A stretch of 64,000 nucleotides of DNA from Candidatus Bathyarchaeia archaeon (GTDB taxonomy: Archaea > Thermoproteota > Bathyarchaeia > Bathyarchaeales > Bathycorpusculaceae). The translations under genes were made by a program, and so were the position numbers. The notes under the pieces were generated by a model. The model had not been told where the DNA came from and made no database searches. It was given only the letters and a program-made list of their open reading frames with translations. Below, one piece after another: positions 1 to 64,000 of the stretch; within the stretch, counting starts at the first letter, position 1; every line of letters starts with the position of its first letter. The stretch covers positions 160,001 through 224,000 of the forward strand of contig JBBFKZ010000001.1 in assembly GCA_037481775.1 (NCBI GenBank), read 5' to 3'.

Positions 1-199
1 CCAAAGCTCATCTGGAAATTCATCCAGAACCTGAAAACGTGATGTCAGATTGTTTAGGCTGAGGGCGTCTGCGTTTGCAACGCTTGATTACCGCTACAGC
101 AACAATCACCACTGCAGCAAGATTATGACGCTTTTGGCGGAATCATAGGAACATGTATTAGGCACGGTGACTGAATAATGCTTAGAGATGCTTTGATTT

Positions 200-793
200 A
201 TGGCTAAGACATTAATTGTTTATGGCACTCGCTATGGGGCAACAGCCCGAACAGCAGAAGATGTTGCGGCAACTCTTCGTAGTGAAGGCTTAAGCGTTGA
301 AGTGGTTGACTTGAAAAAGGGCAAAGTAGCGGACATAGCCGAGTACAACCTCATCATTGTCGGTAGCGGGATCCAAATAAACAAGTGGACTGGCGAAGCG
401 CAGAAGTTCCTGAAAAAGTTTCAGAAAGAACTAAAGAACAAGAAGGTCGCGTTATTCGTTTGCTGCGGCAGCGCAGAGCCAATAGATGACAAAGCGGACA
501 AAGCCCAGTCGATAGCGGATGCCAGACGAAAATATCTGGAGAAGAAAGCCGCTGAATACCATCTTCAACCCGTCGCTTTAGGCTTGTTCGGCGGAGTCTA
601 CAACTTCAACAAGGTGTCCTGGCTGTTTGGCAGATTCATGCAGGCGGTGAAGCCGCAGCTAGAAAAAGCTAGTGTGCCCCAAACGGAACCCGGCCTCTAC
701 GACACAAGAGACTTAAGCGCCATACGCAGCTGGGCAAAAGAACTCGCCCAAAGAAGCAATTATCAGCGTAGTGGCGGGCCCGCTGGGATTTGA
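200..793 (+). CDS. Flavodoxin-domain protein (HemG/flavodoxin_5-like)
   Basis: N-terminal FMN loop IVYGTRYGAT, IIVGSGI and VALFVCC; C-terminal YDTRD..AIRSWA. The stop lies inside the antisense tRNA-Arg. Confidence 0.85.
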   Translation: MAKTLIVYGTRYGATARTAEDVAATLRSEGLSVEVVDLKKGKVADIAEYNLIIVGSGIQINKWTGEAQKFLKKFQKELKNKKVALFVCCGSAEPIDDKADKAQSIADARRKYLEKKAAEYHLQPVALGLFGGVYNFNKVSWLFGRFMQAVKPQLEKASVPQTEPGLYDTRDLSAIRSWAKELAQRSNYQRSGGPAGI

Positions 794-869
794 ACCCAGG
801 TTCTTCGGCTTTCCCCCGCACAAGAGCGCCCGGAGGCCGACGCCTTAATCCGTGCTGGGCTACGGGCCC
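772..869 (-). tRNA. tRNA-Arg(CCG) with 19-nt intron at 37/38 (811..829), CCA encoded
   Basis: Minus strand GGGCCCG...CGGGCCC-G-CCA acceptor stem, TTCAAAT T-loop, anticodon stem TCGGC/GCCGA with loop CT-CCG-G|A. The intron GCGCTCTTGTGCGGGGGAA forms a canonical bulge-helix-bulge. Confidence 0.95.
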
Positions 870-926
870 ACCCTTTCAAGGCAAAATGCGCTGCAGGAGA
901 TTTAAACTTGACCGCGCCGGAAAGGG

Positions 927-1442
927 CTATTCTTGCGTTAACTCTTCGTTTATCCACCAAGCTTTTTTCTTTCCAGACTTTTCTCCCGCGTAATATTCGA
1001 TTACCGCTTTGCCCAGCTGCCTCTTAGAGTTTCTCTGCATCTTCCGCAGCCTGTTCAGCACAAGCCACCTGTTAGTCTTCAGATACTCCGCAAGCTCCGG
1101 CGTGGTTGCGCCCTTATAATGCAAAAGGTAATCCACTATTTTATGGTCTATTTCGTCAAGACAGAAGGCATGCGGATTAACCCGTCCATGCTCGTATGTG
1201 AGAAGCTCCAAGTCTGCAAGATACTTCTTGATTTCGGATAACTGCTGCTCGATTGCATCCATGCGCTTCTCTAACGCGAGAAGCTTATCAGGTCTAGGCG
1301 TTTTCTGCAGCTTTTCCATTATGGCTTCTCTGATAAAGTCGCTTCGATCACCTTCAGGAACGCGCAGGATTAGCTCTTGATAAACTTCTTCAGGGATCTT
1401 CGCCGAAATCACCCTAAGTTCGCTCACCGCAATCACACTCAA
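927..1442 (-). CDS. Putative DNA-binding protein: ribbon-helix-helix + coiled coil + winged HTH
   Basis: RVISAKIPEEVYQEL...DRSDFIREAI (RHH pattern), a heptad region, then LDEIDHKIVDYL...ATTPELAEYLKTNRWLVLNRLRKM (wHTH). True start is possibly the GTG near 1427. Confidence 0.7.
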   Translation of the reverse strand: MSVIAVSELRVISAKIPEEVYQELILRVPEGDRSDFIREAIMEKLQKTPRPDKLLALEKRMDAIEQQLSEIKKYLADLELLTYEHGRVNPHAFCLDEIDHKIVDYLLHYKGATTPELAEYLKTNRWLVLNRLRKMQRNSKRQLGKAVIEYYAGEKSGKKKAWWINEELTQE

Positions 1443-1505
1443 ACAAATGAGTATGCCCGTCTTATTATTTCATGGTTTCTACAATCGTTTTTCTCTAAAC
1501 ATCTG

Positions 1506-1520
1506 AAAAGCTTAAATGTA
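1506..1520 (+). promoter_or_regulatory. Putative BRE/TATA for fbp
   Basis: GAAAAG-CTTAAAT about 35-45 nt upstream of the probable TTG start at 1552. Confidence 0.4.
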
Positions 1521-1551
1521 TTGGATCGGCGCTTTAAATCAGGGTTGGGTA

Positions 1552-2670
1552 TTGCCAAAAGTTACCATATCCCTAATCAAGTGTGATATCGGCTCGTTGG
1601 CTGGACACCATATTGTTCCCAAACCCATATTTGACATCGCGGAGAAAAGCCTCAAAAAAGCAACAGAAAACCGCATCATAAACAGTTTTTACGTTTTCAA
1701 CGCAGGCGACGATCTCGAACTGCTCATGGTGCATGAAAAAGGCGAACAAAACGCGGAAATTCACGGGCTCGCTTGGGAAACATTTAAGGAGTGCGCCAAC
1801 AAAGCTGCACAGTTAAAGCTCTACGCTGCAGGCCAAGATCTTTTGAAAAACGCTTTCAGCGGGAACATTCGAGGGATGGGCCCGGGCGTTGCAGAAATGG
1901 AGATAGAAGAACGAACTTCTGATCCAATCGTGGTTTTCGCAGCTGACAAAACATCTGCTGGCTCATTTAACTATCCTCTCTTTCGTATATTCGCCGATCC
2001 AATGAACACTGCTGGCCTCGTTATTGATCCAAACATGATTTGTGGCTTCAAATTCGAAGTTATAGACACGTTGGAAAACAAATCTATAATCCTTAAATGC
2101 CCCGAAGAAATTTATGATTTGCTGGCTCTAATTGGCACAGTAGGACGTTATGTAATCTCTCGCGTCTGGAGAGCAAGTGACAACTTGATCTGCGCTGCAA
2201 GCAGCGTAAGTAAGCTTTCATTAATAGCTGGAAAATACGTGGGCAAAGATGATCCAGTAATGATTACTCGGGCGCAGCATGGCCTTCCTGCTGTCGGCGA
2301 AATCTTGGCGCCTTTTATGCATAGCTACTTTGTGCAAGGTTGGATGCGAGGTAGCCACTGGGGGCCAATAATGCCCGTAGGAATGAAATCATCAAAATGT
2401 ACTGCTTTTGATGGTCCACCAAGAATAGTTGCCTTAGGCTTTCAAGTGGCGAATGGTCGAATTTCATGCGATGATGAAGGGAACCCGCTTATCGCGGACT
2501 TGTTCGATGATCCAGCGTTTTCATTGGCAAGGCGTGAGGCTATGCGTAACGCTTGTATGTTACGGAATATGGGTGAATTTGAGCCTGCACGTTTAAGTGC
2601 TGAAGACATGGAGTACACGACAATACAGCAAGTTCTGGAAAAACTCGGGAAGCGCTTCAAACCTCTTTGA
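1552..2670 (+). CDS. fbp: Fructose-1,6-bisphosphate aldolase/phosphatase (class V FBPase)
   Basis: KVTISLIKCDIGSLAGH, AGDD, LYAAGQDLL, GNIRGMGPG, GKYVGKDDP (Schiff-base Lys/Tyr) and GWMRGSH. The ORF track starts at 1516; TTG at 1552 fits the family N-terminus. Confidence 0.95.
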   Translation: MPKVTISLIKCDIGSLAGHHIVPKPIFDIAEKSLKKATENRIINSFYVFNAGDDLELLMVHEKGEQNAEIHGLAWETFKECANKAAQLKLYAAGQDLLKNAFSGNIRGMGPGVAEMEIEERTSDPIVVFAADKTSAGSFNYPLFRIFADPMNTAGLVIDPNMICGFKFEVIDTLENKSIILKCPEEIYDLLALIGTVGRYVISRVWRASDNLICAASSVSKLSLIAGKYVGKDDPVMITRAQHGLPAVGEILAPFMHSYFVQGWMRGSHWGPIMPVGMKSSKCTAFDGPPRIVALGFQVANGRISCDDEGNPLIADLFDDPAFSLARREAMRNACMLRNMGEFEPARLSAEDMEYTTIQQVLEKLGKRFKPL

Positions 2671-2683
2671 AATTCCTGTGGAA

Positions 2684-3295
2684 TTAAGTCGACGGAACAG
2701 TGTGTTTGGCAAAGTTAGCTAATACTGTGCATCTGTTCTCGACAATCGCGTGGAGCCTTCTGCGCAGTTCTTCCCCAACTTTTTCCTTTGTTTTTAGCAA
2801 AGCTACTTTTTTCGAAAGCTCTACATCGCCTATGCCAGTGAACCAAGCTTCAAAATCTCCACGGCTCAAATGAAAATTTATGGATTCTTCATTAACTTTC
2901 AAAATTTTATCGCAAAAATCTTGAAGGCTGTCCGCAGAGATGTTTAACGGCTTCCCTATACCCGCATAAAAGTGAAATGATTTATCTGGCGGCATCTGCG
3001 ATAATAGTGCTTGCGCCTTCTCTTTGTCAATCTCGGGCACACCAAGTGCTTTTTTGCCTTTTTCCGTTATGACGTATAGCCCTTTTGCAGGTGATGCGAT
3101 GTATCCCATGCGCGTGAGCCATATTATGTGCATCATGACTGACGGAAAATCTTTCCCCAATTCCCTTGCTATGGACGCTGGTTTTTCTGGTTTATCAAGT
3201 AACAGCATAATCTCTAGTATCTCACATCTAACAGGCGACAAGCTCATAACTACAATACACCTTAGAGGTATATGTACATACAAACTAATCAACAT
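2684..3295 (-). CDS. Winged-HTH + DUF5752 domain protein
   Basis: N-terminal wHTH (PASIARELGKDFPSVMMHIIWLTRMGYI...YVITEKG). C-terminal FHFYAGIGKP...ADSLQDF...SINFHLSRGDFEAW is typical of DUF5752. Confidence 0.75.
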   Translation of the reverse strand: MLISLYVHIPLRCIVVMSLSPVRCEILEIMLLLDKPEKPASIARELGKDFPSVMMHIIWLTRMGYIASPAKGLYVITEKGKKALGVPEIDKEKAQALLSQMPPDKSFHFYAGIGKPLNISADSLQDFCDKILKVNEESINFHLSRGDFEAWFTGIGDVELSKKVALLKTKEKVGEELRRRLHAIVENRCTVLANFAKHTVPST

Positions 3296-3380
3296 TTCTT
3301 AATGTTTGCTGATTGAAGATAAGCAAAAGCTTTAGTATGGTGCTTTATAATGCTACAATGGAAAACGGTGAGCGCAAGGA

Positions 3381-4631
3381 ATGAAGATTGCCGTGCTGGT
3401 TTACGAGTATCCGCCTAAAATTGTTGGTGGATTAGGAACATATGCTGCTGAAATAACACGTAAATTTGTACTAATGGACCATGATGTAACTGTTTTTACG
3501 ATGAATGATGACTCGGGCTCTTTGCCTACACGAGAAATTTGGCGCGGCATAGAAATTCATCGACCGCTACACCTTGATGTTTCTGACTCATTACCCGATG
3601 TAATTGCTGAGGACATTAAAAAATGGGGCAGAGGTTTAACTTTATTCGGCAAGCTTCTTGTTTATAATTATCTAGCAGCGTCCAAGCTTATCAACGAGCT
3701 AATAAAAAAGGAAGGAATGAAGTACGATATCGTTGTGGCTCATGACTGGCTTTCAGTTATGGGCGGCGTCACAGTTAAAAAAGAAAGTGGCATGCCTTTA
3801 GCTTTTCATGTCCACTCAACTGAGAAAGGGCGAACTTTGGGGAATGGCTCAAGTGTGGTAAGTAACATTGAACTGCGAGGCGCTAAGATGGCCAACATGA
3901 TTGTCACAGTGTCTTATGCCATGAAGGATGAGCTAGTACAACTTGGGTTTCCATCAGAAAAAATTCACGTCTGCTATAATGGAGTTGATCCGCAAAAATA
4001 TGATCCTGCAAGCGTACCTGCAGAACAAGTCCGAAAAATCAGGGAACGTTACGGCATTAGAGATGGCGACATAATGATTCTTTTCATAGGAAGGCTTGTA
4101 GGCATAAAGGGTGTTGACAAGTTGATTATGGCTATGCCGCATGTCTTGTCCAAAATCCCCAACTCAAAGCTAGTAATAGTAGGCGTAGGCGACCTGCAAG
4201 AGTATCTGGTGAATTTAACCAGAACCATGCGGCTAGATGAACACGTAAAATTCTGTTTCGACTTCATTACTGAAGAAGAACGTATCGCACATTATGCTGC
4301 TTGCGACGTGGCGGTTTTCCCAAGCCATTATGAGCCTTTCGGCATTGTTGCTCTTGAAGCAATGAGCATGGAGAAACCTGTTGTTGTGGGTGCTGCTGGC
4401 GTCAGTGGAATGCGCGAAATAGTAGTTTGCAGTGGTGAAGAGCAATGCGGATACCATATAAATCCAAATAATCCCAACGACATTGCATGGGGAATAACAA
4501 GCGCTCTGGAAAATGCGGGAAAACGGGAATGGCTTGGAAAGAACGGCAGGAAAAGAGTCTTAAGCGAGTTTACTTGGAATAAAATTGCTGAAAAAACCAT
4601 TGAACTGTACGAGATGGTGCTTAAGCGCTGA
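3381..4631 (+). CDS. GT4 glycosyltransferase, glycogen-synthase-like
   Basis: YEYPPKIVGGLG, AHDW, HSTE, GRLVGIKG, PSHYEPFGIVALEAM. Confidence 0.9.
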   Translation: MKIAVLVYEYPPKIVGGLGTYAAEITRKFVLMDHDVTVFTMNDDSGSLPTREIWRGIEIHRPLHLDVSDSLPDVIAEDIKKWGRGLTLFGKLLVYNYLAASKLINELIKKEGMKYDIVVAHDWLSVMGGVTVKKESGMPLAFHVHSTEKGRTLGNGSSVVSNIELRGAKMANMIVTVSYAMKDELVQLGFPSEKIHVCYNGVDPQKYDPASVPAEQVRKIRERYGIRDGDIMILFIGRLVGIKGVDKLIMAMPHVLSKIPNSKLVIVGVGDLQEYLVNLTRTMRLDEHVKFCFDFITEEERIAHYAACDVAVFPSHYEPFGIVALEAMSMEKPVVVGAAGVSGMREIVVCSGEEQCGYHINPNNPNDIAWGITSALENAGKREWLGKNGRKRVLSEFTWNKIAEKTIELYEMVLKR

Positions 4632-4654
4632 ATGAGCTGGCGTATGGTGAAGCT

Positions 4655-5269
4655 TTGGACGCCAATTCGGACTTAAAGCGGAAGGCTGCTCAAGAAGCAG
4701 CAGCCCTACTATATTTTGGTATTGAAAAAGAGTATAAGCAAGCTAAATTGAAAGCTGCAAAAACTTTAGGCGTCCATTTTCTGCCATCCAACCTTGAAGT
4801 TGCTGTAGCGCTTGACAACATAGCTGAAGCGCTTGAAGGACCTGTTAGAAAAGAGCGGTTAATCCATATGCGCAGTGAAGCCCTAAAAGTAATGGAGGCC
4901 CTCAAGGGCTATCAGCCTCTCTTGATTGGCAGTGTTTGGCGCGGCACTATCCGCAGAGAAAGCGACATCGACATAGCTGTGTACCATGATGCCCCAGATG
5001 AAGTTCTAAGAGTTCTCAAGAGTAATGGCATGAAGATTGTTAAAACTGAACGCGTCACCACAACTAAAAAAGGCAAACCTGAAGAGTCCTTTCACATATA
5101 CGTTGAGACTTCAAGTAAGCAAAGAATTGAACTGGTTGTTAGAAAATCGGAAGAGGTAAACCGCAAAAGAAAATGTGAGATTTTTGGAGATGAACTTAAA
5201 GGCCTTAACATCCAAGAGTTGAAGCGTTTACTCAAAGAAAATCCTGTGGAAAAATTTATCCCGACATGA
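4655..5269 (+). CDS. Nucleotidyltransferase-domain protein (Pol-beta superfamily)
   Basis: LIGSVWRG...ESDIDI (hG[GS]...DxD motif) after an N-terminal helical AAALLY...EYKQAKLKAA segment. Confidence 0.8.
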   Translation: MDANSDLKRKAAQEAAALLYFGIEKEYKQAKLKAAKTLGVHFLPSNLEVAVALDNIAEALEGPVRKERLIHMRSEALKVMEALKGYQPLLIGSVWRGTIRRESDIDIAVYHDAPDEVLRVLKSNGMKIVKTERVTTTKKGKPEESFHIYVETSSKQRIELVVRKSEEVNRKRKCEIFGDELKGLNIQELKRLLKENPVEKFIPT

Positions 5270-5365
5270 CATTGTTGTGTTTCATTTTCTGCTACTTGTG
5301 TTGCTGCTTTAGCGTTTTCCTTGAAAAAGGCACATAAGTGCGTGTTGCTATAGGTATCTGTAGCA

Positions 5366-5737
5366 TTGTTGCTCTTGAGGGTTAAACCTGTGGAGATTGA
5401 TAAAAAGTCGTTTAAAAAGATGTTTCCGCATTTGGCAAAAGAACTTGAAGGCGGAGAAAGCAAGATTGCAATAGGCGCTGTAAGAACCGATTCAGATGTC
5501 GCTGAAAAATCGATGGATGACAAGTTTCGCAATTATAACCCTACTGTCATCGACTTTATACGGCGTTGCGATACAGAAGAACAAGCAGAAGCAATAATCG
5601 CGTATTTGGAAAAAAGGGGCGAGTTAACTCCGGAATATGCTGAAAAACTGCGAAAGCAGCTGAAGCAGGAAGGCGTACGAAGCTTCGGTTCCAAAAAGGA
5701 AGAGAATTACTATTTTAAGCAGGGTGGGCTCTGCTAA
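5366..5737 (+). CDS. DUF2095 family protein
   Basis: FKKMFPHLAKEL, YNPTVIDFIRRCDT and GVRSFGSKKE..YYF are typical of this archaeal family. Start is uncertain. Confidence 0.75.
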   Translation: MLLLRVKPVEIDKKSFKKMFPHLAKELEGGESKIAIGAVRTDSDVAEKSMDDKFRNYNPTVIDFIRRCDTEEQAEAIIAYLEKRGELTPEYAEKLRKQLKQEGVRSFGSKKEENYYFKQGGLC

Positions 5738-5851
5738 ACGTACTCATATCATGGGGGAAATCCATTATGACAAAAAAGCGCTTAGAGTTATTGCAAATGA
5801 TTTAATAGTTTTTCTGACGCAGATAGAAAAGGCGGAGGTAAGCAGACACTC

Positions 5852-6904
5852 ATGGGTAAGGTGGATAAAGATGCTTTTGCTTCTGAATTTTACAGTCGAC
5901 AGATAATCCTAAAGGAGTTAGGCTGGATCGGGCAGCGCAAACTTGCTAAGGCAAAAGTCGCCGTTGTAGGCGTAGGCGGTTTAGGCACGGCTTCCTCGCT
6001 TTACTTGGCACTTGCCGGTGTTGGACATCTACGTTTGATAGACCAAGATACTGTGGAAATGCCTAATCTGCACCGTCAGATCTTATACAGTATGGACGAT
6101 CTGCATTACCCTAAGGTGGAAGTGGCTGCTAAACGGTTAATGAAGCTTAACCCGCTCTTGAAGGCAGAGCCAATATCGGAGAATGTGAACCCAAGTAATG
6201 TTGAAAGGCTTTTGTCTGGCGTGGACCTCGTCGTCGACGGCTTGGATAACATGTTTACCCGTTATTTACTCAACCGCGCATGCATCAAACTGGGCATTCC
6301 TTATGTTTTCGGCGCAGCCATAGGCATAGAAGGCAACCTCTCAGTTTTCATGCCTCCCGAAACTGGCTGTTTAGAATGCTTGTTGCCGAGCCTGTCTGAT
6401 GCCGACTTGCTGACGTGTGACACGCGCGGTGTTCTAGGCGCCACCCCTGGAATAATCGGTACCATGCAAGCCATGGAAGCAATAAAAATATTAACGGGCA
6501 TGGGCTCGCCTCTTAAGGGTAAGCTTCTGATTTGCGACTTTAACGATATGTATTTCACCACGGTTGAAACATCAAAAGCTGCTAACTGCCCCGCTTGTCA
6601 AGGCACTTTGGAACAGCTGGCGCAGCATGCAAAGCTGGTTTGGCTTTGCGGTCGGGACACTGTAAATGTTAACCCTGAGAAGCCGTTAAAGCTGAACCTT
6701 AACGAAGTTTACGAGAAAGTGAGGCAAAAATTCAACGTTCGCCTGAAGTCTCATCTCGCCATAATTTTCGATTACGAAAATTTGGAGGTAAGTTTGTTCA
6801 ACGGTGGGCGCATGCTTATAAAAAATGTTAAAGACGAAAAGGCAGCGCTGAAAACGTATCAAAAAATCCTTGAAAAACTGGATATAACCCAATACACGTC
6901 GTAG
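5852..6904 (+). CDS. HesA/MoeB/ThiF E1-like adenylyltransferase
   Basis: YSRQ, GVGGLG, DQDTVEMPNLHRQ, CLEC/CPAC zinc sites and TCDTRGVLG catalytic Cys. Confidence 0.92.
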   Translation: MGKVDKDAFASEFYSRQIILKELGWIGQRKLAKAKVAVVGVGGLGTASSLYLALAGVGHLRLIDQDTVEMPNLHRQILYSMDDLHYPKVEVAAKRLMKLNPLLKAEPISENVNPSNVERLLSGVDLVVDGLDNMFTRYLLNRACIKLGIPYVFGAAIGIEGNLSVFMPPETGCLECLLPSLSDADLLTCDTRGVLGATPGIIGTMQAMEAIKILTGMGSPLKGKLLICDFNDMYFTTVETSKAANCPACQGTLEQLAQHAKLVWLCGRDTVNVNPEKPLKLNLNEVYEKVRQKFNVRLKSHLAIIFDYENLEVSLFNGGRMLIKNVKDEKAALKTYQKILEKLDITQYTS

Positions 6905-7021
6905 GGGCGCGGTTGCCTAACTTTTGTGTTAAATCTCTGCTTCAGGAATGAGAAATAAACTATAGAATAGCCATATAAAGAAAAGGAACGCGTCAACGGC
7001 GCGATTGCTGTAAAGTGGTGT

Positions 7022-7204
7022 TTACTCTATTACCTGAATTGCGCCTTGCGGGCATTGGGCTTCGCATGCACGGCAGACTAGGCATTCGCTGACGTTAACT
7101 GGGACGGATTTGCCGTCTTTTATCTCATAGACGCTGACCGGGCAAGTGTTAACGCAGGTTTCGCATCCGTTGCATTTGTCATTATCAACTACTATCTTTA
7201 CCAT
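7022..7204 (-). CDS. 2x[4Fe-4S] ferredoxin
   Basis: Two CxxCxxCxxxCP motifs (CNGCETCVNTCP; CLVCRACEAQCP). Confidence 0.95.
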   Translation of the reverse strand: MVKIVVDNDKCNGCETCVNTCPVSVYEIKDGKSVPVNVSECLVCRACEAQCPQGAIQVIE

Positions 7205-7266
7205 TTCACATACCTCTTGTAAGTTTGATTCAAACGCTACAAGTAAAATAAAAGTGTTTAGGTCGA

Positions 7267-9000
7267 TTAGCGAATTTCTTCACGTAGTCTAAGAAGAATT
7301 CCGTTGATTGTTGCCTCAGCTTTTTCTTTCCGCCGCTGATAATCCGCAATTGCTTTCTTGTACTCTTCCAACGGAAGTTCTCCTCTACTGTGGCGAACCT
7401 CCACTGTTCTCAAATTAGCTGAGATTTCAACAAGTTCTGCTTCTGCAATATCCAGCTGCCTAACCGAATCAGCATAAACCCCGCCGGCGCTGCGGAAAAC
7501 AGCCTTTAACTCAGCTATGTTCTTGTTTAGCGTGTCTATGCGGGTTTCCAGAGTTTTCCGTTGCACCTTGTATCGGCGCCTTGGAATCTTGCCCTTTTGC
7601 GCTCTTTCTTCAAGAAGCTTCAGTTCCAAGACTAACTTGTTTTTCTCTTCATATGCATCATTGAAGGCTCTTAATTGATCTGGACTGAGAATTACAGAAG
7701 CTTTTGGTGTTGCCACTCTTGGCGGTGCCGCAGCTTTGGGTCTTATTTTCCAGACAGCTAGAATCATGGCTCCAACCGCTGCTAAAGTCCACATCCACAT
7801 AGTAGGCCTAAAAGACGCCCAAAGTGGATTATAATCATATTTGATCTGCACAGTGTCTTCAGAAGGAACAGCGCTCTCTATGTTGCTGACTCCTTCTCTG
7901 TTAATTGTCAGCGTTTCTTGAAAGGCTTCTCTGGTTAAACTTGAGGATGGCTCTATTTCTGAGTACTGTGGCTCTATAAACTTCGCTCCTTCAGGGAGAA
8001 CAAAGTTAACGGTGACCTTGTCAATGTAGCAATTGAGATTGGGGAATAGATCAAAGTTCAAAGTGAAATGCGTTTGCTCAGAAGATACCTGGGGCAAAGT
8101 ATAATCCGCTGATAGGAATGTTGCTGTGCCGCTGTTTAGAGGCGAGGCTAACGTAGCAGTGACAAAGGACGCGTTTGCATCATCGGTTTGAGTGCTGACG
8201 ATCAAGTTTCTGCCGAATTCGTCACTTACAGCAATGTTTGAAGCCGCAGGCGGTAAGCCTATCTTAATAGAACTAATGCTACTTGTCGAGTTATTTACGA
8301 TGCGATATTTGTCCGAGACTGTTATGCCGCCGGCGGCGTTTATCGTAACTTGGCGAGTTAGCTGTTTCACGTTAATTATTTGAATGCTGCCGGAGCTTAA
8401 GGAAAAAGTTGCTGTTGCTGGCGAATAAGTGAATGCAGCTAAATTGTGCTTAACAAAGCTCGCTGTTTGAACTTCGCCGTCATTTTTTGTTATGGTAATA
8501 TTTTGGGCATCTTCAGGTAAAACAAGAGTAACCTCACAGCTGGCCGCATCCTTCACGAGACTGGGGTAGGCTGGAAAATCCAGCGTAAAATTGTTATAAT
8601 TTTGAGTGATAAGGCTGTTCGAGAGAATGAATGCTACGGTAAAAACTTGAGGCGCGCCCTGTGGAAAACTTATTTTTGCACCGTAAAAGCCACTTTGGCC
8701 TTCCAACTGCACGCCAAGGCTCATGGGAAAAACATTGTTGTCGTCATAGGCTATGCCTTTGAGAATGTACGCGCCGTATTTGTATGGGACGCCTATTAGG
8801 AAGTCGCCTGTTAATTGTCCAGTTAATCGCACTTTGTCCCTTATAATTACGTGGCCAGAGTACAAGACTTCAACTTGGTGATCAATCTGTTGTATGGTGT
8901 ATGTGGCTTCTTGAGACAAAACAGCTTGCGTGTTAAATGAAGACAATAGAACCGCAAGTGAAAAAATCATCAGCACTATTGTGGTAGTAGTTCTCTTCAC
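7267..9000 (-). CDS. Ribophorin I (OST1/RPN1)-like single-pass membrane protein
   Basis: Signal peptide, ~370-aa beta-rich ectodomain with LTRQVTINAAGGITVSD, GLPPAASNIAVSDEFG and IDKVTVNFVLPEGAK, one TM helix and a C-terminal helical domain. Confidence 0.65.
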   Translation of the reverse strand: MKRTTTTIVLMIFSLAVLLSSFNTQAVLSQEATYTIQQIDHQVEVLYSGHVIIRDKVRLTGQLTGDFLIGVPYKYGAYILKGIAYDDNNVFPMSLGVQLEGQSGFYGAKISFPQGAPQVFTVAFILSNSLITQNYNNFTLDFPAYPSLVKDAASCEVTLVLPEDAQNITITKNDGEVQTASFVKHNLAAFTYSPATATFSLSSGSIQIINVKQLTRQVTINAAGGITVSDKYRIVNNSTSSISSIKIGLPPAASNIAVSDEFGRNLIVSTQTDDANASFVTATLASPLNSGTATFLSADYTLPQVSSEQTHFTLNFDLFPNLNCYIDKVTVNFVLPEGAKFIEPQYSEIEPSSSLTREAFQETLTINREGVSNIESAVPSEDTVQIKYDYNPLWASFRPTMWMWTLAAVGAMILAVWKIRPKAAAPPRVATPKASVILSPDQLRAFNDAYEEKNKLVLELKLLEERAQKGKIPRRRYKVQRKTLETRIDTLNKNIAELKAVFRSAGGVYADSVRQLDIAEAELVEISANLRTVEVRHSRGELPLEEYKKAIADYQRRKEKAEATINGILLRLREEIR

Positions 9001-9206
9001 TTGAATTCACCGAGTTTAGGTTTCTCTATGTTATTAGTAGCTTATTTATTTACTTTTAGAAAACGCGGGGTCTAATTGGTTATTGAATTTCGTTACGGCT
9101 ACGGTGGCGTCCCATGCTTAGAGTGGTCGATGCTATCCGTGAATAATTCGCTTTACATAAATTTTGATTTTGTTAATTAAAGAACAAGTTATCATGGTGC
9201 AGATTA

Positions 9207-9259
9207 ATAGCCCCCTCTATAGGTTTCTGCATTGAATTGCTAATATGCGCCAAATATGA
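9207..9259. repeat. Dispersed intergenic repeat, copy 1
   Basis: 9212..9259 is identical over 48 nt to 25265..25312 (CCCCTCTATAGGTTTCTGCATTGAATTGCTAATATGCGCCAAATATGA). Confidence 0.92.
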
Positions 9260-9388
9260 TGGTTTTCCTTTGTGATGTATCAAATCCTTTGTATGGTAAG
9301 TACGGATGTGGAAAGCTTGTTACGCTTTTCTTTTGGAAAATGCTTAATTAAGGGATGTGCTTATTCTGTGCAGACGGAAGTATAAGCG

Positions 9389-9757
9389 ATGAGTGATGAT
9401 CTTTCAAAGTTACCGCCTCAAGTTCAAGAGCGCTTGCTGAGGCTACAGCAGTTGCAGCAAACTTTGCAGGCTGTTTTGGCGCAGAAGCAGCAGGTAGAGG
9501 CGGAGAAGAATGAGGTGGAGCAAACCTTAGCTGAATTGCAAAATATAGCGGACGATGCTGTGATTTACAAGGCTGCTGGCTCTATTTTGATAAAGGCGGA
9601 TAAAGCTAAGGTAACTGAAGAGTTGGTTGAACGAAAAGAACTGTTGAACACGCGGAGCACTGTTCTCGCCCGCCAAGAAGAAAGATTACGTAGCCAAGTG
9701 AAGGAAACACAAGCAAAGCTTCAAGAAGACCTCAGTCCCGTTTCGCCATCAGCGTAA
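9389..9757 (+). CDS. pfdB: Prefoldin subunit beta
   Basis: LPPQVQERL, Q-rich coiled coil and IYKAAGSILIK hairpin. Confidence 0.93.
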   Translation: MSDDLSKLPPQVQERLLRLQQLQQTLQAVLAQKQQVEAEKNEVEQTLAELQNIADDAVIYKAAGSILIKADKAKVTEELVERKELLNTRSTVLARQEERLRSQVKETQAKLQEDLSPVSPSA

Positions 9758-9769
9758 TAGTCTGCTAGG

Positions 9770-10075
9770 GTGGAACATGTGGACGAGCTGGGGTTTCCCG
9801 ACTTAACCACCGAGCAAATTGAGGTGTTATGCTCTACAGCGGAGAATGCTGCCAGAAACTTTGTTCTCTCGAAGATGTCCGCCAAAATGGTGGAGAAATT
9901 GAACATAAGCGTGGAAGTTGAAGGAACAAAACCTGTGAATGTGACGGTTGAGATAGAGTTGGAGCTATCGCCGAAAATGAAGGAATTTGACGTTGAAAAA
10001 CTGGTGAAAGATGCGGTTAAAGAGGCGCATAAAGCAAGTGAAAATTACCTGAGAAAACTAGCATGTCCATCCTAA
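9770..10075 (+). CDS. DUF3194 family protein
   Basis: GFPDLTTEQIEVLC..AENAAR; conserved position after pfdB. Confidence 0.75.
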   Translation: MEHVDELGFPDLTTEQIEVLCSTAENAARNFVLSKMSAKMVEKLNISVEVEGTKPVNVTVEIELELSPKMKEFDVEKLVKDAVKEAHKASENYLRKLACPS

Positions 10076-11061
10076 ACATATTAGCTATTCTAGACGAAGT
10101 TGATGCCAAATTCGTTCTTTTACTATGTCATCACAACGCAGATCCCGACGCAATATGCTCAGCCTATGCTTTTCAAGGCTTATTATCAAAGGTAAAGCCG
10201 CACATTGCTGCTGAGATTGGCGCTGGACAGGGGATCAGCAGGCTTTCAAAGCACATCTTAAAGCGGCTGCCTATAACTGTGAACTTGAATCCAAATGTGG
10301 AGAAAGCTGATGCCATATTGCTATTAGACACTAATACAATTCAACAATTGGATTCTTTGTCTGAAAAAGTGGCGAGAATCAAGGTGCCTATAATCGTAAT
10401 TGACCATCATGCAGCTCATCCTGAGACGGAGCGTGTGGCGAGGTTATGTGTAACAGACGAAAAAGCCTCTTCTACATGTGAAATAATTTACGATTTTTAC
10501 AGGCAGCTCAACATTAAACCAGACTTAAATGCGGCTAAAGCGCTGTTTCTGGGGATAACCTTCGATACCCGCCACTTTGTTTTAGCTAATTCTGCAACCT
10601 TTAAAACTATAGCTGCACTCAGTGATATAGGCGTGAATCCTCAAGAGGAGCTGGCTGCGCTTGCTTTGCCAATGGACTTTTCTGAGCGCGTCGCGAGAAT
10701 AAAAGCGTGTAGAAGAGCCAAGCTAGTTAAGATGGAAAGCTGGATAATTGCTTTTTCGCATGTTAGTGCATATCAAGCTTCAGCCGCAAGAGCATTAGTT
10801 GACTTGGGTGCGCATTTGGCAGCAGTGGCGGGGCAAAAAAATGATAAGATTGAGATTAGTCTACGCTGCACCAGCGAATTTCATCAAGCGACTGGCATCC
10901 ACTTAGGAAGAGACATAGCCAAACCCTTAGGCGAGTATCTCCAAGGGATGGGTGGCGGACACGCTACGGCTGCGGGGGTTAATGGCATAGGATCCATAGA
11001 AAAAGGGCTTAAGCGTTGCTTGCGATTGGTGAAAGAAAAACTTGTTGTCACTAATCATTAA
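10063..11061 (+). CDS. DHH family phosphoesterase
   Basis: HHNADPDA, LLDT, IDHH, SSTCEI, FDT, GGGHATAAG. Confidence 0.92.
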   Translation: MSILNILAILDEVDAKFVLLLCHHNADPDAICSAYAFQGLLSKVKPHIAAEIGAGQGISRLSKHILKRLPITVNLNPNVEKADAILLLDTNTIQQLDSLSEKVARIKVPIIVIDHHAAHPETERVARLCVTDEKASSTCEIIYDFYRQLNIKPDLNAAKALFLGITFDTRHFVLANSATFKTIAALSDIGVNPQEELAALALPMDFSERVARIKACRRAKLVKMESWIIAFSHVSAYQASAARALVDLGAHLAAVAGQKNDKIEISLRCTSEFHQATGIHLGRDIAKPLGEYLQGMGGGHATAAGVNGIGSIEKGLKRCLRLVKEKLVVTNH

Positions 11062-11117
11062 TGGGTAGCTACTCTTAAATGTGGCGACTAAGCGTAACAT
11101 AGGCGGGCACAGCGACC

Positions 11118-11972
11118 ATGTCCATAATAGAAACAAAAAACCTCACATACATTTATCCCGGCGCAACATATCCCTCAATTAGCGATGTGTCAATAAAAGT
11201 AGAGAAGGGCGAATTCGTTCTAATTACTGGGCCCAGCGGCTGCGGAAAGACAACATTGTGCCGATGTTTTAACGGGCTTATCCCACATTTTTACCAAGGC
11301 GAATTAAAAGGCGAAATAACCGTGGCCGGGTTGGATCCCACTAAGCATCATACACACGAAATGGCAAAGAGCGTGGGCATGGTTTTTCAAAACCCGGAAA
11401 ATCAGCTTTTTGCCTTATCCATAGAGAAGGATGTAGCGTTCGGACTGGAAAATCTAGGTGTACCCAGAGAAGAAATACGGAAAAGGGTAGATTGGGCGCT
11501 CATGCAAACGGGCATTTACGACCTACGTGAAAGGTCACCGCATGAAGTTTCGGGTGGTCAGCAGCAACGCGTTGCTATCGCCGCTGTCCTCGCCATGCAG
11601 CCCGAAATAATAGTTTTAGATGAACCGACCTCTTTCCTAGACCCGTTGAGTGCAGAGAGAATATTTGAAGTGATACATGAACTTAACAAGAAACTTGGAA
11701 TAACCGTGGTGCTGGTGGAGCATCGGCTTGATTTAACCGCTAAATACGCCGATCACATAATAATAATGGACGATGGCAAGGTATGCTTCGACGGCGCGCC
11801 CAGAGAAATTCTAAGCACCGAAGAAACACGCCTAATCGGTGTAGGTATCCCGAAAGCCACGCTTCTTTACAATTTGCTTAGGAAGGAAGGCATAAAACTG
11901 AGCGATATTACGCCGTTGTCTTCGGAAGAACTGGCAACACTGCTGTTGGAGGCTCTGAAGCCACATGATTGA
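11118..11972 (+). CDS. ecfA1: ECF transporter ATPase (A component)
   Basis: GPSGCGKT, FQNPENQ, VSGGQQQR, LDEPT. Confidence 0.9.
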   Translation: MSIIETKNLTYIYPGATYPSISDVSIKVEKGEFVLITGPSGCGKTTLCRCFNGLIPHFYQGELKGEITVAGLDPTKHHTHEMAKSVGMVFQNPENQLFALSIEKDVAFGLENLGVPREEIRKRVDWALMQTGIYDLRERSPHEVSGGQQQRVAIAAVLAMQPEIIVLDEPTSFLDPLSAERIFEVIHELNKKLGITVVLVEHRLDLTAKYADHIIIMDDGKVCFDGAPREILSTEETRLIGVGIPKATLLYNLLRKEGIKLSDITPLSSEELATLLLEALKPHD

Positions 11973-12789
11973 AGCTGAAAATGTTCACTTTGTTTACCCC
12001 AACGGTGTGGAAGCCTTAAAGGGCGTTTCGCTGGTTATCAGGGAAGGCGAGTTTGTGGCTATAATGGGCCAGAACGGCGCTGGAAAAACAACACTGATCA
12101 AGCATTTTAACGGCTTGCTGAAGCCGACAAAAGGATCAGTGCGGGTAAACGGCGTGGAAACTACCAAAACCAGTGTTGCTTCCCTTGCGCGAAACGTTGG
12201 TTTTGTGTTTCAAAATCCTGATCATCAGCTTTTCAGCGAAACAGTCGAGGAAGAAATAGCTTTTGCATTGAAAAACTTTGGATTCGAAGCCGACGTGATA
12301 GAAAAGCGCATCAGTTGGGCTTTGAATCTTCTGGGGTTAGAGCAGTACCGTAAAACTTCACCTTTTCTGCTAAGCGGCGGCGAGCGAAAAAGAGTTGCGT
12401 TAGCCTCTGTTCTGGCTTGGGATCCGCAAACGCTGGTTTTAGACGAGCCAACGATAGGGCAGGACTATCAACAGAAGGAAAAGCTCCGCCAGTTTATTAT
12501 TCAAATGCAGACACAAGGCAAAACAGTTATTATAGTTACACATGATGTAGAATTTGTGGCTGAGTGCAACCCGCGAGTAGTGTTGATGAAGGAAGGAAGA
12601 ATTGTCGCTGATGGCGAAGGTAAAGGAATACTCACCAACCCTGAAGTTTTAGCTCAGTCATCTGTTGTTCTGCCGCAGATAACTCAAATTTTCATGAAAC
12701 TGACGCCGCTGGGTCTTTCGAAAGACGTCATAGACCTCTACGAAGCAAAGGAAATATTACTCAAGTGCTGGAAGGGAGGTAAGAAATGA
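11965..12789 (+). CDS. ecfA2: ECF transporter ATPase (A' component)
   Basis: GQNGAGKT, FQNPDHQ, LSGGERKR, LDEPT. Confidence 0.9.
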   Translation: MIEAENVHFVYPNGVEALKGVSLVIREGEFVAIMGQNGAGKTTLIKHFNGLLKPTKGSVRVNGVETTKTSVASLARNVGFVFQNPDHQLFSETVEEEIAFALKNFGFEADVIEKRISWALNLLGLEQYRKTSPFLLSGGERKRVALASVLAWDPQTLVLDEPTIGQDYQQKEKLRQFIIQMQTQGKTVIIVTHDVEFVAECNPRVVLMKEGRIVADGEGKGILTNPEVLAQSSVVLPQITQIFMKLTPLGLSKDVIDLYEAKEILLKCWKGGKK

Positions 12790-13574
12790 GCTTTTTTGAC
12801 GGCTTAAAATTCCGCAAAGTCTACTCGCCAATTCACAATTTAGATCCAAGAATGAAGTTCATATATGTCTGCTCGGTGTTTGTAGCGGCGATTCTCTTCA
12901 GCGAAATTATTCCATTATCCATTCTTTTCTTGATGCAAATACCCTTTGTTCTATTGGCGGGCGTCCCAAAGGAGTGGCTCCGTTCGCTTCGCGGCGCCGT
13001 CTTTCTAGCCGCATTCATTTTCCTAATTAATATAGCAACCAGCTTTTTCACTTCAGGCTACATGCTGACAGCAGCCAATGTGGAAAATGCTGCTGCCTTG
13101 ACCCTGCGCTTTATAGTGCTCGTGGAAGCCTTCTCGGTTTTCTTTTTGACAACCTCTCCAGACCATCTGGGTTTGGCGTTAGAGCAGAGCCATGTGCCCT
13201 ACGAGTTCGCTTTTGCCTTCACAACTGCAGTGCGTTTTGTTCCTGTTTTGGCAGAAGAAGCTCATACGATAATGGATGCGCAAAAGGCGCGAGGGTTGGA
13301 GTTGGAGAAAGGTAGTTTCATGAAGAGGATTAGAAACTACATTCCAATTCTCATCCCGCTAATAGTCAGCGCTATCCGGCGAAGCCTCGAGTTGGCTGAA
13401 GCTATGGAGTCACGTGCTTGGGGCGCCGCGAAAAAACGCACAAACTTGTACGCGTTAAAGCTGCACAGAGGCGATTTTGCTTTATTGACGATAACACTCG
13501 CGGTTTTGGCGATTGCGGTTTATGCTAGGCTTTATGTGCCTGTGCCAACGTTAACTCAACTAATTGGAGTTTGA
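12786..13574 (+). CDS. ecfT: ECF transporter transmembrane T component
   Basis: SPIHNLDPRMK, RFVP, AQKARG and AMESRA motifs. Confidence 0.92.
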   Translation: MSFFDGLKFRKVYSPIHNLDPRMKFIYVCSVFVAAILFSEIIPLSILFLMQIPFVLLAGVPKEWLRSLRGAVFLAAFIFLINIATSFFTSGYMLTAANVENAAALTLRFIVLVEAFSVFFLTTSPDHLGLALEQSHVPYEFAFAFTTAVRFVPVLAEEAHTIMDAQKARGLELEKGSFMKRIRNYIPILIPLIVSAIRRSLELAEAMESRAWGAAKKRTNLYALKLHRGDFALLTITLAVLAIAVYARLYVPVPTLTQLIGV

Positions 13575-13727
13575 GCACCACTAATTTGGAGATTTTTCCT
13601 GGTTAGCTTTTAGCTGTTTTTGGTGAATTCCAGTTCATATTAACTATACATATAGCTTATTAATACTTACGACACACCATATTTTTCAAGAAACATCCGA
13701 CACTCTAACCCATGGAGGGCAAAACCC

Positions 13728-15290
13728 ACGAAGAAACAACAAGACCCAAAAACAGTAGACACTCTGGATCAGCCGCAAGCACCAGCAATAATCAGCGGTG
13801 CACCTACAAAACCTGCAGTTTTCCAAGAAGTCTACGCCCTCCAAGAGCCATACGTGTACGCGGCAATTGTCCGAGAAAAAGAAACCCAAAAGCTGCGCTA
13901 CGAAGTTATAGAGCCTACTCTCCAACCAAACGAGGAAAAGTATCTTCGTGAAATAAAGAATTTTCTGATGGATGAAGTAGACGTAAACTTGAAAGAAATT
14001 GAAAACAAAGACAAAGCAGAAAACTTTCTAAGACAAAAAATCCGGGGGATCATAAAAAAGTACCGCATGAAAATCCCAGCAGAAGCGGTTGACAAACTCA
14101 CCTATTACATAATAAGAGATTCCTTAGGCTACGGAAAAATTGACCCATTAATGAAAGATCCTTTAATTGAAGATATCTCTGCAGACGGCACAAACATTCC
14201 GCTCTACGTGTGGCATCGCTTCTACGAGTCGCTGCCAACAAACATAATGTTCACAAACGTCGCTGAACTGGATGCCTTCATAATTCGCCTTGCATATCTA
14301 GCTGGCAAAAGCATTTCTCTAGCTACACCAATTCTTGACGCGACTCTTCCAGAAGGAAGCCGCATACAGCTCACCTACGGCAGCGAGGTCACCCGAAGAG
14401 GCTCAACCTTTACTATAAGGCGCTTCAAAGCGGATCCGCTGACAATCTCGGATCTCATAGCTTTCAACACCCTTTCCTCGGAGATGGCTGCTTACCTGTG
14501 GTTCATCATAGAGAACCGAGCTTCAGTCTTGGTGGCAGGCGGGGTAGCCAGCGGCAAGACCACTCTGCTCAACTGCCTATCCATGTTCATAAAACCTGAA
14601 ATGAAAATTGTAAGTGTCGAAGACACTCAGGAGCTTAATCTCCCACATGAAAACTGGATACCCTCCGTAGTGCGCACTGGCTTCAAAGGTGATGACAAGC
14701 AAAGCGGCGACATCACCCTCTTCGACTTGCTGAAGGCGGCGGTTCGGCAGAGGCCTGACTACATTATTGTCGGTGAAGTGCGTGGTGAAGAAGCCTACAC
14801 GCTGTTCCAAGCCATGGCCACAGGGCACTTGGGCATGTCCACCATTCATGCTGAATCAGTCGACGCCGTAATTAAGAGGCTTGAATCCGAGCCGATGAAT
14901 ATTCCTAAGTCGCTTATTGCGATGACTAACGTCATTTTAGTTATGGAAAGAACCGAAGTTAAAGGGAGACCTGCAAGGCGAGTGAGCGTTGCATCTGAAG
15001 TAAAAGGAATTAATGCAGAGACAGATGAGATTCTAACTGAAAATGTGTTCCGCTGGAGCCCTCAGTTTGACAAGTTCACTTCAGGCGACAGCGTCCTCTT
15101 GGAGAAGCACATGAAGAAGCTGGGTTTAACCGAGGAAGATATACAACGTGAATTTAAAGCTAGGAAGACTGTTCTGGAGTGGATGGTAAAGGAGGGGATC
15201 CGACACTACAGTGACGTGGCCAAAGTGATCAGAGAATACTATGCTAACCCGAACCGTGTCTTCCAAAAGGCGAGAGTGGGGTTCAAATGA
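13728..15290 (+). CDS. Archaeal type IV pilus assembly ATPase (VirB11/TadA/ArlI-like)
   Basis: GYGKIDPL, GGVASGKTT, VEDTQEL, RQRPDYIIVGEVRGEEA, ATGH. The ORF track starts at GTG 13854, but the frame is open upstream and an ACG at 13728 follows GGAGG (see findings). Confidence 0.92.
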   Translation, partial: TKKQQDPKTVDTLDQPQAPAIISGAPTKPAVFQEVYALQEPYVYAAIVREKETQKLRYEVIEPTLQPNEEKYLREIKNFLMDEVDVNLKEIENKDKAENFLRQKIRGIIKKYRMKIPAEAVDKLTYYIIRDSLGYGKIDPLMKDPLIEDISADGTNIPLYVWHRFYESLPTNIMFTNVAELDAFIIRLAYLAGKSISLATPILDATLPEGSRIQLTYGSEVTRRGSTFTIRRFKADPLTISDLIAFNTLSSEMAAYLWFIIENRASVLVAGGVASGKTTLLNCLSMFIKPEMKIVSVEDTQELNLPHENWIPSVVRTGFKGDDKQSGDITLFDLLKAAVRQRPDYIIVGEVRGEEAYTLFQAMATGHLGMSTIHAESVDAVIKRLESEPMNIPKSLIAMTNVILVMERTEVKGRPARRVSVASEVKGINAETDEILTENVFRWSPQFDKFTSGDSVLLEKHMKKLGLTEEDIQREFKARKTVLEWMVKEGIRHYSDVAKVIREYYANPNRVFQKARVGFK

Positions 15291-16282
15291 GAAAAAAGCT
15301 CATGAAGAAACTCGCTACTGCCAAGGAACATTTAGCAGCGCTTAAAGGGTTAGATGAAAGTTCAAAACAAACACAAAAATCACTCTTGAAAGAACCTGTT
15401 GGGTTTTTGGAAAAGCCGTTATCTATAGCTTATCAGCTAATGGGCAGTAAAGCTGAGCGGTTTATGCCCCTATTCAAAGATTTAGACCAAACATTGCAAA
15501 AAGCAGGCTTAAAAATTAACTTCAAAGCATATATAAGCTTAACAATTTTATCGTCGCTATTGATCGCCTTGGCAGTAGCGGCAGTGTTGCCTCTATTGTT
15601 ATTTTCTATTTGCGCCGTGCCAATAAGCTCAGCGCTCTTATTCGGTTTAGGCGGCGGTCTACTCGCATGTTTTCTCTCGATTATTGGTTTTTACCTCTAT
15701 CCAGTTTATCATGCGGATAAGCATAAACGAGAATTGGATGACGAGTTGCCCTTTACGACTGGCTACATGGCTATCCTGTCAAGTGCAGCTGTTCCTCCTG
15801 AAAAAATTTTTTATTCGCTCTCAAACTTGAATGTGCCTTTAGCTGTTTCCGCAGAAGCCAAAGAAGTTGCAAAAGGCATCAACTTGTTCGGTTTAGACGT
15901 GATATCCGCCTTAGAAAGGGTGTCAAAACGCACACCTTCTGAAAAACTGCGAGGCATCATAGAGGGAATAATATCTACAATACACACGGGCGGCAACTTA
16001 AGTGCGTTTCTGAGAGGAAAATTTAAGGTCGCAATGAACCTGAAAAAAGTGGGACTCAAAAAGTACGCCGACAATTTGGCAATTCTGTCGGAAATTTATG
16101 TAGCCTTACTCTTGACTGGCCCGTTGCTTCTAGTCATTATGGTGTCGGTTATGTCGGTGATGGGCGGCAGCATAGGCTTACTCAGCCCCGACATGCTACT
16201 GGGGCTTTTAACTTATTTGGTGATTCCAGTTTGCGCTGTCGTATTCCTCCTAATCTTGGACTCAACTTCGCCAAAATGGTAG
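15287..16282 (+). CDS. Type II secretion F / TadB-TadC-like pilus membrane platform protein
   Basis: LDDELPF, GLDVISALERVSKRTPS, HTGGNL and multiple TM helices; follows the ATPase. Confidence 0.88.
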   Translation: MRKKLMKKLATAKEHLAALKGLDESSKQTQKSLLKEPVGFLEKPLSIAYQLMGSKAERFMPLFKDLDQTLQKAGLKINFKAYISLTILSSLLIALAVAAVLPLLLFSICAVPISSALLFGLGGGLLACFLSIIGFYLYPVYHADKHKRELDDELPFTTGYMAILSSAAVPPEKIFYSLSNLNVPLAVSAEAKEVAKGINLFGLDVISALERVSKRTPSEKLRGIIEGIISTIHTGGNLSAFLRGKFKVAMNLKKVGLKKYADNLAILSEIYVALLLTGPLLLVIMVSVMSVMGGSIGLLSPDMLLGLLTYLVIPVCAVVFLLILDSTSPKW

Positions 16283-16288
16283 ATAAAA

Positions 16289-17104
16289 ATGCCCAAGATA
16301 GAGCGTAAAACGAAAAAACTTGCGATCATGATTTCAGCTCTGATAGCTACCGCAATAGTCCTTGCTGGCTATTTCACTGTTGGCCTCAGCCCCGCGTTAG
16401 ATGACTTCGTGTTTTTCGGTTTTCTCATCGTTATTTCGCCTATCGCGCTCTTGAATTATCTTGATTACAGGTGGAGAAAAGCTGTTGACGAGCGTTTGCC
16501 CGACTTATTCCGAAGCATAGTTCAAGCTCAAGAGACAGGCATGACACTTCACAGCGCTTTAGAAGAAGCAGCAAAAAGAGACTATGGTCCGCTAACTCCT
16601 GAACTGAAAAAGATGACTGCACAGATTTCTTGGGGTGCAAGTTTCGAGGAGGCACTTTCAGCCTTTGGAAAACGCGTGGGCACAGTGCTAACCCAGCGGA
16701 CGGTACCCTTGATAATTGAAGCTAGCCGTTCAGGAGGGCAAGCAGAGAAAATTTTCGGGCCTATGGGCAAATTTATCCAGAGCACTCTTCTGCTTGAGAA
16801 AGAACGCAGAACGCAGACCCGCCCATACATAGCCATAATCTACGTGGCGCTTTTCGTGTTTCTATTCACGATAGTGATTCTTTTCAAAACCTTTTTCACA
16901 AATGTCGACGGCACAGCCTTGTTTTCCATGTCAACGGTTTCACTTATTAATTTGCAGCGAATTTTCATGCATTTAACGATAATTCAAGGATTTTTCGGCG
17001 GTCTCGTGGCGGGCAAAATGGGTGAAGGCTCAATAACCGCTGGCTTAAAGCACAGTCTCATAATGATGCTGCTGGGCTATGTTGCATTGAATTTCTTTTT
17101 GTGA
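16289..17104 (+). CDS. Type II secretion F / TadC-like pilus membrane platform protein
   Basis: VDERLPDLFR, ETGMTL..AL, YGPLTPEL, ISWG, GLVAGKMGEG...GLKHS. Confidence 0.88.
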   Translation: MPKIERKTKKLAIMISALIATAIVLAGYFTVGLSPALDDFVFFGFLIVISPIALLNYLDYRWRKAVDERLPDLFRSIVQAQETGMTLHSALEEAAKRDYGPLTPELKKMTAQISWGASFEEALSAFGKRVGTVLTQRTVPLIIEASRSGGQAEKIFGPMGKFIQSTLLLEKERRTQTRPYIAIIYVALFVFLFTIVILFKTFFTNVDGTALFSMSTVSLINLQRIFMHLTIIQGFFGGLVAGKMGEGSITAGLKHSLIMMLLGYVALNFFL

Positions 17105-17535
17105 GGATGAAGAAAATGGCTAAGGCAGCTAAACGGTTTTTGCAGGATAAGCGGGCCATAACACCCGTTCTCAGTCATCTCTTGCTCACAGTCGTGGCAG
17201 TGGCGGTTATGGCCATTGCCACTTCAGCCACGTTCGTGATAACCACCAATCTCAGGGAGACTATGGGCGAACGCGTCTCAGTCGAAGACGTCTGGTTTAA
17301 CAGTTCCACTGGTACAGTGAACGTTTACCTACGTAACGTGGGTAAAACTGCCATCCAAGTCGTGGCCGTTTACGTGAACCACGTAGGCAGCCCATTCAAC
17401 TCGCCTTTTCGTTTAGAGCTAAATCAGCATGGTTGGCTAAGCGTTAATTGCACATGGAATCCTGGAGACACTTACTATATAGACGTAGTCACAACTAGGG
17501 GGACTCATGTTGCAGGTTATTACAAGGCGCCTTAA
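17101..17535 (+). CDS. Archaeal type IV pilin
   Basis: Class III signal peptide DKRA|ITPVLSHLLL plus hydrophobic helix; LRNVG and VVTTRG pilin motifs. Confidence 0.85.
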   Translation: MRMKKMAKAAKRFLQDKRAITPVLSHLLLTVVAVAVMAIATSATFVITTNLRETMGERVSVEDVWFNSSTGTVNVYLRNVGKTAIQVVAVYVNHVGSPFNSPFRLELNQHGWLSVNCTWNPGDTYYIDVVTTRGTHVAGYYKAP

Positions 17536-20185
17536 ACTGTTTAAACATGGAAAACGCGGCATAAGCACCGTCATAGTCGTCATGCTAAGCCTAGTCCTCA
17601 TAGTAGTCATAGTTGGCAACGTAGTTCTCTGGAGCTATCAGATGAACCAGTTAGACATGGAAAGAATGCAGGAAACTCTGAGCCTCATTAATGCAACGCG
17701 CATAACCCGTTCCTCATGGAGCATCGCCCAAAGAGAGTACATTACCAGCGCTGGTAGTAAGCTAAGCGGAACGTTCGTAGATACAACTGCTGCCGATAGT
17801 CTCGCTGAAACTTTTAGAGAAGAACTTGAAGGAATTTATAGTTATAATCCTTCGAGTTATACGCTTGGCGGTGCAACAAGCTATGTATTAGGCGATATTT
17901 CAGACCTTGCGTTATCAGATGGAGTATGCATGAATTTCAGAAGTTACATGTCCAGTTCTCCCGCTAACGACAAGACTGACGCCTTCGTCGCTTACAGGGA
18001 TTCTACAACATCACTCAATACACCTAAATGGCGGGTATGGGATGGCGAAAGCTTAACATGGAACTCGCAGAGCGAGTTGCCAACAGCTAACAGCTCTGTC
18101 AGGTGGGTTCGCGTCGCATATTCGCCGCTGGAATCCAGAAGCTATGAAAAAATTGTCGTCACGCTGTCGGATGACGGCTACTTAGATGCTTATGTATGGA
18201 ATGGAGCAGCATGGAATGTTACAAGCAACATTGCCTTTCCCGGCACCTCCGCGAACGCGTATAGATGTTTTGATGTGGCTTACGAAAAAACAAGTGGCAG
18301 AGCACTACTGGTTTACTCAAGAGGCACGACAACAAACGAGATAGGCTACAGAAGATGGACGCCGGAAACAGGCTGGGGCCCTGAGCAACTTCTGGATTTA
18401 CCGTACACGTCAGGCATAGTGCGTTGGATCAGTCTAGCGAGTAGCCCTGGAGCACGTGCAGGAACAAGCGATGATAACGAGATAGCCATGATTTATCTAG
18501 ACGCGAACAACGATGTTCACGGCTACGTCTGGACTGGTTCAGCATGGAGCCTTATGGGTGCAACAGCAATCTGGGATGCCACAGCAGCAACGTCAACACG
18601 CGAGTGCATAGCCGTTGCCTACGAGCAGACCACAGGCGAAGCCATGTTCATCTGGGCGGATTCTGGAAGCAATCGTTTCTACTATAGAACATGGAATGGC
18701 GCAACCTTGAGCGCGGCAACTCTTCTAACTATAACAGCCACAGGAGGCGCTGGTTACTGGGTAACGCTGAAAGCTGATCCCGCATCCGATGACATGCTTT
18801 TCCTCGTAATTGATAGTGGAGCAGACCTCAACACGGCTTACTGGAACGGCAGTACATGGACAGTTCACACAGAACACGACGACACAGTCGACACAAATGC
18901 TAGGCGTTGCGCCGATTTCGCTTGGGAGCCCTCAGGCGGAAAAGGCTTACTAGTATGGGGAACAACCACTGGACAAATAGCATATAAGACGTTCGTTGCG
19001 CCAAACGCATGGGGCACGCAGCAAAACATTGCAATGGGCGGGGCAAGTAACATTCATCCTTGGGTGCAGTTGAGAACTAATCCTCGAAATGTCCCTGACG
19101 ACGTATTGATATTAGGCTTGGTCCTTGAGGGAACCGCTTATGATTTGGGCGCTATAAGCTGGGACGGGGCAACCTTAACCGTTCTAGGCTCAAGCGTTAT
19201 CTCAGCAAACACCACCGTAATTACATATGAGTGCTTCGAGTTGGAGTTCGCTAATTTTGGCGTGCCAACGTTTACGTGCGAAGTGGAGTTTTCAGGAAAA
19301 TCGGATGTCAAAAACTGGACCCAACTTCTCTGGGCAGCAGCTTTATCCTTCACAGTACCAGATGTAACAACAACGTTTCAATTATATAATTATAATTTGG
19401 GTCAGTATCCAACAAGTGGAAGTGGATACATAACCGACACCATCGGGCAAACTACGGTTCCAAAAAACCAGACTATACCAGTTTCCTCAACGGATTTTCG
19501 AGATGCCAACGGGAACTGGAAAATGAAAATAACTGGAACCAAAATCACCTATACGCAGTTTGAAATGCACGTTGACTGGATAGAATTTAAACCGACACTG
19601 TTTGATGTTTACCGCCTTAATGTCGTCAATAATTTTGCAGTGGATTTATCAACTTATCCGCGGGAACACATTCAGGGTTTAGAGTTGCTAATTAAGTATA
19701 AAGTCTCCGAAAGCTCGGAAAGATGGTTCTTAAAAGCGTATAACTGGCGCGCCGCTGCTTTCAGTGATGTAGGCTTCAACGTTACAGCTGGAAGCCAGCC
19801 GATACTTGGTGAATGGACTGAGTACGCTATAGCTGTTACAGACGATTGGGCTGATTACGTAAACGAAGAGGGCCTGGTTCGTGTAGAGCTTTTTGATGAA
19901 GGCACAGGTGCAAATCAGACTGTGTTGGAAATCGACTTCTTTGCAGTAAGAGTCATAATTGATGCCACACGCATAGACGTGAAAAACTCGAGTCCAATAA
20001 GCGTTCGCATCGTAGCAGTTTGGGTCATAAACTCTACAATGCATCAGCGCTACGATGTAGACATGTTGCTTAACGCTGGAGAAGCGGCAACGTATATCCG
20101 CGCGGACATAAAAATGCCGCAAGATACTTTTTTGGCAAAGGTTGTTACAGAAAGGGGCAATGTAGCCGTTTTCTCAAAAGACTAA
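17507..20185 (+). CDS. Large type IV pilin-like adhesin with inserted beta-propeller
   Basis: Class III signal KRG|ISTVIVVML, internal W[ND]GxxW repeats and C-terminal pilin motif VKNSS...KVVTERGN. Confidence 0.8.
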   Translation: MLQVITRRLKLFKHGKRGISTVIVVMLSLVLIVVIVGNVVLWSYQMNQLDMERMQETLSLINATRITRSSWSIAQREYITSAGSKLSGTFVDTTAADSLAETFREELEGIYSYNPSSYTLGGATSYVLGDISDLALSDGVCMNFRSYMSSSPANDKTDAFVAYRDSTTSLNTPKWRVWDGESLTWNSQSELPTANSSVRWVRVAYSPLESRSYEKIVVTLSDDGYLDAYVWNGAAWNVTSNIAFPGTSANAYRCFDVAYEKTSGRALLVYSRGTTTNEIGYRRWTPETGWGPEQLLDLPYTSGIVRWISLASSPGARAGTSDDNEIAMIYLDANNDVHGYVWTGSAWSLMGATAIWDATAATSTRECIAVAYEQTTGEAMFIWADSGSNRFYYRTWNGATLSAATLLTITATGGAGYWVTLKADPASDDMLFLVIDSGADLNTAYWNGSTWTVHTEHDDTVDTNARRCADFAWEPSGGKGLLVWGTTTGQIAYKTFVAPNAWGTQQNIAMGGASNIHPWVQLRTNPRNVPDDVLILGLVLEGTAYDLGAISWDGATLTVLGSSVISANTTVITYECFELEFANFGVPTFTCEVEFSGKSDVKNWTQLLWAAALSFTVPDVTTTFQLYNYNLGQYPTSGSGYITDTIGQTTVPKNQTIPVSSTDFRDANGNWKMKITGTKITYTQFEMHVDWIEFKPTLFDVYRLNVVNNFAVDLSTYPREHIQGLELLIKYKVSESSERWFLKAYNWRAAAFSDVGFNVTAGSQPILGEWTEYAIAVTDDWADYVNEEGLVRVELFDEGTGANQTVLEIDFFAVRVIIDATRIDVKNSSPISVRIVAVWVINSTMHQRYDVDMLLNAGEAATYIRADIKMPQDTFLAKVVTERGNVAVFSKD

Positions 20186-21165
20186 TCAGCGCCTAGTTTC
20201 TTTTTTAACGAAACTATAGCTTCTTCTTGGTTTTCAGCCTCTATTGAATCGATGTTATACAATTCTGCCATTTTCTTCCCGTTTTCGCTGAGTTTTGGAA
20301 TTGCAATTAAGTAGGCTTTTTCAGGTGAAACATCGAATATCTTGGCAAATAATGCGATAACTGGCTGTTCTGACACAACTTTTTCAGTCGTAGTTGCCAA
20401 ATCAAGCACGATCATTTTCTTTGGCTCGTCGCCTTTGTAGGCAGCTATGTCGAAGGAATGGTTTGCGCCCGATTTGCCTTTGAGAATCGCGGGGCTTTCA
20501 ACCGTTAATCCTTTTTCTACGAGAGTTTCTCGTATTGTAGCAATCGCAAACCAGTTCAAGAAGGATTCTGCTTTGATATTCTCTGTTATTTTGTACGCGT
20601 ACACGTCTCTGATGACACATTCTTCAAATGTGGAATTTGTATGGCAGTTCCTGCAGAAATTGATGGTTACGGGAATGTCAAAGCTTTTACCGCACTCGTT
20701 GCACGTGCACCAGATTCCTGCTTTTCTATAATCAACATCAATTTTTCTCAGCGGTTCACGACATTTCGGGCAGACATATTTGTCTCCTTCAAGAAAGTTC
20801 TCCTCTACGTCCATGTAGCCGCATTTTATGTGCTCTATCAACGCGCTTTTTTGAATATTAATTGATTTACAGAAGGGGCAACAGTAACGAACAGAAATGT
20901 TTGCGGAATCACATTTTGGGCAAAAAATGACTTTGTCATAAAGCTTCCTTTCCAAGATACCTGTAGCGTAAAGCTTGTTTAAGAAAGGCAAGACCTGCGC
21001 CTGGTCACCTACAATGTCCTCCACTACTGGGTATTTATAACCGGCTTTTGGATCGTAAACAGGTTCAAGGCTTTCAAATTTTCCGCTCAGAAATTTGCTT
21101 AACAAAACTTGTACATTCCGATCCTTATAGAGTGTAGGCGTCTCTTTTTTTTCAGTATTTTGCAT
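20182..21165 (-). CDS. TackOD1 (thaumarchaeal output domain 1) protein with C-terminal restriction-endonuclease-like domain
   Basis: LEPVYDPKAGYKYP, wHTH, a run of CxxC zinc ribbons with EHIKCGY, then KGKSGANHSFDI. Confidence 0.75.
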   Translation of the reverse strand: MQNTEKKETPTLYKDRNVQVLLSKFLSGKFESLEPVYDPKAGYKYPVVEDIVGDQAQVLPFLNKLYATGILERKLYDKVIFCPKCDSANISVRYCCPFCKSINIQKSALIEHIKCGYMDVEENFLEGDKYVCPKCREPLRKIDVDYRKAGIWCTCNECGKSFDIPVTINFCRNCHTNSTFEECVIRDVYAYKITENIKAESFLNWFAIATIRETLVEKGLTVESPAILKGKSGANHSFDIAAYKGDEPKKMIVLDLATTTEKVVSEQPVIALFAKIFDVSPEKAYLIAIPKLSENGKKMAELYNIDSIEAENQEEAIVSLKKKLGAD

Positions 21166-21443
21166 TTTATTCGATCTCTTCTGATGAACCCTTTGTTTAG
21201 CCTAAATTAATTACTCAGTGTTTTATATTTTGTTGAATTTGCAAATATTACTTTTACGCATGCCGTCCTTCTTAGTTTTGAGTTAAACGTTTCAGCTCAT
21301 TTTGAAGTATGAACGATTTTTTGGAGAAAACGGTTTGTATCTTCAACCTGCAGCTTATCAGAAGCGCTATTGCGCTTATGAGTCAGCTTTTTTAACGCGA
21401 AACCCGTATTCACACTGTGCACGTACATGGAGAAGGTAGCTGA

Positions 21444-22325
21444 ATGACAGATTACCCTCGTTTTGGCCCAGCGGGAATTCCGCCTCTCTTCAAAATTCTA
21501 GGTGCAGAATTGGCTGATGTTCCAAGACTTTTACGGGAAGAAGGGCTAGACGCTTTTGAGTATCAGGCAGTCCGCTGGGGGCAAACTCCTCAACTTAGGC
21601 GGGAGGATGCTGAGGCGCTCGGTGCTGAGGCAAGAAAGAATAATGTTTTGCTTAGTGTTCACGGTTCCTATTATGTTAATCTCTGTGGTAAAAAAGAGGT
21701 TGTGGAAGCAAGCAAAAGGCGCTTAATCGCCTGCGCAACTGCGGCGCAGTGGATGGGCGCTTACATTTTGGTTTTTCACCCCGGGTTTTATGGGCGCATG
21801 GAAAAAAGCTACGCTTTTAAAACCTGCGTCGAGGCATTGAAGGATACTGTTTCAGCTCTGAATGGTATGGGGGTTACCGTGAAGTTAGGTCCTGAAACCA
21901 TGGGGCGAGTTTTCCAAGTAGGCACATTGGAAGAAATCTTGGCTATTTGCGAAGAAGTTGAACAGACCCTGCCTGTTATTGACTGGTCGCATCTATACGC
22001 TCGACATCAAGGGGGCTTCCGAAAAACAGATGATTTCCGCGCTATAGTTGAAGAAGTTGAAAAAAGATTAGGGCCTGAGGCGGCGAGAAGCATGCACTGT
22101 CACTTCAGCAGAATTGAGTACACGGCCAAGGGTGAAAGGCGCCACCATGTACTAGACGAGAAAAGGTATGGCCCAGACTTCGAGATGCTGGCAGAGGTTA
22201 TAGCTGAATTTAAAATGCGCCCTGTCGTCATATGCGAAACGCCGCTTTTAGATGTAGACGCAATGAAAATGCGCGCAATCTTTAGAAGCATTGTGGAAAA
22301 TAGTGAAGGCGCTGGCAAGTCATGA
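21444..22325 (+). CDS. nfo: Endonuclease IV (AP endonuclease 2, TIM barrel)
   Basis: RFGPAG, SVHGSYYVNL, VFHPG, GPETMG, IDWSHLYAR, HCHFS, ICETP. Confidence 0.9.
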   Translation: MTDYPRFGPAGIPPLFKILGAELADVPRLLREEGLDAFEYQAVRWGQTPQLRREDAEALGAEARKNNVLLSVHGSYYVNLCGKKEVVEASKRRLIACATAAQWMGAYILVFHPGFYGRMEKSYAFKTCVEALKDTVSALNGMGVTVKLGPETMGRVFQVGTLEEILAICEEVEQTLPVIDWSHLYARHQGGFRKTDDFRAIVEEVEKRLGPEAARSMHCHFSRIEYTAKGERRHHVLDEKRYGPDFEMLAEVIAEFKMRPVVICETPLLDVDAMKMRAIFRSIVENSEGAGKS

Positions 22326-22441
22326 ATGAAATATGCAGCAAGAGGCTACAGTTGGGATTCTTAGTTAGCGGGAAGTCAGCTACTTATGGGAGAAGCTTGA
22401 ATCGCGCGGGGTATAAGCTTGTATGGGAAATAATTTTGTTG

Positions 22442-25138
22442 TTAACTTAGGAAACTTTCCAGTTTAGTTAGTCCGATGATTTCGTCGAAGCTTAAGCCCA
22501 GCGCATCCAGCACTTGCTCAAAAGTTGACTGTAAGTATGCAATATATTTGTCCACGTCAACTTCATTGTTTGTCGCAAGCTCTACTGGTTTTACATGAGG
22601 CTCCCTAACGGTTTTGACGAAACTAATCAAATCGCCTGCTCGGATTTCTATACCGTTCTTTTCCAAAATCTTGGCAGCTTTAACGTGCTGTGGCGTGGTT
22701 TTCGTGTAGCGGTAAAGCTCTTCACCTAAAACAACATGAAAGGCAAGTTCGCTGAGGCTTTCCCATTCTCTTCGCTTCAGCCGCATGTAACGCTCACGTA
22801 CAATGTTGGCTATGTCCTTCTTCGCCTTTTCGAAGTCCGCCGGCGTCTTAACCTGCGCAAGCCGCTCTTTCATCTGGTTAAACGCGTTTTTTATGTAGAT
22901 GGGTATGTGCTTTTTCTTTCCTGTAAGCCCCTTAACGTCTACAGTGCCGTCTTCCAAAACACCCAGATAATTCTTTTTGCGGCTGCTGAAAACTGCGTAT
23001 CTGTAAACTTTATCCACGTCTATATTCATTTTTAGCGCTTGCTCGGTCCAACGAGCTAGCTCGGCAATTTGCTCCTTAGTGGGGTTCTTAAGGAAAAGGC
23101 TATCCGTGTCCCCGTAAAGCACCTGTATACCTAACTCGCCGGCTTTGTTGAGTATTTGCGTTATAGCATGGCGGCCTATGGCTGCAGTGGCTTCCGCTAC
23201 TGGCGGGCAATACAAATCGAAGCTGGCGGCTCCGAAAACTCCGTAGCTGGCGTTCAAGATAACTTTTAATGCGCCTTGGGTGATGCCATACCAGCTTCGC
23301 AGCTCAGCAGGCAAGCTTTTGTCTTTGGCTTTTAGTTTGTACCAGCGTACACGTAAATCTCTCAATGAGCCAATAAGCAGGCTTTCTAAGGCTCGTTTTC
23401 TGGTGCAAACCCAATGCGGCGTGCCAGGTATCACATTTTGGCGGCATTCCGAATGTGGACAGAGGATTGACTGGTAGCCGAGGTTCCAAACCTTAATTAT
23501 TGAAGGATATAGGCTTGGAAAGTCCATGACGGCGACGTTGAAGTGGACGCCGGGCACGGGTTCGACGACTATGGCGCCTTTGTATTTTTTGCCTTTGATG
23601 ATGGCGGTGGTTGCGGTTTTGCCTTTCTTCGCAAGTATGTCTTCAGCGTTGGGAATCAGCATGTTGCGTCTGCGGTGCTCTCGGTGCATGAAGTTGCGTA
23701 TCCAGCGGCTTACTCCCTGGCGGCTTACGTCTTCCATGGGCATGCTGCTTATTCGCGCGAGAACGAGGATTAGCTTCATGGCTAGCTCGTCTTCGACGCT
23801 GGTCAGTTTGAAAGTGATTTCTGAGTCTCTGAGGCAGTATTGCGCCAGTTCGGAGTAAGTTAGTTCTCCGAAGCTTTTTTCCAGCCGAATTTTTTCCACG
23901 CCTATTATGGCTTTGCCCACGTCATCAAGTGTCACGTCTCGATAACGATTGTTGTAGGCGTAGATTTGAATTGACCTGTTGAAGAAGAACTTGTATAAAT
24001 CAATGTGCACGCCATATTTCAGTAAACAGACGCGCTTACCAACCTCTATGGGAATCTCGCTCTTTTTAATACCTAGATTCAGCGCGCGGTGAGCAAGATA
24101 GCGTAGGTCAAAATCGTCGCCATTGAAAGTTAAAATGAACGGGTATTCCCATAGCACTTCAAAGACCGCTCTGAGCAGTTCTTCTTCCTTATCAAAATAT
24201 TCCAGAGAAACGTCCGCAGGCAAGTGTTCTTTTCCCTCACGGACACCTTCGCGTCTTAGAAGAAGCACTCTTTTTTTATTGTCTGAGCTGTATACGGAAA
24301 CACAGATGATTTTATATTCAGCCTTGCGCGGGTCTGGCACTCTCGTGGAGACAGGCGCGTAAACCTCTATGTCAATGGCTGCTCTGCGAAATTTAGGCGC
24401 AGGATACTCCAGCAGCCTCGCCCAACTTTCAACGTATTCAAGTTCTTCAGCTGACTCCTCTTTGAAAATGGCCTTTATCTGCTCAAGAGTTTCTTCAGTC
24501 TTCTCCAAGGTTACAGGAACAAGGTTGCCGTTTTTGACTTCATAGATCATTCCTGGAAAAAGCTGTCTATCATAAATGTAGCATTGGTAGTACTTTATTC
24601 GTGCCTCCCAAACCTTTGCTTCTTCATTATTCACCATTCCTTCAGATATTTTCGGGAAATCCTCCGGTATTATGTCTCTTATAGTGCCTTGTGGGCGGCC
24701 ACCTATAGCTAAAGGATCATTTGCAACAATTTTTGTTACCTGCACTTTCCTATCGAGAAGGGGATCGAACTTTTCTTCAAGAACAAAACGGTCAAAACCC
24801 TCATGCTTCACTAGTCGATCAATCTTCTCCAGCTCGTATTGTGAAAGGTTGGTGAAACAATAAGGCTTATGCCCAGTGTTATCATACCAGAAATAAATTT
24901 TTTCCGAGATAGGCTCATAGAGTTTAATCACCGCTTTCCTTGACTGCCCATCGTAGGCTGCTGAAACAAAATATGACGGCGGCAGGTTCTCTGGTGCTAC
25001 AGGAGGAAAAGCAAGTTTTGCTGCCTTTTTCGCGTCAGCAGGCGTCGCTTCAGTGCTGAACGCAACAGCTTTTGGCGCAGCTTCGTTGGGAGATTTCTTC
25101 TCCACCTGTGAATAGTCCAGTAAACTTCTCTGTGCCAT
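22442..25138 (-). CDS. polB1: Family B DNA polymerase, PolB1 type
   Basis: Exo motifs AIDIE, FNGDDFD, YCLRD; pol motifs DFPSLYPS, KVILNASYG, YGDTDS, KKNY; N-terminal WYDNTGHKPY of PolB1. No intein. Confidence 0.95.
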   Translation of the reverse strand: MAQRSLLDYSQVEKKSPNEAAPKAVAFSTEATPADAKKAAKLAFPPVAPENLPPSYFVSAAYDGQSRKAVIKLYEPISEKIYFWYDNTGHKPYCFTNLSQYELEKIDRLVKHEGFDRFVLEEKFDPLLDRKVQVTKIVANDPLAIGGRPQGTIRDIIPEDFPKISEGMVNNEEAKVWEARIKYYQCYIYDRQLFPGMIYEVKNGNLVPVTLEKTEETLEQIKAIFKEESAEELEYVESWARLLEYPAPKFRRAAIDIEVYAPVSTRVPDPRKAEYKIICVSVYSSDNKKRVLLLRREGVREGKEHLPADVSLEYFDKEEELLRAVFEVLWEYPFILTFNGDDFDLRYLAHRALNLGIKKSEIPIEVGKRVCLLKYGVHIDLYKFFFNRSIQIYAYNNRYRDVTLDDVGKAIIGVEKIRLEKSFGELTYSELAQYCLRDSEITFKLTSVEDELAMKLILVLARISSMPMEDVSRQGVSRWIRNFMHREHRRRNMLIPNAEDILAKKGKTATTAIIKGKKYKGAIVVEPVPGVHFNVAVMDFPSLYPSIIKVWNLGYQSILCPHSECRQNVIPGTPHWVCTRKRALESLLIGSLRDLRVRWYKLKAKDKSLPAELRSWYGITQGALKVILNASYGVFGAASFDLYCPPVAEATAAIGRHAITQILNKAGELGIQVLYGDTDSLFLKNPTKEQIAELARWTEQALKMNIDVDKVYRYAVFSSRKKNYLGVLEDGTVDVKGLTGKKKHIPIYIKNAFNQMKERLAQVKTPADFEKAKKDIANIVRERYMRLKRREWESLSELAFHVVLGEELYRYTKTTPQHVKAAKILEKNGIEIRAGDLISFVKTVREPHVKPVELATNNEVDVDKYIAYLQSTFEQVLDALGLSFDEIIGLTKLESFLS

Positions 25139-25260
25139 CCCGATTCTCGTCCCTAGCCTACACTTATAGGCTAGCGCAGACTAAAATCTTTACCGACCAC
25201 GCGCAGCGGAGTTACGCTACTTCAGAATGCAACTATTTGCTTGAAATAGATAATAAGACG

Positions 25261-25312
25261 ATAGCCCCTCTATAGGTTTCTGCATTGAATTGCTAATATG
25301 CGCCAAATATGA
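25261..25312. repeat. Dispersed intergenic repeat, copy 2
   Basis: Same orientation as 9207..9259; differs only by one C in the C-run. Confidence 0.92.
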
Positions 25313-25361
25313 CGGGTGCTGCCGAGAAGCGCATGTGCAAAAACATATCTTACGTATTTCA

Positions 25362-25760
25362 CTATGCTGTTTGAGCCATTTGTTGCTCTTTTTTACTTTC
25401 TGCGGGTTTTTGTGGTTTTTCAATGATTTTCGCGTTTATCTGCACGATTTCGTCGGTTATTATGTTTCCTCGTACGGTTTTTCGTTTTCGTTCTCCTTCT
25501 TTTTTAGGGTTAAAGCCTGTTCCGCCGCTCAGTATGACTTTTCGGCGGCCGCCGCCGTGCACGTTTGCCCTCATGGGTATTCCGTCTTTGTCTGAGCCGC
25601 CTGTGATCTGTAGCTTGTGCGCTGGTAAATCCACTATGGAGCCGTCTACTACCTCGCCGATTTTTCTTCCAATGAGTGGTGCTGCACGTGTTTCTTCAAG
25701 CTCAACTACCTTTGAAGTTCCCGTCTCCGGGTCAGATACTATTACCTTGAATTTAGCCAT
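25362..25760 (-). CDS. rps6e: 30S ribosomal protein S6e
   Basis: FKVIVSDP, ITGGSDKDGIPMR, GERKRKTVRGN, QINAKI. Confidence 0.97.
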   Translation of the reverse strand: MAKFKVIVSDPETGTSKVVELEETRAAPLIGRKIGEVVDGSIVDLPAHKLQITGGSDKDGIPMRANVHGGGRRKVILSGGTGFNPKKEGERKRKTVRGNIITDEIVQINAKIIEKPQKPAESKKEQQMAQTA

Positions 25761-25902
25761 GTGTCACTTTACTCTCCAGCGAAGTATGAAGTTAAGTATC
25801 TCTCTATTAAGGATTTATGGCGAATATGCCGCTGTTCAAGCCGTAAAAGTGCTTTTCTCTGGCATAAACATTTTAATCCAACCCTAGAGAAGTCTTGCTG
25901 TT

Positions 25903-27096
25903 ATGTGGCGGTTGGGCTTCTTCTTCCACGAAATTGCGTTCGGCTTGCTTTCGATATTTATCCCTCTGTATGTAGTAACACCAGCTGTTGGTGGTTCACT
26001 AGTTGACCTAGGCATAATGACTTCCTTAGCACTGCTTTCGGCTATACCTGCCTCCTTCTTCTGGGGTTACATCTGCGACAGAACCAGACATTATAAGCTC
26101 TACATTCTTCTGTCGTTTATTTCACTGGCTGTTATACTTTACCTTCTGACCTTCGCCACAGACGTTCGCACGTTCACTTTTCTTTACGTAGTAATGGCTG
26201 TCCTTCACGTCGCCCATGAAGCACCAAAAAACGTTCTGATAGCCGAGCACTACCCAAGGGAAGATTGGGGGAAATCCTATGCCCTTTATGAGGGCTTTAC
26301 GGAGATCGGTTCACTAATTGGCTTGCTAATAGGCTTGTTTACGTTCACAGCTGCTTTAACCCCCCCTCTCATCTTGTTTCTGTGCAGCGGCTTAAACTTG
26401 GCAGCTTTTATTTTATCCATCTTCTTAGTGGCGGATCCGCTTATAATCTTCGAAAGAAGACTGGTCAGCATAGAAAAAAAGATTGACTACACCTACAACG
26501 GCTCGCGGATCTTTGCTAAGCTTTCGGATGGATTATCTCTTCGTGAAAAGTTCAAAAGCGAAAACTTCAAGGTATTTAGCGCTGGCTTGGTTCTTTTTTC
26601 TCTGGCTTCCAGCTTATTCTTCACGCCGCTGCCAATATTCTTCTCCAAAGCGCTTGACTTACCCGAGAACATGGTATTCCTGATTTACGTGCTAAATTCC
26701 AGCGGCGTCATGTTCGGTTACTTTTTGGCAGGAAAAAAAGCGGCTTCTCCAAATGCAAAATTGCATGTTCAGCGGCTTGCGCTTCTTCGAGGCACATTAG
26801 TTCTCGCATTGGTCTTCATAGTCAATTTGGCTTTCTCGCCGACGCCTTTGGCCTCCGTAATCTTGATTTTCATGGGTTTCGCATACGCTTTTTATCATAT
26901 TCTAACGCTTTCGCTGTCTATGGAGTTGATTCCCGCTGGAAAAGCAGGTTTGTTTGATGTGCTTGTGGGCTTAGGCTCCTCTTTAGGCTCTTTTCTAGGT
27001 CCTTTCTTGGCTGAAACCTTTGGTTTTCTGCTTCAGTTCATGATTGCAAGCGCCATATTCTTTATGGCTTATGTGTTTTTCAAACTTTTTTACTGA
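25903..27096 (+). CDS. MFS transporter
   Basis: About 12 hydrophobic segments and motif-A-like WGYICDRTRHYK. Confidence 0.85.
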   Translation: MWRLGFFFHEIAFGLLSIFIPLYVVTPAVGGSLVDLGIMTSLALLSAIPASFFWGYICDRTRHYKLYILLSFISLAVILYLLTFATDVRTFTFLYVVMAVLHVAHEAPKNVLIAEHYPREDWGKSYALYEGFTEIGSLIGLLIGLFTFTAALTPPLILFLCSGLNLAAFILSIFLVADPLIIFERRLVSIEKKIDYTYNGSRIFAKLSDGLSLREKFKSENFKVFSAGLVLFSLASSLFFTPLPIFFSKALDLPENMVFLIYVLNSSGVMFGYFLAGKKAASPNAKLHVQRLALLRGTLVLALVFIVNLAFSPTPLASVILIFMGFAYAFYHILTLSLSMELIPAGKAGLFDVLVGLGSSLGSFLGPFLAETFGFLLQFMIASAIFFMAYVFFKLFY

Positions 27097-27119
27097 AAAA
27101 AAGAAAAGAGAAATGAGAA

Positions 27120-28574
27120 TTATTCTGTATGTACTCGGAATAGGTCGATGTCTTCGCGCATTGCTGGTGTTAGCTCTAAGAATTCTCTGACTGCCCGCTC
27201 CACGTCTTTCGCTTGTGTTACGTATCTTCCAACGATAATGACGTCCGCGCCTTTCTCCAACGCCTCTTTTGCAGTTTCCGGTACTATTCCACCTGCGACG
27301 GCTATTAGAAATCGTTTGTCCGGGAAGGTTTGGCGCAGTTTCGGTATCAGATCCAGCCCAAGGGTTTTCCCTGTTTCCTGATCTATTCCTCTGTGGATTA
27401 CAATCATGTCTGGAAACTCTTTAAGCTGCTTAAGCTTTCCAATGGGGTCTTCCACGTTCAGCATGTCCACAACACCGTAGATGCCAAGTCGTCTTGCTTC
27501 GTGCACAAAAGCGTCTAATGTTTCAGGCGGCGCCAGACCGGCGGCAACCACCGCGTCGGCCGTGTCCTCGTAGGCTATGTCAACTTCAACTTTTCCAACA
27601 TCCAAAGTCTTCAAGTCAGCAATCATAAACGCGTCTTTGGCAACCTGCCGTAGCTCGTTTATCACGCGGGTTCCGTAACGTTTGATTAATGGCGTCCCAA
27701 CTTCGATGATTATTCTGTCGCTTCCAGGCATCTGAGAGAGAACCTTCTTAGCCTTATCCAGTTCTGGTGGGTCAAGCGAAATCTGCAGGTAAGGCGGTCT
27801 CCACAAGCGCGGAACCTTGAAGCCCATTATCGGGTGCTTAGCGCGGTCTTTCTCGTAGAGCATCTTGTCAAGCGAAGGATACTTATTTAAGGCTCTGCGT
27901 AGCGCCAGCTTTGTTGCGCCATAATTGTACTGGTATATCTTGCGATAATCGCTTGCCTGAGGATGAATAAAGACGCTGCATATGATCACCCAGTCATCCA
28001 CCTTCTCCCTTGGAATGATGCCCTCCTCCACCGCGTCCGCAACTGCCTTTGCAACCGCAGCTTGGGCTGGACCGAAAATTTTCCCAGCATCCTCCATGTT
28101 CTTCACAGTAACCTTCGGCACAAGCAGCGTGTGCGGCTTAGGCGGAAGATTCGGCCGAATAACCGACAGCAAAGGCGTGTGCCCTGCTGAAAGATTCGAC
28201 AAACTGGTAGCGAAAGCTTGCCCAACAGGCCCGTTTTTGTCGCCTATTAGGAGATCTATATGCGCTACCTCGCTTCCTTCTCCCAAGAGGGCTTCGCCAA
28301 TCAGGTATGTAGGCCCTGATTCTTCGACACATTCATCCGTGAACGGCATCGGTATGCGGTTCACAATGTCTTTAAAGTCGACATTGAACTCTTTAAGCCA
28401 AGTGTAAAGAGTATCTCGGTGTATATTAAGCTCCTTTGCGGTGCCTGCAACTGTCGGTCTTGTCGGTTTCTGTCCCTGCGAAAGTCTGCGTTCAACTTCT
28501 TTTTTAGCGGCTTCCGTCACAAGTTTTATGAAATCGTCTTTTGTTTCAGGCTTTTTAGTGTCTATATCCGACAT
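27120..28574 (-). CDS. fae-hps: Bifunctional formaldehyde-activating enzyme / 3-hexulose-6-phosphate synthase with extra N-terminal HTH
   Basis: Fae: IGEALLGEGSEVAHIDL, GHTPLLSVIRPNL, GPAQAAVAKAVAD, YNYGATK. Hps: IIEVGTPLIK, ADLKTLDVG, VAGG. Probable ATG at 28574 (ORF track start 28652). Confidence 0.92.
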   Translation of the reverse strand: MSDIDTKKPETKDDFIKLVTEAAKKEVERRLSQGQKPTRPTVAGTAKELNIHRDTLYTWLKEFNVDFKDIVNRIPMPFTDECVEESGPTYLIGEALLGEGSEVAHIDLLIGDKNGPVGQAFATSLSNLSAGHTPLLSVIRPNLPPKPHTLLVPKVTVKNMEDAGKIFGPAQAAVAKAVADAVEEGIIPREKVDDWVIICSVFIHPQASDYRKIYQYNYGATKLALRRALNKYPSLDKMLYEKDRAKHPIMGFKVPRLWRPPYLQISLDPPELDKAKKVLSQMPGSDRIIIEVGTPLIKRYGTRVINELRQVAKDAFMIADLKTLDVGKVEVDIAYEDTADAVVAAGLAPPETLDAFVHEARRLGIYGVVDMLNVEDPIGKLKQLKEFPDMIVIHRGIDQETGKTLGLDLIPKLRQTFPDKRFLIAVAGGIVPETAKEALEKGADVIIVGRYVTQAKDVERAVREFLELTPAMREDIDLFRVHTE

Positions 28575-28678
28575 TTCTGTCGCCTCTGCGTCTGTATAGC
28601 GAGACGTGTATATAAGAATGTCGGAGCAAAACAATTGTTTCAACGAGAGCACAGCTGTTTTTTCTGAAATTCTGTCGG
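28569..28678. promoter_or_regulatory. Promoter of fae-hps with candidate operator sites
   Basis: Palindrome CGACA-TTTC-TGTCG (28569..28582) over the start codon; minus-strand TATA TTATATA (28609..28615); TGTCGG half-sites at 28619 and 28673; palindrome AAACAATTGTTT (28629..28640). Confidence 0.5.
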
Positions 28679-28873
28679 CTAAGAAGTTGATTGTTAAGGC
28701 ATAACACTTTTGGTTTAAAGAAACTGCTCCTGCATTGGGCTGATATCTGTGTGCATTCGTGCGCTGCGCGCTCTGTAAGTGTATAAGCGGTTAGCGCTAA
28801 AATTTAATAGTCCCTTAGATTTAGCGGTACATCTATATCTCCGCGTGTACTCTGTGTTAGCAAATATTCAACG

Positions 28874-29074
28874 GTGTCCTGTATGTTTAGGCTTAATTGG
28901 GTGTGTTTAAGCTTGATCTTGCTTGGTTTTGTGCTTTTTCTTTACGGCGCTAACTTCTACGACGCAATAGTTGGCTGGCTGGGCGTTTTCGTCATTCTTG
29001 GAGGTGCACTTGCGCTTCTTCTTTTATACATTTATTGCGAGTTAAAGAAACAAGGATCTGTTCAGAAGCCGTAG
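28874..29074 (+). CDS. Small two-TM membrane protein
   Basis: Two hydrophobic segments around LYGANFYDAIVGW; probable ATG at 28883. Confidence 0.6.
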   Translation: MSCMFRLNWVCLSLILLGFVLFLYGANFYDAIVGWLGVFVILGGALALLLLYIYCELKKQGSVQKP

Positions 29075-30597
29075 AGTCCACTGTACTTTTCTTCTAAATA
29101 CCGCAAGTAAGGCTCAGCGTCCAGTTTTCTTCCAGTTACTTTAGTTATCAAGTCTGGCGGGTCATACAAGGCGCCATGTGAATGAACGTTTTTAGCAAGC
29201 CATGCTATGATGTCTTTCGCGTTGCCCTGTGCAAGTTGGCTTCGCCAATCTTTTATATCGCTGGCTAAAGCGGCGAGCAGCTGCCCACTGTAGATGTTGC
29301 CTAAAGCGTAGCTTGGGAAGTAGCCGTAGTACCCGCTTGCCCAATGCGTATCTTGCATCACTCCTTCAGAGTCATTTTCAATTTTCAAGCCAAGAAGCTC
29401 CTCGTACTTTTGATTCCATACCTCTGGCAGCTGACTAACTTCGACTTTGTTTCCGAACAGGTCCTTCTCAATTTGGAATCGAATTATTATGTGAAGGCAA
29501 TAGGTTACCTCGTCGGCTTCCACGCGAATCTTTGAGGGCTTAACCTCGTTTATAGCGTGCACAAACGGGTCTAACTCAAGATGCGCTAGGCTCGAGCCAG
29601 CTATTGCTTTCAGCTTAGGTAGGAAGCTAATCCAGAATTCTCTGGAGCGCCCTACAATGTTTTCCACGAAGCGGGATTGAGATTCATGTATACCATAAGA
29701 GCAGCTTGCGCCGACAGGCTGGTATTTCCATTCTCTCGGCAGTCCCTGCTCGTACAATGCGTGTCCAGTTTCATGAAGCACCGAGAAGATTGAAGATGCG
29801 AATTCTTCAGGGTAATAGTGTGTTGTAATTCTCACATCGTCATAATATCCCGTGGTGAAGGGATGCTCCGTTTCATCGATGCGCCCAGCGGCATCCGACG
29901 AGCTAACATCGTAGCCCATTGCCTCTGCAAGAGCTTTCGCGATTTGCCGCTGCGCTTCAATTGGAACATTGCATTTAAGCACCGCTGTATTCGGCTGGTT
30001 TGGCGCATTCTGAATCTTCCTAAGCAGAGCAACTAGCCCCTTTTGAAGCTGCTCAAAAATAGGCGCGATTGCCGCAGCGGTCATTTTAGGCTCAAAAATA
30101 TCTATAAGCGCATCATAGGGTGTTGCTGTTGCCTTGACTTTCATGAGAATTTCTGCTTTTTCCCGGTTAAGCTCCACAAGTTTCTGCAGCTCAGGCTGAA
30201 GCAGGCTGAAGCATTTTGCAGCTTTTGCTTTTTTCCAACTGTTCACTGTTAACGCTTGCTGCTTGGCGATTTCTGCAACAAGCTTTTCCGGCAGCTGAGT
30301 TTGCTCATCATAATTTTTCTTGATAAGATAGACATTCCGCTTTTCTACCTCAGTTAAAGTGTCATATTGTGGGCTTGCGAGTATTTCGTTTAAGAGCTTT
30401 CCAATTTCTGGTGAAGTGCTCATCTTATGGCTGATGCGGCTTAACAGCGCAAGCTGCTGGCTCCGCTGCTCGATGCCCCTAGGCGGCATCATGGTTTCCA
30501 TGTCCCAGTGAATTATGGCTTCAGCGGATTGCAGAACAATCAAGTCTTTGGCTAATTCAAGCAGCTTTTTATATGCTAAGTGCACTTCGGATGCCAT
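29062..30597 (-). CDS. Carboxypeptidase, family M32
   Basis: WDMETMMP, HPFT, DVRITT, HETGH, HESQSR, IRVEADE, QDTHW, GYFPSY. Confidence 0.96.
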   Translation of the reverse strand: MASEVHLAYKKLLELAKDLIVLQSAEAIIHWDMETMMPPRGIEQRSQQLALLSRISHKMSTSPEIGKLLNEILASPQYDTLTEVEKRNVYLIKKNYDEQTQLPEKLVAEIAKQQALTVNSWKKAKAAKCFSLLQPELQKLVELNREKAEILMKVKATATPYDALIDIFEPKMTAAAIAPIFEQLQKGLVALLRKIQNAPNQPNTAVLKCNVPIEAQRQIAKALAEAMGYDVSSSDAAGRIDETEHPFTTGYYDDVRITTHYYPEEFASSIFSVLHETGHALYEQGLPREWKYQPVGASCSYGIHESQSRFVENIVGRSREFWISFLPKLKAIAGSSLAHLELDPFVHAINEVKPSKIRVEADEVTYCLHIIIRFQIEKDLFGNKVEVSQLPEVWNQKYEELLGLKIENDSEGVMQDTHWASGYYGYFPSYALGNIYSGQLLAALASDIKDWRSQLAQGNAKDIIAWLAKNVHSHGALYDPPDLITKVTGRKLDAEPYLRYLEEKYSGLYGF

Positions 30598-30748
30598 TTT
30601 TTTGTTTGTCTCCTGTTGTGCTTCTTTTAGCGAGCGCTTGCAAGAAAAGACTTGTGTTTCTAAATGAGGCTGCAGCGGTTGGCGCCTAATGTTGAACGTC
30701 GGTAAATCTTAATAACGGCTCGTGTAATCTGTTTTTGTGTGGTGTGGA

Positions 30749-31021
30749 ATGAAACGGAAGTTGATGGAGATACTGGCTTGCCCCATAGACAAGCATCACC
30801 CGCTTGAGCTTTATGTTTTCGAAGAAAAAGATGAGATAACTGAGGGTTTGATTGTCTGCCCTAAGTGTCTTCGGTGGTATCCGATACGAGATGAAATTCC
30901 CGAGATGTTGCCTGATGAGCTGCGGAAAGAAACTGAAGATTTGCCGTTTTTGAAGAAATGGCGAGAAAAAATTCCTGAAAAAATAGTTTTCGAAGGTAAA
31001 CCTTTTAGTCTGAAACGGTAA
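30749..31021 (+). CDS. Trm112 family protein
   Basis: MKRKLMEILACP...GLIVCPKCLRWYPIRDEIPEML. Confidence 0.9.
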   Translation: MKRKLMEILACPIDKHHPLELYVFEEKDEITEGLIVCPKCLRWYPIRDEIPEMLPDELRKETEDLPFLKKWREKIPEKIVFEGKPFSLKR

Positions 31022-31029
31022 GAAGCGTT

Positions 31030-31977
31030 TTACTCCAGTTTTATTGCTTTATTCTTTGCTGAGGAGCGTAAGGCTGCTTCCGCGATCTCCAGCGCCTTTA
31101 AGCCGTCCACACCGGTTATCAGCGGCTTCTTCTTCGCTAGTATGCAATCGGCGAAGTGCTGCAACTCGAGTTTTAAGGGCTCCTGCCAAGCGTATCTCGG
31201 CATTAAAGTTGCTTTTTGATCCTCAATCCATAATTCCTGCGTCATGTAATCAAGCCGCATTATGGCGTTGCTGCCCGTGACTGTGAGCAGCCGCGTTTTA
31301 TACGGCGTTAACCAGTTAGATTCTATAAACGCGCTTTTTCCATCTTTGTAGGTAAGCATTATCTGCGCGTAATCCTCAAACTTTCTGTGCATCATGCTTC
31401 CTGTTTTTGCGTAAACCATGATGGGCTCCTCATCGAATATGAAACGCATAACATCTATGTCATGTATTGCCGTGTCTTTAACTACGCCTACATCGCCTAT
31501 CCTCTCAGGCCACTGAGAAAACCGCTTTGCAGTTGCACATACAAGTTCGCCGATTTCCTTTTTCTCCACCGCTCTTCTAATGTGCTGCAGCCCAGGAATA
31601 AACCTCATCAAAAAGCCAACTGTCAAGTGCAAGCCGTTTTTCTCGGCTGTTTCCAGAAGCGTTTTCGCCTGCTTCGTGTTCGCAGCCATGGGCTTCTCGA
31701 CTAAGACATGCTTTCCAGCGTTAAGCGCCTTCAAGGCCTCCTTCGCAAGCATGGTTGACCATGTGCATACGCTTACGGCTTCAATATCCTCATTTTTCAG
31801 CATTTTCGCGCTATTCGTGTATGCTTTGATGCCATACTGTCTGGCTATGCTTTTTGCTCTTTCAGCGTTTACGTCGCAAACAGCCACCAACTCTGTGGAT
31901 TCAATCTCTTTATAGGCGCGCGCATGATTTTTTCCCCAGCCTCCTACGCCTATTACCGCTACGCCCAGCTTTCTCAT
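31030..31977 (-). CDS. Gfo/Idh/MocA oxidoreductase (UDP-GlcNAc 3-dehydrogenase-like)
   Basis: GVGGWGKNH, HVLVEKP, DVGVVKDTAIHDID, EPLKLEL. Confidence 0.9.
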   Translation of the reverse strand: MRKLGVAVIGVGGWGKNHARAYKEIESTELVAVCDVNAERAKSIARQYGIKAYTNSAKMLKNEDIEAVSVCTWSTMLAKEALKALNAGKHVLVEKPMAANTKQAKTLLETAEKNGLHLTVGFLMRFIPGLQHIRRAVEKKEIGELVCATAKRFSQWPERIGDVGVVKDTAIHDIDVMRFIFDEEPIMVYAKTGSMMHRKFEDYAQIMLTYKDGKSAFIESNWLTPYKTRLLTVTGSNAIMRLDYMTQELWIEDQKATLMPRYAWQEPLKLELQHFADCILAKKKPLITGVDGLKALEIAEAALRSSAKNKAIKLE

Positions 31978-33329
31978 CTATTTCTTACTCCTCGACCTAA
32001 CCCACGATATATGAACCCTTCTTTTTCAACTTTTTGTGTTTCAATCACGCCTGCCAAATCAACCAAAGCCGGAGGCGCCTTCATAACTGCATATAGCTTT
32101 TTGAGATTTAGACGTTTAAAAACGTCCAGCGGGCTAATTATCATTATGCAGTCTGCGCCTTCTGCAGCTTCAATTAAACTTTTTTTAAGCATACGCGACC
32201 CACTTGCCTGCTCATATACTGAAGGCACGGGGTCATAGAGGTTCAGCTTCGCGCCTTTCTTTTCCAGCATATGCACAAGTTTTTCCGCCGCCGTCTGAGG
32301 CTGAAAGTTGCCCAGCAAAGCAATTCGCGCTCTTCTTAATGTTTTCCCACAGCCGTGCAGCGCATCTTGCGCCAAGTTGACTGCGTGACTTGCCATCTGC
32401 TCATTGATTTGCCTAGCAAGTCCCGGCAACCGAAGCTTGACTGTTAGGTTTTCGGCGTTTTCAAGCAGAAGGTACGCGCCATCTCGGCAGTTTTCCTCAG
32501 CAATCGTCGGTGAGAAACCTGTATCTTGCAGGCCTGCGGCTTTTATAGTTTCAATGTAATCTATGCCTGCGCTTTCACAGAAAATAGCTAATTCGTTAGC
32601 TAATGCCATGTGTGCATCTTTTTTTGCGATGGCAAAGAGCGTAGCGGCCTCAGCAGTTTTTATGTCACTTATCTTGTGTACAGCTTTTTCAGTTACGGTT
32701 TCTAAGACTTTTGAAGCGGAGTCTAAGCTGTTTTTGTCTACGGCAGCTATCTTTAACTCTTGGTCTCTAATTGTGACAGACCTTTGGCTGTGTGGAATAT
32801 AAATGGGGTTGTAGGCAAAACCTAGTGAATCGCCCACTTTGAACCCTGAGGTGTTCTCCAAAAGCTTTTTGATGACGCCTTCTGTAACACCGAACCCTGT
32901 TATGCCCGCGTAAATGACCAATGTGTCCCTATGTAGGGCTACACCAACCTGTTTGCATATCTTCTCTATTTCTGAGTAATCTGCTCTTTTCTTATCATCA
33001 AATTTTACTGGAATTGCTATAAGTATTATGTCACTCTGAGAAACCGCACTTTTTAAATCGCTTGTGGCGCTTATCTGCCCTGTTTTTGCAAAGCGTTTCA
33101 ATTTAATCTCTGCTTCGCGGGCCACGTAGGGCACGTTGCCCTTCGCTATGCTCTTAATCACGCTCTGGTCTAAATCTGTGCATATAACTCTGTAGCCTGC
33201 TTCAGCGAAGGCAACAGCATAAAGAATGCCTGTTTGCCCGCAACCCACCACGCTTACCATGTATGCTTGACGCTTTTCAGCTGTGTCTATTTCTTCGGGT
33301 TTCAAATGTAGAATCGCGGGCATCAGCAC
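31974..33329 (-). CDS. Nucleotide-sugar dehydrogenase family (UDP-ManNAc DH-like), divergent
   Basis: GCGQTG Rossmann, MALANELA, LARQINE and C-terminal GFIYRGLGRG. Several catalytic motifs are altered. Confidence 0.8.
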   Translation of the reverse strand: MLMPAILHLKPEEIDTAEKRQAYMVSVVGCGQTGILYAVAFAEAGYRVICTDLDQSVIKSIAKGNVPYVAREAEIKLKRFAKTGQISATSDLKSAVSQSDIILIAIPVKFDDKKRADYSEIEKICKQVGVALHRDTLVIYAGITGFGVTEGVIKKLLENTSGFKVGDSLGFAYNPIYIPHSQRSVTIRDQELKIAAVDKNSLDSASKVLETVTEKAVHKISDIKTAEAATLFAIAKKDAHMALANELAIFCESAGIDYIETIKAAGLQDTGFSPTIAEENCRDGAYLLLENAENLTVKLRLPGLARQINEQMASHAVNLAQDALHGCGKTLRRARIALLGNFQPQTAAEKLVHMLEKKGAKLNLYDPVPSVYEQASGSRMLKKSLIEAAEGADCIMIISPLDVFKRLNLKKLYAVMKAPPALVDLAGVIETQKVEKEGFIYRGLGRGVRNR

Positions 33330-33352
33330 GTGTTCTCCAAAAGTTTACTTAT

Positions 33353-34720
33353 TTAAAGGGTTTTGAGGATTTTTTCAAGCTTCAGACTATACTCTTCAAC
33401 TAGCTTCCGTGCTTTCTCTGGGCTTTTCGCTTCCGCGTATAACCTATAAATTGGTTCAGTTCCGCTGGGTCTTATCAGAATGGAGCTTTTATCCTCAAAC
33501 CATATTTTTACGCCGTCAATGGTGCTTATGTTTAAGCCTTGCACTTGACCAAGCAGTTTTTGAAGTACTTTGTCTTTTTTGTCTTCTGGGCACTCAATCT
33601 TTCCTTTTTCAATGAAATACTGTGGTTGCTCTGCAATCAACTGCGAAAGCGTCTTGCCTGCTTTAGCCATTATCTCCAGGATTAGGGCAGTTGTCATCGA
33701 GCCGTCGCGAACCGCTTGGTGTGGACCGTAAAAAACTCCGCCGTTTTCTTCACCGCCCAGCTTCGCTTTTATTGCTTTCATCGTTTGAGAAACCGTTACG
33801 CTTCCAACCTTGGTCCAAACTATTTCGCCACTATAGGCGTCGGCAACATCCTTTACAAGCGTTGAGGAACTGACCGGCGTGACTATCTTTTCATTTGGGT
33901 TTCTAATGAGAAACTCTTTTTCAATCAACGCGAAGGTCTTGTCGCCCCAGTGAATTTCTCCCTTTTCGTCTACAAATATGGCTCGGTCAGCGTCTCCGTC
34001 AAATGCAACGCCTAAATCCGCGTCCACAGCCCGCACAATCCTCGCAAGCTCTGTTAGGTTTTCTGGGCGCGGCTCCGGCATTCTGCCCGGAAAAGTTCCG
34101 TCAATATTAGCGTTAATCGTGGTGACTTTACAGTTTAATTCACGTAGAAGACGCGGCGCTGCAAGACTGCCAACGCTATTAGCTGTGTCCACTACAACAT
34201 GAATTTTTTTTCTTGCTATCTCAGAAACATCCACGTGTTTCTTTATTGCTTCGATGTACTCGTCATTTACTGTTGGCAATTCATGCGTAGCGCCCAGTTT
34301 ATTCCATTCAGCAAATACTTGCTTGCCTTCAAAATAGATTTTCTCTATTTCAATTTCCTGCTCGTGAGAAATTTCTATGCCATCTTTCCAGATGACTTTT
34401 ATGCCGTTATATTCAGGTGGGTTGTGCGACGCCGTTATTATTACGCCACCGTCCATGCAATGATTTTTTATCGCATATTGCAGTGCAGGAGTTGGCGCCA
34501 TCCCCGCGAAATACACGTTGCAGCCAGTGGCTACTAAGCTGGCGGTGACTGCCTTAGCAAACATTGGGCCGCTGGTTCTAGCGTCATGTCCCAGTAGCAG
34601 GTTTTTCTTTTTGAAGAAAGTTCCGATGGCTGAGCCTATTTTCACTGCCATTTCAGGAGTTAATTCCTTGTTTGTTAATCCGCGGATGCCGTTTGTCCCG
34701 AAAAGCTTGTTTGCACCCAT
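33353..34720 (-). CDS. glmM: Phosphohexomutase (phosphoglucosamine mutase / PMM-PGM)
   Basis: LFGTNGIRG, ITASHNP, FDGDADR, GGEENGG, RPSGTEP. Confidence 0.9.
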   Translation of the reverse strand: MGANKLFGTNGIRGLTNKELTPEMAVKIGSAIGTFFKKKNLLLGHDARTSGPMFAKAVTASLVATGCNVYFAGMAPTPALQYAIKNHCMDGGVIITASHNPPEYNGIKVIWKDGIEISHEQEIEIEKIYFEGKQVFAEWNKLGATHELPTVNDEYIEAIKKHVDVSEIARKKIHVVVDTANSVGSLAAPRLLRELNCKVTTINANIDGTFPGRMPEPRPENLTELARIVRAVDADLGVAFDGDADRAIFVDEKGEIHWGDKTFALIEKEFLIRNPNEKIVTPVSSSTLVKDVADAYSGEIVWTKVGSVTVSQTMKAIKAKLGGEENGGVFYGPHQAVRDGSMTTALILEIMAKAGKTLSQLIAEQPQYFIEKGKIECPEDKKDKVLQKLLGQVQGLNISTIDGVKIWFEDKSSILIRPSGTEPIYRLYAEAKSPEKARKLVEEYSLKLEKILKTL

Positions 34721-34740
34721 TCTTGAGTCTCCCGTTCTGT

Positions 34741-35829
34741 TTAAAAGATAATATTGGCTCTTAAATGGTTTTCAGAAACTTCTTTAGCTGGGCAAACTGC
34801 TGTTCCTTCCGCAAGTGAGACGCCGTCTTTGATTTTCGCTTGATCGGCTACAATGCAGCCCATGCTGATTTTGGCTTTTTTCCCTATAGTGACGGCTTCA
34901 CCTATAATCGCACCCTCTATCATTGTGTAGTCATCTATTTGCGCATCTGGAAAAATTACCGAATCGCGTATTTGCACGTTTTTCCCAACGATAACGTTTT
35001 TCCCCAGTATCGCGTATGGTCCTATCACAGAGTTTTCGCCAATAGAAATCCCCTTGTCTAAAGCCACGGGTTGCCTAATTTCGAACTTGCCTGCCGCGCA
35101 TACTTTTTGAGTTTTGGCAAGTGTATCGAGAATAATTTTGTTCGTCTGCAAGTACTCCTCTGGCTTGCCAATGTCTTTCCACACCCCACTAATGACATGC
35201 CCATAAAGTTTGCCTTCTCCCGCCAATTTCGGAAAGACCTCTCGCTCCATCGATACTGCTCTCCCTTTTGGAATATAACTTAGGACCTTCGGGCTGAGCA
35301 CGTAAATCCCCGCGTTTATCAAGTTGGTCGGCGCTGTGCCCTTTGCTGGTTTTTCAACGAATCTCTTCACGAGCCCTTCCTTCGTAATTTCGGCTACTCC
35401 GTATCTGCTTGGGTCTTCAACTTCGCAGAGAGCAATTGTGGCTAAAGCGTTGGTTTCTCTGTGGTTCGCTACTATTTCTTCATAGTTGACATATGCGAAT
35501 ATGTCGCCGTTTAAAACTAGGAACGGCTCTGCGTTGTCTAGTAGCTTTTCAGCCTTTTTTATTGGCCCTGCTGTTCCAAGCGGCGTTTTAGGTGGATCAA
35601 TGGAGTATCTTATCCGTAATCCGCTTTTTGGGATTCGCTGCTTTTTAATGTAGAATTCTGTTTGCATATTAACTGCTAATATCGCATCTTTGATGTCGCT
35701 TCGCGCAAGTTGCTCGAAAATCCATTGAAGCAAAGGCTTGTTAACTATCGGAAACAAAGTTTTAGGTCTTGTGCAGCTCAGCGGTCTCAATCTGGTGCCG
35801 AATCCACCTGCAAGGATTAAAGCCTTCAA
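34741..35829 (-). CDS. NDP-sugar synthase (sugar-1-phosphate nucleotidyltransferase with hexapeptide repeats)
   Basis: ILAGGFGTRLRPL...PK, PLGTAG, LNGD, FVEKP, WKDIG and left-handed beta-helix C-terminus. Confidence 0.92.
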   Translation of the reverse strand: MKALILAGGFGTRLRPLSCTRPKTLFPIVNKPLLQWIFEQLARSDIKDAILAVNMQTEFYIKKQRIPKSGLRIRYSIDPPKTPLGTAGPIKKAEKLLDNAEPFLVLNGDIFAYVNYEEIVANHRETNALATIALCEVEDPSRYGVAEITKEGLVKRFVEKPAKGTAPTNLINAGIYVLSPKVLSYIPKGRAVSMEREVFPKLAGEGKLYGHVISGVWKDIGKPEEYLQTNKIILDTLAKTQKVCAAGKFEIRQPVALDKGISIGENSVIGPYAILGKNVIVGKNVQIRDSVIFPDAQIDDYTMIEGAIIGEAVTIGKKAKISMGCIVADQAKIKDGVSLAEGTAVCPAKEVSENHLRANIIF

Positions 35830-36134
35830 TCAACGTCACCCTTTAAAGGGGATTATACTATCTGTATGTTTTAATATAAACAGTTATGGCGGAAAATTGC
35901 CAGCGTACTGCAAAAGCTAAAGATTCAGTCCCGTACTCCTCCTATAAATAGGCGATTTTGATTTAGCCCAAAATTTTTTAGTGATAATTTTTGTCGCTTA
36001 ATCATCTTTATTTGTTTATTGAACTAAGAGGAAACAGCTGAACATTGCATGTTGAATATAACCTGCTGGTTTTCGATTAAAATACTGCGTTACGGTTATA
36101 TGTTGCTGGTGTAAAACAGAAGGGGAGAACGCCT

Positions 36135-37577
36135 ATGTCAGACATGGGAGTAACCGTTAAAAAAAGCGAAAACTTCTCAGAATGGTACACGGAGGTAGTT
36201 TTAAAATCAGGGCTAGCTGACTACGCCCCAATAAAGGGTTGCATGGTTTTCCGCGAGCTTTCCTACGCCATCTGGGAGAAAATCCAGGAAATTTTCAACA
36301 AGAAGATAAAGGCGACTGGCCACAAGAACGTTTATTTCCCCATGTTTATACCTGAGAGCTTTCTGAAGAAAGAGGCAGAGCACTTTGCAGGGTTTATTCC
36401 AGAAGTTGCTTGGGTAACCGAAGGTGGCGATTCACCATTAGAGGAGAGGCTCGCCGTAAGGCCGACTTCTGAAACGATAATTTACGCTACTTACGCGAAA
36501 TGGATTAGAAGCTGGCGAGACCTGCCAGTCAAGCTTAATCAATGGTGCAATGTTGTCAGATGGGAAACCAAGGCAACTAAGCCCTTCCTTAGAACCAGAG
36601 AATTCCTATGGCAAGAGGGGCACACTGCACATGCGACAAAAGCTGACTCAGATAAAGAAGTGATGGACATCCTAAACGATTACAAGGATTTAATGGAAAA
36701 CTACCTCGCAATCCCCGTGCTTATCGGCGTGAAAACCGACAAAGAAAAGTTCGCTGGCGCTCTTTACACGACAACGCTGGAAGCAATGATGCCTGATGGG
36801 AAAGCTTTACAGATGGGTACATCACATAATTTGGGACAAAATTTCGCCAAGGTTTTTGACATAAAATTCATAGGAGAAGATGAGAAGGAGCATCATGTTT
36901 GGCAAACCTCATGGGGCATATCCACACGGCTGATAGGCGCGCTTGTTATGGTTCACGGCGACGACAAGGGCTTAGTAATCCCTCCGAAAGTTGCGCCAAT
37001 ACACGTTGTCATAGTGCCTATACCGTACAAGGACGCGGACTCCACGGCGATATTGGCAAAAGCCAAAGAAATTCTGGCAAAACTCGAAGCGTGTGGCATA
37101 ACCGCAATTTTGGATGATAGAGAAGAATACACGCCTGGATGGAAATTCAACGAGTGGGAACTGAAGGGTGTGCCCATACGTATAGAGATAGGCCCAAGAG
37201 ATCTTAAGCAAAACCAGCTAACCATAGCGAGAAGAGACACCTGCCAGAAAACTGCAGTTAAGATGGAAGATGCCGTGCAAGCTGTAGAAAAGCTCCTTGA
37301 GGACATCCAAAGCAACTTGTACGCCAAAGCTAAAGCAGCCTTAATGGAAAAAACAACTACTGTGCGTAGCTATGATGATTTTCAGCGGACGCTCCGAGAG
37401 AAAGGCGGCTTCATCAAAGCGCCTTGGTGTGGTAGCAGCGACTGCGAAGAGAAGATCAAGGACGAAACAGGCGCCACAATTAGGCTGAAACCATTCGAAA
37501 AAGAGGCGCCCACAGCCAACTGCATTTGCTGCGGTGCAAAAGCTGTGGAAATGGTGTACTTCGCCAAATCCTATTAA
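36135..37577 (+). CDS. proS: Proline--tRNA ligase (archaeal/eukaryotic type)
   Basis: FSEWY, VRPTSET, PFLRTREFLWQEGHT, GTSHNLGQNF, SWGISTR and C-terminal zinc site ending AKSY. Confidence 0.97.
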   Translation: MSDMGVTVKKSENFSEWYTEVVLKSGLADYAPIKGCMVFRELSYAIWEKIQEIFNKKIKATGHKNVYFPMFIPESFLKKEAEHFAGFIPEVAWVTEGGDSPLEERLAVRPTSETIIYATYAKWIRSWRDLPVKLNQWCNVVRWETKATKPFLRTREFLWQEGHTAHATKADSDKEVMDILNDYKDLMENYLAIPVLIGVKTDKEKFAGALYTTTLEAMMPDGKALQMGTSHNLGQNFAKVFDIKFIGEDEKEHHVWQTSWGISTRLIGALVMVHGDDKGLVIPPKVAPIHVVIVPIPYKDADSTAILAKAKEILAKLEACGITAILDDREEYTPGWKFNEWELKGVPIRIEIGPRDLKQNQLTIARRDTCQKTAVKMEDAVQAVEKLLEDIQSNLYAKAKAALMEKTTTVRSYDDFQRTLREKGGFIKAPWCGSSDCEEKIKDETGATIRLKPFEKEAPTANCICCGAKAVEMVYFAKSY

Positions 37578-37592
37578 ACAGCATCTGCTTTA

Positions 37593-39425
37593 CTATTCAG
37601 CTATCTTGACGTACTTGCCAAGCTGCTTGGCCACATCATCTAACCCAAGCCTCTTCAATGTTGCTTTTCTCGGTATTCCCCGCTCATCCCAGCCTCTCTT
37701 CTGATAATACTTTTGTAGCATAATATTGTAATTTTCCAAGTCGAGTTTGGCACCTTTCAGGGGTCCTTTAGTTAACGGCTCTTTAAACCATCTTACAGGC
37801 GGCACGTCCATCTCACTTGACCAGCGGCTTCCATACTCGCGCACCCAAAAAGCTCGAATCAAATTCCATACGCGCTCGCCTATTTCATTTAGTCTGTTCC
37901 AAGTGAACTCCACGCCAGTGGCAACGCGGAGAAAACGAGTGTACCACTGCAGTTCTAACCCAAGCGAAATACTTGGGAACCGGCAAACTGTTAAAGATTC
38001 AAAAACTCCACCGCGCTGATGCTGCATCTCTATAATCTTGACAATTTTTTCTTCGCTATAGCTTCCGCGGTTAACTTTAACTTCCCAGGAAATCAGCCAT
38101 GCATCCTTATGATGCGCGCCAATTGCGCTGGTGCCGTAAGCCAACGCCATGCCGGGCGCAGCGTGGCAATTGTAGGCGGAGACTTCTAACCCCTTAACGT
38201 GCATTGCCCACTCGTTTGCGCCGTAACCTATTTTTGCAGCGGCAGCTTGTGCTCCTTCAGCGAGAACATCGCCTAGTCCGCGCCTATACGCTATGTCTTC
38301 AATTAGCTGTTTGGCTTCCGCATATTCTCCCCAGTTGAGCTTATCAGCGATTCGATGCTTCTCGGATGCTTCAATGGCAAAGCCCAACACGTTGCCAAGC
38401 GAAATCGAGTCTAGGCCCAGTTCGTCTGCCATGCGGTTTAAAGCCGCAACCTGTCTGAGGCTGCCTAATCCTATATTAGCACCGAGCATTGCCACGTTCT
38501 CGTAATCCAGCTCCGCTTCCCTTCTATGTGCGTCTCTGATAACATTGCCGCATGTCATGTTGCATTGGGGGCAGCCGCGGTTGGAAACCTTGATTTTCTC
38601 CATGGCGAAACCGCCTATCTTGTCTGCTTTATCAAAAACGGCTTCTTGGAAATTGAAGGTTGGTAGCACACTATTTTCTTGGCTCCACTCTATAGTTGAC
38701 ATTGTTCCCTGCCGTTTCCAAAAGGTGTAGAGAGGCAATGTTAACACTTCCCTGTAGCTTGCTGCACTAAGCTCTTTCATCTCTTTAGGATATGCAAGCG
38801 GCAGGCTGTCAAAACCTTCAAAAACGACTGCTTTCAGATTTTTGGAGCCCATAACTGCGCCCATTCCAGGTCTTCCACCCGAACGGCCTTCCTGAGCGAT
38901 GACGGTGGCAAACTTGACGAGGTTCTCCCCTGCTGGGCCAATAGATACAATGCCCGCGCTTTGTCCATAAATGTCCTTCAGCTGTGCCTCGGTTTCGAAT
39001 GTGCTTAAGCCCCAGAAATCTTTAGCGTCCACAAACTCGGCCGTTTTATCCTTAATATGAAGAATGATAGGTGTCTCTGCTTTTCCCTCAATAATAACGG
39101 CGTCGTAACCAGCTTTACGCATCTGAACCGCAGCGGTGCTCCCAATGTTTCCATCACCATAACCGCCTGTCAGAGGGCTCTTCGCTGCTACAACAAACTT
39201 ACCGCTGTTCGGTAAGCCTATCCCCGTCAATGGCCCAGCCGCAAAGACAAGCTTATTTTCCGGCGATAGTGGTTCGGTTCCAGGTTTTAGCCCGTCCCAC
39301 AGAATCTTGGCGGCGAAGCCTCTGCCGCCGAGAAAATTCAGGGCCATGTTCGCGTCATATGACTCTGCAACTGCCTTGTTCTTGCTTAGGTTAACTTGCA
39401 AGAAAACTCCATTCCACCCAAACAT
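37593..39425 (-). CDS. Aldehyde:ferredoxin oxidoreductase family (W/Mo-pterin)
   Basis: FLGGRG, KSPLTG, IGPAGEN, GMGAVMGSKNLKA, CPQCNMTC, DELGLD, YYQKRGWD. Probable ATG at 39425. Confidence 0.95.
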   Translation of the reverse strand: MFGWNGVFLQVNLSKNKAVAESYDANMALNFLGGRGFAAKILWDGLKPGTEPLSPENKLVFAAGPLTGIGLPNSGKFVVAAKSPLTGGYGDGNIGSTAAVQMRKAGYDAVIIEGKAETPIILHIKDKTAEFVDAKDFWGLSTFETEAQLKDIYGQSAGIVSIGPAGENLVKFATVIAQEGRSGGRPGMGAVMGSKNLKAVVFEGFDSLPLAYPKEMKELSAASYREVLTLPLYTFWKRQGTMSTIEWSQENSVLPTFNFQEAVFDKADKIGGFAMEKIKVSNRGCPQCNMTCGNVIRDAHRREAELDYENVAMLGANIGLGSLRQVAALNRMADELGLDSISLGNVLGFAIEASEKHRIADKLNWGEYAEAKQLIEDIAYRRGLGDVLAEGAQAAAAKIGYGANEWAMHVKGLEVSAYNCHAAPGMALAYGTSAIGAHHKDAWLISWEVKVNRGSYSEEKIVKIIEMQHQRGGVFESLTVCRFPSISLGLELQWYTRFLRVATGVEFTWNRLNEIGERVWNLIRAFWVREYGSRWSSEMDVPPVRWFKEPLTKGPLKGAKLDLENYNIMLQKYYQKRGWDERGIPRKATLKRLGLDDVAKQLGKYVKIAE

Positions 39426-39598
39426 GCGTATCACCGCGCGCGTGTGCCATATAATAAACGACGGAAATAAAAGTTTAATCAACCGTTACGAATACTGTCC
39501 TCTACAGAACACATGCATTTTCATTCGGGTTCCTCGGTTCTTCGGAAGCTTTATGTTTTGGAATAGCGCAAGTGTGAAGTTATGCAGGGGCTTTAACA

Positions 39599-40801
39599 GT
39601 GGTGCGCATAAAAATTACAGAACGAGCAAAATCTGTTGAATACGCAATACGTGACGTAGTAGTTAACGCCGGATCCTTAGCAACTACCGGTAGAAAAATT
39701 TTCTACCTAAACATAGGTGATCCTGTAGCGTTTGATTTTCCCACGCCTCCGCATATCAAACAAGCTCTTTGTGAGGCTGTCCAGTCTGAAAAGAACTATT
39801 ATGCGCCTTCAGAAGGGCTGCTTGAGCTGAGGCAGGCAATTGCTGAAAAAGAAAAAAAAGTCAATGGCGTAGACATAACTGCAGAAAATGTTCTAGTTAC
39901 CGCAGGAGTCTCAGAAGGAATCCGTATGGTTATATCGGCGCTGATAGAGAAAGGCGATGAAATTCTTGTTCCCGGACCCGCGTATCCGCCGTATATCTCC
40001 TATGCGAAGGCGTATTATGGAAAGCCAGTCACTTACGAAACAGTAGAGGAAGAAAACTGGCAGCCGAACATTGACGATTTGCGGAGGAAAATTTCGAAGA
40101 AGACACGGGCGATAGTGATAATCAATCCAAATAATCCCACAGGCGCGCTTTACAGGAGAAAGGTTGTCAAGCAAATATTAGACATAGCTGGCGAGCATGA
40201 TCTGCTGGTTTTGTCAGATGAAATTTACGATCAGATACGATACGTTGAAGAGTGCGAAAGCACCGCGCATTTAGCCAAAGACTTACCCGTAGTAGGCTTG
40301 AATGGCTTCTCAAAAGTGTACCTCATGACGGGCTGGCGGCTTGGCTACATATACTTCCATGAGCAAAACGGCGAGTTACAGGAGCTGAAGGAAAGCATAG
40401 AAAAAGAGCAGCGCATCCGAATCTGCGCTAATACCCCCGTCCAAGTTGCGGGAGTTGCCGCGCTGAAGGGCCCGCAGGATCATGTGAAAGATCTCGTTGA
40501 AAGGCTTAGAGTTAGACGAGACTACGCATGGAAGAGGCTGAATGAAATCGAAGGAATAAGCTGCGCGAAACCTGAGGGTGCCTTCTACGTGTTTCCGAAG
40601 ATTCACGGTGTCGGCGCAAGGTGGAAGACAGACATGGAGTTTGCCATCGAACTCTTAAAAGAAACAGGTGTTCTGCTAGTGCATGGTTCAGGCTTTGACC
40701 CCGCCTATGGCGCTGGGCATGTTCGAATGGTGTTCCTTCCTCCAATTGAGACGCTGGAGCAAGCCTTCAACGCGATAGAACGCTTCATGAAAAAGAAGTA
40801 G
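39599..40801 (+). CDS. Class I/II PLP aminotransferase (alanine aminotransferase-like)
   Basis: VEYAIRD, LNIGDP, INPNNPTG, SDEIY, GFSKVYLMTGWRLG, PEGAFY. Confidence 0.93.
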   Translation: MVRIKITERAKSVEYAIRDVVVNAGSLATTGRKIFYLNIGDPVAFDFPTPPHIKQALCEAVQSEKNYYAPSEGLLELRQAIAEKEKKVNGVDITAENVLVTAGVSEGIRMVISALIEKGDEILVPGPAYPPYISYAKAYYGKPVTYETVEEENWQPNIDDLRRKISKKTRAIVIINPNNPTGALYRRKVVKQILDIAGEHDLLVLSDEIYDQIRYVEECESTAHLAKDLPVVGLNGFSKVYLMTGWRLGYIYFHEQNGELQELKESIEKEQRIRICANTPVQVAGVAALKGPQDHVKDLVERLRVRRDYAWKRLNEIEGISCAKPEGAFYVFPKIHGVGARWKTDMEFAIELLKETGVLLVHGSGFDPAYGAGHVRMVFLPPIETLEQAFNAIERFMKKK

Positions 40802-40832
40802 CCCGAAAAGCCTCTAATGTCCTGCTTCGGGT

Positions 40833-41732
40833 TTATTGGTAAATTGGCACTCCCTCGGCGGGGTCGGCGATTGCCTTCTGGAAGGCATCCATCAGCCTTT
40901 TCGTAACTGGCCCGGGTTTTCCTTCGCCTATTTGCCGCTTGTTCACTTCCCTTATGGGCACAATCTCCGCTGCAGTGCCAGTGAAGAATGCCTCATCGGC
41001 GGTGAACAACTGGAAAGGCGTAATATTGCATTCGGTTACTTCGTATCCTAAGGTTCTGGCAAGCTTGATCACAAACTGCGCTGTGATGCCTGCTAATGCG
41101 CCTGTAGTGCTTGGCGGAGTAAAGATTTTCCCGTCCTTGACTATGAATAGGTTTTCACCTACTCCTTCGGCTATGACGCCGTTTTTGTCTAAGCAAATCG
41201 CTTCGTCAGCGCCACTTGCAGTAGCCTCTATTTTGCCCAGCACGCTGTTAAGGTAGTTTAGCGATTTTATCTCATGTGTGGAGGCGTCCACGGGGTTTCT
41301 TCTGACCCAGCTTATCATAGTGGAGATGCCCTTTTCTTTTGCTTCCTTCGACATTATGGAAATCGAGTCAGTTATGATAATCACAGAAGGCTTGGGGCAC
41401 TTCCGCGGATCCAAGCCAAGGTCACCTACTCCTCTAGTAACTACAAGGCGTATGTACGCGTCTCTCAGCTTATTTCTGCGCAGCGTTTCAACAACGGCTT
41501 GTATCATTTCCTCTTTTGTTAAAGGTATTTTGAGCATGATGGCATGGGCTGAGCGGTACAAGCGGTCAATGTGCTCTTTTAGTTTGAAGACGACGCCGTT
41601 GTAGGCGCGGATGCCTTCAAAAACTCCGTCGCCGTATAGTAGGCCGTGATCGTAGACAGAGATCTTGGCCTGAGATTTCGGATAGTATGCGCCGTCTATG
41701 TAGACTTGCAGCTCTTTTTCCATGGCTTTCAC
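40833..41732 (-). CDS. ilvE: Branched-chain amino acid aminotransferase
   Basis: DHGLLYGDGVFEGIR, YIRLVVTRG, KSLNY, LAGIT, ADEAFFTGTAAE. Confidence 0.96.
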   Translation of the reverse strand: MKAMEKELQVYIDGAYYPKSQAKISVYDHGLLYGDGVFEGIRAYNGVVFKLKEHIDRLYRSAHAIMLKIPLTKEEMIQAVVETLRRNKLRDAYIRLVVTRGVGDLGLDPRKCPKPSVIIITDSISIMSKEAKEKGISTMISWVRRNPVDASTHEIKSLNYLNSVLGKIEATASGADEAICLDKNGVIAEGVGENLFIVKDGKIFTPPSTTGALAGITAQFVIKLARTLGYEVTECNITPFQLFTADEAFFTGTAAEIVPIREVNKRQIGEGKPGPVTKRLMDAFQKAIADPAEGVPIYQ

Positions 41733-41803
41733 TTCGATATTGGCGCTTTTATTGTAAACATTGTTTGATATATTTTTTGGCCGTGATCTATATGCTTCAT
41801 ATA

Positions 41804-43681
41804 TCAGCCGTAGAATTGCGGTCTTTTGGAGAGTTGCATAGGCAAGGGCAACGGCTTAAACGGCTTGCCCTGCAGCTTATCGACGATTTTTGTTATCAAC
41901 TCGTCTAGCTTTAGAGTTTGCACTTTACCGTGGGCTTCTCGGTCTCGCACTGCGAGAACGCCTGATTCGAGTTCTCGTTGACCCACAACGATGATGTAGG
42001 GAACCCATTCCATCTCTGCCTCGCGGATTTTCTTCTGCAGCGTGAACGCTCTGTCGTCAATGTCTACGCGTATATTGTGCTCAGCCATTTTGCGCGCGAT
42101 TTCCTCAACTTTCTCTGTGAAGCTGTCTGAGATGGGTATTAACCGCACTTGTGTAGGCGCCAGCCACAGGGGCAGCATGGGCAGTTTGCCGCTTTGCTGC
42201 TCGCGATAGGCTTTTTCCAGCAATGCATAAACACATCTTTCGATGGCGCCGCTGGGTGAGCAGTGCAGAATCAGCGGATGCTGCTTTTGACCTTTCTCGT
42301 CAACGTAGGTTATCTCATATCTCTTCGCGTTTTCAACATCTATCTGATCGGTGGAAAGCGCTGCAGCCTTGTCCTGATTATCCACGAAGTTGGCGTCCCA
42401 TTTCAGCGTAAAGTAGAAGAAGCGTTCTGTCCACATTTCCACCAGCATGGGTTTGCCGAAGATTTTGGCCAAATCTGCAATGAAGTCCTTGTTTTCCTCG
42501 TAGAAGTCCTTTGTGAAGCGTATGGCAATTTCGTAATCCTCCTTTGACAAGCCGATGCTACTCAAAACGCTTATGCAAAGGTTAAAGCGCTTCTTAAACT
42601 CCTGCTTCGCCTGCTCCAAATCAGTGCAGAAAGCGTGGCAGTCTGGCATGGTGAATGCGCGTAGCCGCTTTAAGCCTACGACCTCGCCGCTTTTCTCGCG
42701 TCTGAAACTGTAGCGGGTTAATTCGTAAACTTTAAGCGGCATCTGCTTGTAAGAGAACTGTGCATCATGCATCATCAAAAACTGACCGAAGCAAGCGGCG
42801 AACCTTAGGAAGAGTTCCTTGTCCTCTGTTTTCAGCAGGTACTGACGCGCGGGAAAACGATTCAAGTAATTCGCCAAGCTGGGATGATTGAAATCGTACA
42901 TGACGGGTGTTTCCACTTCCATGGCGCCGTAGGCAATTATCTCTGAAGTCACAAACTGCTCAAGAAGAGATTTGATTAAACGCCCCTTTGGGTACCAGCG
43001 AATATTGCCGGGGTCACTGCCCTGTTCGTAATCAGCTATTTCCAACCGCTTCATCAAGGGCACATGCGGAGGCATCTGTTGGCTCGCGCGGACTTTTGAG
43101 ATTTCATATTTGGCGAACTTTTCAAGATTCACATGCCCCTTGAAGTTGAAATCTTCGACTGGCGTAAGCTGGCCATCGGGCTTAAGAATGTGCCAATAAG
43201 ACTTCAACTTCTCCTCAGCCTTTAACGCTTCAGAAACCTTTTCCTCCGGCTTGGCAGCGGTCTCAGCAGCTGAGGGCGCGTAGGAGCGGGCCTGCTCCGC
43301 CAGCGGATGCGCTTTGATGGAGATTGTGAACTGCTTATTCCATCCGAAAGGCGCGCGATAGGTTTCTATGCCCTTCTGCTTCGCGTAGGCTTCCATGGCC
43401 TTTATCACCTTTAGCGCTTCGGAAGGCTTGGACAGGTTGCTGCTTAAGTGCGCAAACGGGTAAATCAAGATTCGATTAACCTTAAGCTTCTCCAAGAAAA
43501 CCGCAACATCGTCTATGGCTTTCTTCGCTAAAGCTGCATCGTCGCCTTCTTCGATGGCGGTAAAGAGCACAACGACTTCCTCAATGCGGTTTTCTTCCCT
43601 GCTGGCTTCTTCAGCCATAGCTATTTCTTTCTCAATAGGCTTGAACACAATGAAGTTGGAATGTAACTGGAGTATCCGCAT
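41804..43681 (-). CDS. thrS: Threonine--tRNA ligase (archaeal, N-terminal editing domain)
   Basis: MRILQLH, YPFAHLSS, APFGW, HPLAE, LRFAACFG, RLRAFTMPDCH, LHCSPSGAIER. Confidence 0.97.
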   Translation of the reverse strand: MRILQLHSNFIVFKPIEKEIAMAEEASREENRIEEVVVLFTAIEEGDDAALAKKAIDDVAVFLEKLKVNRILIYPFAHLSSNLSKPSEALKVIKAMEAYAKQKGIETYRAPFGWNKQFTISIKAHPLAEQARSYAPSAAETAAKPEEKVSEALKAEEKLKSYWHILKPDGQLTPVEDFNFKGHVNLEKFAKYEISKVRASQQMPPHVPLMKRLEIADYEQGSDPGNIRWYPKGRLIKSLLEQFVTSEIIAYGAMEVETPVMYDFNHPSLANYLNRFPARQYLLKTEDKELFLRFAACFGQFLMMHDAQFSYKQMPLKVYELTRYSFRREKSGEVVGLKRLRAFTMPDCHAFCTDLEQAKQEFKKRFNLCISVLSSIGLSKEDYEIAIRFTKDFYEENKDFIADLAKIFGKPMLVEMWTERFFYFTLKWDANFVDNQDKAAALSTDQIDVENAKRYEITYVDEKGQKQHPLILHCSPSGAIERCVYALLEKAYREQQSGKLPMLPLWLAPTQVRLIPISDSFTEKVEEIARKMAEHNIRVDIDDRAFTLQKKIREAEMEWVPYIIVVGQRELESGVLAVRDREAHGKVQTLKLDELITKIVDKLQGKPFKPLPLPMQLSKRPQFYG

Positions 43682-43695
43682 GGGCTTGCTTTCTC

Positions 43696-43920
43696 CTAGG
43701 CGCTGAAACGCCACTTATCAATAGTTTTATCCTTTTTAGTCTTCTTCTTAAACTCCTTGTAATGCTCCCTGCAAAGATAAACACGTTTCTCGCTGCTGCT
43801 GACGTTCAAGCCAGCAGACTTGGCCTTCTGAGCGGAAAGCGAGCGGACAGCCTCCCCGCTGCAGCCAGACACGCTGCATTTGACTCCTTTGTCTATGCGT
43901 CCCACAGTTCTTGTCTCCAC
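43696..43920 (-). CDS. Small basic zinc-finger protein
   Basis: CSVSGC...YLCREHYKEFKK (C-x4-C...C-x2-H); lies immediately upstream of thrS. Confidence 0.7.
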   Translation of the reverse strand: METRTVGRIDKGVKCSVSGCSGEAVRSLSAQKAKSAGLNVSSSEKRVYLCREHYKEFKKKTKKDKTIDKWRFSA

Positions 43921-43945
43921 ACAGCTTTACGCACTACAATAGACA

Positions 43946-44872
43946 TCATTGCTTAATTCCTTTTTCATAAATGCCGCGTGCTCTCTCATAAATTTCCTCT
44001 TTCTCGCCGAAGAACGTCGGCCCCACGCCTTCAACGACCAGCGACGCTGCGGCGGCACCCACGCAAGCGCACCATACTGGGTCTTTCTGGTGGATGTACT
44101 CTGCTAAGAAGCCGCCTATGAACGTATCTCCTGCGCCTGTAGGGTCAATTGCCCTTCTGGAACGGCATGCTGGAATAGTATATTGCGCTCCGTTCTTGGA
44201 AAGCACAGCGCCTTTAGCGCCTAACGTAACAATGACTGTTTTAACGCCAAAGTCATGAACCGTTTTTATAGCTGATTTCAAGTCCGCACGCGCCGTCAAC
44301 GCGCTGATTTCATCCTGAGAAGATTTGTAGATGTCAACGAGGCTGAGCACATCAGGGTCCAATTGCGCCTGTAGCGTTACAGCGCCTGCCGCGTCGAAAC
44401 TGCGTAGTAAACCCTGTGGATCAAGGGATAAAATCTCCGCAGAAGCTCTTAACCGCTCCATCACCTCATATGAGACTTCGCCTGCGACCGGCGCGATGTG
44501 GACTGCTTTGGCGTACAGAAACCGCGGTAAATCGCATACATCCAGCGCAGAAGCTTTGCTTGTTAATTTCAGCATTCTGCCTGCCAAATCGCTGCTGTAT
44601 TCGAGTTTAAACCGTGTTGTCTGCTCCTCAGCGCGTTTCGTAACACTGGACAGATCTATGCCCTCGGCGCCAAGCCACCACATGTAAGCCTCTGGAAAAT
44701 CTCCGCCTACCTTCGAGATAACGGAAACCGCTGCACCTAGCTGTCTCGCGGCAAGCGAAACATATGCTGCGGCTCCGCCTAAAATGGTAAAAGGGCGACA
44801 GTGACTTGGCAGGTGAATGGTGTCTATAGTGAAATGCCCAACTACTGTAACGTCAGAAGCATGGAGTGCCAT
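43946..44872 (-). CDS. PfkB family carbohydrate/nucleoside kinase
   Basis: LGGAAAY, KVGGD, LDPQG, VTLGAKG, DPTGAGDTF. Confidence 0.92.
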   Translation of the reverse strand: MALHASDVTVVGHFTIDTIHLPSHCRPFTILGGAAAYVSLAARQLGAAVSVISKVGGDFPEAYMWWLGAEGIDLSSVTKRAEEQTTRFKLEYSSDLAGRMLKLTSKASALDVCDLPRFLYAKAVHIAPVAGEVSYEVMERLRASAEILSLDPQGLLRSFDAAGAVTLQAQLDPDVLSLVDIYKSSQDEISALTARADLKSAIKTVHDFGVKTVIVTLGAKGAVLSKNGAQYTIPACRSRRAIDPTGAGDTFIGGFLAEYIHQKDPVWCACVGAAAASLVVEGVGPTFFGEKEEIYERARGIYEKGIKQ

Positions 44873-45003
44873 CTAACCCCTCTTCTAGAAAACACGTATG
44901 GCGCATGTGCTATATAGGAATGCTTGAACCCAGAAGCGTATTTTTAGCCACGTTTACGCTGTGAGCCACAAGCGACGTGCCTTATGCGAAGCAGGATGAA
45001 AAA

Positions 45004-45381
45004 TTATGATTGAAGCAGCAATATTGCTTTCGCCAAGTCGCCTTCACATTCTTCCAGCGCTTTCCGAGCTTCTTCTATGCTTTTTCCCGTCTGGTCAGCC
45101 ACAAGCTTAACGTCTTCTTCAGACACAACGAACCCTGATGCACTGGCAACGGCACGTTCAGGCGCTTTTTCCGTGACTTTTCCGCCGATGATCTGAAAAA
45201 TTTTCTGCCCTTGCATCTCAAGAATCGCCACTTCAGGCTGCTCAATCGTTATCTCCTTGCTGCTTGTTTTTATGATAACCTGCTCCACATCTGGGACAGC
45301 GTCCATATTCATGCCCAAGCGCTGCATCATGCGTCTTGTCTCTCGAGGGCTCATACGTTTATGCATAGGAACCGCATCCAC
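45004..45381 (-). CDS. nac: Nascent polypeptide-associated complex protein
   Basis: SPRETRRMMQRLG, NAC barrel and UBA domain EEDVKLVADQT...GDLAKAI. Confidence 0.95.
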   Translation of the reverse strand: MDAVPMHKRMSPRETRRMMQRLGMNMDAVPDVEQVIIKTSSKEITIEQPEVAILEMQGQKIFQIIGGKVTEKAPERAVASASGFVVSEEDVKLVADQTGKSIEEARKALEECEGDLAKAILLLQS

Positions 45382-45410
45382 AAACTATTCTGCGGTAGCG
45401 CCTCATATAC

Positions 45411-45881
45411 TTAACTTTCCTTGGCGCTTCCATGCCTAACCTTCACGGCGACTCCTGTCTTAAACGCCCTCATCTCAGCGCTTGACAACAAAGCGCGGCC
45501 AACAGCCAAAACCCGATTATCCTCATCGACGACTATTACTTCGTCCTTGGCGTGGACAGCGTCATCCACCTTAACTACATGTGCTGCAAAAACGTCGCCG
45601 CCGTCGGCCACGAACTCGGAAACGTCTCTTCTTACAGTAACAAAGCAGCGGGCGAAAGCTGCGTTTTCAACAATTAATTTAGCTGCTGTTATGCTTAAGG
45701 ATAGCAAGCCGTCAGTGGGGCGGATAGTTGCGAGTCTCTTGCCATTTAAATTAACGTAGCGTATTCTGCCCGTGGCTTTCGAGTACATTACCTCAACGCT
45801 CTCCGGAAATAGTTTCGCGCCTACTCCTTTTCCGAACTGGTAATCCGCTATGCTTCTGAGCTGCTGTAACTCGTTGCGCAT
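45411..45881 (-). CDS. PUA-domain protein (archaeosine TGT C-terminal-like)
   Basis: LRSIADYQFG, TGRIR, DVFAAHV, DEVIVVDE, LAVGRA, GVAVKVR. Probable ATG at 45881. Confidence 0.85.
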   Translation of the reverse strand: MRNELQQLRSIADYQFGKGVGAKLFPESVEVMYSKATGRIRYVNLNGKRLATIRPTDGLLSLSITAAKLIVENAAFARCFVTVRRDVSEFVADGGDVFAAHVVKVDDAVHAKDEVIVVDEDNRVLAVGRALLSSAEMRAFKTGVAVKVRHGSAKES

Positions 45882-45960
45882 TTCTATTCGCCATTGCGCC
45901 ATTTTGTTTCGACAACTATAAACATCACCAAATAATAAAAACAGTATAGGTGAAGAACCA

Positions 45961-46491
45961 GTGCGATGCGAAGTCTGCGGCCGCAAAATTCACGGCACAC
46001 CAATCAATGCTGTAATCGAAGGCGCTAAGCTAATGGTGTGTGCTGAATGCTCAAAACACGGAAAAATAATCAGCGAAGAAGAGGCCGACTTAAGGCAACA
46101 GCAACTTAAAAAGCCTTCACCGGCCACGCCGCTGGTGCAGAAAAAGAAGGTCGCGCCGGCCTCAGTTGAAATCACTCAGGAGGTTGTGGAAGGCTATCAT
46201 GTCAAGATAAGGCAGGCGCGAGAGAAGCTGGGGCTTTCCCATGAGGAACTGGGCAAGAAGATAAATGAGAAGGCATCTGTTTTAAGCAAGATTGAAACTG
46301 GAAAAATGGCGCCTGACAACGTTCTAGCCGCCAAGCTTGAGCATGCCTTGAAAATCAAGCTGCTTGTTCCAGTCAAAGATGAGGTTGCGCCTACAATGCT
46401 AAAGGCACCGAACCGCGAGACAACTCTAGGCGACCTTATAGAGCTAAACAAGAAAAGCGCGGAGGAATCCACAGAACGAAAGCAATCATAG
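45961..46491 (+). CDS. mbf1: Multiprotein bridging factor aMBF1
   Basis: CEVCG...VCAECSKHG zinc ribbon, IRQAREKLGLSHEELG HTH and TTLGD motif. Confidence 0.93.
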   Translation: MRCEVCGRKIHGTPINAVIEGAKLMVCAECSKHGKIISEEEADLRQQQLKKPSPATPLVQKKKVAPASVEITQEVVEGYHVKIRQAREKLGLSHEELGKKINEKASVLSKIETGKMAPDNVLAAKLEHALKIKLLVPVKDEVAPTMLKAPNRETTLGDLIELNKKSAEESTERKQS

Positions 46492-47747
46492 TGCAGCGAC
46501 GCTTAAGTCACGAACCCTCAAGTTTAGAAGAACTTAAAAAACTCGCGGAAGCAGCTGGCTACACTGTCGTCGCAGAAATAGAGCAACTGCGCGAGCCTGA
46601 CGCCCGTTACCAGATAGGCGCCGGAAAAGTGGAAGAACTCGCGCGTCTCGTCAAGGAAACCGCTGCCGAAAAAATAATTTTTGACAATACGCTTAGAACA
46701 GTCCAAGCTTACAATTTAGCGAAAGCCACCGGCGTCGAAGCCATCGATCGTTTCAAGCTTATTCTTGAAATCTTCACGAAAAGAGCCACGACTACTGAAG
46801 CAAAACTGCAGATTCAGCTGGCGACGCTGCAGTATGAGCTTGCGCATGCTAAGGAGCGGGTAAGACTAGCTAAGCTGAAAGAGCAGCCGGGATTCATGGG
46901 GCTCGGCGCCTATGAAGCAGACGTTTACTACGAAGCCGTAAAAAGGCAGGTGCACACTATCCAGCGTAAACTCCGTAAAATACGAGAGAAACGGTTTCTG
47001 CACCGAGAAAGAAGAACCGAATTAGGTTTTTCCACAATTTCCTTAGCTGGATACACAAACGCCGGAAAAAGCTCATTATTCAACGCTTTAACAGAAGAAA
47101 CAACCCATGTAGGAAACGCACTGTTCACGACGCTCTCAACAACAACACGGCTTGTCGAGGTTTCAAAGAGAAAGTTCTTGTTAACCGACACCGTCGGCTT
47201 CATAGATCGCTTGCCCTTGACATTAATAGAAGCTTTCCATTCAACCCTTGAAGAAACCATTTACTCCGACCTCATAATACTGGTGCTGGACTTAAGCGAA
47301 CCAATAGAAACAATCGAAAAGAAAAACAACATCTGCCTAGAAACAATCGATCACATCGGCGCAACAGGCATACCCATCATCACAGCGCTAAACAAAATCG
47401 ACCTGTTAACTGAGGCTGAAGCTAAACAGAAATTCGACGCGCTAAAGGACAAAACGAAGAACCCAATTCTTGTGTCGGCACTACATCGGATAAATCTCGA
47501 CCAGGTAAAGAAGGCGATACTGGAAAAACTGGAAGATTATGTGCAAGCATCTCTTTCTGTGCCGTTAACGCCTCAAACCATGCCCATAGTTTCTTGGGTT
47601 CACGAAAAAGCAGACGTAAAAAAAGCAAACTTCATGAATGATTCTGTAGAATTAATTTTTGAGGCAAAGCCTCTATTCGCTGAAAAAGTAAAAAAACGCG
47701 TGGAAGCTCTCAATGGAAAATTCGAGCAATTCTACAAATCCCAATAG
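46476..47747 (+). CDS. hflX: GTPase HflX
   Basis: IGAGKVEEL, IDRFKLILEIF, GYTNAGKSS, FTTL, DTVGF, NKID. Start is GTG 46491 or ACG 46476. Confidence 0.95.
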   Translation, partial: TKAIIVQRRLSHEPSSLEELKKLAEAAGYTVVAEIEQLREPDARYQIGAGKVEELARLVKETAAEKIIFDNTLRTVQAYNLAKATGVEAIDRFKLILEIFTKRATTTEAKLQIQLATLQYELAHAKERVRLAKLKEQPGFMGLGAYEADVYYEAVKRQVHTIQRKLRKIREKRFLHRERRTELGFSTISLAGYTNAGKSSLFNALTEETTHVGNALFTTLSTTTRLVEVSKRKFLLTDTVGFIDRLPLTLIEAFHSTLEETIYSDLIILVLDLSEPIETIEKKNNICLETIDHIGATGIPIITALNKIDLLTEAEAKQKFDALKDKTKNPILVSALHRINLDQVKKAILEKLEDYVQASLSVPLTPQTMPIVSWVHEKADVKKANFMNDSVELIFEAKPLFAEKVKKRVEALNGKFEQFYKSQ

Positions 47748-48306
47748 CACCGAAAAGCAATCGCAGGAAATCGTTGTATTAAGATGGGGCCATAGACCAC
47801 AGAGAGATGCACGCCTTACAACGCATGTAGCACTAACCGCACGGGCGCTGGGCGCTTCCGGGCTTCTGCTCTCCGACACGACGGACGAAAAAATAAAGGC
47901 AACCGTAGAAAAGATCACACGAAACTGGGGTGGAAGCTTCTTTTTTGAAATGGGCATACCCTGGAAAAAGGCGGTAAGCGCTTGGAAAGCTAAAGGCGGC
48001 ATAGTTGTTCACTTAACAGTTTACGGAGAAAACATACAAACAAGCGATGTTCTTAAAAGAATTCGAAAATCGGGTAAGCCCATCATGGTGCTTGTTGGAA
48101 GCCAAAAGGTTCCCAGAGAATTTTATTCAAAAGACGTTTCTGACTTCAACATTGCCATCGGAAATCAACCGCACTCAGAATGTGCAGCGCTTGCAGTTTT
48201 CCTAGATCGCTTTTTTGAAGGAAAAGAACTAGCCAGAGACCTTGCAGAAGCAAGAATAACTGTGGTGCCTCAAAAAAGAGGTAAAAAAACAATAGTTAAA
48301 CGTTGA
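47713..48306 (+). CDS. trm56: tRNA (cytidine(56)-2'-O)-methyltransferase
   Basis: LRWGHRPQRDARLTTHVALTARALGA, HLTVYG, VGSQKVP, NQPHSE. Confidence 0.95.
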   Translation: MENSSNSTNPNSTEKQSQEIVVLRWGHRPQRDARLTTHVALTARALGASGLLLSDTTDEKIKATVEKITRNWGGSFFFEMGIPWKKAVSAWKAKGGIVVHLTVYGENIQTSDVLKRIRKSGKPIMVLVGSQKVPREFYSKDVSDFNIAIGNQPHSECAALAVFLDRFFEGKELARDLAEARITVVPQKRGKKTIVKR

Positions 48307-48373
48307 TTATTGCTTGAAACGTGAATAAGAGTTTTATTGTAGCATCGTACTAATTATAGTAGGAAAACGGCCT

Positions 48374-48886
48374 ATGTTATCAACTGTTGATGATGCAATG
48401 TTAATAAAAGTTGCAACGGCGCTGGGCGATGAAGACGCCGTGAAACTAATTGAGCATCTAAAAAGTGTAGACGAGATTACAGATGATGAAATCGCTAACA
48501 AAACAGGCATCCGACTAAACATAGTGCGCAAAATTCTCTACAAGCTTTATGACCACTCGCTCGTAAGTTTAAGAAGAACTCGAGATCCCAAAACAGGCTG
48601 GTTCATCTTCCACTGGAAACTACAGCCAGACCAGCTTGAAGGCTTCATTTTAAGCCAAAAACGCCGCGTTCTGGAGAAGCTGAGCATTAGGCTGGAATAT
48701 GAGAAAAACCATGACTTTTATTATTGTAACACCGAAGGCTGCAAACGAATCCCATTCGAGGAAGCCGTGGAACTAGTTTTTCACTGCCCAACCTGCGGCA
48801 AACCATTAGTGCATTATGCAAATGAAAAACTTGTGCAAAATTTGTCAGAGAAAGTTGAGCTGTTGAGGAAGGAACTGGGTGAGTGA
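48374..48886 (+). CDS. tfe: Transcription factor E (TFIIE alpha)
   Basis: TDDEIA...VRKILYKL wHTH, TGWFIFHW, zinc ribbon C...C and FHCPTCG. Confidence 0.95.
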   Translation: MLSTVDDAMLIKVATALGDEDAVKLIEHLKSVDEITDDEIANKTGIRLNIVRKILYKLYDHSLVSLRRTRDPKTGWFIFHWKLQPDQLEGFILSQKRRVLEKLSIRLEYEKNHDFYYCNTEGCKRIPFEEAVELVFHCPTCGKPLVHYANEKLVQNLSEKVELLRKELGE

Positions 48887-49409
48887 AAAGCTTCCAACAA
48901 GGGAGCAAGCCCTACGGATTCTCCAAGAATATAAATGCTCCCCCGAAGTTATAGAACATTGCAAAGCAGTTTCCAAGCTTGCACTGGAAACAGCACATGC
49001 ACTCAAAAGAAAAGGCTTCAACATTGACATGACACTGGTGGAAATAGGAGCTCTACTCCACGATATAGGCCGCTCTGTAACCCACACCGTTCATCACGCA
49101 GTCATCGGCGCTGACTTAGCGGAAAAAGCAAACCTCCCTAACTCAGTAATTTCTATAATTAAACGGCATGTCGGCGGAGGAATAACCGCGGACGAAGCAG
49201 AAGCCTTAGACTGGCCAAGAGATGTTTATGTGCCAGTTACCCTCGAGGAAAAGATAGTTGCATACGCTGACAAGCTAATTGAACGCGCTGATGTTGCGCC
49301 CATAGAAGTAACCATCGAGAAACTTCGCCGAGAAGGGAAGCATGAAGCGGCTGAGAGGGTTCGCAAACTTTACGATGAAATAACAAGCCTCATGGGCGGC
49401 GATCCATGA
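48879..49409 (+). CDS. HD-domain protein (TIGR00295-like)
   Basis: VIEHC, GALLHDIGR, RHVGGG, EEKIVAYADK; conserved position after tfe. Confidence 0.88.
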   Translation: MSEKLPTREQALRILQEYKCSPEVIEHCKAVSKLALETAHALKRKGFNIDMTLVEIGALLHDIGRSVTHTVHHAVIGADLAEKANLPNSVISIIKRHVGGGITADEAEALDWPRDVYVPVTLEEKIVAYADKLIERADVAPIEVTIEKLRREGKHEAAERVRKLYDEITSLMGGDP

Positions 49410-50191
49410 CAGCGCTGACGCTGCTGACAAAGGCCTACGGAACCAGCCAGCTACAACAAATCGATGAAGCCCTCAAACTGACGTTTCAAGGTTTAGCTGT
49501 AGAAACAAAAATTTTAGGCACAATAGCTGACGGCTGGGTACATATAGAGCTTACAGGCGAAGACGAGAAAATAGCAACAAACTACCTAATCAAGGAAATA
49601 GGCGTCTGCCCACGCACCCTCAGAAACCTTAAAAAATCTTCCACCTTGAAAGGATACCTATCAAACTTGACTGGCCAAAAGCTATTGGTGGACATAGGCG
49701 TTTTCGAGCCAAAAATCATTCCCGCAGTCATATTCATGCAGCGTTTGCAAGCGCAGCTTATGGCTGGAACCCTAGTTCCTCACGGAAAGCTTGCCGAACT
49801 CTTTGGTTTCTGCAAAGGCTTACCCTTGAATGTAAAGATAACTAGGTTAAGCGAAGCGGAAAGTTACATAGAAGCCGACTTGTCAAGTAAACAAATTGCC
49901 AATTATACGCTCTGGCGAGAATCACTGCTTGACAGACTAATTGTGCTAGGCGTATCTTTCAACGAGGTAAATAAGGCACTGGTGCATGCAAAATTGTACA
50001 GAGATGTTATCGATGTAGAATCTTTAGGGCTGCTTGAACATGCACTAACATGCAAGCTTGGAACCGACGCAGCAGGATTAATCCCAAAAATCGGCAGGAT
50101 TCTGAAAGGAGCAACTTTTGCTGTTTTTGACGCAAAAAAGAATTATGAACTTGAATTTAAAAAGCAAGATTTCCATTCATCCGTTAATTAA
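49406..50191 (+). CDS. DUF2110 family protein
   Basis: GEDEKIATNYL, VDIG, SLGLLEHAL.CKLGTDAAGLI. Confidence 0.8.
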   Translation: MTALTLLTKAYGTSQLQQIDEALKLTFQGLAVETKILGTIADGWVHIELTGEDEKIATNYLIKEIGVCPRTLRNLKKSSTLKGYLSNLTGQKLLVDIGVFEPKIIPAVIFMQRLQAQLMAGTLVPHGKLAELFGFCKGLPLNVKITRLSEAESYIEADLSSKQIANYTLWRESLLDRLIVLGVSFNEVNKALVHAKLYRDVIDVESLGLLEHALTCKLGTDAAGLIPKIGRILKGATFAVFDAKKNYELEFKKQDFHSSVN

Positions 50192-50233
50192 AGGCTTGCT
50201 GCTTTAGCATGTTCTCCAGCGACCGCCGCCTTT

Positions 50234-50869
50234 ATGAACCAGTTAACTGCTGATAATAGTCGAGTGTGCCTAAAGTACATGACTAATGGTGCCGTCTTTC
50301 CTAAAATCAAAGTAGTCGCGCTTGACTTTGACGGCGTAATCACAAACCTGAATGTTGATTGGGATGCCGCGCTTCATTTGGCATCCACTGCAGCTGGCTA
50401 CAACATTGAAAACCTTATTCCTTTTTACGAAGCCACCTATGGAACACCAGTTTTTCAAAAAGCCAGCAAGTTAATCGAACAGCTTGAATTGGAAGCACTA
50501 AAAGACGCTGAGCTTGCACCTTACACAGTCGAGTTTCTGGAAAAGCTTGCCGAACTAAAGGTTGCCATTTACATAGTTTCAATGCAAAGCATGCACGTAG
50601 TAAAACAGTTTCTCAACAAACACGGCCTCTCAGCTTACATTAGCGATGTAGTAACTCGCGATAAATGTCCAAGCAAAAAAGCCCAAGTTCTCTATGTGCT
50701 GGAAAAATCCCGTGTTCGCCCTGAACAAGTTCTGTTGGTCGATGACTCCGCTGGCAACATCACCAATTGCAAAGTACTAGGAATAAGTTGCTTCCACTTT
50801 GAGAAACAACAAAACCCGCAAAAAACAAAGGAAATGTGGGATGCAATACTGAAACGCGTAAGAGGCTAA
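50234..50869 (+). CDS. HAD superfamily hydrolase
   Basis: ALDFDGVI motif I, IVS motif II, K and LVDDS motif IV. Confidence 0.85.
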   Translation: MNQLTADNSRVCLKYMTNGAVFPKIKVVALDFDGVITNLNVDWDAALHLASTAAGYNIENLIPFYEATYGTPVFQKASKLIEQLELEALKDAELAPYTVEFLEKLAELKVAIYIVSMQSMHVVKQFLNKHGLSAYISDVVTRDKCPSKKAQVLYVLEKSRVRPEQVLLVDDSAGNITNCKVLGISCFHFEKQQNPQKTKEMWDAILKRVRG

Positions 50870-50931
50870 CAGCCTCCAACCCTTAAACAAGAGAGTAGCA
50901 TTTAGTGGTGTATTCTTCAAAACAGCGAAAG

Positions 50932-51006
50932 TGGGCCGGGCCGGAGTTGAACCGGCGACCTCAGCCTCGTAAGGGCTGTGTCCTAACCAAACTAGACGAC
51001 CGGCCC
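50932..51006 (-). tRNA. tRNA-Val(TAC), no intron, CCA not encoded
   Basis: Minus strand GGGCCGG...CCGGCCC-A; anticodon arm CAGCC-CTTACGA-GGCTG; T-arm GCCGG-TTCAACT-CCGGC. Confidence 0.96.
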
Positions 51007-51120
51007 TCTTTTCTTTTCCCAATCTTAATAGGATTGCTTAAATAAGTTTTGAGCGTGGCAAATAAATATTTTATAATGCCTTATGGCTTTAGTAGTAGAA
51101 CCAAGCCACGTAAAGGTGAT

Positions 51121-52200
51121 ATGTTGAAAAGAGTTGTCGTTACCGGCGCCGGCGGACCTGCAGGAATAAATTTTATTATGTCGCTTCGCGTTGCACCGGA
51201 AAAAATCTTCATTTTAGGCACAGAAGCCAATGAGTACTTCGTTCACTTGTCGCCTGCCGATAAGAAATATCTAGTTCCAAAGGCCAAAGACTCTGCATAC
51301 ATTGACAAGTTGAACGAGATCCTGCGAAAAGAGAAAGCCGACTTCTTGCATGCTCAACCGGATGTTGAAGTGGAGGTTGTTTCGGAAAATCGTGAAAAAC
51401 TAGAGGCAAACACGTTTTTGCCTTCGAAAGAAGCCGTCAAAACATGCCAAGACAAACTTAAATCCGCTGAAATCTGGATGAAAAAAGATGTGCCAGTAGC
51501 AAAAACCGTGGAGATACAGACAGAGCACGATGTTGAGCGGGCGTTTGAAGAGCTTGGAACCCCCTTGTGGATTAGAGCCCGCCATGGCGCCGGCGGCATA
51601 GGAAGCACCCCCGCGTACAATAGAGAAACAGCTCTTGCGTGGATAAAATATTGGAGAGCGCGAAACGCCAGTTGGGGTTTCATTGCACAGGAGACTCTTC
51701 CAGGAAGAAATGTGGCTTTTCACAGCATTTGGAAAGATGGCGAACTTGTGACGTCCATGGCAAGAGAACGAATTGAATACATATACCCGCATCTTGCTCC
51801 TTCAGGCATAACAGGCACGCCTGCTGTTCAAAGAACCATACATGACGAGAAAGTGAACAAGATTGCTACGGATGCGGTGCTTGCCATAGACCCGAATTTT
51901 AACGGATTAGCCTGTGTGGACCTGAAAGAAAACAGGGATGGCACTCCATGCGCCACTGAAATCAATGCTGCCCGAATGTTCACAACATCCTTCTTCTTTT
52001 CCTTCGCCAGCAAAATTCTAAGAAAAGACCATTACGCCAACATTCCCTACCTCTACCTTAAACTTGCATGTAACGAGAGCATACCTGAAATTCCCAAGTA
52101 CAATATACTGCCAGAAGGCGTTTACTGGATTAGGCACATAGATGCACCAGCCAAGCTTGTGCAAAATGGCTACGTTATTGGAGAAATGTACCGCTGGTGA
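51121..52200 (+). CDS. ATP-grasp domain protein (glycan-locus carboxylate-amine ligase-like)
   Basis: VVVTGAGGPAG, CQDKL, PLWIRARHGAGG, QETLPG, VDLK, TEINA. Probable ATG at 51121. Confidence 0.85.
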   Translation: MLKRVVVTGAGGPAGINFIMSLRVAPEKIFILGTEANEYFVHLSPADKKYLVPKAKDSAYIDKLNEILRKEKADFLHAQPDVEVEVVSENREKLEANTFLPSKEAVKTCQDKLKSAEIWMKKDVPVAKTVEIQTEHDVERAFEELGTPLWIRARHGAGGIGSTPAYNRETALAWIKYWRARNASWGFIAQETLPGRNVAFHSIWKDGELVTSMARERIEYIYPHLAPSGITGTPAVQRTIHDEKVNKIATDAVLAIDPNFNGLACVDLKENRDGTPCATEINAARMFTTSFFFSFASKILRKDHYANIPYLYLKLACNESIPEIPKYNILPEGVYWIRHIDAPAKLVQNGYVIGEMYRW

Positions 52201-52206
52201 ATATCG

Positions 52207-53193
52207 ATGAAAGTATGGTATGACGCGTGCACAGGCAAACACATGCGCTACGGCTCTGCGATAGCAAAAACACTCAGAAACCGCGGACACGAGGTAATAT
52301 TAACTACGCGGCAACATCCTGACACTCTACAAGTCGCAAACTTCCTAAACGAAAAACCCATTGTTATAGGAAAATATAACCCAAAATCTTTAGCTTCTAG
52401 ACTTAAGGCTGGGCTTCAACGCCAGCTTTCATTCTGCAAATTATTCGGAAAAAATCCGCCTGACTTTGCTGTTTCGCATAGCTCTGTTGACCAAATAAGA
52501 GTGGCTTTCGGCTTAGGCATTCCAGTAATCGCTACCATCGACACAGTGTACGCTGAAGCGGTGAACAGGCTTACTCTTCCACTCGCAGACTATATTGTGG
52601 CTTCTAAGGCTATTCCCGAAGAAGTTCTAAAAACCTACAGCGTTAAAGGCGAGATTATTGGTTTTAACGGCGTGGACGAAGTAGCTTGGATTAAGGATTT
52701 CACTCCTACAGTAGAACATGCCTTCAAGAACCCATTGATTGTCGTGCGGGAAGTCGAGGAAAAAGCCGCTTACACCGCGAAAAAATTTTCCTTAATGCCC
52801 ATAGCGAAAAAGCTAACTCGCCTCGGAAATGTTGTTTATCTTTCGAGATACCACCGAAAAGAGATTAAAGACCTAATAGTTCCGAAAGGGTTTGTTGATT
52901 CTGCAAGTTTAGCCGCTCAAGCAGACTTATTCGTCGGAGTCGGCGGAACCATTACCAGAGAAGCAGCATTGCAGGGGACACCAGCAATAATTATTGACTT
53001 TTACCAGAAGCAACACGTAAATGATTATCTGATGGAGAAAGGTTTCCCGATTTTTAAGGCAACGCCCGCAGAAGCCTATCGCTTAGCTGAAACGCTTATA
53101 GGTAAAAAATGGAATGTCCACAGTAAGCTTCATGAACTCGAAAGCCCAGCAGATACAATTGAGCAGATAATCAGCCGAAAATTTAAGGGATAA
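52207..53193 (+). CDS. DUF354 family protein (GT-B fold)
   Basis: MKVWYDACTGKH, HEVILTTR, VAFGLGIP, GGTITREAALQGTP. Confidence 0.85.
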   Translation: MKVWYDACTGKHMRYGSAIAKTLRNRGHEVILTTRQHPDTLQVANFLNEKPIVIGKYNPKSLASRLKAGLQRQLSFCKLFGKNPPDFAVSHSSVDQIRVAFGLGIPVIATIDTVYAEAVNRLTLPLADYIVASKAIPEEVLKTYSVKGEIIGFNGVDEVAWIKDFTPTVEHAFKNPLIVVREVEEKAAYTAKKFSLMPIAKKLTRLGNVVYLSRYHRKEIKDLIVPKGFVDSASLAAQADLFVGVGGTITREAALQGTPAIIIDFYQKQHVNDYLMEKGFPIFKATPAEAYRLAETLIGKKWNVHSKLHELESPADTIEQIISRKFKG

Positions 53194-53196
53194 ACT

Positions 53197-54216
53197 ATGC
53201 AGATTGAAGGAACGAATGTCTTGATCACTGGTGGCGCCGGATTCATAGGTTCGCATTTAGTAGATGAATACCTTAAAAATGGTGCAAACAAAGTTGTAGT
53301 TTACGACGACTTCTCAACTGGAACAACAAAAAATCTCGAGCACATAAATGACAGTAGGCTAATAGTTACCAACGGTTCTATTCTCGACAAAAATCGCCTT
53401 TACAATATTTTAAGAGACGCTAAAATCAATATTATAGACCATCAGGCGGCAGAGCTTGAGGTGTACCGCGGAATAACAGATTCAGAAGCAGACGCATACA
53501 CAAACATTCTAGGAACACTAAACGTATTAAATGCTGCATTAAAAAACAAAGTGGAAAAAGTATTATTCGCTTCTTCAGGCGCAGTTTACGGTGAAGCAAA
53601 ATCACTTCCAATTGATGAGGATCATCCTTTAGAACCACATTGGCCTTATGGCGTTAGCAAACTTTCCGCTGAAAAATATGTGCTGCAGTACCATAAGCTC
53701 TTCGGCTTAAACACAACTGCCTTCAGATATGGAATTGTCTATGGCCCAAGAGAATGGTTTGGCCGTGTCTTGACGATGTTCATCAAAAGGATATTTCTGG
53801 AAAACAAGTCGCCGGTCGTATTCGGCGATGGTGCTCAAACACGGGATTACGTCTATGTGGGCGATGTAGTGAGAGCCCACATATTAGCGATTAAAAACTT
53901 TAGCGCTGACGGGCAAGTGTTTAACATAAGCAGCGGGCGGGGAATTTCTATAGGTAATTTAGCAAAACTACTCGTTGAAATGTCAGGCAAAAATTTGGAA
54001 ATTATATATGATAACCCCGAAGAGGGAACAGCTTCAAGCTTTCAGCCAGAACGCATCAGACTCAGTGGCGAATTAAAAAACTTTATCCTAGACCATCGCA
54101 AGGCTCAAAAAGTTTTGGGTTGGGCTCCAATTACCGAGTTGAAAGATGGCTTAATCAAGGAGATAGATTGGATTTTGAAAAATTCAGAAAGATGGAAAAC
54201 AAAACCCCGAGTTTGA
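53197..54216 (+). CDS. NAD-dependent epimerase/dehydratase (extended SDR)
   Basis: ITGGAGFIGSH, FASSGAVYG, YGVSK, VYGP, FGDGAQTRDYVYVGD. Confidence 0.93.
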   Translation: MQIEGTNVLITGGAGFIGSHLVDEYLKNGANKVVVYDDFSTGTTKNLEHINDSRLIVTNGSILDKNRLYNILRDAKINIIDHQAAELEVYRGITDSEADAYTNILGTLNVLNAALKNKVEKVLFASSGAVYGEAKSLPIDEDHPLEPHWPYGVSKLSAEKYVLQYHKLFGLNTTAFRYGIVYGPREWFGRVLTMFIKRIFLENKSPVVFGDGAQTRDYVYVGDVVRAHILAIKNFSADGQVFNISSGRGISIGNLAKLLVEMSGKNLEIIYDNPEEGTASSFQPERIRLSGELKNFILDHRKAQKVLGWAPITELKDGLIKEIDWILKNSERWKTKPRV

Positions 54217-54327
54217 GCAAAACGCATTCCAGCTTTAGGCTAAAAAATCTGCGTGCTTTTTCTGTCAAGAGTTTTTAAACTTAAAATAACACTATCGCAA
54301 TTATGTGTTTTTCTGAGGGCTAAACAA

Positions 54328-55203
54328 TTGGAAGAACAAAAAGTGCTAGTCGTAGGTTTGGGCGAGATTGGTCGCCCGCTATTTGAATTGTTAAAAGAAA
54401 GTGGCCGCTTTCAAGTTTACGGTTTTGATGTTGACGAGGAAAAAATGTTGGAACTTGCGCAAAATGTAGAAGTGTTTCCTAATAAAGTGGACGTTATGCA
54501 TATTTGCATTCCATATCAGTCGAAAGAAACCTTCATAGATGCTGTAGTTGATTATGCTAATAAATATCAGCCAAAGTTACTAATTATTAATAGCACGGTT
54601 CCGCCGAGAACAACCGTTGAAATCTCTGAAAGATGCAAATGTTTAGTTTCGCATTCGCCTATTTTTGGTACACATAAAAATCTAGAGTACATGAAATGGG
54701 AAATAAGGCGCTGGACGAAGTTGGTCGGCGCCGTTGATGCTGCAGCAAGCGAAGCTACATGCAAGCACTTCGCAAAAGCAAGGATTAAATGCAAAATTCT
54801 AAAAAGCCCGATAGAGACAGAGTTAGCTAAACTTTTCGAAACTATATACTCCGCTTGGATGATCATCTTTTTCCAAGAGATGCATCGTATCTCAAAACAT
54901 TTCGGAGCTGACGTCGACGCTATAGCCGGCGTTATTGAACAGATACACCGCGTAAGATTGGATAGGCCAGTATGGTATCCAGGCGTTATCGGTGGCCACT
55001 GCTTGATTCCTAATACTGAATTACTTCTTAAAAGCTATGATTCGGAATTTTTACGGTTGATTTTGAAGTCTAATGCGAGAAGGAAAGAAGAGATTAAGGA
55101 CGGAGAGATTTACAGGGAGGTGGAGAAGGTTAAAATGAGGTGTGAAGCTCTCCAAAGAGATTTGATGAAGCTTTTGGAAAACAAAGAAAATAGTAGAGTC
55201 TAA
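54328..55203 (+). CDS. Short nucleotide-sugar dehydrogenase (GDP-mannose/UDP-ManNAc DH family, no C-terminal domain)
   Basis: VGLGEIG, NSTVPPRTT, ETELAKLFET, PGVIGGHCL. Probable TTG at 54328. Confidence 0.85.
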   Translation: MEEQKVLVVGLGEIGRPLFELLKESGRFQVYGFDVDEEKMLELAQNVEVFPNKVDVMHICIPYQSKETFIDAVVDYANKYQPKLLIINSTVPPRTTVEISERCKCLVSHSPIFGTHKNLEYMKWEIRRWTKLVGAVDAAASEATCKHFAKARIKCKILKSPIETELAKLFETIYSAWMIIFFQEMHRISKHFGADVDAIAGVIEQIHRVRLDRPVWYPGVIGGHCLIPNTELLLKSYDSEFLRLILKSNARRKEEIKDGEIYREVEKVKMRCEALQRDLMKLLENKENSRV

Positions 55204-55384
55204 TCTAAACTGCAAAGCCCTAACCTCGTTAACACGAACCTATCCTTTGCACATGAAGGGGTTTGAAGAATAGACTGCGCCGCAGTAGTAAATGTTAAAG
55301 TCTAATCCTTGTACCATTTCCGTCGCTAAATACAAGTGCTTTTCTTTTGTCGCCTCATGTTACAGGGTAACTGCTACTTTCTGT

Positions 55385-55642
55385 ATTTTTGAATTTTGGG
55401 TTTTTGCGGTTTATGAGTTCTTGATGGTTTTTGTTCTCTCTTATGTTGTATATGTCTGTGTTTCAGGTTATTAGGGCATCGCATTGGTTTACGGTTGTTG
55501 ATAGAATTAAGCAGTCTATGAAGTCGGTGATATGTTCTGATTATTTTTAGGGCTGTCAGTAGGGATTGTGCTCTTGTGGATTTCTATGGTTTTTCATTAT
55601 TTCTTTAAATGCCACGGCACGGATACTTTTTACTACTCTTTC
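55385..55642 (-). pseudogene. Decayed PIN-domain (VapC-like) gene fragment
   Basis: Manual translation across frameshifts: ERVVKSIRAVAFKE / LLTALKII / ITDFIDCLILSTTVNQCDALIT*NTDI...NPKFK, with in-frame TGA at 55463..55465. Confidence 0.6.
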
Positions 55643-55650
55643 CAGTTATT

Positions 55651-55665
55651 TAATTAGACATAAAA
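55651..55665. repeat. 15-bp direct repeat, left copy
   Basis: TAATTAGACATAAAA, identical to 59261..59275. Confidence 0.7.
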
Positions 55666-55780
55666 TAAAAAGGCAGAATTCCTGCATTACTAATTGTAAA
55701 TGTAAATTTGCAAAGTTTATAACTATTATACCCATCACCTTAACAGTTTCATAAGTGTAAATAATGCTGGTAAAAATTAG

Positions 55781-56596
55781 TTAAGATTCGGTTCTGTAAA
55801 AGGCTGAAATAAAACCTCTAAAAAACGTCATAGTTCGCATTATTATAAAAGGAATTAATGGTGGGTATCTATATCTTATCGACAGTTTAATCGCAAAAAA
55901 TGGGGAATAAAGCAAGGATTTTGCCACCTGACTTAATGTTCTTGTATTACTCATTGCAACCCTTTTCCCGCCGTAATACCACTTTCTTTTTAAAGATTTA
56001 AGATCTATGGCAAACACGTGTTTCGCCGTCAAAGGTACTGTCACGACTTTGAAACATAGTTCTCTCACATCTTTGCTGAATAGTACATCTTCATCGGAAA
56101 ACAAAGCATCTTTGAACATTATTTCATCGAACACTTCTCGCCTAACCAGCATGCAACCACAACTAAGCCACCATTTACTTGGATGACTTTCATTATATTT
56201 CCAATATAATTCTTAACACTTACCCCAAACACTGCTTATGTAACTTTCAACAAAACTGATGCAAGCAATATCTGCCCCTTTATTCAAAGCATTAACTAAA
56301 GCTTCTATTAATTGCCTAGAAACAATGATGTCTGAGTCCAGCACCAGAATATAAGGTTGCTTTGCTTTTGATATTCCAAAGTTTCTAGCATATCCTACTC
56401 CATGATGTTTTATGTGATAATAGCGAATTTTTGGCGATTTAATGATGTTGACGTTTAAGGTACTTCCATCATCAACCAAGATTATTTCCTTTATCAGATC
56501 ATGCAACAGTAACGGTTGAATACACAAAGGCAAACTAAACTTTACATGAGTGTGTAGCTGAGGATTGGCGTAAAAAGGAATAACAACGCTTATCAT
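55781..56596 (-). pseudogene. GT2 glycosyltransferase interrupted by one in-frame stop
   Basis: MISVVIP, ILVDDGS, ARNFG, VLDSD...WGKC*ELYWKY...GCMLVRR...SDED. Both track ORFs share a frame and are split by TAA at 56213..56215. Confidence 0.85.
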
Positions 56597-56603
56597 TAGA
56601 CTC

Positions 56604-57134
56604 TCAACTCTTAATAGCAGTAACGATAACGTTTTTTTCGCTTAATGTTGAGGGTAAAATCATTTTTACAATTTTATCCAGTGTTTTATGCGGACTAAAA
56701 ACTAATGGCAAGGTTGCATATTTGAAGTGGATCTTTGAAAAACCAGCGTTTAACAAGATATTTTCCATTTCTGCCATAGACCAGCAAGCTATATGGCCCT
56801 TGTCACTGAAAACCTGAGGCAGACCTCTCATCTGCCTAAGAATTATTCTCCAATGGAAAATATTCGGAGTACTCAATTCCAATATTCCTCCCTCTTTTAA
56901 AACTTGGCGTATTTCTCTTAGACATAACAATGGGCTTTCTACATGTTCTATCACTTCGTAAAAGCATACTTTATCAAATACTCCTAGTTTAAATGGGAGA
57001 TGGTGCGCATCTCCGCAAATGAAATCTTTGGGTTTGTTTTTGGGATGCTTGCATAAGTCTATGCAAACATTGCCTCTCGCAATGTCAAGTTCATCGGTCC
57101 CTGAACCAACATCTAAAATGAGCATACGCATCAC
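56604..57134 (-). CDS. Class I SAM-dependent methyltransferase
   Basis: ILDVGSG, GDAHHLPF, EVIEH, VLKEGG, STPN. Confidence 0.88.
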   Translation of the reverse strand: MMRMLILDVGSGTDELDIARGNVCIDLCKHPKNKPKDFICGDAHHLPFKLGVFDKVCFYEVIEHVESPLLCLREIRQVLKEGGILELSTPNIFHWRIILRQMRGLPQVFSDKGHIACWSMAEMENILLNAGFSKIHFKYATLPLVFSPHKTLDKIVKMILPSTLSEKNVIVTAIKS

Positions 57135-58288
57135 CGTATCCTCAATACGTTATGATATAGGTCGTAAACTTTTCTAGCGTGAGCGATAAAGGAGTGATGC
57201 TTTAAAACATATTCTCTAGCGTTTCTCCCTATATCTGCTATTAAGCTTTGATTCGTGATAGTTGTTTCAATGGCTTTTGCGATTGATTCTGAATCTTTTT
57301 CTTTTACGAGTATACCGTTTTTCATGTTTTGTATAATTTCATGCATACCGCCAATATCAGAACATATCGTGACTTTGCTGCATGCCATCCCCTCAAGCAT
57401 GGCGAGCGATGATGCTTCTTGAACTCCATGGGACGTTATTGATGGTATTAGAATAATATCTGCCATAAAATAATATGGTACTATTTTGTCATGAGGGATT
57501 AACCCAGCAAAATAAATTCTATCATCTCCATTCGCTTCTTTAACTAATTTATCTTTTTCCGGTCCATCTCCGGCAATTACCATTCTTACTTTTCTGTTTT
57601 TTATATGTCTCATAGCTTGGACGGCATAAATTACGCCGTTTTTTTCGACAAGTCGTCTAGGCACCAAGATAATTGTGTCGTTTTCGCTGAATCCCTGCTT
57701 TTTTTTAAGTTTATTTTGTTCTTCTTTCGAGATTGGTCTGAACATCTCTGTGTCAATAGCGTTGTGCATTACGCTAATTTTGCTAGCAGGGTAATTAAAC
57801 TCTGAAATAATGTATTCTTTTAGTCGTTGATCAACAGTAATTACGTATTCTGCATTTTCAATTCCTTCTCTCTCAAGTTTCAAAAGATAAGGATATAGTT
57901 CTTCACGAGCTTTTTTACTTTTTATAAACTCTATGTTTTCCCTCGCAAAATACCCGTGAAGAGTTAATATCTTTGGGGCGGCTCTTTCACCTGTGCTTAT
58001 CAATGATAAGACGTCGTGAGCATGAATTATTTCGAAAGTGTTTTCAGGAATATTTCTTCTTAAGTAATTTATCATCCACTTAATTTTATACTTGTAACCA
58101 TACTTTCCTCCTACGATAAGTCTAGTGCTTCGTTTGATCTGTTCCCAAAGGTCCTTCGGGTTGTAATAGTGAGTGACAACTTTAACACCCAATTCTTTAA
58201 GTCCTTTTTCTAGCAGTAGTAAGTGGATATGTTTTCCTCCAAGAAGTGTTATGTATGGGTTATCTGTAGAGACGAGAAGTACACGCAT
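57131..58288 (-). CDS. GT4 glycosyltransferase
   Basis: HAHD, TLHG, NAIDTEMF, RRLVEKNG, AGDGP, EASSLAMLEGM. Confidence 0.9.
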   Translation of the reverse strand: MRVLLVSTDNPYITLLGGKHIHLLLLEKGLKELGVKVVTHYYNPKDLWEQIKRSTRLIVGGKYGYKYKIKWMINYLRRNIPENTFEIIHAHDVLSLISTGERAAPKILTLHGYFARENIEFIKSKKAREELYPYLLKLEREGIENAEYVITVDQRLKEYIISEFNYPASKISVMHNAIDTEMFRPISKEEQNKLKKKQGFSENDTIILVPRRLVEKNGVIYAVQAMRHIKNRKVRMVIAGDGPEKDKLVKEANGDDRIYFAGLIPHDKIVPYYFMADIILIPSITSHGVQEASSLAMLEGMACSKVTICSDIGGMHEIIQNMKNGILVKEKDSESIAKAIETTITNQSLIADIGRNAREYVLKHHSFIAHARKVYDLYHNVLRIR

Positions 58289-59233
58289 TTAACTACTTCC
58301 CACATAATCATAAATTTTCATTAACCTTTCTAAAACCATATCCAACGCATGTTCACACTTAAAATACGCATACTCTTTTTCCCACAAATTATTATCCGCA
58401 TTTTTTACGGCATTTGCAATTTCATTTTCAGTAGCGACATTTTTCAATGGAAATTTTTGATATTCCTGAAAATCTGACGCAACATACGTTATTACTGGCC
58501 TACCACATGCTATAGCTTCCAGAGAGACCACTCCCAATGACCCAAGTTTGAATCTATCTATAACCACATCTGCATCCCAATAATATTGATTAAGTTTTTC
58601 ATGAGGAACTTTTGGCATTACGTTTAAATGTAAGCCCAATGAATGAGCCAAAGATAAAGTTTTCTTAAAATCAGCACCATGGGCAATGATCTTGACCTCT
58701 ACTTCGTCTTTAATCTTGCTTAAAGCTCTTATAGCTATGTTAGTGCCTTTTAAATTCCAATTTGAATCACTGGCAATAAGTACCCGTTTTTTTCCATGAT
58801 GCAAATTTAATGGTTTCGGAAAGAAAAGTTTCATGTCCACCGGGTTAGGCAGGTATTCAGCATCTTCCCTAAATCTTTTAGCTATGCCGAGAATATCTGG
58901 TGTACTAACAAGCACTTTATCACACCTTTTTAAGTTATGCCTAACTAATCTACCCCATACGGGATGGTTAAGGCTTGACCGTAAATCGCTTCCATGGGCA
59001 TGACCAATTAATGGTTTTTTCCCCAGCTTAGCCGCAATATAACAATCCTGAAGAAGATAATGCACGTGATAAATATCAGCCTTAACCCTCAGGATATTAT
59101 GGGCTAAACCAAAAGTTTTACTCCACAAACCCCTGCTCCTCTTAATCTGTCTTCGCTTAATATATGAAGGCAAATACTTAAGCAGAGTCTCCCCCACATA
59201 AGCACAATCATTAATCATAGCAACCTCAAACAC
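58289..59233 (-). CDS. GT4 glycosyltransferase
   Basis: HVHY, HAHGSDLR, PNPVD, KGT, LGVVSLEAIACGRPVI. Confidence 0.88.
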   Translation of the reverse strand: MFEVAMINDCAYVGETLLKYLPSYIKRRQIKRSRGLWSKTFGLAHNILRVKADIYHVHYLLQDCYIAAKLGKKPLIGHAHGSDLRSSLNHPVWGRLVRHNLKRCDKVLVSTPDILGIAKRFREDAEYLPNPVDMKLFFPKPLNLHHGKKRVLIASDSNWNLKGTNIAIRALSKIKDEVEVKIIAHGADFKKTLSLAHSLGLHLNVMPKVPHEKLNQYYWDADVVIDRFKLGSLGVVSLEAIACGRPVITYVASDFQEYQKFPLKNVATENEIANAVKNADNNLWEKEYAYFKCEHALDMVLERLMKIYDYVGSS

Positions 59234-59260
59234 GGTTATCCTCAGCCATCAAAGAGTCTA

Positions 59261-59275
59261 TAATTAGACATAAAA
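59261..59275. repeat. 15-bp direct repeat, right copy
   Basis: TAATTAGACATAAAA, 28 nt upstream of the minus-strand GT4 start. Confidence 0.7.
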
Positions 59276-59494
59276 ACGAGAACTATATCAATCTTATCCG
59301 CCAAAATGAGACACAAAATTCTTAATATGGCTTTTTACCCCCTGCTCACCAAATCCGCAAAAGTTTCCAACTTTTAGTGACCAAGAAAATGTTCACGTAT
59401 AACTGCAAATCTGCCGATTATACGATTGAAAAACTTTGGGAAAGGTAGGCGTGGCTTACACCTTTAAATATGTTCGGTTAATACATTTCGTAGA

Positions 59495-60994
59495 ATGGCA
59501 AAGGAGACGACGTTGCTAACTCTCAGAATTGATGTTGACTACCCTTATCCTTCAAGACTGCGAAGTTTCATCTACACAGCCTTCAGCATCAGCTTCGGTG
59601 GAGACTACCTTAAGAACTCGAAGATACTCGCACGGATGATCAACGAATCGCCAAGGCCTGTCAAAGCATACTGGTTTTTCACTCCAAAAACAATTCCCGA
59701 CGCAGAGTTACTAACACTGCTTAACCCAGAGCGCCACGAGATCGCGTTGCACATAGCAAACGAGCCGTATAAAGAGCTGAGTCTTATTGAGGCGAAAACA
59801 GGGAGAAAGATAAAATATTACACAGTTCACGGCACCTCGCGTTTTCTTGCCCGATTAATGTGGAAACGATGGCGATACAAATCTCCGCCGATCCCCAAAA
59901 ACTACCCGCTACAATCATTTTACCAATTCAAAACTCTAAGCCTAGATGTTACATGTCGCCTCTATCCGGAAGAGTATGCTGCCAAAATTGCCGAAGATGC
60001 CGCGGCCAGCGGGCAAGTTCTGCATATTCACCCCATCTGGCTTTTCCAAAGAGGAACAATAAACCCTAGAGGCCCATTCTATGAGGTGCTGAGGAGAATT
60101 CTGGTCGTGGACAATGAACTTGACACATTGGCATTGCAGCGCAAAGTGTTCTTCAACATAGCAAGAGACATTGGCGAGTACGAGCGTGATATTGCGCCAA
60201 CAGAGGAATTTTTGAAAAAGTTAAGAGCGCGCGACATAGACATATTTACGTTCATAGAGCGGAGTTGGTGTTCTAAATTGCCTACGCCGCTACGCCACGG
60301 GGTGCGTGAAGAAGACAATATAGCGATTTTGCATGTTACTTCATTTGAGGATTGGTGGAAAACCATTGACAAGAAAACCCGTAATATGGTCCGCAAAGCA
60401 GAGAAAAGTGGAATTGAAACGCGGGAAGTAGAAGTTAATGATAAGTTTGCTGAAGGCGTATGGCGAATTTATAATGAAACTCCAATAAGGCAAGATAGGG
60501 CATTTCCACATTATGGGATATCGCTTGACACGGTTCGGCAAGGAGTATTTTCCGCTAAAAACTGCGTCTTTATAGGTGCGTATTTGCAGGATGAATTGGT
60601 TGGATTCGCGCAGCTGGTTATAGGCGACAATATTGCAATTTTGTCTCAGTTGCTTTCGTTGCAGAAGCATTTTGATAAGGCCGTGAATAACGCATTAATA
60701 GCAAAGTCTGTTGAGCTTTGCGGAAAAAAGGGAATAAACTGGCTCATGTACGGACGAATTGAAACTGCGCATCCTTCGCTTGATCGCTTTAAAAGAAGTA
60801 ATGGTTTCTCCAAATTTTCTTTAACACGATTTTATGTTCCCTTAACAAGGAAAGGAAGAATTGCGGTAAAACTGGGGTTGCATAAAGACCTGAAGGATGC
60901 CCTGCCCAAGTCCGTGAGATATGCGCTTCTGCCGTTGTACTGTTGGATAAGCAGAACGAGGGTGCGGGTTAAATTAATGCTGAAGGGGAATTAG
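59495..60994 (+). CDS. Polysaccharide-deacetylase-like + GNAT (FemAB/CelD-BcsL-like) fusion
   Basis: N-terminal LRIDVDY, YWFF, HEIALH, VHG, HIHP; C-terminal SFEDWWKTIDKKTRNMVRKAEKSGI...SLDRFKRSNGF. Confidence 0.65.
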   Translation: MAKETTLLTLRIDVDYPYPSRLRSFIYTAFSISFGGDYLKNSKILARMINESPRPVKAYWFFTPKTIPDAELLTLLNPERHEIALHIANEPYKELSLIEAKTGRKIKYYTVHGTSRFLARLMWKRWRYKSPPIPKNYPLQSFYQFKTLSLDVTCRLYPEEYAAKIAEDAAASGQVLHIHPIWLFQRGTINPRGPFYEVLRRILVVDNELDTLALQRKVFFNIARDIGEYERDIAPTEEFLKKLRARDIDIFTFIERSWCSKLPTPLRHGVREEDNIAILHVTSFEDWWKTIDKKTRNMVRKAEKSGIETREVEVNDKFAEGVWRIYNETPIRQDRAFPHYGISLDTVRQGVFSAKNCVFIGAYLQDELVGFAQLVIGDNIAILSQLLSLQKHFDKAVNNALIAKSVELCGKKGINWLMYGRIETAHPSLDRFKRSNGFSKFSLTRFYVPLTRKGRIAVKLGLHKDLKDALPKSVRYALLPLYCWISRTRVRVKLMLKGN

Positions 60995-61000
60995 AGTGTT

Positions 61001-61669
61001 TTGAATGAGCCGGAAGAAACCTACTGGGAGCGCGTCAATAAGTCCACTAAAATGGGTGTCTACCTAACAAGGGTTGAAACGCAGTTTATTTTTGCTTCCC
61101 TTGGTCTAAAAGCAGACGGTCTGGTTGTTGATGTTGGAGCTAATGCCGGTCGCTTTTCTCTTCCTGCCGCAGAAATTATGCGTGTAGTTGCTATTGACTT
61201 GGATTTATACGCACTTAAGAGATTAAGATTGAAAACTCAAGATGTGGCTGTTGTTTTAGCCGATGCAAGATTTATTCCATTAAAAAATAGTGTTGCCGAC
61301 AATGTTATAATGATCGAGTTGCTAGATTATGTTGAAAACTCAGAAGCGCCAATATCTGAATGTGCTCGGATCCTCAAAGATGCCGGTGCAATTTTCCTTT
61401 CGTTTGGAAACAAATCCAGTTTAAAAGGAAGAATTAAAGGCTTCTCTGGGAAGTCTTATCGTTATTCTTATCAAGACATTTTGCGTGTTCTGAAGGCTGA
61501 GAAATTTAAAATTGTTGAAAAGATGGGTTTCAACTGGTTGCCCTTTGGGCGTGATTCCAATAATCCTGCTATTTATTTGTTTGCCAAAGGCGAAAGAATC
61601 TTGGGGTTAAGGAAGCTTGCGAGATTTAGTCCATGGGTGATAATCCAAGCAGTCAAAGTTGCTGAATGA
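61001..61669 (+). CDS. Class I SAM-dependent methyltransferase
   Basis: VVDVGANAGRF, VAIDLD, ADARFIPL, ECARILK. Confidence 0.85.
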   Translation: MNEPEETYWERVNKSTKMGVYLTRVETQFIFASLGLKADGLVVDVGANAGRFSLPAAEIMRVVAIDLDLYALKRLRLKTQDVAVVLADARFIPLKNSVADNVIMIELLDYVENSEAPISECARILKDAGAIFLSFGNKSSLKGRIKGFSGKSYRYSYQDILRVLKAEKFKIVEKMGFNWLPFGRDSNNPAIYLFAKGERILGLRKLARFSPWVIIQAVKVAE

Positions 61670-61837
61670 AGCTTTATATTATTTTTTGTTTGGCCGCCTT
61701 TGTGTTGTTGCTTTTGCGGTTGGGTTGAAGGCAAGTTTGCTCTTTGCTTGCATGCTAAGAAAATTTTCAAAGGAAGCAGAATGATGTGGCGCTTCGCGCT
61801 GTTATGAGTGCGTTGTTTTCGTTGGTGCCTACGTAAT

Positions 61838-62884
61838 TTATTTTTCTTGAGTTTTGGCAATTATCAGTGGGAAGTAATCGTAATATTCGGTTTCGTTTTC
61901 TTTGTAAATCAAGTAGGGTGTGTCGCCTATGCCGTCGCCATTTGTGTCTGTGCCATTATAATCGCTCCAGTAGTTGCCCTCTCTGCCATTGTCCCATGTG
62001 TTTGGCAGATTTACTGAGACGTGGCCTGTGGGCATGTTGTCTATGAAGCTGTTATGGTACAGTACGTTGTCTGTGGATTGGTAGAGAAAGATGCCCATGT
62101 TGTTATTTTTTATATAATTCTTTGTTATGGTGGTTTTGTTTGCGTATCTCATGTAAATTGTGTAGTTGGCGTGTGATGTGAACGTGTTTTCTGAGATGGT
62201 GTTTTCTATGGATTCTTTCAGCCAGATGGCATACATCTTATTCTTCGTCAGGTTGTTTTCGTAGATGATGTTGCCGTTTGAGGATGCCTCAAGCCAGATG
62301 CCGCAGTGATTGTTTGTCAGAGTATTTTGGGAGATGAGGTTGTTGGATGCGGCGCTTAGGTAGATGCCGAAATCGAAATTTTGGATTTTAATGTTTGTTA
62401 CTGTAACGTTTCTTCTTCCAGTTAGGTCTATGCCTCTGGAGAGGTATTCCTCTGTTCCGTTGAGCGTGTGGCCGTTTCCGTCAATTATTACGTCGTCTTT
62501 CCCTACTATTATTGGGTTAGAAATGTCTGCGGTGAACAAGTAACGGTTGCTTCCATCATTCACGATTGGCGCATTGGACGGGTTAATTGTGCCGTCGGGC
62601 ATGATGACGATATAGCCGCTTACAGGTGTTACTGGAGTTGTGCCATCCGTCGGTGTCGCGGGCGTTGTTGAAAGCTGCCATAATCCATAAACTCCCAAAA
62701 TCACGATAAGCGCGAGAACCGCGAGAAGTATTTTTCCCTTCGGCATTTTTCGAGGCTTTCTCTTGGCTTCACGTTCCATCTGAATCTTGAAAGCCTCTTC
62801 AGCGCGCTGCTGCCTTTTTTGTCTCTCGCGCTGTATTTCCCGCCAGCTTTTCTTTTTTTCTTTTTCAGGCATATTTTCTTGCAA
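61838..62884 (-). CDS. Membrane-anchored NosD/CASH right-handed beta-helix protein
   Basis: Charged N-terminus, TM helix, IDGNGHTL, GIYL..S.NN.I..N repeats and GNYWSDYNGTDTNGDGIGDTPY. Confidence 0.85.
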   Translation of the reverse strand: MQENMPEKEKKKSWREIQRERQKRQQRAEEAFKIQMEREAKRKPRKMPKGKILLAVLALIVILGVYGLWQLSTTPATPTDGTTPVTPVSGYIVIMPDGTINPSNAPIVNDGSNRYLFTADISNPIIVGKDDVIIDGNGHTLNGTEEYLSRGIDLTGRRNVTVTNIKIQNFDFGIYLSAASNNLISQNTLTNNHCGIWLEASSNGNIIYENNLTKNKMYAIWLKESIENTISENTFTSHANYTIYMRYANKTTITKNYIKNNNMGIFLYQSTDNVLYHNSFIDNMPTGHVSVNLPNTWDNGREGNYWSDYNGTDTNGDGIGDTPYLIYKENETEYYDYFPLIIAKTQEK

Positions 62885-63234
62885 CCTTTACAAGCTTCTT
62901 TCTGCCTTTCCGATGGCGGTATTGTCTATTAAAGATTTTTCGAAATTGAACCTTAATATGTTAAAATTTCCTTTGTACTGTTGAAAATCATGTTTTGCAT
63001 TTAGCTTTAATTGCCGGGTTAATTGAAAGGCAGAAGGTATTAGCCAATAAATTTTTGCCCTTATATTGACGGCTTATTATAAGCAGATTTAGGTAGAGTT
63101 CTGTCTATTGATATTTATAGAGTCTTGTTTGAAAGAAATTACGTGCTGGTTCAGCAAAAAATGTGCTCTGCAACCGCAGTAACCGGCGATCTTCGTCTGT
63201 CGGTAGTGGTTAAAAGTTACCAAATTGTATTCGC

Positions 63235-64000
63235 TTATCCTTGCATTTTGAATCTCAGTATTGCTGCTATGCCGCCGAACGCGTTTTTCAGCATCTGTCC
63301 TTCTTCGGTTTCGGTGGAAATAATTTCCACTTCAGCGTTGGCTTGTTCAGCTAACTCTGCTAATTCGTCAATTATGTCTTGCTTATCTGCAATAAACAAG
63401 GAAGGTGCTTGACACTTTGGGCATGGCTTTCCCGTCAAGCCTTGCTCAAACTCCAGCAACGCTTGGGTTTTAACAGTGTGTTTTTCCTCGTAGCCACATG
63501 CGTTGCACTTAACTGTAACACGTAAAAGATCAACTTTCTCCGAGATTAAAAGCGTTCTAACAGCGCCAGCAGCGAGCGCATTACGCACTTCTGCTTCGCC
63601 GTAAGTAATCATTCCAGTGTCATGGCCCACTTCGTAAAGGAACTGTTGCATAATCTGCTTCTCTTCGATGTAGCGGACTTTCCGCATTATTTCAGGCGCT
63701 TTTTCCACGACTTCCTTAACGCCTTGTTCTTCGACATAAGCAGTGTCGATTGTGTCGATAATCTTGTTCTTTAACTGATAATTAAGGTAATCGCCTTTTT
63801 CGAAATCGTACTTTGTCGGTCCTGGACCAGCGATGATTATGCCCTTCAAGTTGTCTATGGGCAAGAATACCTCGTTAGCATGTTGCCCCACACGTGTAAA
63901 ATACTCGTTAAGCTGCATCTCCCTCAAGCGCTCGTATCTCCTTGCTGACTGCCCTCCTGCGCGCGTTTTTCCGCCAACACCTGAATACATCTGTCGGACT
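63235..64000 (-). CDS. prf1: Peptide chain release factor aRF1 (5' part outside the window)
   Basis: GGQSARRYER, GPGPTK, TYGEAEV, zinc minidomain CNAC/CPKC, FGGIAAILRF. The frame is open to the window edge. Confidence 0.95.
   Translation of the reverse strand, partial: VRQMYSGVGGKTRAGGQSARRYERLREMQLNEYFTRVGQHANEVFLPIDNLKGIIIAGPGPTKYDFEKGDYLNYQLKNKIIDTIDTAYVEEQGVKEVVEKAPEIMRKVRYIEEKQIMQQFLYEVGHDTGMITYGEAEVRNALAAGAVRTLLISEKVDLLRVTVKCNACGYEEKHTVKTQALLEFEQGLTGKPCPKCQAPSLFIADKQDIIDELAELAEQANAEVEIISTETEEGQMLKNAFGGIAAILRFKMQG

Follow-up and report, generated by a model that had tools for sequence, protein, structure and literature searches.

PutA of Escherichia coli and Salmonella joins an N-terminal ribbon-helix-helix (RHH) domain to a proline dehydrogenase and a P5C dehydrogenase and represses its own gene, with flavin redox state and membrane binding acting as the switch. 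The biotin ligase/repressor BirA and NadR carry an N-terminal helix-turn-helix (HTH) on an active enzyme, and a product or intermediate serves as corepressor. Almost none of the abundant Bathyarchaeia has been cultured, and we know of no account of how genes are regulated in these archaea. [quoted passage not shown] Among the publications listed for Fae-Hps, none concerns a DNA-binding domain by title or abstract, and at that level no relevant publication was found on Fae-Hps with a helix-turn-helix or on formaldehyde-activating enzyme with a ribbon-helix-helix.

The locus described here lies in the window, a 64,000-nucleotide stretch of a 1.82-Mb Bathyarchaeia genome, and shares something with each of these systems. 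Like RbkR, it encodes an archaeal metabolic enzyme with an N-terminal HTH-type domain and has operators, here candidate boxes, at its own gene; RbkR differs in being a riboflavin kinase with a winged HTH and a regulon of riboflavin genes, whereas the candidate Fae-Hps boxes occur at their own gene only, as single 6-mers phased by ~53 bp and reaching into the coding region. Like PutA, it is a catabolic enzyme with an N-terminal DNA-binding-type domain, and Fae-Hps proteins of other orders share the RHH-on-enzyme layout; PutA, however, is bacterial, its enzyme part is non-homologous, and its head is an RHH rather than HTH-type. The window protein is not a PutA family member, as its enzyme part matches no Pfam domains other than Fae and OMPdecase and its head is HTH-like, not RHH. 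BirA and NadR share the N-terminal HTH(-like) domain on an enzyme but are bacterial, unrelated as enzymes, and work through palindromic operators and ligand-induced dimers. Relative to the canonical Fae-Hps of methanogens (NF009833), which begins at Fae, the window protein follows the same profile end to end and adds 89 N-terminal residues.

The enzyme part is predicted to be an intact Fae-Hps by its full-length match to the NCBIfam equivalog NF009833 above the curated cut-off (583.2 bits vs 274; residues 90-483 on profile positions 2-390 of 392). Scores for PF08714 and PF00215 both exceed their gathering cut-offs, so that at the domain level both catalytic domains are present. The Hps domain matches PDB 9lj9, 3f4w and 3ajx, each a 3-hexulose-6-phosphate synthase, and contains ADLKTLD, which we take to be the D-x-K-x-x-D stretch of this domain. 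The 6-phospho-3-hexuloisomerase model TIGR03127, with a cut-off of 160 bits, scores only 68 in this genome.

Table 1. Features of the fae-hps locus in window coordinates; offsets are relative to the A of the ATG.
Feature	Position	Strand	Remarks
ORF P0001	27120..28574	-	484 aa and a stop codon; from the N-terminus: DNA-binding-type domain, Fae, Hps
Start and stop of the Fae-Hps ORF	ATG 28572..28574; stop 27120..27122	-	
N-terminal domain	28308..28574	-	residues 1-89; outside every Fae-Hps model
HTH-like core PTVAGTAKELNIHRDTLYTWLKE	28389..28457	-	residues 40-62; Pfam matches below gathering scores
Fae domain	27825..28301	-	residues 92-250; PF08714 E=6e-73; PDB 1y5y (formaldehyde-activating enzyme) E=5e-44
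Hps domain, OMP-decarboxylase fold	27180..27794	-	residues 261-465; PF00215 E=3e-34
Distal CCGACA box	28673..28678	-	-104
Proximal CCGACA box	28619..28624	-	-50; adjoins TATA, BRE position
Putative TATA box TTATATA	28609..28615	-	-41; three bases beyond the 28619..28624 box
Putative Shine-Dalgarno-like GAGG	28583..28586	-	
Palindrome of the earlier note, CGACA-N4-TGTCG, CGACATTTCTGTCG	28569..28582	.	upstream half abuts the Shine-Dalgarno-like GAGG
Inverted box over the start codon	28568..28573	+	gene strand A-TGTCGG = ATG TCG G
Coding-region box, P37-T38	28461..28466	-	+108
Coding-region box, P40-T41	28452..28457	-	+117
T-rich tract	27093..27119	-	immediately 3' of the stop codon; possible archaeal terminator by sequence; convergent ORF 25903..27096(+)

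The N-terminal head resembles several Pfam entries without reaching threshold (HTH_29, E=2.1e-5; GP3_package, 2.4e-5; HTH_28, 5e-4; HTH_23, 1.6e-3), and no curated HTH family passed in Pfam (HTH_29, 25.0 bits vs 28.1; GP3_package, 24.9 vs 29.4). Its top PDB profile match is a phage protein, 2ao9, at a weak E=0.043, and the ESM Atlas returned no usable match and contains no model for the head. By these sub-threshold Pfam and weak PDB profile matches the head appears HTH-like and a member of no curated family; the HTH that the earlier note read in the extension is thus retained as an HMM-level likeness and falls short of any Pfam assignment. In an alignment of 31 sequences (A1), M1, P9, P40, T41, H52, R53, D54, T55, L56, W59, V65 and F67 are invariant, among which H52, R53, D54, T55, L56 and W59 are putative recognition-helix residues. 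The linker formed by residues 67-89 is variable in both sequence and length.

The fusion of this head to Fae-Hps is genuine and conserved. The frame that the earlier note opened at the ATG at 28574, with about 88 residues ahead of Fae, was borne out as a 484-aa frame in which residues 1-89 precede Fae, and the survey of Bathyarchaeia that it called for found the extension translated and conserved. Residues 1-92 match 675 database proteins at E<=1e-3, with Fae present in all of the 120 listed among them; species-representative genomes gave 346 candidate stretches, 335 of which were confirmed, and 33 of 41 related genomes (G000 counted) have the domain. The titles of 76 of the 80 retained loci give Bathyarchaeia, Bathyarchaeota or an older group name, and four bear other or generic labels. 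Initiation at the internal ATG (28349), which the earlier note had named as a refuting alternative, is unlikely because M76 is variable while residues 1-67 are conserved. When the representatives were searched exhaustively with residues 1-92, there were 46 matches, mostly fusion fragments and generic HTH repeat proteins, from which no stand-alone family of the domain emerged, and the 1.82-Mb genome holds no second copy of it. An apparently stand-alone HTH ORF in one genome (G025) is truncated by the end of its contig, and the one inspected (L055) among proteins with seemingly only the HTH and Fae (273-306 aa) is a full-length gene with a frameshift.

Around the start of this gene, CCGACA occurs five times in 227 bp. 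The TGTCGG words that the earlier note placed at 28452, 28461, 28619 and 28673 (plus strand; CCGACA in gene sense), the TTATATA beside the 28619 box, and the inverted pair and other sequence items that it listed are all present where it placed them. As the genome holds 527 copies of the 6-mer on both strands, below the 6-mer mean of 869, the Poisson probability of such a cluster is ~1e-8, and chance does not explain it. Neighbouring boxes in the window stand ~53 bp or double that apart, five helical turns, which would place them on one face of the DNA. Scanning for a box next to a TATA box (CCGACA-N1-5-YTTWWAWA) gave a single occurrence in the 1.82-Mb genome, at fae-hps; 41 related genomes usually have one match each, also at fae-hps, any surplus being at the level of a reversed-pattern control. 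The remaining close pairs of CCGACA in the genome fall within apparent coding sequence. A second cluster (16068..16193; five copies, in the membrane-protein ORF 15287..16282) was considered as another target. It is retained within the genus only (L128-L131), with two copies in L139, and was rejected as a conserved target because none of the other 22 homologous loci inspected has it. Rfam has no match in 28400..29200.

The earlier note had centred on the palindrome CGACATTTCTGTCG over the ATG. Its pattern matches once in the window against 0.03 expected, and a match appeared in 3 of 100 shuffles. Across 108 non-identical HTH-type loci, over which box conservation was counted, it is exact in four, and CGACA lies within -16..-1 in only nine, so the palindrome is present in the window while its proposed co-conservation is not seen. 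Only its right half takes part in the conserved system: the conserved candidate cis element is the 6-mer CCGACA as single boxes, not the 14-bp palindrome. The proximal box (-46..-56, about -52) and the inverted start-codon box are each found in 105/108 loci, and a direct distal copy (-90..-112, about -105) in 41/108, at 52-54 bp from the proximal box in 31 of these 41; among order-level relatives the distal copy has the opposite orientation. At least two copies fall within -200..+10 in 105/108 loci. An unbiased word survey ranked CCGACA first (at least two copies in 104/108), and the next words overlap it. The TATA box is conserved in a promoter consensus, TCCGACA.t.TTAtATA, and a Shine-Dalgarno-like word lies at -18..-4 in 96/108 loci. 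Outside the order, the single diverged HTH-type locus (L173) shows no more than aCGACA by its TATA box, and its start reads ATG TCA.

Codon usage indicates that the constraint on the boxes acts at the DNA level and not at the protein level. At the start, codon 2 is TCG in 106/108 loci, against a TCG share of 13% among serine codons in the gene body, and codon 3 begins with G in 106/108 while residue 3 itself varies (G, E, D, A, N, I, V). CCGACA encodes residues 37-38 in 67/67 of the loci that have Pro-Thr there, and P40-T41 in 88/108; P40 is CCG in 91/108 loci, compared with 9/108 for the equally invariant P9. Pro-Thr pairs read CCGACA in 80 of 85 cases in the linker vs 4 of 45 in the Fae-Hps body. 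Codons outside the boxes are also strongly conserved (V65 as GTC, 92/108; G44 as GGA, 81/108), so relatedness or other constraints account for part of the codon conservation.

Changes of head offer a second line of evidence. Thirteen control loci of other orders carry on their Fae-Hps an unrelated ParD/CopG-like RHH head (ParD PDB profile, E=6e-5; hhalign gives the HTH and RHH alignments a 0.2% probability). These loci have no CCGACA, and 10/13 have GTGACAC/GTGTCAC two or more times, always upstream of the TATA box and with a distal-to-proximal spacing of 51-52 bp in 8/13; the 108 HTH loci have no GTGACAC, and 21 head-less loci, whose start codons are approximate, have neither word twice. Two genomes of family f17 have a third type of head, accompanied by TGCGGCA/GCCGCA around the TATA box. 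Two genes of family f1 without the HTH read CCGGCA beside the TATA box and ATG TCA or ATG TCT at the start; the tree places them as sisters, so their HTH loss counts as one event. Loss of the predicted HTH thus goes with box decay, and head and candidate promoter word change together. The tree gives essentially a single origin per head type, and one loss. Relatives not being independent, the co-distribution amounts to about four evolutionary events and not to 142 loci. The controls comprised 40 loci hand-picked to spread over families, three of which, including L179, had no match in the automated step. Fae paralogues in relatives, tried as head-less controls, are the C-terminal parts of DapA-like fusions and could not serve as such.

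Taken together, these comparisons make it probable that the protein is a bifunctional enzyme and regulator acting on its own gene, presumably as a repressor. The enzyme likely controls its own gene since it brings its own DNA-binding-type head and the matching word stands on its promoter and start codon. As in described enzyme/regulators, an active-looking enzyme and a DNA-binding-type domain share one polypeptide, by sub-threshold HMMs and parallel RHH fusions, and operator-like sites at its own promoter are conserved by comparative evidence. The earlier note's central proposal, an enzyme tied to its own promoter, therefore keeps a comparative link between head and boxes, with the single CCGACA in place of the palindrome as the candidate operator. 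In the model we favour, the HTH-type head would recognise single CCGACA boxes on the promoter and the 5' coding region. Oligomeric Fae-Hps, an assumption based on what we take to be a Fae pentamer and an HPS dimer in solved homologues, would offer several heads on flexible linkers (residues 67-89); the oligomer would sit on the TATA-adjacent box and on the box just past the likely transcription start, and its occupancy would impede TFB, TBP and RNA polymerase and so repress its own synthesis.

Archaeal activators can bind just upstream of the BRE and TATA box, and the distal and proximal boxes, like the RHH-type repeats, lie upstream of TATA. The head could therefore bind the boxes and activate, or act both ways, recruiting TFB/TBP at low occupancy and repressing at high. 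We regard this as unlikely: the proximal box abuts TATA at the TFB contact and a further box lies just past the likely start, both of them usual positions of archaeal repressor sites.

That the boxes are instead operators of a separate, unlinked order-specific factor, while the head does another job such as protein contact or unspecific DNA/nucleoid tethering of a formaldehyde-scavenging enzyme, seems to us quite improbable. The HTH assignment is sub-threshold, and the HTH type has about one origin, so any lineage-specific factor would give the same distribution. Such a factor would, however, sit poorly with the decay of promoter boxes where the HTH was deleted, with the separate promoter repeats that accompany two unrelated heads of this enzyme, with three boxes inside domain-encoding DNA, and with a box + TATA arrangement that has no second conserved target.

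An RNA element, in which UGUCGG at the start pairs with a CCGACA copy (in the genus, with CGACA four bases upstream) and hides the AUG or ribosome-binding site, is highly improbable: every copy except that at the AUG is in sense orientation, a local 5-bp hairpin at the palindrome is possible (-6.1 kcal/mol, z = -2.05), and HTH-region deletion removes the coding copies, so that loss of the remaining ones is expected under this model too, but the best-conserved partner (-52) is probably untranscribed, since it precedes a conserved TATA box that stands ~42 nt ahead of the ATG and is followed by the Shine-Dalgarno-like word, the hairpin's left arm occurs in 9/108 loci only, six-base helices over 50-200 nt are weak, the distal copy is inverted in order-level relatives, and the RHH-type repeats lie entirely upstream of TATA.

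Returning to the self-regulating enzyme, a bolder version is possible, though we hold it as doubtful: Fae-Hps would be a transcription factor sensing C1 and pentose-phosphate status, in which oligomer geometry, and not the head, sets the ~52-bp phasing, two or three unrelated heads (HTH, ParD-like RHH, a second HTH) were recruited independently, and DNA binding is switched by whether formaldehyde, H4MPT or sugar phosphate occupies the enzyme. Were the sensing reading true, it would constitute the first known transcriptional switch in archaea that is linked to formaldehyde. The gene stands where the H4MPT one-carbon pathway meets pentose-phosphate synthesis, and it offers a directly testable candidate regulator-operator pair, comprising a single protein, a 6-bp word and a promoter fragment of 230 bp. 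Three unrelated heads on one enzyme, each with its own promoter word and two sharing a ~52 bp spacing, amount to an unusually clean natural experiment on enzymes turning into regulators. Databases call these proteins simply Fae/Hps and overlook the additional domain.

At the other end of the gene, the T-rich tract that meets the convergent ORF is a possible archaeal terminator.

The fae-hps product joins an N-terminal HTH-like domain to Fae and Hps. NF009833, the Fae-Hps equivalog model, matches residues 90-483 at 583 bits (cut-off 274) and end to end (profile positions 2-390 of 392), Pfam assigns a Fae domain (residues 92-250) and an OMP-decarboxylase/HPS fold (261-465), and the nearest solved chains are a formaldehyde-activating enzyme (1y5y, E=5e-44) and, for the HPS part, the 3-hexulose-6-phosphate synthases 9lj9, 3f4w and 3ajx; the enzyme part therefore looks intact. 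The gene is the sole Fae-Hps match of its genome and stands alone, with a 490-bp gap upstream and a T-rich tract preceding the convergent ORF downstream. In the same genome, the 6-phospho-3-hexuloisomerase model scores no higher than 68 bits (cut-off 160), at G000:C6:63205-63933, so the partner enzyme of Hps is not clearly present. In many relatives (L034-L046), a second Fae-like match belongs to the C-terminal part of a ~500-aa ORF whose N-terminal part looks DapA/aldolase-like.

Residues 1-89 lie outside all enzyme models and give only sub-threshold matches to Pfam HTH families (HTH_29, 25.0 bits vs 28.1); GP3_package, HTH_28 and HTH_23 also match below threshold, and a profile of this domain from 31 relatives matches the phage protein 2ao9 weakly in the PDB (E=0.043). 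The HTH stretch read there by the earlier note is present, and sequence comparison marks the extension as a domain that is both translated and conserved. Residues 1-92 are matched by 675 database proteins, with Fae in all 120 of those listed (mostly 478-484 aa), and within the order the domain is present in 33 of 41 genomes, the window's genome counted. A survey with one genome per species confirmed 335 of 346 candidate stretches; the titles of the 80 loci kept give Bathyarchaeia/Bathyarchaeota or an older group name in 76 cases and other or generic labels in four. H52, R53, D54, T55, L56 and W59, within the presumed recognition helix, are invariant in the alignment, while residues 67-89 form a variable linker. 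M76, from which translation might have started internally, is unconserved, which favors the fusion.

The window's genome yielded no paralogue of the domain, and no stand-alone family emerged from an exhaustive search, whose matches were pieces of this fusion or generic HTH repeats. The sole match hinting at another context, P0132 (153 aa, representative search), shares the HTH domain at 49% identity over residues 6-76, continues into a different, unassigned C-terminal sequence and may be truncated. A 306-aa candidate 'HTH-Fae only' protein (locus L055, 1601..3043) proved to be a frameshifted full-length gene with its Hps part in two other frames; the short database forms P0029, P0034, P0037 and P0058 may be similar assembly artefacts.

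Features of the fae-hps locus and compared loci (TGTCGG on the plus strand is CCGACA in gene orientation)
Feature	Position	Strand	Detail
fae-hps ORF	ATG 28572..28574 to stop 27120..27122	minus	484 codons
Upstream ORF	29062..30597		
Downstream ORF	25903..27096		convergent
TGTCGG, distal	28673		
TGTCGG, proximal	28619		TATA-adjacent
TATA box	28609..28615		
Palindrome CGACA-N4-TGTCG	28569..28582		over ATG
TGTCGG, coding region	28452, 28461		
Codons with near-box TGTCGA	28377..28385		N64-V65-D66
Second CCGACA/TGTCGG cluster	16068..16193		five copies in 126 bp
Membrane-protein ORF	15287..16282	plus	contains second cluster
RHH-type loci	L159, L160, L166, L169, L171, L180-L182, L186, L189-L192		other Bathyarchaeia orders; proteins P0167-P0286

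The earlier note had proposed that the enzyme binds its own promoter through a palindrome over the start codon. The palindrome, the TATA box and the four TGTCGG copies are all in place, and what is conserved is the 6-mer CCGACA rather than the palindrome, whose left arm, adjoining a Shine-Dalgarno-like GAGG, occurs in 9/108 loci and whose exact form occurs in 4/108. These statistics cover 108 non-identical loci out of 113; relatives supplied 33 of the 113, and the species genomes the other 80, which were the best N-terminal matches. A survey of all 6-mers ranked CCGACA first, with at least two copies in 104 of the 108 and only its own overlaps as the next words. A proximal copy at -46..-56 and an inverted copy beginning at the T of the ATG are each found in 105/108 loci, and the promoter consensus reads TCCGACA.t.TTAtATA, ~30 unconserved bases, then aaATGTCGGg. 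A direct distal copy lies at -90..-112 in 41/108 loci and is inverted, at -73..-85, in six order-level relatives; direct coding-region copies number 155 at ~+96 to +117 and 84 at +210 to +222. With 527 copies on both strands of 1.82 Mb, CCGACA is rarer in the window's genome than the mean for a 6-mer, and five copies within 227 bp at fae-hps have P ~1e-8.

Codon usage indicates that the boxes are constrained at the DNA level. At codon 2, 106/108 loci use TCG, which makes up 13% of the Ser codons of these genes, and the following base is G in 106/108, with residue 3 varying among G, E, D, A, N, I and V. CCGACA encodes P40-T41 in 88/108 loci and the Pro-Thr at residues 37-38 in 67/67; in the linker, 80/85 Pro-Thr pairs are so encoded, as against 4/45 in the enzyme body. 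The CCG codon is used for P40 in 91/108 loci and for the invariant P9 of the same region in 9/108. Some codons outside the boxes show strong conservation too (GTC at V65 in 92/108 loci, GGA at G44 in 81/108), so shared ancestry or a further constraint accounts for part of the codon signal. Codons 64-66, AATGTCGAC, contain the near-box TGTCGA inside a GTCGAC palindrome, out of phase with the other boxes.

The target of the boxes is, on pattern searches, a single gene. The window's genome has one CCGACA with a TATA-like word 1-5 bases further on; a similar pattern mostly has one match per genome, at fae-hps, across 41 related genomes, where additional matches are no commoner than with a reversed control pattern. 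The second cluster, improbable by chance and including a 9-bp-spaced pair resembling that in fae-hps, is kept only within the genus and is thus probably not a conserved target.

Fae-Hps is present in 127 of 251 Bathyarchaeia genomes; 49 of the 127 matches, counted by hand, begin within the first six query residues and are of the HTH type. Forty control loci with later match starts were picked to spread over families, and 37 were typed automatically. Thirteen carry an RHH-type head (M..GLVRAPGRITxEQYxFLExLVxxGR.xSxSEAxRAAI) that is ParD/CopG-like (Pfam ParD_antitoxin and RHH_1 near thresholds; PDB profile match to ParD, E=6e-5) and unrelated to the HTH domain (hhalign probability 0.2%); this head is widespread, with 122 proteins, nearly all of them ~448 aa and bearing Fae and HPS domains. 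None of the 13 RHH-type promoters contains CCGACA; GTGACAC/GTGTCAC is present at least once in 12 and at least twice in 10. Of these repeats, a proximal pair spans ~-72 to -52, and the distal copy sits 51-52 bp farther from the gene. GTGACAC is absent from all 108 HTH-type loci, and neither word occurs twice in any of 21 head-less loci. A third head, a second HTH type (..NVSRDTIERRLK..; its HTH reads ..ISRDTVERRLK..), is found in L167 (G051) and L168 (G072), from two genomes of family f17; in both promoters TGCGGCA immediately follows the TATA box, which is preceded by an inverted GCCGCA. In family f1, L177 (G155) and L178 (the second copy of G197, which also retains a full-length copy) have lost the HTH by in-frame deletions that keep the first ~12 residues (MSG.EVKKPE..); their promoters show CCGGCA beside TATA, and ATG TCA or ATG TCT.

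A maximum-likelihood tree, built quickly from 59 enzyme bodies and with one row dropped out, places the HTH type in one clade (support 95) and the RHH type in essentially one clade, with the third type nested within the head-less genes. The two HTH-deleted genes nest in the HTH clade as sisters, indicating one loss. Counted as evolutionary events, the co-distribution of heads and words thus amounts to about three gains and a single loss, all in agreement, rather than to 142 independent loci.

In the mechanism judged most likely, the N-terminal domain would attach the enzyme to the promoter of its own gene. Enzymes with their own DNA-binding domain that regulate their own gene are a known kind; the literature searched, at title and abstract level, yielded no description of this enzyme-domain pair, the box array or the parallel RHH form. 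Box centers are spaced by ~53 bp, five helical turns (distal-proximal, proximal-start), or by ~105 bp, ten turns (from the start box to the coding pair, and from there to the +210/+222 box). The RHH-type repeats share the distal-proximal distance of 51-52 bp (8/13 loci), which suggests that the spacing may be set by the enzyme oligomer and not by the head. Solved homologues show Fae as a pentamer and HPS as a dimer, which the chain counts of the matched structures fit, and an oligomer bearing multiple heads on flexible linkers could span the ~18 nm between boxes, whichever way these face. Repression is favored because the proximal box adjoins the TATA box where TFB contacts DNA, and the start-codon box lies a few bases past the probable transcription start, as placed by TATA (-41) and the SD-like word (-12..-9); a role in activation, or in both directions, is a realistic alternative. 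PutA and BirA, enzymes with their own DNA-binding domain, are analogues for ligand control. By analogy with them and with RbkR (PMC5397151), the closest archaeal case, formaldehyde, H4MPT or sugar phosphates may plausibly control such binding. Binding of the boxes by a separate order-specific factor is unlikely, and a mechanism based on RNA pairing is very improbable; the folding energy of the local hairpin is -6.1 kcal/mol (z = -2.05).
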